The position numbers were made by a program, and so were the translations under genes. A DNA stretch of 53,388 nt, filler included, from Sluysia triapertura (lineage: Eukaryota), in assembly GCA_046118255.1 (NCBI GenBank). It is 4 parts of 4 records of this genome, joined end to end, with 100 filler letters (N's around TTAATTAATTAA, not from the genome) between each part and the next. Parts side by side here need not be neighbours in the genome. Positions count along the whole stretch, not along the records: positions 25,955 to 37,741 come from JBJNIA010170813.1; 3 more parts are not named here. The stretch is one strand, 5' to 3'. Shown here piece by piece: positions 1 to 53,388 of the stretch. The notes beneath the pieces are model-generated. The model had not been told where the DNA came from. It saw nothing but the letters and a program-made list of their open reading frames with translations, and made no database searches. The stretch's first letter is position 1, and every line of letters starts with the position of its first letter.

Positions 1-14815: not shown

Positions 14816-15189
14816 CTAAACTAAAATACCACATTTTTATCTTCATTATAATGTTCCAATACACACTTAAATATGAAAATATTGATCGAAAAATTATAAG
14901 CCACTGAAAAATTATAATAGCTGATTTGGCTCAGAGTGATGTTTGGTTGTTCAAACACTTAATGAAGTTCTTGAAATGGCAGAAATTTGAAATATTTTCA
15001 TGAATTATGCTTATGTTTGTACTTATTTTCTTCCTATTTAATGAATAGACCTTAGTTATATAATTTCATTAAAAATCAATAATGGTTTATAATTGGTTGG
15101 TTACATTTTAGGTCGAATTTATATACCTAATTGTTAATGAGAAAAACAATAATTATTATTAGCCAAAAATAAATATTAGATTAACTAAC

Positions 15190-15454
15190 ATAAACCATTT
15201 ACCAAAATCTGTTATTTCAATCTGTTCTATATCATAACGCATGTTTAAATAAAACCAAATTACTAGATGATCTAACTGAAATCTTTCTGGACCAACTAGT
15301 TCAAATATTTTACCTTGATGATTAGCAGCAGTTCCAATTATCTTGACAACAGCTTTTGCAACATCGCCGACATAAATTGGTTGCTTAACAGTTTCTGTAC
15401 CACATTTCCATAAAGGAATTTGAACTTTTCCTGGTATTGTTCTAAGACGTCTCT
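15190..15454 (-). CDS. NDUFA9: Exon of NADH:ubiquinone oxidoreductase 39-kDa subunit (atypical SDR family); isolated, possibly part of a decayed duplicate
   Basis: RRLRTIPGKVQIPLWKCGTETVKQPIYVGDVAKAVVKIIGTAANHQGKIFELVGPERFQLDHLVIWFYLNMR matches the NDUFA9 segment PL...TVKQPVYVxDVxK....GKxFxxVGPxRYxLxHLV; acceptor ttttAG ending 15455 and donor GTTAGT at 15189. Confidence 0.8.
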
Positions 15455-16234
15455 CTAAAAGCATTAATTGAATGAACAATTATTTAATCGATAATTATTT
15501 ATTCAAATTTTAACAGTACTCAAATATGAAAAAATGAATAAGAAACATTCGAATCATTGATCCATAAAAGAATTAAATTAAAATTCCCTAAAACTTAAGG
15601 AAATAAATGTGAAATACTTTGAAACTATTACTAATTCCCTCATTTTTTAAATAAACTTGAGGATTATTGGAGCATAATTTATTGTAAAAAATAAATTCAT
15701 TCGAAATACACATACATTAAACAAAAGAAATGTCTTAAATGTTATTAATTAAATTTTAAAAACAAAACCCAAAAAACTATTCAATTAATAATCATGTTTA
15801 AGAAAAATCTCACAAAATAAGCAGCAGTAAATAACAATATTACTTTTAAGTTTCGTTTATGCATTTTAATAAAGATTCACTTTACTATCGTTTGTTAGTC
15901 CTTCCATAAAAATCAAAATAACAATGCATTGATTTATTGTAAAAATAAAATTGTATGGAAAATTGAACAATTCAAATTTCTTGAAGCATTAACTGATAAA
16001 CTTTCTGATAAATTTTCCATTAATACATGCATTGAAAATTTCATCTATATATTCATGAACCCAATAACCGCAATGAATCAATCATATTGTTGTTAAGTAT
16101 TGGCAATGTTAATTTTTCTAAACCCTCTACACTTCAACTAAATTTGAATCAATTTTCTTATTAAGCATCAACACCTCATACAGTAACAGAGCCTAACAAT
16201 TTATATTTTAACGGTCCAGTTTGTTCAAATATAT

Positions 16235-16740
16235 TTAAACCTTTGCATGGAATTTCTGTACTAAAAATATTAATTTTAATATTAATATTAAATCGCATCT
16301 CAATTTTAAAATTGTTAATTCTTTAATTCTCGACTTCTTCCAACCATTACTATTTTTGTTCTGACAACAATAATAGAATTTTTTGTTGTTTTGTACTTCA
16401 GTACATGTATATGTATAATTTAGACATCGTAATTGAAATATTTTCAAATTTAATGATTGATACACAAAATGATTCAGTTTGAACTTTAATATATCAACAA
16501 TATTAAAAAAGTGATATGTCTGGCTTATAAAATTCCTTTAAAATATTCGCAATATTCATTTGTTTCGAGATGATTGTCATTGAACAGAAATTATGTTTTC
16601 TCCAATTATTATCGAAATTATAAAATTTACGCCATTTTGTTTGTAAACATTAATAAAATTTACAAATTTCAAAATTGAAAACCATTGCTAAAATTCTTGA
16701 TATTGTATAATTCGTTCATAATCCACAAATATCGAATTTC
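16235..16740 (-). mobile_element. Possible decayed Mutator-like (MULE) transposase remnant
   Basis: Fragments SIFVDYER, ICKFY*CLQTKWRKF and NEYCEYFKGIL resemble MULE motifs IMTDFE, GCxFHxxQxxWRK and FxDYFExTY in order; many disruptions. Confidence 0.3.
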
Positions 16741-19292
16741 CATATCAGGTGGTATTACTTGATTACTTTTAAGAAAATTAGATTAACTTCAAACATCGAT
16801 TAATTCGTATTTCAAAATAATCATTCAAATTGTTTTAAATTATCTTCAAAATACAAAAATCAAAAGCGAAATTGAATAATCAACCTTCGAGGTCAAAATA
16901 AAGCAAAAAACGATAAAGACTATAACGAATATTTAAAATAAATAAGAATAATTCGAATTTTCATAACCGAACTGATGATTGTGTAGATAAATACAGAAAT
17001 TTAATGAAATTTTTTTGAGATATCGTATTATTTGTCGAATATTTGAGAATTGTATCATTACTTTTACTCAGGTGTATAAAATTCTAATTGATACTCTTTC
17101 AATAAGACAAGCATCACTTTCACTTAATTAGACTGTAAAAAATAAAACAATACAAATTATATTCATCATTTCAACACGAATTACTAGAAAAACAGACAAT
17201 GAGAATATTATGATCAATAAAATGATAACTTAACTGGAAGATACAATGGAAAAAGTTTATTAGTTCAGATTCAATTTAAGATGAAAAATACATTACAAGC
17301 GACAATAAAATATTTGCCATTGGAAATTATTTTTGGAAAAGGATACATATTTAGAAAGCTTATTAGATTCACAAATTTTACAAATGTCGAAGATTGACCA
17401 GATGTGTCGTAATAAACGTGTAAGTGGAAAATTATCCAAACTTTCAGAAAATGCATGTAGCTATAATATATATATTATTAGATATATTAATTCAAAAGCG
17501 AAAAACAGACCAAACGTATCGATAGAGAATAACAAGGTTAGTGATTCTCTTGTCATAATTTTATAATTATAATTATTTTATAAAATGAGATAAAATAGAA
17601 TTAATAATTATATGATTTATAATCATGACGAAATTGAAATGATACACGTATAGAGTAAAAAATAAGACTATTGTGGTTGTTGGATTCTGAGAGAAACGTC
17701 ATACCGCGAAATTCAAAATTAAAATGTGCCTTAAGCGTATTACGAAAATAATATCAAATTTTAAAACCAATTAAATATTTCATTCATAAGTATAAAATTG
17801 AAAATTTTCTTATGAACCTCTTACAAGAATAATCGTTTTTTTAAAATATTAATAATGATAAAATATACAATTTTCTAAACTTTACAATGAATCTTAAAAG
17901 TATAATTATTTTAACATTTCATTAAGTTAAAAATAAAGACAATTCAAAATACATCTTCCAATATAAATCATAGGCTAAACATTTGTGAATACGCAACAAT
18001 AATACTACCTAAATACTACAACCATTGTTATTATTATTATAATTATAACCTGACTATTGTCAATGTGTGTGTAATAAATATATTAATTTAAATCTAAAAA
18101 CAGGTGTCAACGTGTAAATATAGATTCAATGTCAATATGTAAGTACAATATATAAATCTAATACATAAATCTAAAAATAGTATTCTAAAAATAAAATTAT
18201 TGATTTTAAATAGTTAGAAAATTGTTGGTATTAATATTTATATTTTATTATTTTATTTTGTTAATTATTATTATTAAAATCATTATTAATATTATATTTT
18301 TTAATTTTTTAAACAAATCTCTAATTCTTTAAACAAATCAATTCTTCAAATAAATATCGGTCAAGGTTATCATTTAATATAAAAGTCACGTAAAACCAAA
18401 CAAAAACACACAACCACAAGATTTTCTTATCACGATTTTTCAAGAGACTTTTGGAATTCTCTTAATTTTATTCGGCGATTAATTGAAACCACATTCAATC
18501 TTTTCTTCAACGATTATTTGAAGTATATTTGATACTTTCCTCGACGATTATTTTGGACATTTGCTTTTTTCTTGGGAATTCACTTATAATTCATTGTTGT
18601 AACCGTTAGTTAGTTTTTTATAAGTTTCTTCAATTTTAATAGATTGTAAACTCTGTACATAATGAATTTTTAAATTTTTGTAAATTACCCTTTTTAAGAG
18701 GAAGATAATTAATTAATAAAAGATTATATTATAATCTTTGTTAAAATATTCATACACTTATCATATAATTTTTATAAAAACCATTTTGTATAATTTTTAC
18801 TTAATATACCTTATATTCTTGATTTTATTTATTAATCAACATAAGGTCGCTGATTTTATTTGGTCGTAAAATCCAGGTAAAATTTCATAGAGAAAAGATA
18901 AAAAGATTTAAGGAACACAGTTTTTGAAATACGGTTGTTAAATCGACTTAAATTATTTTGAATTTTTGATATTTTAAATTTTTAAGATAAAATTAACTAG
19001 CCTTACCTCTGAACAAAAAACCCAAATCGAAATTAAACAAAATTAACTAAGATTGTTCTAACTTATAAATTGAAAGAACTAAGTTAATTTTTTTAACAGT
19101 TAAAGCCTAAGTTAATATTGAATAAAATTCACTAACTTTGCCTAAAAGATTTTGTTCATTTTAAAGAGCCGATTTTTAACTTTTAAATTAGAGAGTTAAC
19201 ACTAGTTTTACGTAAAATTCAGTAACTTAGTAAAGTATAATTGACTTAATATCAACTTGCTATGCCTCCATATAAGTTCTTCTAAAATACTG

Positions 19293-19342
19293 CTTACAAC
19301 TTAGCCCTTAAGTGCGTAAGTCTAAGATTATAAGGAACTCAC
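19293..19342 (-). repeat. Short dispersed self-complementary repeat, copy 2
   Basis: Reverse complement GTGAGTTCCTTATAATCTTAGACTTACGCACTTAAGGGCTAAGTTGTAAG aligns without gaps to 129-178. Confidence 0.75.
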
Positions 19343-22300
19343 AGTAAAGAATAAGTATAAATTAAAAAAAATTTCTTACACTATTATAATTATACTATGC
19401 TAATAATAATAATTATTATTATTAAAATAAATATATTTATAACATTAACTTTAATTAATTGGTTTTTAAAAATATCATCAAATTAGTATTTTAATTGTTA
19501 TTATAGTAATTAGTAATTAATTGAAAATACTAATTAATTAAATACTAATTAATTGCTTGTTTGTTCACCTGATTGTTTTCGTATAATAATTAAAAATTAT
19601 CCTGCAAATTTATCAAGTAACACGATATAAATAAATTAAAATAAGCCAAAGATTATAAAATATAGAAATTTCTTGATCAGGTAGAATTTAAAGTAAAAAT
19701 TAAATACATAAATTACTATCAAATTCACATCAAAAACAAATCAACCATAGATAAACGCAAGTAATATTTATTTTTACAAACTGTCCTTGACATCAATAAA
19801 ATACCTATAAAATGCAATTGTCCAGAGAGATCACTATAGATTTACATTCTAATATTTATAATATAATGATAATAATTATAATAATGATAATAATTTATTA
19901 ATAATAATAATAATAATAGAACCCAGTAACCTCATAAAATTTTTAATAAATTTTAAACACCATAAATATTATAAAAAATGATCTAAAAGTAAAAATATTT
20001 AACAAAATTGTATTGCATTTTACTAAAAACATCCAGATGTCAACGAGTAATTGTATTACAATACAAGAACAATTAAAAAATAAAAAAACATTTTATAAGT
20101 GTCTGAATGTTCTTAAACGAAAATTTTATATCAGCCAGTAATTTTCCTTTATAATTACTGCATACTTTATATGATTTAAACTCTAAGGTTTTATCTTGGA
20201 AATGTAAATCAAGATTCAAGAATCTAAATTATTATTGTTAATGCGAACTTCTTTTACTAATTTATTTCACAAGTGATGTCTACACTCTGTATATTATATT
20301 TACCTTATCTGGAAGTGAGAATTCGAATACTCGTCTCAGTTATCCGGGATAAATAATCGATTAATTATTCAGTTAAACTACTATTGTCCGACTATGTTTC
20401 TATTATTTTCGTTTAATTTAACTTCAAGATACTTCATTATACCTTATTCAACTTTATTTGGATTTATAATAATTCTATTCTATTGTAAAAAGAAACTTTT
20501 ATTTTATATACTTTAATTTTATTTTGCAGCTTTATTACCCATCCCTAACAAAGTTGAACGACGATAATTTTATTTCAAATCGAATAATAAAATAATTAAC
20601 ACAATATAATTGTAATAATATAATGAAACTTAATTAAAATGATTATTTTCATTTTATTTTATATTTACGTAATAACTTTAGTTATAATTTTATATTTAAT
20701 ATTCAGACTAAAAACAAACCTTACACGATAATATCATTAATTCAATCAGATTATATTTAAAGTTCGCTCCAAATGTTTGTGATTTAAAAGAGATTTAATG
20801 TCACTACAGAATGATTTCCAATTACTGTCCCAAATAAATACGATTTCGGCCAAGTAATAAATGAACGTAGATCCAACTAATTAGTCTTATGATTGTTGTT
20901 TTTATTAAATTATTTAATGTCATAAGCGTTAGTTCGATATAAATGTATTATAATATAAATCTGATTTGACAAATTATTTGATATTATAAACATTAATTTA
21001 ATTGTAATATAGTATTTCTTGTCTGTTATGTAAATATATTAATTATTATTATTATTAATTATTTTCAGTCTGAACGAATATTATAAGCGTTAGATTGATT
21101 ATGTACAGTAATTAATTATTTATTATTCTGAACATATATTATGGTGATCAATTACATATAATTTAAATATTTATAATTTTGAACGAATATTGTGATATTA
21201 AATTTTAATCATATATTATTTTTATTTAATCGTAATTGAAGATGAGTTTAGTCGATGAATTTTAAATTTTGATTAATACTGGTTCTATTTATCCTAATTT
21301 AATGATTTCATTTTATTTATCATAATGTTCTAAATGATGTTTTTAAAATAATTTTGATAGGATATTATGTTCTTAAAATTTGATTTCATATTCTTTTTAT
21401 TAATTCTTATTTTTAAGATGATTTTATTGATTGTAATAGTAAGATTTTGTGTTTATAAATTTTGATTCTATACTGCTTTTATGTAATCTCACTTTAAAAT
21501 GATTACTTATAAAATTTCAATTTAAAATTTATTGTTATTTGCCTCTATGTAACCTCATTTTAATCTAATATAAAAGCATTATAATCTCTAATTTTTAAAA
21601 TAATGATTTTAAAATTATTTTAAAATGAAAAATAAATGATTTTTTTAAATTTATTTTTAAAAAATGTAGATTTGAAAACAAAATGAGCATTATTACATGT
21701 CTATAATCGAAGGAATTGGGTATTTAGGAAATTTCATATTTAATTTTAATTTTAATTTAATTTAAATCGCTCTAATTTTCAAAATTTTCAGATGATGTAA
21801 CATCTACATGTAAATCAAGAGTACTTACATTAATAAAATATAATTTAATGTTGAAGCCAAAAACAAAATGGTTAGACATGCCCGTAAAAGATTCAGATGA
21901 AGTTAATACTCAAGAAACTAAATTAATTGATATAAAATTGGACTCAGTTAAGTGTCACAATTACACTCGCATTTGTTTGAATTTTCAGATTTCTAGATTA
22001 ATATTAGACTGAACGTTTGATTCGAGAACTAGATCAACAAAATGCTGACACAGAACATAATCAAAAATCATAAGTTACACTTATGCACTTTACGTATTAA
22101 AATTTAACAGAAATATCAATTAACATTTTTCTTTGAATATCTTCATTCTCTGTGGCCTTTCCCACAAAACTGGTGTCACGGTAAATCAAATACCTTATAG
22201 ACATAAAATAGTTATATTCCTTCTACGAATGAATAAGTTTTTTGTTATTATAATAATAATTTTTATAAAACGTTTAACAATAAAAAATCTATTTTTAAAA

Positions 22301-23369
22301 ATAATAATAAGCATAAAGTTCATGACAACTTTAATGCTAATATTAACGATAACAATTATAATAATAATAATGTAAATTAATCATTTTATACAACAATCCG
22401 GTGAACTTTTTAAATCCACATCTTAAATAGTGGAATAAACTCACGAGCTTGACTTTAAAATATATTATATTTGAAACTTTCATTTTACAGAGCAGAGTAA
22501 AATTATTTATCAATTTGTTCTAAATACATTGTTATTTAAAGTATATTAATAAATTGTATTTGTTAACGACATAATTGACATAATCCTTGCACACTCGAAT
22601 TTCTTTAAGAATATTATCTTTTAAAATCCTCTGTGCAAGTCATTTATTATCTTAATTAACAGAAACCATATCACCATGAAAACATTACCTCATTCAAAAC
22701 TCTTAATCTTTTCAAAACAAATTTTTATATTTTTTATAAAAAATTGTTTTATGCTTAAGTATTATATTTCTAAAACATTCTGAAATCATTTAAAATTATC
22801 CTCTTTATTATAAAAATATCATTAATCCATAGGTAAATGTTAATCAAAAACTAGCACAATTAGGGCAATATCAACAATAAACAAGTAAAAATTCTGAAGC
22901 ACCAATAACTGATAAAAGTACAACAATGAAATATCGTAAAATATCGTTATTATTCTTATCACCAACTATCCGATTACTTTATTATTTTATTTTATTATTT
23001 TTATTTCTTATGAATTATGATATTTTTATTTATGTAAATTATATTTTAAATAAAAGAAAAAAGCAAAAAATATTTTGTTTAAATATTGAAATATCACTCA
23101 TAAAATTTTAATAGAAAATTATCAATACAGATTCAAAAACTATTTTTAATAGTTAAAACTTATATTAAATGTAAGATCAATAGAGGATAAAAATTCGTTT
23201 TTTTCATTTTGATCTTCATGATGATATTATGAGTTATTATATAAATGTCTTTAAAGAACCAAAATAAATCTCTACTCATATGCAAAACAATATATTAAAA
23301 ATTCTTCTTTTAATATTAAAAATGTAATCAAAAATAGACCCAATTATGAATTACCGAATGTATATAAAA

Positions 23370-23465
23370 AACTGGATTAAAGAAATTCAGAACTTCGTTT
23401 GCACAATTATATCGAGGTATAATAAGAAGCATGAATTTAAATAATCCTACCGATCAAAGGCATAA

Positions 23466-23498
<33 letters not shown>

Positions 23499-24045
23499 CA
23501 ACATAATTTAAATAATTTAAGCATCTTAAGAGACATCAATTGGAACGTACAACAAATAATGCATTATCCAAAATCATCCTTTTAAAACCATAAGATTTCG
23601 CGTTAAATATTTACATCAAATTTAATTCAATTTTAAATGTAAATTTCGAATGACAAAAATGATACTGACTGCAGATGTCTAAACAGTGCTGCAAAATCTA
23701 ATTATGTATCCGTCGCTTTTTATCGGAATTTTAATAGTAGTACTGTTTCTTATTTTTATATCGTAAAAAACATTTTTAATCATAGTTTTTTTATTACAAA
23801 TGTATAAAAGATCTCATTCCCTGTTAGCATTGCCAGCGATAATGTTGTAATAATTTCGAATTTAATTAAAGACAAGCTGAAATTAACTATTAATCACAAT
23901 TTATATGAAAACAAAGTGTTATCAGTAGAGTTAGTAAATTTGATGCCCGATGGAGCGAGCCTTATCACTCTACCCGTCTGGAAGAGAATCAGGAAATTCC
24001 ATTTCAGCGTAATCTCGTACATCAATGTCTATATAAATGTAAATT
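23370..24045 (+). mobile_element. Decayed Ty3/Gypsy integrase with GPY/F motif, interrupted by (TA)n at 23472-23498
   Basis: IISRY...IL(T)DQ(G)-like segment, QLERT (cf. GQxERxN), SRVSKFDARWSEPY (GPY/F motif) and NLVHQCLYK (cf. VHxxRLK) in order. Confidence 0.55.
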
Positions 24046-24728
24046 CAGACTTAATTATAGCTAAGAGATTGTTAATCGCCAATATGAGTTTGAATTTAAT
24101 TATTTTAAAAATTTCCTTAATACATTATTAAACGTGAACTAGATTATTTCGATGTCAAGATATCGGCATATGTCGACTACACCTTTTTACTAATTATATC
24201 TTTGTTGCTTCGGCCACGTTTGAATCACCTACTCTGACAAGACGTGTAGAAACGCTGGTTAAAGTGTCGACAACGGACTTCATATGGTTTCGATAGAATA
24301 GACAAATAATATCACAACTAAAGTTTCATTGTTAACGAATATTTTAAAAGTTATTGATTTTAAAAGATATAAGTTTTTATATCTTTACACTTGTAAATTG
24401 TGTTTTACTAAATATAAAAAGCTTGAGAGCGAAATACGATCTTGTCCTTTATAAGACGTCAATGTAAGATCGTGTGTTCTTGTCTAGTACTTATCTTTGC
24501 GCAACTTATACTCGTAAATTTTTAGTGTTCCTGTTATCTCATTTATAAAAGTCTTAATATTTGTCGGATTAAAGAGTTTTTTATTTGATTTATCAAAAAT
24601 TTCATTTTTATGAATTTTAATATCGGTTTAAGGCCGTAAAAACTATCAACGTTTAATTTTTGAATTAGAATCAATTAAAAAAGCAAAACAGCAGATAATT
24701 AATGAAATATTAAAAGCACATAATAAAT

Positions 24729-25790
24729 TATAAAGCAAATGTTTCATCTCTAAATAAGGTACATTTATGGATACCATCTAAATGAACTATCCATGACTAT
24801 GTAACAATGTAGGATTTTGATTCACCATATGATACATCATAAGATTGTAATATATCATCATGCACTCTCCAAACGTGACTACTGAGAACTTTAACACGAA
24901 CTTAAAACTTTAGAATTAAACAGCATTGATATTTTAATGCTAATAAGGCATTAAAAGAAACGTTATTAATAAATGTACTATCATCAAATTTATCTTGTAA
25001 CAAATATTAGTAATGAATTCAATACCTTAGGCAAAGAAGATAGTCCATATTTCTCTGATGAAAAATACTATTGATGTCGCATTAACATCAGGTGCGTATG
25101 AATTGAATATCAAATCTTTTAGACCTTCGCAAGTTTGAGATGAATTTCCTAGCATTACAAAGATATGTAAAAAAGTATCTAAAAAGTATCAGCTAAACAA
25201 CCATATCTAACAAAATTTAGTTCATCTTTTACATATAACACCATGCATGGTTTAGTGAATAAAATTCTACATTGCACATAACAAAATACATGATAAAAAT
25301 CATTTTATAGTTATGTATTTGTCTATCCTTACTTTCAGTCAGATACCTAGATTAGTAACTATAACACTCTTTAACAAATACAAAATTTAGTTTACTTAAT
25401 AAATCATTAGGAAGATTTACAATTATATCTCGAGGTGTTATTGAATCAAAAGTCTCAGTAGCATAAGATTTTATTCTTAATTTAAAACGAGTAAAATAAT
25501 TTTCAATATTATCATATTTAACTTGTAAAATGTGACTTATAACATAAGGTTCTGATATTATTTTTACTTCAGTAGTATCAGTGATAATTTGATGATTCTT
25601 TATCAGCCGTTCGAACATAAAAAAGTAAAACTTCACGATGCAATAATAAAACAAAAATATTTAGCATATTATCCGATAAGATAAAGTAGAGCATTATCAT
25701 TATAAAACACTGTTTAAACTTTATTTTCGTAAGCAAAACTTTCGACACTACCTCTAGATTCCAAGTAGTCTCGATGCATGTCATACATAT
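24729..25790 (-). pseudogene. Long frameshifted, apparently intronless decayed ORF of unknown family
   Basis: Protein-like stretches tile about 1 kb: ...ISHILQVKYDNIENYFTRFKLRIKSYATETFDSITPRDIIVNLPNDLLSKLNFVFVKECY / CRILFTKPCMVLYVKDELNFVRYGCLADTF / SQTCEGLKDLIFNSYAPDVNA / VRVKVLSSHVWRVHDDILQSYDVSYGESKSYIVT*SWIVHLDGIHKCTLFRDETFAL*. Confidence 0.45.
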
Positions 25791-25854
25791 TCATATGAGA
25801 TTCAAAACAAAAGTTGGTATCTCTATCAGAAAGATACTTTTCAAATTGTTACCT

Positions 25855-25954
25855 NNNNNNNNNNNNNNNNNNNNNNNNNNNNNNNNNNNNNNNNNNNNTT
25901 AATTAATTAANNNNNNNNNNNNNNNNNNNNNNNNNNNNNNNNNNNNNNNNNNNN
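25855..25954. other. Artificial 100-bp assembly spacer
   Basis: N44-TTAATTAATTAA-N44. Confidence 0.95.
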
Positions 25955-26059
25955 TCTTACAGTTATCATCCTTAAACGTATTTTTATCATAATCACCATT
26001 CATCTATCTTGAAATCATTTTGGTTGAGTGAAATTTTCATTTTATGAATCATAAATTAA

Positions 26060-26610
26060 TTGATTGATGATGATACGTCTAAAAGCATGGATTCAGATGG
26101 AAAATTTGTAGTATCAACAGGTTGTAGATTAGCGAGAAAACTGAAAAAGATACCCTTTGATCCACGAATGACTGGGGCTTATTATGAAGCTAATTATGTT
26201 TACATTAAAAATTTTTCTACAAATAATTTAGATATTGTTGTATTTCTTTTGGATTACCGAAAAATTTTGTAATCAAGTAATAGATAACAAATGTAGAGTG
26301 ATCTTATGTAGCTTTTATTGACTGTAAATTTCTTTTTCTTTTTGAATTAATATATATGTATGTATTTTACATTGATCAATAACATTAGATATTTTAAAGT
26401 TATCATATATGCAAATTAATTTATGTTAAGTAAAGATTTATCGAATGATTCAACATTTGAACATTTTAAAATAATCCATATTTTGTTGTATGAATAAAGT
26501 TAGTAATCAAGTAATAGATGGCAAATGTAGAATGATTTTATGTAACTTTTATGGAGTTGACTGTGAGGTTCTTTTGTTTTTTGATTTGATAGATATATAC
26601 GATATAATAC
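26060..26610 (+). pseudogene. Decayed ORF with an internal 234-bp (78-codon) duplication
   Basis: 26269-26362 (GTAATCAAGTAATAGATAACAAATGTAGAGTGATCTTATGTAGC...) repeats at 26503-26602 (GTAATCAAGTAATAGATGGCAAATGTAGAATGATTTTATGTAAC...); translations NQVIDNKCRVILCSF vs NQVIDGKCRMILCNF. Confidence 0.5.
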
Positions 26611-28906
26611 TCATTAGTAAAACAAGAATTGTACATATAAATAATAACATCATGAGTTTTTATTATTTTTATTTTATAATACGAAATTATAACACAGTAA
26701 TTAAACTAATAAGAAATCTCAATATCAAAATGAATTAACAATTACTTTTAATAATAATGTATAATGTATAAATTCAATTGTTCCTTAATAACAATATAAT
26801 ATCTCAATAAATCTTTTAATTATCACAATTAATAACTATTTTTTTATAATAATATATCTTCAATACACAAATTTACAGTTACAAATCTCTGTCTATAAAA
26901 AACTAAATCTACAAAAATTCAGGGTTAACACAACACAATAAATGTTGACAACCGTATTAACAGCAATAAAATAACAAAACTCGAGCTTCCTAACCTTGAT
27001 AACAACAAAATCACTCTTTTTTAAATTTTAATCAATTGCTAATTATGAGTCCTCAGTCACAATGTTATTCGAAATTGTGTTGGCAGAGTGCCCCTAATGG
27101 AGACAAAGCTTTGTAAAGTCTTCTTCTGTCCAGCTAAGTTAATCTTTCTTTTTAATATTACTACCGAAATCTCACTGCTTAAGAAATTGGAAATTGGAAA
27201 AGACGGAAATAATTACTTGTTAAACCATTTCCTCTTTTTAGTCGATGATAAGCCGACCAATTTTAATAATTAAAATTCAGTAGTAATTTCCACTTGTGTC
27301 CAATTTCATTGCCTTCTGCAATTACCAAGGGATAATGGGATTTGTGATAAACTATCCACTTATATTTTCACATCCTTATTACATTAATATTCTGTTTTTA
27401 AAACAATTTATCAACTTAAAAGTAAAAATAAAATTAATGTAATACTAAATTGTTTTCATAGAAATCTTTTATATAATACGTTGTGCATAAACCATACGTC
27501 GCACTTTCATTTCAATGACACGTTGTTTATCTCTTCATGAACATTAATTAAATATACACTTTAATTATACTTAAACATCACATCATATATAAATTTAATT
27601 TTAGATTATAAAAATAATTAAAATAACTAATTTTTACGTTACCTGCGTTGACATGCTTTGTAACACTTCATCATTAAGAATACAAATAAAATCCAGCATT
27701 AATTCTAATGTTATTTTATCATGAGCAAACATTTTCCACTAAGTTATCAAATTAAACAATTTTTAATTAAATTAATTAATAAATGTTCTTTAATATTTTA
27801 ACAAATAGCACCTTATAAAGGGTTATTTCATCGTATCTTTCATTCTTTTGCTTTGATTCAAATATTTTATTATCAGAATTCATCACAATGTTTCATCACA
27901 ATGCATCACAATGATTCCTCAATGATACTTATTTTATTCTTATGTTATGACTTATAACCCCTCTATTCTTCCTTATCTTTAACTAAACCTAACATAAATA
28001 AAGACTTTGTTACTAATCTCCATGCTTCATTTGTACTGAAAGATAATTTAAAAGTTATAGTAAAGAATTATCAAATCAAGCTAATAATTAATTTACGATA
28101 TGTCTGACACTTTGACAATTTTAAAATATTTAAAGATATTTTATTTGACTTTTTAGATTCAAGTTTAATGATTCAATTTTATATACAAAGCGTGCTACTA
28201 TAAGACGATCCAAGAAGCATCATGACTATGTTATTGATAATAATATTAAAGTCACGTTTTTTCTTTAAGTAAATTACGTTATGATTTAATTAAAATTTGT
28301 AAATTAAAAGCCTCTCAAAATTTAAGTGCTGTTTGTCAAGTCTGGATCTAAAAATTTCATATAAATTTAATAATAATAATTAATAAAAACAATATAAAAA
28401 TTAATAAAATTATGAATATAATTATTAATTAAAATTAAAAAGTAATAATAATTGTTATTACTATTATAGAAATTAATAATAATAGAGATACTAATGATAA
28501 TGATGGAAGCCAAGGTGATTTACAGAGAAATTGTTTACCATAAGAAAGTTGGTAATAATAATAATATTCATAATCATAATAACTGATGAAACTATTGTTT
28601 TAATTAATTCTACAAGATTTATCAAGAAATTACTTAAGAAAATTAATTGGATAAACTAAAAGACATAGAATAAAGCCTTGTTAAGACATTATTCTGAATC
28701 CAATGTAAATTTAATCACAAAACGTAACGTTGACGCATTACGTATTGAAAATACTTTTCTCTGTTAGAAGTTATTAAAAGTGGAAAATTATATCAATGTG
28801 AGTATATATAAATGTATAAATGTCACTTTATGTGAAAAGAATGCTGAATATTGAAAAAGAATGTATATTTAAAAATTAATTAATCATACTGTTATGCTTC
28901 ATTAAA

Positions 28907-28987
28907 TGGACTGACCGGGATTCGAATCCTGGCCCTCTTACCGCGCAGCTGCGAGGTTCGATGCTTTGTCCACTGTGCTATTTGCCC
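28907..28987 (-). ncRNA. tRNA-derived sequence (SINE head or tRNA pseudogene)
   Basis: Minus strand has A-box TAGCACAGTGG and B-box GATTCGAATCCC, but acceptor (GGGCAAA/TCAGTCC) and T stems contain mismatches and the anticodon arm is not canonical; a GC-rich island in AT-rich DNA. Confidence 0.7.
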
Positions 28988-29656
28988 CGTCTGACAATTT
29001 CATTTTATTAGAGTCAATTATACTATCATTATTCTAAATGACACTTTGGGCCTATACCTCTACAATATGAATCATTATTAGAAGATTACGAACTTGGTGC
29101 GGTTTTCGCTTGACGTGACAAATATTTTTCGGCTAAATAAAGCCAAAGGGATTATACGTATTTTTATCGTGTCTGTTTATCGATAATCGATTAATGGTAC
29201 TAATTTTACAAAAATATAGCTGGAAGTTTGAACCAACAAAATGTGTCAGAGTAAACCATGTTGGAGTTATCTAAAAGTATTTTGTTAAAACCTTCATTCA
29301 AAATATGTTATTAAAATGGAATGAATTACGAAGGAACCCATCAGTTAGATCTAATATAATTAATAATAAAAATGTACAAAATGAGAATAATTAATATTTT
29401 TATTAATATTTTTATTGTTAAAAATTAATATTTTTAACAATAATAGCTAATAATGTGATTATTGATAATATTAACAATAATGGTAATAACAGTATCAGGT
29501 TGCCATCACGACCCTCTAAAATTATATAAATTATTATTAAAATTTTTTAAAATCATTAAAAAAATATTTTAAAGTTTCCAAATATCCAAAAAACATATAT
29601 TTTCCAAAAAAGAAAATAAAATTTTCAAAAAGGAAAATGAGTTTCTAAAATAGAAT

Positions 29657-29719
29657 AGAAACTTCTAGAATGTTCTAGAACATTCCATCAATTTCTTTTG
29701 GCTGATGATTAGTATATAA
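29657..29719 (+). promoter_or_regulatory. Six-pentamer heat-shock element followed by a TATA box
   Basis: aGAAa cTTCt aGAAt gTTCt aGAAc aTTCc (29657-29686) is six perfect alternating nGAAn units; TATATAA at 29713-29719. Confidence 0.7.
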
Positions 29720-30381
29720 CTAGCATCAGTACAATTTTCGATACACAATAGTTATTCATCTTATTTTCATCTTTGTTTGTTTCTAAACCATCTGTTTTGA
29801 CTAGTTTTGTTAGTTACGGATATTTGGTTCAGTCGTTATTCTGAAGAATTCTATTCAATCATATTGGATATTTGGCAAAAATTTTATTTCATGAATATGG
29901 TAATTTGTTTTTTTTGTAGGGAATTTTTATCTTCCTGGAAGATAAAAAAAAATTAAAATATTACGATAAAATCCCTACTTAAACTTTGTTTTTACCTTTA
30001 TCTACGAGAGGAATTTTAAATCAATAAAATTGTCGCGTCTTTGTACTTAATAATAATAGCAAATTAATATCGGTTAATTTATTTATTTATTTTATTTATT
30101 CAATATAAAATTATCACAAATTTCTTTATTTTGATGATGTTATTTATTCAACTCAAAGATTAAATTTTAAAATAAAATAAACAATAATTCAATAATTTAA
30201 TGATTACAAAAAAATCATATACAAATCTTTACTAAACAACGATAAAATGACTAAAACTACAAGATTAATAATAACGTTTAAAATATAATCAAGGATATAA
30301 CAGTCTACATGAAGAAACCAGGATGCAACAAACACTAAAAAAATATCAATATCTAGAAAGTTTAAAATAGTAATCTTGGTT

Positions 30382-30660
30382 AAATATTTTAAAAATAAAT
30401 TGGACAGTGTGTCTTCTACAAAATTATATTAAAATTAGCTAAAAATCAAATTATTAATTTAAAATATTTTAAAAATAAATTTGGCAGTGTCTCCCACGAA
30501 GTTAACTTAAATCGCTAAAAGTCAAATAATTAATTCAAAATATTTTAAAAATAAACTGGACAGGGTGTCTCCAGAAAGTTGAATTAAAATTGCTAAAAAC
30601 AAAATAATTAATTCAAAATAAAATAAATTTGTCTGGGTGTCCCACAAGATTATTCTTAAG
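30382..30660. repeat. Diverged tandem repeat, about 76-79-bp unit, about 3.5 copies
   Basis: Recurrent AAATATTTTAAAAATAAA-TGGACAG(G/T)GTGTC...AAAATT(A)GCTAAAA...AATTAATT; a further related copy near 41905-41955. Confidence 0.8.
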
Positions 30661-30849
30661 ATTCTTCCCAGAAAAACTTATTTATTTTATTTTATTTAAT
30701 AATTTAAAATAATAAAAAATAAAAATAAATAAAAAGATTACCATATACATGGATCTTCAATGCTGGTAGGATTATGTGAATGTATGACTGTGTTATTGTG
30801 TTGCAAAATTTTTAAAATTTTTATTTTATACTCTTTCATTATCCAATCA

Positions 30850-31205
30850 ATCCCAAGTCTCACAATCAAGCACTATCTCACACAAATAATCCAAACCTCT
30901 TTGAGAATCAGACCGACAATAACAACTTTGACAATTACATGGTAAGGTCTGTCAAACTTCATTAGGTACAAAACATATAAATTTGATTTATCATCAACCA
31001 TCATTTCCTTTTACTCTAATCAATCTATTTTTACTTAAATTACTTATCATATTAAAATAACAATCTATAAAATTGTTAACCTACATAAAAATAATGAATT
31101 TAATTTCACATTTTAGAATTTAATTAATTTTTCTATTTTTCACACCCAATTTTCTAATGAAAAATGTTTTAAGGTTTTTATTATTAAACGAACCATTCTA
31201 CAAAC
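30850..31205 (-). mobile_element. Decayed Ty3/Gypsy integrase
   Basis: *NGSFNNKNLKTFFIRKLGVK (cf. DNGxxFxxxxFxxFxxKLGIK) followed by LMKFDRPYHVIVKV (GPY/F motif); the downstream non-coding tract 30110-30660 is homologous to 41560-41960. Confidence 0.5.
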
Positions 31206-32280
31206 ATTTCGAACTCACTTATAGATTCTCGTCTTTCATAGTAATCATCTCATATTCCATTCATCACATTTTCATCACTCTAAGTATAAAAAAATTCAAC
31301 ATTCAATAATTAAAAATTAATTAAAATTTGACTTTGCTCAATATTAAGGCTTTCTTGCATAGCTTCATCGAAAGGTCTTTCAAAACAAATACATAGATTT
31401 CCACATTCAAGTTATTCACAAAAATATACATTTTGTTAATTAAGTTAATTAAGTTAATTAAGATTTTAATTAATAGTCCATTTTTTGACTTAATCTTATT
31501 TTATGTTTAAAGCTATTTAGCATTTTATAAGACATTCAGGAGGCTCTAGATGTTTTCACCTTCACCTCTCTGATTCCTTTTTCTACTTCTTCATGCTAAT
31601 TATTACTATGTTAAACTTATCTTTATTATTTTGAACAAAGATTTTATTTCTCAAATATTTTAACGATTTTATAATATCACTCGAAGATCTTATATGCTTA
31701 TCAAGGTTTCAAGAATACTTAAAGATTAATAAGATCTTAAATGATCTAAAGGTTCCAAAGTTCAAAGGCACCTTAATGCTTCGAAAGGTTTTTTAAGTCC
31801 ATTTCAAGCTTTCTTAAGGTCTCAAACCCTTATATAGGTCTTTGGAACCTTAAGATATTCAGTACCTGTTAGGATCATTATAAATGCTTTCTTTATCATG
31901 ATTCTTATTTCAACAATGTTCAATTCATTTATTTGTATAAGTTCTTCCTTTATTTTATGATTTTATGTTTCTTTCTCCTGATCTACAGCTGGGCAATCCC
32001 AACATTACTGTTAATAATATTATTATTATTATTATGAAGCGATTAATTTATAAAATTAAATTGTAAAATATATTATTTTACTCATTAGAATCTAAATAAA
32101 TGGAATTACTACTGTTTACGAAAAATATTTATTGTTTTATTTTAAAATTAAATTATAAATATTATTATTATTAAAATTATTATTATTAAAATTATAAATA
32201 ATATTAATATTATTGCAATAATAATAATAATTATTATTGCAATAATATTGTTTTGTAAATATGTATTTTTTATTGTTCTA

Positions 32281-32790
32281 TTGTTTAATTATTTTATAAT
32301 TACTCACTTAACCAAAAATATATAATTAATTGACATATAATTACTTTTTGAATATATTCATTATAAATAAATAGAGATTGAATTACAATTATATTATTCC
32401 ATGAAAAGTTAATCTATCAAAAAAAACCCGCACCAAAGGAAAGAATAGATAATTCAGAGAAGTGTTTAATAATATTAATACTAACATTATATCATTTTGT
32501 TATTGTAGAATAATATTTAAAGAATTCATTATCTAACATAAAAATAAAGTTAATTGCATTACCAAGTAATTTTTATATTTTTATAAGTTTGAACTTACAA
32601 GTTTTACTATTTTAAAGGCTAAAAGAGAAAATATGTAATACGATTCCACCTTCAGAACAAATTATTTTAGGTATTATTTTAATCAGTGAGAATTATCCTA
32701 GTACATTCATATTTGATAGACAAAACTTGAAGGAATAAGAAACATCATTAGAAAATGCAAATATAAACCTCACACTAGGATTCAGCACAT
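32281..32790 (+). pseudogene. Probable decayed tandem ubiquitin-like (Ubl-Ubl) ORF
   Basis: Across stops and frameshifts: FIITHLTKNI*LIDI*..FEYIHYK*IEIELQ / HEKLIYQKKP...TLYHFVIV, then IKIKLIALPSNFYIF / KFELTSFTILK / LKEKICNTIPPSEQIILG...RQNLKE*ETSLENANINLTLG. Each half parallels ubiquitin IFVKTLTGKTITLEV..DTIENVKAKI...IPPDQQRLIFAGK...TLSDYNI..ESTLHLVL. Confidence 0.4.
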
Positions 32791-33311
32791 AATAACATCG
32801 CCACATTGCTGTATGAAAAATTATCAAAGTTTATTTAATGATAAATAGATCCAAAAAAATAAAACCTTATTTTCTATCTCCATAAGTACTCAAAGGCGTT
32901 TTCATATGTAATATTTATTTAAAAGTTATCATTATTGGATTTCAACTGGATATAAAAAATAAAATAATTTGCACTTAACTACTAAGTAAGTAATATTTAT
33001 TAATAAGTTGACAATAAAAGCACTAAACCTAAGATAATTGTGTAATTTCGATAAGAAATTGAATAAGTTTAGGTAATTAGTTAATAATAAAATCAGGTAA
33101 AATTGCGTAAGATCTCAAAACAGATGTGTGTGCGAGAAAGTTGAAAATAATTTGTAATTAATTATTGTCAAATAGTATTTAATAGAAATAAATACAACTA
33201 CAACAAATAACTTTAGATTTTATATATTTTAAAATATAATTAAAAATTTATCTAAACTGAAATTATTTAATATTTTTGTTAACATTTTTATAGTAATTAA
33301 ACATCAACTAA

Positions 33312-34862
33312 ATGAAGAAGTATCAGGATATTTTAGATCAAAATTTAATAAAAATATCAGTTTTTAAACTAACTGATACAAATGATGAAGATAATTGTAT
33401 TCAGTGTTATGGTCCATGTTCAACTGTATTAAGTTGTAGTCATTATTTTTGTAATGAATGTATAGATGATAACATTGCCAACATAAAAAGTGAAGGTTTA
33501 GAAAAAAATGAAAAATGTCCATATTGTTTAAAAAATGTTACAACAGTTAGTACATCACGACCTTATGCAGTGAATTGGCAAAAAATATCAGAAATAAGAA
33601 ATCTCCCACATGAATTCTTGGAAATATATAAAACTAAACTTAAATGGTTATTGATATCAAAAAATTTGGATTTAACAGATGATTTTATGGCTCGATTTTC
33701 TGATAATATCAAATATATGGAATTATCACGCAGAAAGAATTTACCACTTGATTTTTTAACGAAATATAAATATAGATTACATCTTCGATTTTATATTATC
33801 ACCAATATGGATGATTTGTCTAATTATGAACAATTTATTGATTGGAAACTTGTATCAACTCTTTGCTATTTCCCTTTTTTAAACGATTTTACGTCCAAAA
33901 AAATATATTGGAATTATAGCAAATGCTTTGAAAGCGATATTTTACAAAGTCATTACGATAAAATAAATTGGCATTTGCCTGGAAATGATGATCCCGCTCC
34001 TGAATATATGGAATTTATTAAACATAAACTAGATTGGCAGAAAACTAGCAAGAAATATAGAAATCCTGAATATATAATAAATAATTATTATGAATATATA
34101 GATTGGAACTCTATGTCAAAAAATAAAAGTATTAATATCAACATTATGCGTAAATATAAGCATAAATTAAATTGGAAGAATTTTAATATCCTCTATACAG
34201 AAGATATAATAGAAGAATTTGAAGACTTGATTGATTGGGATAATGTGTCCAGATCACGAGAATTGAATATCGAAATTGTTTCTAAATATTCAAACAAAAT
34301 AAACTGGAATATCATTTGTGCCAAAAATATCGAAGATGTATTTGATAACATTAAAGATAAAATTGATTGGAATGTTATTTCTAAAAATTGTGATCTTTAT
34401 TTTCTTGATCCTCAATGTTACACAAACATAGATTGGAAAAGTCAATCAAAAAATATTTCCTATTTTATTTGGGAGAACACAAATTACGACAATATTATTC
34501 ATTGGGACATATTTTGGAGTAAAAATAGATCTGCAGTTAATTTTATGAATAATTATTGTCACAAAATAAACTGGAATTGTCTATCTCAAAATCCGTATCT
34601 TAAATTACAAACAATTGATATATACAAAGACAAATTTAATTGGGAAGATATATCAAAATATACGAAATTAAGAAACATTGATACTTTCATGCACGAGAAT
34701 ATACGATGGGACATAGTTGCTCTGAGAAATGATTTGAAGCCATATTTTTGTGCTTTATTCAAAAGTAAGCTTGATAATAATATTTTAGTTAAAAATCCAA
34801 TAATAAATGATGAATTTATGAAAACAGTCGAACATATTAATACAACATTACTTCCAGAATAA
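33312..34862 (+). CDS. RING-HC (C3HC4) finger plus about 19 tryptophan repeats; putative E3 ubiquitin ligase resembling entomopoxvirus/NCLDV W-repeat proteins
   Basis: Uninterrupted 516-codon ORF in DNA where other ORFs are short. RING: CIQC-x9-CSH-x2-CNEC-x18-CPYC. Then 20-23-aa repeats of the form (I/L)(D/N)WxxISxNxxLxxxFIxxYxDK. Start context TAAATG at 33309-33314. Confidence 0.85.
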   Translation: MKKYQDILDQNLIKISVFKLTDTNDEDNCIQCYGPCSTVLSCSHYFCNECIDDNIANIKSEGLEKNEKCPYCLKNVTTVSTSRPYAVNWQKISEIRNLPHEFLEIYKTKLKWLLISKNLDLTDDFMARFSDNIKYMELSRRKNLPLDFLTKYKYRLHLRFYIITNMDDLSNYEQFIDWKLVSTLCYFPFLNDFTSKKIYWNYSKCFESDILQSHYDKINWHLPGNDDPAPEYMEFIKHKLDWQKTSKKYRNPEYIINNYYEYIDWNSMSKNKSININIMRKYKHKLNWKNFNILYTEDIIEEFEDLIDWDNVSRSRELNIEIVSKYSNKINWNIICAKNIEDVFDNIKDKIDWNVISKNCDLYFLDPQCYTNIDWKSQSKNISYFIWENTNYDNIIHWDIFWSKNRSAVNFMNNYCHKINWNCLSQNPYLKLQTIDIYKDKFNWEDISKYTKLRNIDTFMHENIRWDIVALRNDLKPYFCALFKSKLDNNILVKNPIINDEFMKTVEHINTTLLPE

Positions 34863-34930
34863 ATAATTCTAAATTGTTAATATTATTTTAATTTAATAAA
34901 TTTTAAATGCTTAAATTTTTAATAGTTGAT

Positions 34931-35780
34931 ATGGTAAAAATCATTTCTTGTACTTAGGACACATTTGTAAGTGGATGTTATGTAAATCACCAATTTTGTA
35001 AAGATGAAAGCTGCAAATATTAAAGATCACATTTAAGAAAAATCATAAAATAAACTTAAAATTCTCGAATCATTTTTATGAATTATTTTCAATGCTATAT
35101 TTGTAAAGAGCATAAAATATGACCACCCGAAAAACTTATCTGCGCCCATTTTCTTTTCAACCCACTAATTTAAAATTTATTCTCTTATGATTGCAGATTA
35201 AGCAAAACCACATCAAGTAGTACTTTGGGGCGAGCATAAGTTTGAAGGTATCTGATTATAAAATTTGTATTGTATTATGCAATATTGATTTAGTTTTAAC
35301 CCCAATATATCAATATCAATTTTCGATAATGTAATTAAATAGAAATATATTACAAATGTATAATGTAAAATCTGAAAATGCATTCTTCAAATAATAAATT
35401 TGTGCTTATTATTGCATAAAATTTAGGAGTAAGCTATCATTACAATTTAATCATATAAGCTTGATTTTAGGACTATTTTAAGAATAGTTATTATTAATTA
35501 GAAACTACTGTTGTTAAATATGATGAAATAAAATTAACTGAGTTAAAACATAGCAATACTTTCATTACTTCTAATTCCAATGGTATTTTTTGTACTTTGG
35601 TATTTCTTTCTAAGTTACAACAAATTGCTATTAATATTAAAAATTGCAAACCTGCATTGACCCAAAATATAAATTTTATGAATAACGATACGATTAGTTT
35701 TTGTAAACCTTTTTATAATGGTAAATTTTATAAATCATTAAATGTATTTTTTCTATAGATTGATTGCATAATTAATTTAA
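34931..35780 (+). pseudogene. Probable decayed RING + W-repeat paralogue (same strand)
   Basis: GCYVNHQFCKDESC and FQCYICKEH (RING-like ligands), then FSFNPNISISIFDNV (35289), YKLDFRTILR and NKIN* (TGA where TGG is expected, 35527-35541), resembling the repeats of the intact ORF. Confidence 0.45.
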
Positions 35781-35949
35781 GATATATGTAATATACATAT
35801 AAATAAATCAAATATTTTCAAGTCTGCATTTGTATCATAACAAAACTTAATTTTAATTATAATTGAAATTACTACCGCGAAATAATATAAAACCATAACG
35901 TTGTAAATTTTGCATTTTGTTGAATGAAATTTAAAACGATATTTAGAAA

Positions 35950-36830
35950 TATTTCTCAAAGTAATAAAGTAAGTATTTTAAAAATAAATTTTTTCACATC
36001 GTAACTCCATCTTCGATTCTGATACAAAAATCTTTCTTTGATACTTTGAATCTTTTTTTCTTTCATTATCTTCAATGAATTTCATAGTGAAATTGTCTTT
36101 AAAATGCTTGGCTCAATATTTTAAATATCAAACAGTTCTTGGAGTTCTTCTGTAATGAAAAACTTAAATTTTGGAATTTAATGTCCTGGAACTCTAGAAT
36201 GAGATCTTCACTCAAAACTTAAATGCTATTCCAATTCACTATTACCGATTCATTAAATTAAATTAATTAATTCATGAAATTCTCGGATTTATGATAATTG
36301 TGAACTAGAAATTTGTTTTTCCAAAAGTTCTTATTTTCCAAGAACGAAAATTAATCTTTTCTTGATATTTTTGATAAATTTCCTTCAAGTGATATTCTAT
36401 TCGGCAATTAAATATATGTCATATCGAAATATTTTGTACACAAAAAAAAGTCGATACTTTATTTGTTACTTCATAACATGCGTTGATATTCCATTGCATA
36501 TTTTGATCAAAGTAATAAATGATAATTTTACTCTCCATTTTATAAGATGCTTTAAACTCTCTGAAGGTAAGTTAAACGTAGATTGAAAAATGAATTTTGG
36601 GTGAATCGGTAAATTCATTTTAATATTCGTGCATAAAAAGATATAGTAATACAGTATTTCATCTTAGATCTGTTTATATTTCTGTATGTAGTCGTTTATC
36701 TCTCATATAGGACACATAGAAACGGCATGAGAAAATTTTACAATGTCATAATCCCATCGGCTTGTATAGATAGTGACAAAAATACTCGGTCTAGCTAGTG
36801 ATACTTTCTTTCGCATCCAAGATAATATTG
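35950..36830 (-). pseudogene. Decayed RING + W-repeat paralogue (convergent strand)
   Basis: YYLGCERKYH*, MCPI* (TGA for Cys, 36714-36703), FNLPSESLKHLIKW, EIYQKYQEKINF, SQLS*IREFHELIN, VNWNSI*VLSEDLILEFQD (36239-36183) and DNFTMKFIEDNE appear in an order matching the intact gene architecture. Confidence 0.6.
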
Positions 36831-37167
36831 ATGTTTAAAATGTTACTTGGTGATTAACAGATTTTATTTGCCATGAACAAATATAGTGTTGTATAAAAAA
36901 AATAAAAATAAACAGAGAGAGAGAGAGATAGATTAATAATAAGGATAAAAAAGAAAATAACTATAATAATGATAACAATTATGAGATTATTATGTTTACT
37001 AATATAGAATTGTTGAAATTTATTATGAAATTTTATCATAAAATTATTATTAAAGTTATTATAAAAGTTATCATTTGATATTTATTATATAACAATAATG
37101 ATTATAATTTTTTACAATTTTTTAATATGATATGAATCGTAATAATAATAACAATAGCTGATGATAG

Positions 37168-37625
37168 TTAGATGTGATGGTCGTTTTTACTTTTAAATGA
37201 GTTTAGTAGTTTGTTTAATAGTTCGTGTATTTGTGGAGTGTTTTTATGCGATGAATTGTGATGAATTATGATGGATTTTATGTGATGAGTAATAATTTTG
37301 CAATATATCAAAGATCTTGTAAGATTGTTAACAATATAATTGTAACAAAAATAAATAAAATAATGAGTATATCCATGCACCAAATGATGAATTTCACAAC
37401 GACTATCTGCGAAATTCTCTGCACTTATTCATGATCTGTAATACATTGCTTCTTCTATCTCTTTTTAATAAGAATACGCTCTCAAATGCAACTCATATCC
37501 TAAGAACAAATACTAAATTCAAGAATGTAGTCTTAAAAGTCGCATCAGATCACTATTCAAAACAATTTCCTTCAGAAACAAATTCTTTAACTTCTATAAA
37601 ATGGTATCTTCTGAGAGATCACTTG
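37168..37625 (-). pseudogene. Single-frame decayed ORF with several in-frame stops, unknown family
   Basis: DLSEDTIL*KLKNLFLKEIVLNSDLMRLLRLHS*I*YLFLGYELHLRAYSY*KEIEEAMYYRS*ISAENFADSRCEIHHLVHGYTHYF continues in frame into the 37168-37383 ORF. Confidence 0.3.
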
Positions 37626-37741
37626 TCTCAAACAAAACATATAAATACCATACATATTGTTAGTGTTTTTCCTTATTCCTAACAAATTATCTGTCGGGTC
37701 AGTTCGCTTAGTATATACGCTTTATACCAACTTGGAGACGT

Positions 37742-37841
37742 NNNNNNNNNNNNNNNNNNNNNNNNNNNNNNNNNNNNNNNNNNNNTTAATTAATTAANNN
37801 NNNNNNNNNNNNNNNNNNNNNNNNNNNNNNNNNNNNNNNNN
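37742..37841. other. Artificial 100-bp assembly spacer
   Basis: N44-TTAATTAATTAA-N44, followed by (AAT)n. Confidence 0.95.
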
Positions 37842-37877
<36 letters not shown>

Positions 37878-39443
37878 TTTAGATAGAAATTCATAAAAGA
37901 CAGAATATATAAAATTTATATATTTTACTCAATTATTATTATTTGAATAGAACTGATAACTTATTAATTCAATTTTCCATTATAAATCAATTTACGATAA
38001 AATTACAAGAAAATATTTTCAAGAAATATTTTAATAAATAATAATTATTAAAGTTTTTACCAATAGAAATTAATGCTGGCTGTTTTCTTAATAAAAGAAC
38101 TTAACTAGCAGCAAAATAAATTCTTATTCCGAGTCCGTTTACAGTATATGACTTACTAATGGCGTACCTGTAAAATTACGTGAGAACAATTCTAAATATT
38201 AACTGTATAAAAATACTCCTTGCCTTAACTTAAACAAAATCGTCGATTATGTCAACGGATAACTGAATAACTTATAAAATATAAAGCTAACAATGACCCT
38301 TTGCGGGCGTCTGTATTTAAGTTTATGTAAGAAAAAGGTTAACAAGATTCGTATAAAGAAGTATTACTCTTTTACCTTTAAACTTTCAGTTATTTACTAA
38401 GTCTTACTATAATAATCGTGAATTTTACGAGTTTGCACGTGTTATTTTGTAGAAACTATCAATAAAAGTTAGTTTTTTGATCCTTTGAACAATTAATGAG
38501 TTTACACTGTAATCAAAGTGCTTCCAATGAAATATTTATCTAATTTTAAGTTTCCTGCAGTATAAAAAAAGATCGATTTATGTCACAAATGTAACGTTAA
38601 AATGATAATAAGCTAAAACTCAAAAATTATATTACAATATTGATAAATTTGATAAAATTATAATAATAAAACGGCTATAAGTTTATAAAAATGAAAACAC
38701 AAATAACGTATATTAAATAATAACAAGTATAGTAACGTTATTAAATTATTTGTAATAAAAGGTCTAGCCCGAAGACTCTACTTGTTGATAAAGATTTTGT
38801 AATTGACCTTAAGGGCCAACTAAAAGATAATGATTTTATATTTTAAGATGATTTTATGATTGATCTTAATGACAAACCAAAAAGAGATATTCTCAATCTA
38901 TTTAAAATAAACTTACTAATTTAATTAATAATTTTAATAATTGAAAATCGAATGTTCAAGATCAGGGAACTGTCTATTGCTTGTTTGATTTATCTGGTTG
39001 AAGAGGAAGTGAAGCTGACATCTCTCTAATCGAATAGGCGAGATCTAATTCTATTCTGTACTTGAATTGAGTCGTTAATAAAATAAAATTTTTTTACACC
39101 TTTACATTTTGAACTAAGTCTTCAATCTTACTTAAAAGCTTACTACACATTTATAGTATTATAGTATTCTGTTTGTGGGTCTACTAATAATAAACCTGCA
39201 GCTAATGGTTCATGTCATTATTGATAATGTTTGTCTAGTAGTAATTCAGATTCAAAATCTATATAAATACCAAATGGTGGCGATACTGATTAACCGTGAT
39301 CAGTAAAATCACATTTATTATTAATGCGACATAATGTACAAAGTATCTTCTTCGAGATTATTACTACATAAATTAATAAGATTATTAAATGAGGTACCAC
39401 AGAAACCTTATTCTTATTCTGCATTAAGAAATTCAAATTCGTC

Positions 39444-39510
39444 TAATAATAATAATAATAATCATAATAATCATAATCATAATCATAATCATAATCATAA
39501 TCATAATCAT
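39444..39510. repeat. Compound (AAT)n/(AATCAT)n microsatellite
   Basis: Directly visible; explains the NHNH run in the 39334-39624 ORF. Confidence 0.9.
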
Positions 39511-40129
39511 AAATTAACAATTGCTTCACTATTACACTTATTTCTGCATAATAAAAATATTTTATCATGGATATCAGATTCATCAATAAGGTTACATTTA
39601 AAAACATTTATCTTTCGAATTTAGATAATCATGAAGAATTTAAAATTTTTATACCGACTTCATCCAAATATTTTATATAATTATTGCGCGAAATCTATGA
39701 CTTTTATCTATAAAATTATATTTCAAAATTGATAAGATTGAATGTAAAAACATAAGCCATCGTTATTTTGAACATTAATAACACTTTGAGCATGTATTTA
39801 ACCTCTCTAGTGTCTTAATATATGAACTACCACTTAAAAATGTTAATACTGAAAATTTTATTAGAATAAAATAAAACTCTAAAATTTGGTCTGCCTGGAT
39901 TTTAATATGTCCTAATTGATTTTTAATTTCTCTTAACTTAACTATCATTTCGTTAGGTAAAAGTACTGATATTACATCTTGATCACTTAAATTGTAACTT
40001 AAAATTTGGTTATTATTACTTAAATAACTTTCTAGAGATTATTTACAAGCGAGGAAAATAAAATGATGCAGGCGATTGCACATCAAGATTAACAAATGTA
40101 GGTGTAGAAGGCAATGTAAATTTTAATAA

Positions 40130-41170
40130 ATCATGACAATTTCAGGTAAAGTCGAAGACCTCAAGAAAATTATATAGCATCGAAGAGAATATAAGGAAAT
40201 CTATTTTATCTTGGATGATGTGGCAAAGGTTCCTTAAATGAGAATCAGTTTAAGAAACTTACTATCACTGACGAAATATAAAGATTTTAAAATGCAACAG
40301 AAGGTAGAGAATAGTTTTGCGATAGCCGTAAGATGTTAGTTATTACTATTACTATTGAAGCTCAGTTCATCCGGCAACTAATTTCATTTCATTTTACTTA
40401 ATGCTCACTCGAAAATCCCGGTCGATCTAGACGGCATATCTAGACTGAATATTTATATATGACAATAATGCGAGAAGATCTACAAGATACGTAAAAACGT
40501 GCAGATTTACATATTAAATATTTCAAAGTATCTTTTAAGGACAATTACGACAAAAAAGCAAAATAATATAAGTTTCAAATAGGTGATAAGGTATTAGTTG
40601 ATTATCCATCATCCAAACCAGGCTATTCTCCAAAATTACATAAGGGACTGCGTGAAGTCACGGTAACCAATTTATTTATTAAAGATCCATGTAAGAAGCA
40701 TTAGTGGTTCACGCTAATAAATGTAAGGCAGCATCGAAAGAAGAATATAGTTGGAGAAGTAGAAAAATAGAGAAAACAAAATTAAAAGTTCAACCCAAAG
40801 ACAAGGATCGGGACAAACCACACTCGATTCATTCACTTATTAATAAACAAATAATATTATGAGGGAATCATTGTTAAGAGTACAAAACCACATTTTTTAA
40901 ATGTATCTCTAAATGGTAAATGGATTAGAGCCGTTAGTGACTCTAGCGCTGCTACATCAATAGTACATGATAAATTTTTAATTATCCGGGAAATTGTACC
41001 GATGGATCGACTTATAACAATAATCCATAATGTCATTCTAACTCCACTAAATATTAATGATATATTGCTATGTTACATTACTATCTTGGATCAATATGTT
41101 AATGGATCAATGAATTGGACAATAGCCAATTTGAAATAATAGGACTGGAGGACATAGATAAATTCGGTGA
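40130..41170 (+). mobile_element. Decayed Gypsy-type integrase followed by a retropepsin-like aspartic protease
   Basis: SSVHPATN..FYLMLTRKSR, YMTIMREDLQDT, KDNYDKK, KFQIGDKVLVDYPSSKPGYSPKL and LVVHANKCK (integrase C-terminus), then FLNVSLNGKWIRAVSDSSAATSIVH ... IIGLEDIDKFG (protease DSG-like and ILGxD motifs). Confidence 0.7.
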
Positions 41171-41559
41171 AAAAGTTATCCACAATGATCAGATATATTA
41201 GAGCCACTAGTCGTTTTTCTGCATATCAGCGATGAATTAAGTTTGTTGCAAACACTAATTTGTAATTCGACTTCACAATTTTTCAAATCTGCATTTCAAT
41301 TACCAAGTGAAATGATCCCCGAACTACCTTCATTTCTTTGGTTTGAATTGGTTTACTATTTTATTTTATAGTCTATTATTTTAGTCATAAGATTTGGATT
41401 AAAGTTATGATCAGATAAATAAAAAATCATTATGTATGTTTATGAGAATTTAATTTGGTGCGCCTTTGAAATCAATAGTAACAATAAACCAATATTAATT
41501 TAATTTACTTAAACAAAATCTCAAATGATTTCAATATTCACTAAATCAAGTATAACTTA

Positions 41560-42640
41560 TCACAAATAATGATATTTATTCAACCCAAAAAATACGTTCT
41601 TAATTTAAATTAAAACAATAAGTAAGTAATATAATAATTACAAAATCAAATACAAGTCGTTATTATAAGTTTCTGCTTGAACAATAATATAAGTAAACTA
41701 AATGAAAAATAAGTGAATTTCAAAGTAAACAATAAAATTTATGACAATTTTAGGCCACAAAAATCTATCTAAAGAAACTGGAAGTGACCCAATAATCAAC
41801 AAAAATTAAAATACTAATAACTAAAGAAATTGAAATCAATCATAATAATATTTACATCTTGTCAAATAACTCCATTCCAACTTAATAACCAAAACTGTAA
41901 TATAATTTGGGCAGGGAGTCTCCCAAAATTCAATTAAAATCAATAGCTAAAAAGTTAAAATTAAAATTAAAAACTAAGATAATAATTAAATATATTACTT
42001 TCAGTTCCAAAAATTGAAAAAAACATTTGTATTTTCTGTATTTCATTTTGTTAGCTTTTCTTATTTATTAAACATAATGAATTAAAGATTAAATTAATAA
42101 TTAAATGTTTCGTAGCCCAGAGCTTATGTCTATCATTTAGGTGTTATAACTTTGTACTGAATTTCAGTATACTAAATAAGTTTAATAATCGTACTACTAT
42201 TAAAGCTTTACATATTCTTTCAATTTATGATTATTCATTCGTGCTTTGATGTTTTAGTCATATTAATTAATTTTAAAATTAATTTATGTAATGCCTAAAC
42301 TTTACCAATTGTGCTCTACAAGTTAGATAATATATACGTTAAATATTTAATGCACAAAATTCGAATGCTTATACTATTTTTCTGTGTTTCGATTTCATGA
42401 CCAACAATTATTTAATCCTCATCGTATAAGATCTGTCAATAATTAATCTCCCTCTAATCACTATTTTACTCTAATCAATTTAATTTCATAACTTATACGC
42501 TTATATACATTATTGTTTTGGTGATACATTTTACCGTGGATAATTTTTAATATTATACACCTATTTATTTATATTCACCATGTTAGTATTCGCTCTTTAG
42601 AGGACATTCCACGTTTTATTGACACCTACCTTTGATATTT
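41560..42640 (-). mobile_element. Second decayed copy of the Gypsy-like family seen at 30110-31205
   Basis: 41560-41960 aligns loosely with 30110-30660 (e.g. TTTATTCAAC, AAGAAAC, GGCAGGGAGTCTCCC..GCTAAAAA); VGVNKTWNVL...NINK*VYNI near 42630-42540 resembles the integrase HHCC zinc-finger region. Confidence 0.4.
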
Positions 42641-42946
42641 AATATCTTCTAAATGCTAATTAAGTATTATGGATTTCTGTCTTCGTTCTTCATCTTTATC
42701 TGTTGGTTTCTCGTTTCTACTTGTTATTTAAAGGTGTTTTTAAAGATGTTTTTTGAGGATTTTAACCTTGTTTAATTTAGATATTATAAAGTGCATATTT
42801 TAAGAAAATTACATTCAACCAAATAATTTTAAAATAAATTAATAATTTAATAATTAATTATTAATAATTAATCATGAAATTTTTATTAATTATGTTAGAT
42901 AATTATAAATATTTTGCAATTAAAAATTTTGTCATAATTTTTCGAT

Positions 42947-42985
42947 TTAACCCTTTAACCGCGGTGAGCGCATTTTTGCGAACAG
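42947..42985 (+). mobile_element. piggyBac-like left terminus
   Basis: TTAA|CCCTTTAACCGCGGTGAG followed by the short palindrome CGCA-TTTT-TGCG; TTAA target plus CCC start is the piggyBac signature. Confidence 0.5.
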
Positions 42986-44105
42986 AAATTTATTTGAGAG
43001 ATTATATGAAATATATGTGAAAAAAGCCATTAAAAAGCTGGTGCCACTTGCATTAGTGTTAATTTCAAAATTAATAAAAAAATGTATAATTTTTCATGAA
43101 TTTTCAATAAAATAGCATAAAATATTAAAATTGGTAAATATAGCAATCTGCGCCATCTTCTAACAAAATTAATAATAACTTTAGACTTTATAATATTTTC
43201 ACTTATTTTATTAGATTAAAATATTTTTCTCACAAAATGGTAGTATATTATTGAAATAACTTTGTGCACACACTTTAAAAGCAGAAACGATTATGCAAAA
43301 CAATGTCCTTATTTAATTCTCTAAAATAATATGTAACATGTGTGGTGTCCAACATATTTTCCTAATAAATTTTTTTAAACAAATTACTTTACCTATTCAC
43401 AAAACACTTATCAAAACATCCCTTTACATAAACTTTCACTAACCTAATAATCATTCCCAAAATCTACAAATCACATTCAAAAATCATCAGAAAACAACAT
43501 TAAACTAAATCAACACGTACATAAAACCATACTCTTAAACATTTTATCATTCTCATATTTACCTCTTCTACGTCCACTAAAAACATCCCTTTTACATAAG
43601 TTTTTCTCAATAAAACGTTTACTGCCAAAATCTTCAACCTTACAACATATAAACTACGGTGACATTCAATACCATCAAATTACATTAAAAAATTCATTCA
43701 AAATATTTTATTTTTCATTTTTTAACAATTACATTCGATATTAACTAACAAACATCTTCAAATCAATCCAAACACTCTTATTATCTGCATCATTTAATTC
43801 TCAACAGCACATAAAGACATTACTACTTAAACATAAAGAAAATAATTCACATTTTAACATTCAATAATCATTCTTGCGAACATACCAAAAGTTACACTAT
43901 AACTTATCTTCTTTTCATCCTCGAAATCACTCTCTCTTAACATACTTTTAACCAACGATCTACTAACATCTAAATAACATCTAACCTTCACACATCATCA
44001 AATATATTTAATTTTTTTAATATGTTTAAATATGTTGAGAATATTTTAAGATTATAAAAGAAAGTTTATGTTTAATTCACATGACAGACTTTATGTGTTT
44101 TTAGG

Positions 44106-44147
<42 letters not shown>

Positions 44148-44319
44148 TTTTCGTTAATATTATTATTACCACCACTTTTTATTTTCATCTTTATCATTAT
44201 ATTTTTTACATTCCTAAATTCTAAATATGTCGAGAAAAGGCAAGAAGGAAAGAAAGATCTTGTGATATAAAAGAAATGTAGAAATTTATGCGTTCATAAT
44301 GATAATAATTATAGCATTG

Positions 44320-44364
<45 letters not shown>
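44106..44364. repeat. Opposed (AAT)n (44106-44145) and (ATT)n (44321-44364) microsatellites
   Basis: Directly visible; the second gives the poly-Tyr in the 44299 ORF. Confidence 0.9.
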
Positions 44365-44754
44365 CTTCAATTTCATTTTTGCCACTCTAATCAAAATTAT
44401 TCAGTAACTACCACTGTCAGTGGCTATTTCATTAAATTACATTTCCAATCGCTGTCACCACTGATAGTGGTTTGTCATCATTTTAATGAATATAGTGCAT
44501 GTTTCCATTGGCCATTCACCCAGAGTTAACATCACTATCGTTATTTTTATGATTCTGGTTGGATGACCAATCAATTATCATTATATGTCAAAAATTTTTA
44601 TTACTACACAAATTGGTAATTTAGAAAAAATCCTCAGCACAAAATAAAAATGGCTAATCTGAAATTATTCAACTACGGTTGTGAAACATTTTGAATATAA
44701 AGCGAACGACTGTAAATGTGGTGATTATCAAGTTAATAATGATGTTAAATATAA

Positions 44755-45090
44755 CAACTATCAAATATACAATAATGAAGATAAGTATAACATGACTAAC
44801 AATAGTAAAATTCATAATTTCCAAGTTAATAACGCTAAAGATGATCAGAATAAAGTTAATTATGTTAATTATGTAAACTTTCAAGTATATAATGACGAAA
44901 ATAAATATAACGCGTTTAACAATAATAAAGATGATAATCTTCAAGTTTATAATGCTAAAGATAATCATAATAAAGCTAATGCTGTTAATTATGAGAACTT
45001 TCAGGCATATAATTATGAAGATCAGTATAATGTGATCAACAATAATAGAGACGATGATTTCCAAACTAACAATGCCGAAGATGACAGTGG
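44755..45090. repeat. Diverged 60-bp minisatellite with open frames on both strands (44681-45328 +, 44669-45259 -)
   Basis: A (T/C)CA(A/G)-centred motif recurs at 44761, 44821, 44881, 44941, 45001 and 45061; plus translation has 20-aa repeats NFQVYN.ED..N. Confidence 0.75.
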
Positions 45091-45894
45091 CGAAGTCGAC
45101 AATGAAGAGGAAGAAAACAATGAAACTACTAATGTAGACAAAGATAACATTGGTGGAGATGATGTTACGCAATATAAGAAGATGAAAGATGTTAATGATG
45201 AAGTTAACAACAATAAAGAGCATGATGACTCGTTTTACTGCTACGAAGACAATATCCATAAACTTAAACAGTACAAAGTTGATGTTTTTAATTTTTATAA
45301 AAATAATACGTCTTTACGAATTTTATGATTATAAATTAATTGTCTTTAATTTTTTAATGCTAATAATAATATTTATAAACATAATGAAGATAAGTCTAAG
45401 GTTTATAGAGTGAACAACAATAGTGATGATCTTCGTTCACTTAATAATTATAAACTTGATGAATCTAGACTTAATGATAATAAGCATGAGTATTACATGT
45501 TCAATAATCAAAAAATTGCTCTTATAACTGCCCTGTGTTCAGCTTCTACCGACAACAAATACATGGAATATTCTGTCGCTACGCTCATTCTGTTCATGAA
45601 TTGACGGTCAGCAAAGAAGATGAAGCAATAGACACGAACAAAGAATTACATAATTAATAAAAAGTATTATGGTTGTCTCTACCACTTCATCTCGCAATAT
45701 TTTAATGGACAACAACGTCAAGGCAAATAATATTTACTTGTATATCTTTTGTGTTAACAATTATTATTATTTTTTTTATTAGTAGGTGAAACGACAAGAA
45801 GAAGTATCATACATTTTAACTTAAAAAAATTCTAATCATTAACCATCCACAACAACATAACCTGCTTAAGCCTGAGAAACTTGCAGAAATACGA

Positions 45895-45932
45895 CTGGGA
45901 CCAAATGGTGCCAGCGGCGGCGAAATGCATTA
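45895..45932 (-). mobile_element. Degenerate piggyBac-like right terminus
   Basis: Palindrome CTGGGACCA-AA-TGGTGCCAG followed by CGGCGGCGAAATGCATTA, the mirror layout of the ends at 42947 and 53315; the terminal GGG-TTAA is degraded. Confidence 0.3.
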
Positions 45933-46306
45933 TTGAAACATTTTTTATAAAATGTAAATTGATATAAGATGAATTTGTTTTATTTCATTGTAACAAAATA
46001 TTTATTTTATTTCCGACAATTAAAATAAAACTGTTACAAATAAGGCAAACGAATTTAAATAAATTTTATTAAATTTAAAAATAGAAAGATGGCCATTTTA
46101 GTAGCAATAATATGAATTATAATGTGAAATACTAAATATAATTTATAAACATTATTTATTATTTATTATTTTGAAATTGTGACAATTCTTAAAGCTTAAA
46201 TAATTTGAATTTTGAAAGCATCCATTTATTATTCAATATTAAGGCATTGTTTTTACCGTAACTATAATTTAATATTTAATATTTGATCAAACATCAATAT
46301 ATAATA

Positions 46307-47180
46307 CAGCATGTTCCAAAAATAACCGAACCCCAAACTTAAATAAAAATTAGATATCACAAACGATAAATGTAATTTTTTCTTTTGTTATTTTATGTTA
46401 TCTTCGCTACTATTCATTTCCTTCTGCAATTAGTAGTTTTTTGAATGACTTTTGTAATGTGATCTTATTGATTTTGTTCTGACGTCATTGCTTGATTTTT
46501 GTTCAGCGTGCGCTTCTGGACCTTCGTTCTTAAAAATGCACCGAAGGACTTCAGATTTGAACGAACGTATCTTTAGTGTTAAAAATTACTCTGCAAGGAC
46601 TAGCTACAAGCATGTTGAAGAAAGATGAGAAGGAAACTTCAGAACATGTATACCGAGTAAATCGACAGTGTTCAATTTAAAGGAACTGTTAATGATGAAA
46701 GTTGCCTTGTTATACTGTAGACTAAAGTGTTTCCTATTGTTATTGAGTTCTCCCATTTCGGTGATCTTCATTTTCAACAAGATGCAGCACCTACGCATTA
46801 CACTAAAGATGTTCGACAATGGCTTAATGAAACATTTCCTTGAAGTTGGGTTGGATGCCGAGGACCAATCGAATGGCCTGTCAGATCTCCAGATCCGACA
46901 CCGCCTGATTTTTTTATATGGGTAGTTCTAAAGAACGCAGTTTATGATAAAAAGTCTAGGACAATTGATCAACTAAAACAAAGTACTCAGCCCAAATGGA
47001 ACCAAAATTCAGAGGAAACTTGCCAGAAGGTATGTCGCAGTGTTTTCAAAAAATTTCGTGCTTGTATTGAAGGTGGATATTTTGAAGATTTGTAAATACT
47101 AAATATTCCTATTAAATTTGTCGTTTTTGATATCTAATTTTTATTTAAATTTGCGATTCGGTTACTTTTAGGACACCCTG
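46307..47180 (+). mobile_element. Non-autonomous Tc1/mariner element, DD41D (rosa/VS) family, 874 bp
   Basis: About 70-bp imperfect TIRs (CAGCATGTTCCAAAAATAACCGAACCCCAAACTTAAATAAAAATTAGATATC vs reverse complement CAGGGTGTCCTAAAAGTAACCGAATCGCAAATTTAAATAAAAATTAGATATC); TA at 46305-46306 and 47181-47182. Transposase remnant FQQDAAPTHY...FP*SWVGCRGPIEWPVRSPDPTPPDFFIW...GGYFEDL* has 41 residues between the second and third catalytic Asp. Confidence 0.92.
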
Positions 47181-48519
47181 TATTTTTACAAGTATAGATT
47201 TATTGTTTACTGTTTTTAGCTTGATAATAGTTTGCCTTTCCTCAGATGCTAAAAAATCAATACGTTTGGTAAATGGATATTCTGAGGTGGGGATAACTTG
47301 TTTTTGAATTTTTCACGAACTAAAGTTAATTCTTGCCGGCGTACATAATTAGCTTGAATATCGTTTTCTAATACATTAATTTTTAAAAACGTGTTCTCTA
47401 ACCGCTTTTTTGAGCTTCTTTATATGTTTTTATTTTTCTTCAATTTTAATACATTTTTTATCTTTAGCACTTTCGATTTCGTTTGACCATTGTGAAGATA
47501 GGATCATAAATTTCATCTAACGTTTGCCTTTTAACTACTGATCGGCTTCAAAATATCATTTCATATCACATATTCTTTTTAAGTAAACATTCAAATAATA
47601 TGTGGTGACTCAACTTATTACAAAATCAGACATAATAATAAACATTTAACAAACATACTTTACATTTCCAATTTAAATCATATATTCTTTACCCATTTCT
47701 TAGTTTAACTACTAAGAAATTAATTCTTAATGAATTTATGCCTAAAGCGAAGGTTCCTGTAGGATTGAATTTAAACTTAACGAGTATCGATTAAATTAAT
47801 GAATCTTAACTGCATAAAATTGTTTGATGCTAATTAAACGAATTAGTGATGGAGTGGTTGCTAAATGTTTCAGTTCTCACTTAGCTTTTTCATTAAGAAG
47901 TTAAATATTATTCTTTAACTGTTTGTACGTAAAACTTAAAGATTTTAAATTTTAAAATTTTCAATCATTTTTTAAATTTATTTAGACGTGCCTCTCTTTT
48001 AATATATTTGTTAACCATTGTCATATTCTTCTTACTTGAAGGTATATGAACTAATGATCTTACTTTGACTAAGATTTATTTATCTGTAGCGTTATTTCAA
48101 TTACAACGACTTCCAATCGATCAACTTAAAAATTTTAATAAATTCAATGACTAAAAAAACTTTAACTTTAAAAAGTCTTTGACCATAATTGTAATTAATA
48201 TCTTCCTTTCTTTATATTAATTCAGATCTTACGAATATTTTTATTAAGTTTTATATTACTCTAACTATGGGTTTGTTTACTCTTCAAAATTTTAATTTTA
48301 TAATTCCAATTATTGTGTTTAATAGTTTATCTTTCTTTATCCCAACCACTCTGTTAAATCACATTTTATTCAAAAATCTTTTCTGTTTTTTATTCAATGA
48401 TAAACTTTTCCTTTTAATCTAATTTTCTTAAAGGATTTTACCTTGATAAAACTTTTACAATTCTTTTGTTTCTAAATTGATAACTCAAAGAATTAAATTC
48501 AAGAGCCGAAAATATATTA

Positions 48520-48621
48520 TCGTATTTCCTTGCCTATAGCCCGCGGGCTATTCATTGAAAAAAGTCTATTTTTGTGGTGCGGGCTATATATTAAGTGCGG
48601 ATTATCCACAAGAATATATGA
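48520..48621. mobile_element. About 100-bp pogo/Tigger-like MITE
   Basis: TA flanks (48518-19, 48622-23); imperfect 25-bp TIRs TCGTATTTCCTTGCCTATAGCCCGC / reverse complement TCATATATTCTTGTGGATAATCCGC; repeated GCGGGCTAT subterminal motifs; perfect palindrome ATAGCCCGCGGGCTAT at 48536-48551. Confidence 0.7.
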
Positions 48622-50102
48622 TATATCAAAAATGATACATGCCAAATAAAATCACACAACAACGTATAAAATTAATAAACAAATTATTAATATATGTAAA
48701 TATATTTATATCCAAATGTCCAAATCCACTATAAAATAAAATTAGTATAACTTAATTAGTATTGCATAAAATCAGTATAACATAAAGTTAGAGATCTACA
48801 AATTATTAAATAAATTAAGTAAAAATTTATTGCTTATGAAAATAAGTTAAACTTTTAATTATCAACTTACAAAATTTCAGGAAATCTCAGGAAAATTCAA
48901 ATCGGTAATATACATAATTAATAAGATGGTTCCAGTGAATCAGGAACCGTTTTACCAAAAACATACTCAAAATTTACTTTAAAAATTCGTGCCAACATTC
49001 AGTCGTAAAGAAACCAATTAAGTGTACCCAGGCTAATCAGATAAATTACAAGCACAAAATTATTTCCAAATCACAAAAATTTTTACCACAATAATAGTAT
49101 TCAACAGATAATTCTCGAACACAAAATATTATTTCAAAATCACAATGAATTTAAACACGAGAAATATAAAAACTTGTGTGACAATGCTTTTTGGTTAAAT
49201 CTTATATAGTAGTTTGTTATTTACTAAAATTTACAAAGGTTATTTTTCTATTTTATTAAATTAACAATATAGGTATTTGTTTATTTATTAATTAAATTTT
49301 CCATTTTCAGATTAGAAATTATTAATAGACAAATGGTTAGTACTTTAAATTGTATGTTCAATTAATTAATGTTTATTTAGGAAATTTCGTCCAAGTAATA
49401 ATATGCATTATAATTTTAATTATTATTACTTTTTTTGTAATTTCAGATTTGAAAATGGACGAATTTAATACCTTTTCATACTTTCTATAACTGACAATAG
49501 TTAGAAATTAATTAAACATAATTATAACTACTTCCCAACTACTTCTCGACGATTATATGTGCTAAAATATTATTTACAAAAATTAATTTTAAAGTTTGAT
49601 ACATAGTCGTACTTATCGTATTAATGTTAAAACTTAAATTTGATTTGTTTTTTACTTCATGAACAATTTTAGATCAGGTTGAAGGCACAATGAATTTAAT
49701 GATATATGACACTGTTAATAACTGTCATTGAAAATAACTGTAGACGATAACAAATTACATGAAGAAGATGGTGTTGAGGCAGGGCGTACTTTTTATAATT
49801 TAGCGCCTTACTCTTCTTTAATTCGTCTACATAACACTAATAAGTGGCCTCACTGTTCTTAAAGACCTTTTAAAGTCATTCTTAATCTTAATATGTTTAT
49901 ATACGCAAGATCATGTTTCAAGATTCAAGGAAAAAGAAAGAATTTAAGTATAAGGAAAGAGATTAAAGGAAAATAAATAAAATACTAATAAAATTATTCA
50001 ATTTTTTATGTATGTTACGCAATAATTAGTGTACTACCGATGGTACACATATTATTGCGTAACTTGTACAATTAGCAAATCTAATAAATTTAAAATATAA
50101 TA

Positions 50103-50275
50103 AGCCAAAAATTCCACAGATTTATCGGAGATAAGATAATCAACAAGGAGAAAAAAATTAATGCCATTGACTGACATACAAGAAAGATTTAGCAAAATAG
50201 ATGAAATATATTAAGTAGAAGTACAAAAAATGATTAGCAAGAAATTATTTAAAAAGTTAAGCCGACAATGTTAAA
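50103..50275 (+). mobile_element. Possible PIF1-helicase (Helitron-type) remnant
   Basis: SQKFHRFIG (cf. GxTxHxFxG) and PLTDIQERFSKIDEIY*VEVQKMISKKLFKKLSRQC (cf. LQExFxxxxxLIIDEISMISxxLFxxLxxR). Confidence 0.3.
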
Positions 50276-50824
50276 TTATATTCTTACAATAATATGAACT
50301 TTTCAGTTAGTAGTAAATAAATTATTCTCAGAAAGTGTTGGTTAATCAAAGGGTTTAGTGTTTGGAATAAGAAAATAGTTCGTAAAATTGAATTTAAGCA
50401 AATTAAGCGAAAAACAAATAACTTTGAATCAGATCTGTATAAAATTAATGATATTGATTTAAACTCATTTTTGTTATAATTTAAGAAAGTTAATGACTTC
50501 TTAAAAGTCAATTCAAGATGTAAAAACTTAATAAACAAAAGTCGCTTTAAAATAGGCTTGAAGCACCGAATAATGCTTTTGATTAACATACATAAACCGG
50601 TATTATGTTTAGTGTTTTCAATTTTATCTTTACTTGAGTCATCAAAAATATGACGAAAGATTTGTGCGTGCTTCTACGTATTATTCAGCAGTATTAAATA
50701 ATTTAGATGTCTTTATTTAATGTTATTGAATGGACGAATGCTTGAAACATATGCTTGAATGTATCAAGTGACTCATAATTTTTACGAATGAGTACATTCA
50801 GATGATCCTTCATATATGAAAGTT

Positions 50825-52387
50825 TTACGTAAATAAAAGAGTTGGTACCAACAATCTTTTCATTATCTCGATTTGTCGAGTAGTAAATCCACCTTCCTTA
50901 GATTCTCGTGAAATAGATAAATCTGGCTTCTATTGACTGGTCATTTATTTTTAGAATTCAAATAACTGGAAGTTTCCATGATTTAGCAATTTATTTCGAT
51001 GTTAGTCATTTCAAACATCATCTTCATCATGTATAAATTTTAGTAAATTTTATATCTGTTCATATTTTTTAATTGTAAATTTTGTTATTATTATTATTAA
51101 CGATTCAAAACTGTGGCTCCCATAAATTATAAATAATTATATAAATAAAATCTATAATTAATCAATTCGAATATGAAATACCTGTATAATGGTTTTAATA
51201 TATTTAGTTTTAATATATTGATCAAGTTTTTTTATTTAATATTACATTTAAATTTAAATGAAAGTAGGACTTAAGGTCCTGCCTTAAATTACTTAAGGAA
51301 AAATCTACTAAAATTTGTTATTTAAATAGATTTTATTCAAAACTTCAAAATATTGATTAAAATTGCAAGACATAGTTTAAGACAAAACATATTGAACGCA
51401 TATTAATTGTAAATACACTTAAAAATCACAAAAATAATAATACTTCATGAAGTTCAAATTTTGTAGCGTTATGAGCACGATTTGAATTGGTTCTGATATA
51501 TCAAGAACAGGAACAAGTTTTTGAAGTACGTATTTTCGAAACTGGACTTCAGTACATAAATGAGCGACCTGAGGCATTGACATAACAGTTTTAGGTAGTG
51601 GTTTAAAAAATTGTGATACAGTTATAAATTTACAAATTCGTACCCAAACACAAATCATATAATTAGAAAATGGATCATATGCACTTAAATTAGCACGTTT
51701 TGAATCAGAATCAACAATTTTTGTGTCAAGTTCAATTTGACTTTTCAATGAAAACATCGTGACATCTTTACCATCGACTAAGATTTATCTCGACCCACGA
51801 CAAGGTCCATAAGTGAAATACATTCAATCATTTAACTTTTCAATAAACGTGTTAGATGCAGTGTACAACAATGTTGCGACAATATTCTAACTAGGATTAT
51901 AAATTGATCATAATATAGCATAATGAAACGCTAAAAGTAGTAGCAAGAGCTGCTATTGTGGTTACAATTTGTTCGATTACTAATTTACGGTCACAATTAA
52001 TCAATTCACTAAATTTTAATTCAAGAACTTGGTAATACTTTTTGCTATTCTCGGTAAATAAATCAGATTTACATCTTTTGAAATGACTTCAAAGAGATTC
52101 ACAAAAACTCCTAGTCATAAGCTTGCACTCGGGCATTTTCATAATCCAAACTTCCATGACGCGTGATAAACCTTCACCACATGATGAAATAGCCATTGAT
52201 CTAGCATGACATTATTGCCATTTTACACTTATCAGCATATTAGATATGGTAGACGTAATAACTTGTAATACTCGTTTACCACGCATCGAACAAGATAATA
52301 TATTCGACACTACATCTGCCATAACACTAAGTTCAGATTCATGTTCGTCAACTTCAGCGTCCTGCATGGCCCATAAAAGATCATCAT
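50825..52387 (-). pseudogene. IPO5: Importin-5 (karyopherin beta-3) pseudogene fragment
   Basis: Collinear IPO5 HEAT-repeat matches: DDLLWAMQD...LSCSMRGKRVL...WQ*CHARSMAISSCGEG, ENARVQAY, LELKFSELINCDRKLVIEQIVTTIAALA, YYDQF, RLLKS*MIECISLMDLVVGRDK, DPFSNYMICVWVRICK, DEDDV(W)EMTNI and SRESKEGGF...MKRLLVPTLLF. Multiple stops and frameshifts. Confidence 0.9.
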
Positions 52388-53314
52388 CTAGTAGAGTTTA
52401 AATTTTTAATAATTTATACTTTCATAACAAATAGCTCAAATACTTAATAAAATTTCAAAACATTTTGGCATATTTTCAAAAAAAGTGTCATATTGAAACA
52501 AGCATAAATTTATCGTCATCAAAACTTAAAGAAATAAAAGTATGCACAATAATAAATCAATAATTCGAAATTATTGAACATTATGTGATAAGGAATAAAG
52601 TAAATCTGAAACACGCATAACAAAACCTAATGAAAAATATCAATAAAGAATTTGCTACGTAAGGAATACACTATCTATATTTATGTTATTGATAACCATT
52701 TCCACTAATTTGAATCATAAAACATTTACAATTTCTTAAAAAAAACTGTACATTTCTAACTATACATATTTACACAATGAATTAGAATTTTAGAAGTGTT
52801 GCCAAAGAGGACGAAGAAAGGAATATCAGTAAGAAATGCAATAATTAATTTATAAATAATAAAACCTTTGTGTGTTAATGGTTCAGTAGTACGAATTTTG
52901 TCAGTTGGGCGAGATATCATGATGTTATAAGATGGATGAAATGTTCACGAATGAGTTTGAAATGAATTGTATTTGTGCTTATGTCTATGTTTATTGCTGA
53001 AAGGATTTTAACAACAAAATTATGTGTACAGTTGTGACACTACATCCTGTATTCAGTTTTAAATAAATCTGAGCTGGAAGCTTTCATCTAAATTTAAATT
53101 CATCTAAATAAAATTGTGATTAAAAAATTAATCTTTAAAAAATTTATCATTATTAGACTTAATAGTATTTAGGATATGTCGTGGGTTTTATGAATTTTAG
53201 ATTTTTGTAATATGAATTAAGCACGTCTAATAATGATAGCACTAGAGTAAGGTAGCACTTTAATGCAATTAATGATTAATAAAGTTTCGTGCCTTACAAT
53301 TTTAACAGATTTTT

Positions 53315-53351
53315 TTAACCTCTTGTCGCCCGGTGAGTCGTATACGACTCA
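53315..53351 (+). mobile_element. piggyBac-like left terminus with perfect 18-bp palindrome
   Basis: TTAA|CCTCTTGTCGCCCGG followed by TGAGTCGTATACGACTCA (53334-53351); same layout as 42947. Confidence 0.45.
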
Positions 53352-53388
53352 AACTGAAAACTATAATTTATTGAACAAATGCCTTTAC

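Follow-up and report, generated by a model that had tools for sequence, protein, structure and literature searches.

The question raised by this locus is whether a stretch of DNA from Sluysia triapertura contains genes taken over from a large DNA virus, and whether any of them has been kept. The window, meaning the whole stretch of 53,388 nucleotides that was analyzed, had been read in a first-pass annotation as holding, at 32281-36830, a virus-derived ubiquitination cassette that consisted of a decayed tandem ubiquitin-like (Ubl-Ubl) gene, an intact gene that combines a RING finger with tryptophan repeats, and two decayed paralogues of the latter.

The intact open reading frame (ORF) proved to be real. 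It lies at 33312..34862 on the plus strand and encodes 516 amino acids, with a RING finger that has all eight zinc ligands and approximately 18 tryptophan repeats. At the window stop frequency of 0.0855, the chance expectation for an open frame of this length is about 1e-16. The repeat region (33561..34835, plus strand) consists of units of 20-23 aa that are predicted to form a helical solenoid. The gaps between successive Trp residues measure 19-23 residues in 13 of 17 cases, and 13 of the 14 window-wide matches to an external 23-aa profile fall inside the ORF. Tandem units of 21-23 aa with a conserved Trp, the mark of the tryptophan repeat family, are thus present in the protein. The GC content of the ORF is 25% versus 24% for the window, and composition is of no help in telling virus from host. 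The ORF has no intron, and its stop is followed after 45 bp by the next ATG.

The RING finger is of the C3HC4 type and occupies residues 29-72 (33396..33527, plus strand), with C29-C32-C42-H44-C47-C50-C69-C72 as ligands. The C3HC4 RING has the spacing C-x2-C-x9-39-C-x1-3-H-x2-3-C-x2-C-x4-48-C-x2-C, which the ligands of the 516-aa protein fit, and Pro70 after the seventh ligand (C7) is retained. The best Pfam RING match stayed under the curated cut-off (E 0.0017, 18.7 versus 27.9 bits), while a profile made from five unrelated RINGs scored 52.5 bits on the ORF against a shuffle maximum of 17.5. In canonical monomeric RING E3s, the central helix provides a Trp that contacts the E2, and the last Cys is followed by a linchpin residue that is basic or Gln. 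Neither is present in this RING, where Asn54 stands at the C6+4 position and Leu73 follows C8 in place of a basic linchpin. Because some active RINGs also lack these residues, the likeness to a canonical E3 is lowered by this result, not removed.

The region that had been called Ubl-Ubl (32400..32930, plus strand) was not supported. All that it contains is one ubiquitin-like motif of 6 residues at 32643-32660, a match that was reached by 8-9 of 200 shuffles. Pfam found no family in the full and short frames of 32400-32930 with stops read as X, phmmer against the PDB gave no ubiquitin-family match for these frames, and single-sequence and 8-sequence ubiquitin profiles that allowed frameshifts and GT-AG introns scored at chance level. 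The two supposed Ubl units share no DNA similarity. As a control for the profiles, a ubiquitin gene was recovered with 30% of its bases resampled, often with 45%, and not with 60%; a decayed Ubl of very high divergence could therefore still escape detection. The decayed tandem ubiquitin-like ORF was rejected, with a chance score in every test, and the idea of a cassette with its own modifier fails with it.

Of the two decayed paralogues that had been described, the convergent one held up. It lies at 36127..36561 on the minus strand and consists of unit fragments in three frames with stops; over approximately 0.43 kb the frame changes at least 4 times and 2 stops occur. When a profile of outside proteins only was applied with a forward score that tolerates frameshifts, none of 200 shuffles matched it under either parameter set and it ranked first of 200 non-ORF tiles, while its Viterbi score was weaker, being reached by 0 of 100 and 3 of 100 shuffles and tied or exceeded by other tiles. 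The evidence for a RING upstream of it, extending to about 36820, is marginal, as 8-12 of 200 shuffles reached its score. The probable tandem paralogue (34904..35234, plus strand) is weak. It starts with a TAAATG at 34904 and contains the first half of a RING only (35090-35149), in the same frame as this TAAATG, with 5 stops in the first 81 codons of that frame and a junction-like stretch at 35202-35234 in a different frame. The half RING was reached by 0-1 of 200 local shuffles (local P about 0.01) and was outscored by at least 7 of 206 tiles elsewhere in every setting. No repeat signal was found in the tandem remnant, since 107-120 of 200 shuffles reached its score. Neither remnant was recovered by plain single-sequence tblastn of the 516-aa protein, and a scan with the whole 23-aa unit profile missed both. 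There was also no DNA similarity between the ORF and the relics by DNA alignment, so they may differ in age. Frameshift-aware alignment across 32281-36830 thus bore out the convergent relic but not the Ubl region; judged from the sequence, one broken relative stands beside the intact gene, probably together with a second, for which the signal is weak.

In the database searches, 1513 proteins matched the 516-aa protein at E<=1e-3 and none at <=1e-30, with identities of approximately 20-37%. No close relative was found among the 1.84 billion representatives searched, the searches returned no orthologue, and there was no vertically inherited animal family among the matches, which agrees with the earlier view that this is not a standard animal family. 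A RING was present in only 3 of the 109 relatives scanned. Two environmental proteins, P0077 (227 aa) and P0224 (144 aa), have the same RING and tryptophan-repeat architecture and are encoded on ENA contigs of 16 and 46 kb. Both align with the ORF from the initial Met onward, across the RING and on into the repeat region, so that the N-terminus, the RING and the RING-to-repeat junction are colinear with the ORF (26% and 32% identity, respectively; RING region E 3e-9 within the compared set). They differ from it in having RING-H2-type ligands, the Trp of a CINQW motif, and only 2-5 regular repeats. No genomic loci of such relatives were found in IMG/VR, and JGI metagenomes gave generic RINGs only. 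A GTDB search for them gave only one candidate locus (L079), and the first matches in the ESM Atlas, scored at 0.76-0.77, are leads only.

An AlphaFold2 model of the 516-aa protein took an alignment of repeat proteins as its input. The pLDDT of this model over the repeats was mostly 70-95, with low values at 189-199 and 364-406, and was <50 in the RING region; the single-sequence model reached a pLDDT of 34. In a Foldseek search of BFVD, the nearest named predicted fold was entomopoxvirus MSV205 (rank 2, E 4.7e-15), and three other named tryptophan-repeat proteins of entomopoxviruses were also among the top 7; proteins of marseillevirus, pithovirus and Megaviridae followed in lower rows. The TM-scores to these viral matches were only about 0.3. 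Against the PDB, Foldseek gave nothing at E<=1e-3, and no close solved structure was found. A likeness to ankyrin-type solenoids was rejected as not meaningful (best VIA-align Z 5.5, rmsd 10.9 over 300 residues).

The entomopoxvirus tryptophan repeat family (MSV205, MSV027, MSV029, AMV029 and the Mythimna separata EPV member A0A916P757) shares with the ORF a Trp repeat of approximately 23 aa, the lack of introns, a similar length (530 aa in MSV205) and the best named fold matches. However, the ORF is only about 20% identical to these proteins, with a TM-score of about 0.3, and lies in host-like DNA that has no poxvirus core gene. The family is also common in jumbo phages, where Bacillus phage G (gp558-563) and Listeria phage LPJP1 have the same repeat in tandem gene clusters; these are bacterial viruses, and their arrays, unlike the ORF, have no RING. 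Further tandem clusters occur on a giant-virus-like contig (L062, 3 genes) and a GVMAG contig (L020, 2 genes). In arthropods, Argiope bruennichi HNY73_019622 belongs to the same repeat family but has near-perfect repeats and no RING. Endogenous viral elements of this family have been reported in ants, and the accessible part of that report describes no RING, cluster or retained ORF (PMC6540820). AMV254, another family member, is described in the accessible part of a further report as having an F-box, which is a ubiquitin-ligase module (PMC7728225). A literature search, thin in its coverage of subscription journals, found no paper that describes the retention of a RING/tryptophan-repeat gene by an animal.

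The setting of the ORF is gene-poor, AT-rich invertebrate DNA. Open frames of at least 150 aa cover only 5% of the window, which is therefore not a free virus genome. An NDUFA9-like exon (15200..15452, minus strand; best match Drosophila, E 3.6e-14) serves as a host marker, two segments from the ORF and across an N gap. A second host marker, a fragment resembling an arginine/phosphagen kinase (26084..26194, plus strand; E 1.3e-4 to arthropod arginine kinases), lies together with the ORF, the relics and simple repeats on one ungapped segment of 11.8 kb (25955-37741). In the assembly a viral-type gene is thus contiguous with host DNA, as in an endogenous viral element. Viral core genes, whose linkage had been proposed as a check, were not found in the window, nor were other viral relics, when two sets of selected fragments (37 and 150) were scanned with Pfam; a tblastn search with 1441 ORFs, taken from 79 loci, found no further viral relic in the window either. 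The tRNA and Rfam searches gave no match. Among listed sequencing runs, none of RNA was seen to contain the sequence, and one run of unrecorded type, which shares 64% of the words sampled, may be the source of the assembly.

That the intact gene is of viral-type origin is supported by its best fold matches, which are viral, by the absence of a vertically inherited animal family from the matches, and by the gene-poor invertebrate DNA around it. To this extent the earlier proposal of a chunk of a large DNA virus stands, but no core gene names the donor. The occurrence of the family in jumbo phages weighs against the assignment to a eukaryotic virus. In the reading that we favor, with considerable room for doubt, the intact gene is the survivor of a repeat-gene cluster from a large eukaryotic DNA virus and encodes a predicted single-chain ubiquitin ligase in an invertebrate genome. 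The donor would be a Nucleocytoviricota virus, poxvirus-like at modest odds, from which a small tryptophan-repeat gene cluster was taken up; the neighbors of the intact copy would then have decayed, while purifying selection kept that copy open. At the lesion density of the convergent relic, a neutral ORF of 1.55 kb is estimated to stay open with Poisson odds of about 1e-9. Selection on the ORF is likely, as judged only from its intactness beside decayed kin.

An unlikely alternative is that a single virus-derived gene entered long ago and that its neighbors arose by host duplication and loss, with no multi-gene viral chunk involved. The lack of any other viral gene nearby and the heavy decay of the relics are consistent with such a history, as are the repeats of the ORF, whose irregularity far exceeds that of the typical viral units compared. 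However, the ORF and the relics share no DNA similarity, the genes are tightly packed, and tandem arrays of this family already exist in viruses.

It is less probable still that the ORF is intact only because it was inserted recently and has no function, or is a young copy, next to older relics. The lack of the two canonical E2-contact features in its RING and the virus-like TAAATG at its start speak for this, but no close viral relative exists among the matches, and a recent insertion would have had to land between decayed kin and bring no intact neighbor.

There is little probability that a large mobile element, of the Maverick/Polinton type or another, brought in the genes instead of a poxvirus-like or giant virus. 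A tryptophan-repeat protein of Argiope bruennichi, P0162, sits on a 137-Mb contig and has an N-terminus that we take to be reminiscent of a Polinton capsid, although Pfam found nothing there; against this route, 30600-37741 contains no convincing terminal repeat, and no integrase or polymerase relic appeared in the Pfam scans of selected window fragments. An assembly chimera or contaminating virus contig is the least probable explanation. The assembly does have patched gaps, but the single ungapped segment of the ORF also contains relics full of stops, simple repeats and the fragment that resembles an arginine kinase, and such decayed flanks are not expected of a live virus.

In the favored reading, the RING of the protein would recruit ubiquitin-charged E2 and its helical solenoid would bind the substrate. 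Since this RING has neither the E2-binding Trp nor the linchpin, the ligase step may be weak or may depend on dimer formation, and host ubiquitin would presumably be used, with no dedicated ubiquitin-like modifier encoded in the region. A further step, that an invertebrate lineage domesticated this viral ligase, so that it is now expressed as an E3 of the host and maintained by purifying selection, is put forward only tentatively. The direct fusion of a RING to the repeats supports, at the level of predicted domains, the view that the repeats may be substrate-binding modules of ubiquitin ligases, and the 516-aa protein is a single-chain candidate for testing that role in a family that spans entomopoxviruses, giant viruses and jumbo phages. 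Should expression and conservation of the gene be borne out, an animal would have retained an accessory gene of a large DNA virus to serve its own protein turnover or defense, and domestication would give a cellular handle on the binding partners of this uncharacterized family. Otherwise the locus is one more viral fossil of the kind already reported in ants.

The TAAATG at the start codon (33309..33314, plus strand) overlaps the ATG of the ORF and is, we assume, poxvirus late-promoter-like. It is present at both plus-strand starts, those of the ORF and of the tandem remnant. TAA precedes 94 of the 1889 ATGs in the window (5%), so as a sign of a poxvirus the motif is a 5% chance event per start and only suggestive. 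Just upstream, where an acceptor-like site stands 22 nt ahead of the ATG, the sequence TTTTTAT at 33285 may represent either an early terminator of poxvirus type or a portion of a splice acceptor of the host.

The longest ORF of the window is an intron-less frame of 516 codons on the plus strand (33312-34862), and the chance expectation of such a frame is about 1e-16. Within residues 29-72, a C3HC4 RING has its full set of eight ligands. Pfam placed this RING under its cut-off (E 0.0017), and a profile made from five unrelated RINGs gave 52.5 bits on the ORF compared with a shuffle maximum of 17.5. Tryptophan repeats start at residue 89, where 13 of 17 Trp-to-Trp gaps span 19-23 residues, and an external 23-aa profile derived from 1146 repeat units in 154 other proteins had 14 matches across the window, 13 of them inside the ORF. 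The open frame, the ligands, the repeat spacing and the profile scores demonstrate that the intact RING and tryptophan-repeat gene proposed by the first-pass annotation is real. AlphaFold2 modeling with a 110-sequence alignment predicted a helical solenoid (mean pLDDT 71; RING region below 50), and the predicted fold had no significant match among solved structures.

A phmmer search of 1.84 billion representatives returned 1513 proteins at E<=1e-3, 158 at <=1e-10 and none at <=1e-30; the ORF therefore has no close relative there. In Foldseek comparisons with predicted viral structures, MSV205 of Melanoplus sanguinipes entomopoxvirus (MsEPV) ranked second (E 4.7e-15), the top seven also included a Mythimna entomopoxvirus member, MSV027 and MSV029, and marseillevirus, pithovirus, Megaviridae and phage G proteins were interspersed among the viral matches. 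Because the TM-scores of these matches are only about 0.3 and repeat proteins went into building the model, the predicted fold shows that the ORF belongs to the viral tryptophan-repeat family and does not indicate a donor.

Some tryptophan-repeat members of MsEPV probably carry RINGs, as the first-pass annotation proposed. Among 109 relatives scanned, three had a RING: P0066 at the C-terminus and two environmental proteins, P0077 (227 aa) and P0224 (144 aa), at the N-terminus, the latter two being colinear with the protein encoded by the ORF, starting at the first Met and continuing up to the repeats. Tandem clusters of tryptophan-repeat genes occur on the giant-virus-like contigs L062 and L020 and also in jumbo phages. 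On L062, a gene with ankyrin-like repeats and a RING is separated by 3 kb from an array of three tryptophan-repeat genes (9194-10219, 13122-15802). Another family member with near-perfect repeats, HNY73_019622 of Argiope bruennichi, is located on a 137-Mb spider contig; its N-terminus, fused to the repeats, recalls what we take to be a Polinton capsid, which Pfam did not confirm. Two ant endogenous viral elements match the entomopoxvirus tryptophan-repeat gene (PMC6540820), the family member AMV254 has an F-box (PMC7728225), and phage G and an invertebrate iridovirus are noted to have members of the family (PMC12484599, PMC6669658).

Two decayed paralogues had been proposed beside the intact ORF. 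Since neither was detected when the ORF was compared with its flanks by plain tblastn or at the DNA level, frameshift-aware profile scores were compared with shuffles and with window-wide tiles. The convergent remnant is supported: with either parameter set its forward score (minus strand, 35900-36900) exceeded all 200 shuffles, and it ranked first among 200 non-ORF tiles. The Viterbi score was weaker, being reached by 0 and 3 of 100 shuffles, with other tiles tied or higher. Repeat-unit fragments in three frames run from 36561 to 36127, and two of these fragments share a frame at a spacing of exactly four units; 2 of 296 collected proteins matched this bin by tblastn at E<=0.05, with one match elsewhere. 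The RING of this remnant is marginal, its score being reached by 8-12 of 200 shuffles. The tandem remnant (34904-35234, plus strand) is somewhat more probably real than spurious. Its half RING (35090-35149) scored above 199-200 of 200 local shuffles and shares its reading frame with an ATG at 34907, a frame interrupted by 5 stops in 81 codons, but 7 or more of 206 tiles from other parts of the window scored higher and the forward score gave no repeat signal.

The tandem ubiquitin-like remnant (32400-32930, plus strand) did not hold up. Pfam was blank, PDB gave no ubiquitin-family match, and scores that used ubiquitin genes from viral contigs and permitted frameshifts and introns were inside the shuffle range (18-169 of 200; 33-94 of 120); only a six-residue ubiquitin motif matched (8-9 of 200 shuffles reach it). 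In the control, a ubiquitin gene was found every time with 30% of bases resampled, often at 45% and not at 60%. Given this sensitivity and the chance-level scores, a ubiquitin fossil of moderate age is unlikely; a very divergent, very old one may be present, but nothing supports it. The ligase-plus-modifier cassette was rejected, as the region scores at chance throughout. What stands of the claimed cluster of three genes and their own modifier is the intact ORF and the convergent relic, with a weak tandem copy. Elsewhere, one ORF in a giant virus bin (L064:1498-2217) has three tandem ubiquitin-family units joined by short linkers; one unit is ubiquitin-like, and the other two are identical to each other and more divergent.

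The surrounding DNA is host-like. The window has 24% GC and is gene-poor, with open frames of at least 150 aa covering 5%; it is broken by three patched gaps, and the ORF and remnants all lie inside the ungapped segment 25955-37741. That segment also contains an arginine-kinase-like fragment (26084-26194, plus strand, E 1.3e-4), and an NDUFA9-like exon lies at 15200-15452 on the minus strand (best match Drosophila, E 3.6e-14). From these markers the host is an invertebrate animal, probably a protostome. No further exons were recognized next to either lone fragment, and these may represent exons separated by long introns, or parts of pseudogenes. AAT simple repeats are present on both sides of the cluster, and a search around it gave no convincing terminal repeats.

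In host-like DNA and next to decayed relatives, the ORF still encodes an intact RING joined to a virus-type repeat array, and it is most likely an endogenous viral tryptophan-repeat family member with an N-terminal RING. Part of a repeat-gene cluster from a large DNA virus would have been inserted into the germ line, after which neighboring copies would have decayed while the ORF was retained. The family, the decayed kin and the host-like setting fit the proposed large-DNA-virus chunk, but no other viral gene emerged when two selected sets of the window's open fragments (37 and 150) were run through Pfam, or when 1441 ORFs of 79 retrieved loci were used as tblastn queries. TAAATG, presumably the poxvirus late-promoter core, is at the start of both the ORF and the tandem remnant and at 94 of 1889 ATGs window-wide, and is suggestive only; TTTTTAT just upstream of the ORF would fit either a poxvirus early terminator or a portion of a host splice acceptor.

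The convergent relic has at least 6 disablements in about 0.43 kb, and the Poisson odds that a neutral 1.55-kb ORF of its age stays open are about 1e-9; the ORF is therefore either maintained by selection or of more recent origin than the relics. It has possibly been domesticated by the host. In single-chain RING ligases, the RING takes the ubiquitin-charged E2 and another part takes the substrate. By analogy, the RING here would bind charged E2 and the solenoid would bind substrate. This model is weakened by an Asn in place of the usual E2-binding Trp and a Leu at the linchpin position, where P0077 and P0224, unlike the ORF, retain Trp and Gln; judged from these residues, ligase activity may be weak, dimer-dependent or lost.

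Several minor features were also observed. A tRNA-like stretch at 28905-28990 (minus strand), seen by eye and matched by neither ARAGORN nor Rfam, is possibly a SINE head or tRNA pseudogene. A 221-aa Asn/Asp-rich frame (44663-45328, plus strand) without a Pfam match lies on a 120-bp tandem repeat (2.9 copies) and is open on both strands. Two short plus-strand stretches (40567-40859, 23909-24061), blank in Pfam, resemble by eye what we assume to be decayed LTR-retrotransposon integrase C-termini. The stretch 46844-47092 (plus strand), also blank in Pfam, resembles the C-terminal part of what we take to be a Tc1/mariner-type transposase; it is flanked by a 74-bp inverted pair (46303-46376 and 47111-47184) that may be its terminal repeats.

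Follow-up and report, generated by a model that had tools for sequence, protein, structure and literature searches.

Poxviruses redirect host ubiquitination through the RING E3 ligases of the p28/N1R type and through ankyrin-repeat/PRANC (F-box-like) proteins. Entomopoxviruses also carry a tryptophan repeat family, which is known and widespread. It extends to jumbo phages and to giant viruses of other kinds, with 1513 representatives at 50% clustering, yet its function is unassigned, Pfam has no model dedicated to it and none of its members has a solved structure. In Amsacta moorei entomopoxvirus, the protein AMV254 combines an F-box with tryptophan repeats (PMC7728225). Ant genomes contain EVEs most similar to the tryptophan repeat gene, and about half or more of all EVEs found in ants are intact ORFs (PMC6540820). 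Here, we describe a eukaryotic locus at which such a repeat array is joined to a RING finger.

The locus lies in a window of 53,388 nucleotides of joined Sluysia triapertura DNA, filler included, of which we analysed the piece at positions 25955-37741 (JBJNIA010170813.1; 11,787 nt, free of N). At 33312..34862 on the plus strand we found a complete, single-exon ORF of 516 codons followed by a TAA stop, the ATG of which stands immediately 3' of an in-frame TAA. It is the sole open stretch of more than 107 codons in the piece, the next-longest stop-to-stop stretches being of 107 and 102 codons. With the stop-codon frequency of 0.086 per codon expected from the trinucleotide frequencies of the flanks, the probability of 516 open codons is 5e-21, or about 1e-16 once all frames and positions are allowed for, and the longest ORF in 200 shuffles averaged 87 codons, with a maximum of 130. 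The GC content at the first, second and third codon positions (30, 25 and 20.5%) showed a coding-like gradient. The RING/W-repeat ORF is a real and intact gene, and the 516 codons with eight intact RING ligands reported in an earlier note on this DNA were borne out. The encoded protein is soluble, with 516 residues, a mass of 62.6 kDa and a pI of 6.4. Neither a signal peptide nor a transmembrane segment was found in it (the 19-residue Kyte-Doolittle mean reached at most 0.74), and its first 25 residues average -0.53 in hydropathy, with no hydrophobic segment; the protein would therefore act within the cell that expresses it.

A C3HC4 RING finger occupies residues 29-72 (33396..33527, plus strand) and was recognized as a regular-expression match with canonical spacing. 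The pattern C-x2-C-x9-39-C-x1-3-H-x2-3-C-x2-C-x4-48-C-x2-C is realized here as C29-x2-C32-x9-C42-x-H44-x2-C47-x2-C50-x18-C69-x2-C72, so that all eight zinc ligands are present. When E values up to 1 were allowed, the protein matched eight Pfam families, seven of which were RING families and the remaining one a weak Bromodomain; every match was sub-threshold, and the best of them, zf-RING_5 (E 0.0017), reached 18.7 bits where 27.9 are required. A PDB sequence search with the RING segment returned RNF141 (E 0.0013), and nearly all other matches were RING E3s. The segment was modelled at a pLDDT of only 56, and the top PDB fold matches of this low-confidence model were RING or U-box structures in 50 of 50 cases, with TM scores up to 0.60 and E values of at least 0.09. 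NCBIfam and PADLOC scans of the protein gave no hits. The position two residues after the first cysteine (C1+2), which is usually Ile, Leu or Val in E2-binding RINGs, is Gln, and Ile is found at C1+1. The intact ligands and the RING/U-box-type matches support the E3 ligase proposed in the earlier note, while the Pfam scores below threshold and the low-confidence RING models tell against it.

The RING is followed by a tryptophan repeat array at residues about 78-480 (33543..34751, plus strand), which comprises about 16-17 degenerate repeats with a period of 22-23 residues. The protein has 18 Trp residues, 16 of which keep a register of 20-23 residues, and the repeat core can be written as h-x-W-x2-h-S-x-N-x2-L, with Ser at +4 in 10 of 16 repeats. 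The period is broken at residues 113-177 and 375-402. The internal repeats share a mean pairwise identity of 20% at the amino acid level, and their third codon positions are identical at a rate of 0.39 compared with the 0.34 expected by chance. The dN/dS ratio among them is about 0.8 on saturated distances and is therefore uninformative on selection. The repeats are old, and their divergence may be older than any transfer; they are also much more degenerate than those of the viral and phage relatives. A C-terminal helical tail without the repeat motif completes the protein (residues 481-516; 34752..34859, plus strand), with predicted helices at residues 473-488, 491-494 and 496-513 and a pLDDT of 50-66.

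An AlphaFold2 model of the full protein, built with fragments of 63 relatives, averaged a pLDDT of 66. Short alternating helices with a pLDDT above 90 were modelled at residues 90-150 and 230-360, and values below 50 were obtained in the RING, at residues 158-201 and at residues 365-427. The RING plus alpha-solenoid structure expected in the earlier note therefore held for the helical solenoid, in its parts with a pLDDT above 90, and was modelled poorly for the RING and two stretches of the array. Foldseek against viral structures (BFVD) returned 41 matches at E <= 1e-3. The best match to bear a name was MSV205, a protein of the tryptophan repeat gene family (8e-12), and further named matches were a member from Mythimna separata entomopoxvirus (MySEV; 2.5e-11), MSV027 (3.4e-10), AMV029 (1.4e-7) and MSV029; lower in the ranking stood proteins of Marseillevirus, Pithovirus, Orpheovirus and Megaviridae, together with phage G gp558-563. 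Global TM scores to proteins of the tryptophan repeat family were just 0.2-0.4, as expected of flexible solenoids. A fold search with the model found no solved structure resembling the repeat array (best E 0.98).

Sequence searches led to the same family. The repeats matched phrog_3532, a group with no assigned function, at 1.3e-36, and tblastn against phage genomes found Listeria phage LPJP1 (2e-14) and Bacillus phage G gp559. A nearby gene of phage G is annotated "tryptophan repeat gene family" (PMC12484599). In an exhaustive HMMER search of 1.84 billion representatives (50% clustering), which stand for 15 billion proteins, there were 1513 relatives at E <= 1e-3, 158 at E <= 1e-10 and none at E <= 1e-30; the best match (6e-27) was 30% identical across about 110 residues, and a word-index search retrieved only six weak relatives. 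None of the ten best relative clusters bears a meaningful name, and most relatives are metagenome proteins. No orthologue or identical copy was found in any collection searched, and no relative exceeded about 30% identity. The window protein was likewise absent from the records in an exact-protein look-up and was not found by a peptide-pattern scan of viral contigs, and a 31-mer of the ORF was absent from 185,579 prokaryote genomes, JGI metagenome contigs and IMG/VR. The W-repeat of the window is the tryptophan repeat of entomopoxviruses, giant viruses and phages, and the window protein is a RING-fused addition to this known virus-associated repeat family. The earlier note had overlooked that the W-repeat belongs to a known virus-associated family.

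Among 111 relatives scanned against Pfam, RING was the only recurrent extra domain type besides a weak CYNS_N match. Collinearity with the window protein was seen in a single relative, P0058 (L006:1118-1744), in which the RING comes first and the repeats after it (BLASTP 6e-19, 26% identity); at 208-227 aa it is short, and the second cysteine of its RING is missing. Its gene is found 0.5 kb downstream of one for Pox_VLTF3, a match that passes its cut-off (E 1e-20), and the 16-kb contig is ORF-poor apart from these two genes. This locus resembles an insertion of giant-virus DNA into a eukaryotic genome, akin to the setting of the window gene. A second relative, P0047, combines regular repeats with a C-terminal RING-H2 (zf-RING_2, 5e-11) and is encoded on a contig of 17% GC (L007). 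Other relatives come from a giant-virus-like contig with MATH, RING, SET and ankyrin genes (L009, relative P0008), from a densely packed, virus-like contig with genes for TBP, a DNA-polymerase small-subunit domain and UvdE (L005), and from phage-like contigs (L002 and L008). The named relatives, and those placed by their context, are viral, but a compact, eukaryote-like contig (L001, relative P0001) with genes for chitin synthase, RGS, DNA ligase and an ABC transporter looks cellular, so that the repeat family is not exclusively viral.

We further analyzed the DNA around the gene. The GC content of the piece ranges from 16 to 29% per 500 nt (mean about 23-24%), the DNA in the region of the ORF has 23-25%, and the ORF itself has the same GC content as its flanks. 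The earlier note had described a pristine gene among decayed paralogues and transposable elements; within 25955-37741 neither a paralogue nor a recognizable TE protein was found, and the decayed copies presumably lie in other, unrelated pieces of the window. Apart from the ORF itself, tblastn with the protein gave matches in this piece only at E >= 0.77. In a search for paralogue remnants with the family HMM, for which the piece was translated in six frames and stops were written as X, the ORF scored 5.6e-171 and everything else E >= 0.13. Stop-to-stop pieces in the flanks that reach 40 aa, 62 in all, yielded no credible remnant of a TE or viral protein (best Pfam E = 0.026). Compared with a first-order Markov model, the flanks hold a surplus of open stretches, with 65 of at least 40 codons (47 +/- 6 expected) and 5 of at least 80 codons (1.4 expected), 4 of the latter 5 lying downstream of the ORF at 35.5-37.7 kb. 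The surplus of medium-length stretches may reflect coding sequence that has eroded or a patchy composition.

Two other features were recorded in the flanks: a tRNA-like relic at 28905-28995 on the minus strand and a minisatellite at 30382-30620 (3.1 copies of a 76-nt unit). tRNA and Rfam scans of the piece gave no hits, and a 24-mer of the tRNA-like element was absent from metagenome contigs. No host gene, other viral gene or insertion junction was identified in the flanks, a search for mobile-element boundaries (TIR, LTR, TSD and poly-A) around the ORF returned only AT-rich chance matches, and a scan of the piece for bacterial promoters and terminators showed no enrichment. The TAAATG start context was considered as a sign of a poxvirus late promoter and rejected, since 7.6% of the plus-strand ATGs in the piece share it; it is absent from the related genes on L006 and L007. 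These 11.8 kb of ORF-poor DNA with 23% GC look like eukaryotic intergenic sequence. That a stretch of 11.8 kb has one ORF, standing alone, argues against a genome of viral or bacterial kind as its context, and flanks that stay closed under alternative codes, the empty tRNA and Rfam scans and the lack of a prokaryote match point the same way.

Because the W-repeat belongs to a known virus-associated family, viral capture is the leading hypothesis for the origin of the gene, to which we give about an even chance. A gene of a large DNA virus (NCLDV type) would have been captured into a eukaryotic genome and would persist there as an endogenous viral gene. In the protein, the RING would dock a ubiquitin-charged E2 and the tryptophan repeat solenoid would hold the target protein, so that the two parts in one chain would constitute a single-chain RING E3 ubiquitin ligase. 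We consider this single-chain reading a reasonable prediction. RING fusions in the window and in two metagenomic relatives, and the F-box fusion in AMV254, make such a combination recurrent, which suggests, as far as sequence can tell, that the array may serve as a target-binding module for ubiquitin hijacking. Overall, we hold it somewhat probable that the locus carries an intact, intron-less gene with a RING and about 16 tryptophan repeats which was captured from a large DNA virus and encodes a single-chain E3. Judged from its sequence, the window gene is probably a virus-derived ubiquitin ligase, and we propose it as a candidate. Several observations count against this explanation: the RING is sub-threshold and has Gln at C1+2, its models are of low confidence, two stretches of the array were modelled poorly, and the repeats are degenerate, with breaks in their period; in addition, no second viral gene, insertion boundary, TIR, LTR or poly-A was seen around the ORF, and the repeat family has a member, P0001, in a cellular-looking setting.

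How the gene has stayed intact admits more than one answer, and the mutational target size of the ORF bears on all of them. Of the possible substitutions in the ORF, 6.3% would create a stop, and a neutral copy would still be open with a probability of 0.38, 0.14, 0.05 and 0.007 at 1, 2, 3 and 5% divergence, respectively, with indels ignored. The ORF would survive neutrally if it were younger than about 1-3% divergence. Intactness therefore speaks for purifying selection only where the insertion has an age of more than a few per cent divergence, and by itself it is weak evidence. These figures (0.38 at 1% and 0.14 at 2%) leave room for a young neutral insertion, viral or otherwise horizontal, that has not yet decayed and has no host function, an account which we regard as possible though doubtful. 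The isolation of the gene in gene-empty DNA agrees with such an insertion, as does the intact state of about half of the ant EVEs (PMC6540820); a nearest relative of only about 30% identity among 15 billion proteins is what capture from an unsampled virus would lead one to expect. However, the flanks show neither scars of an insertion nor viral genes that came in with it, and the array is degenerate in comparison with its viral relatives, which suggests that time has elapsed since a homogenised state.

Alternatively, the ORF may be a domesticated host gene that purifying selection has long kept as a working E3 with an antiviral or host-manipulating role, which in our assessment is rather unlikely. 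The ORF is complete, from an ATG right behind a stop to its own stop, and the eight ligands and 16 register Trp residues are retained in spite of old repeats that have diverged at the DNA level. At 6.3% stop-creating substitutions an old neutral copy should be broken, and the equal GC content of ORF and flanks would also fit a long residence. Against this, the divergence of the repeats may predate the transfer, and an AT-rich donor, such as an entomopoxvirus with about 18% GC or the source of the contig L007 with 17% GC, would match the flanks without any amelioration. Domestication may also be joined to capture, the gene of an entomopoxvirus-like or other giant virus having been turned, in an AT-rich eukaryote that may be an insect or a parasite, into an E3 whose solenoid would recognize viral or host targets; this combined account we judge unlikely.

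A native origin, in which the gene would be a lineage-specific member of a fast-evolving, non-viral family of RING effector-like proteins, similar to the SPRINGs of grape phylloxera, in an AT-rich eukaryote, possibly a parasite, appears decidedly improbable. The repeat-family member P0001 on the compact, eukaryote-like contig L001 is in its favour, and expansions of RING effectors are known in a gall insect (PMC6892190). Yet the window protein is without the signal peptide that defines SPRINGs, no paralogue that would make up a gene family is present in 25955-37741, and the nearest named relatives are viral. The last rival, by which the ORF would be a product of chance or of a non-standard genetic code, deserves practically no credence: chance is ruled out by the probability of about 1e-16, by shuffles that never exceeded 130 codons and by the significant family match (phrog_3532 and the HMMER relatives), and a non-standard code behind the broken-looking neighbours was rejected because translation with TGA as Trp or with TAA/TAG as Gln (codes 4 and 6), or with stops reassigned singly, opened nothing specific in the flanks and left the ORF at 33312..34862 the longest. 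That rival was prompted only by the extreme composition of the DNA.

The preferred reading, a captured viral gene encoding a single-chain E3, would carry different weight depending on the fate of the copy. If the window copy is conserved and expressed in the host, it would offer a clean case of viral gene co-option, and if not, it would be one more sporadic endogenous viral ORF. Should the domesticated E3 reading be true, substrate recognition by a ubiquitin ligase would be the first function for tryptophan repeats, and viral ubiquitin-hijacking machinery would have been converted to host use.

Compared with the systems described so far, the window protein is closest to the entomopoxvirus tryptophan repeat family, whose members are its best named structural matches and share with it tandem repeats of about 23 residues, a conserved Trp in each and AT-rich DNA. 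In AMV254 the array is fused to an F-box, a ubiquitin-ligase adaptor, whereas the window protein has an N-terminal C3HC4 RING instead; identity to the entomopoxvirus members is about 20-24%, the repeats of the window protein are more degenerate, and its genome setting is non-viral. The phage proteins (phrog_3532, phage G gp558-563 and LPJP1) belong to the same repeat family by profile, tblastn and fold, but they have regular 'LSEEFI' repeats, and a RING was found in none of the phage matches inspected. The two-domain combination itself recurs in the metagenomic relatives P0058 (L006) and P0047 (L007). P0058 is collinear and lies beside Pox_VLTF3 in ORF-poor DNA, a setting much like that of the window gene, though it is shorter and only 26% identical; P0047 has a C-terminal RING-H2, in contrast to the N-terminal RING of the window protein. 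The p28/N1R and ankyrin/PRANC proteins of poxviruses follow the logic proposed here, with a ligase or adaptor domain joined to target-selecting repeats; they differ in repeat type and domain order. LRV repeats (Pfam PF25591) resemble the array in repeat length and in their short alternating helices, and the relative P0007 scores 40 bits for LRV_2, whose cut-off is 27, whereas the window protein has no LRV match in Pfam. Finally, the SPRINGs of grape phylloxera are secreted RING effectors with which this insect has been proposed to manipulate its host (PMC6892190); they are small and have signal peptides, whereas the window protein has 516 residues, no signal peptide and an array of tryptophan repeats.

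The flanks of the RING/Trp-repeat gene (window 33312-34862, + strand) contain 65 stretches that stay open for 40 codons or more, compared with 47 +/- 6 expected under a Markov model, and four of the five that reach at least 80 codons are grouped downstream of the gene, at window 35498-37679. No flank open stretch had a match in Pfam, and the excess could represent an eroded gene or could result from composition alone. Upstream of the gene, a minisatellite at 30382-30620 consists of 3.1 copies of a 76-nt unit with 80% matches (TRF score 316), and a 75-nt direct duplication (26247-26321 and 26481-26555, 234 nt apart) retains 80% identity, its second copy overlapping an open stretch of 82-87 codons. 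A tRNA-like segment was also found on the - strand at 28905-28995, with TAGCACAGTGG as its A box and GGATTCGAATCC as its B box. There is no pairing between its acceptor ends, neither ARAGORN nor Rfam called it, and a 24-mer taken from it had no occurrence in JGI metagenome contigs; the segment looks like a tRNA-derived SINE head or a dead tRNA gene.

The start codon of the gene lies within TAAATG (window 33306-33314), the poxvirus late-initiator motif. Since the motif surrounds 7.6% of all + strand ATGs of the piece, it was given no weight as a poxvirus sign. Among the contigs carrying relatives, a 16-kb contig (L006; ENA ERZ25070786, ctg129633l) is ORF-poor apart from a Pox_VLTF3 gene (E = 1e-20) and an adjoining short RING/Trp-repeat ORF, which together occupy 161-1744 at the end of the contig. 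The arrangement resembles eukaryotic DNA with an insertion derived from a giant virus. P0058, the product called for this ORF, has no exact translation from the locus. Another relative, in which Trp repeats are combined with a clear RING-H2 domain at the C-terminus (zf-RING_2, 5e-11), is encoded at 821-2278 of a densely coding 2.5-kb contig (L007; Logan SRR8856338), whose very AT-rich composition (17% GC) is within the entomopoxvirus range.

Among the relatives in alignment A3 (P0007-P0123), an OspI-like glutamine deamidase domain is present in one protein (E = 1.3e-6). The relative P0007 scored above the cut-off of Pfam LRV_2, a hint of kinship between Trp repeats and leucine-rich variant repeats.
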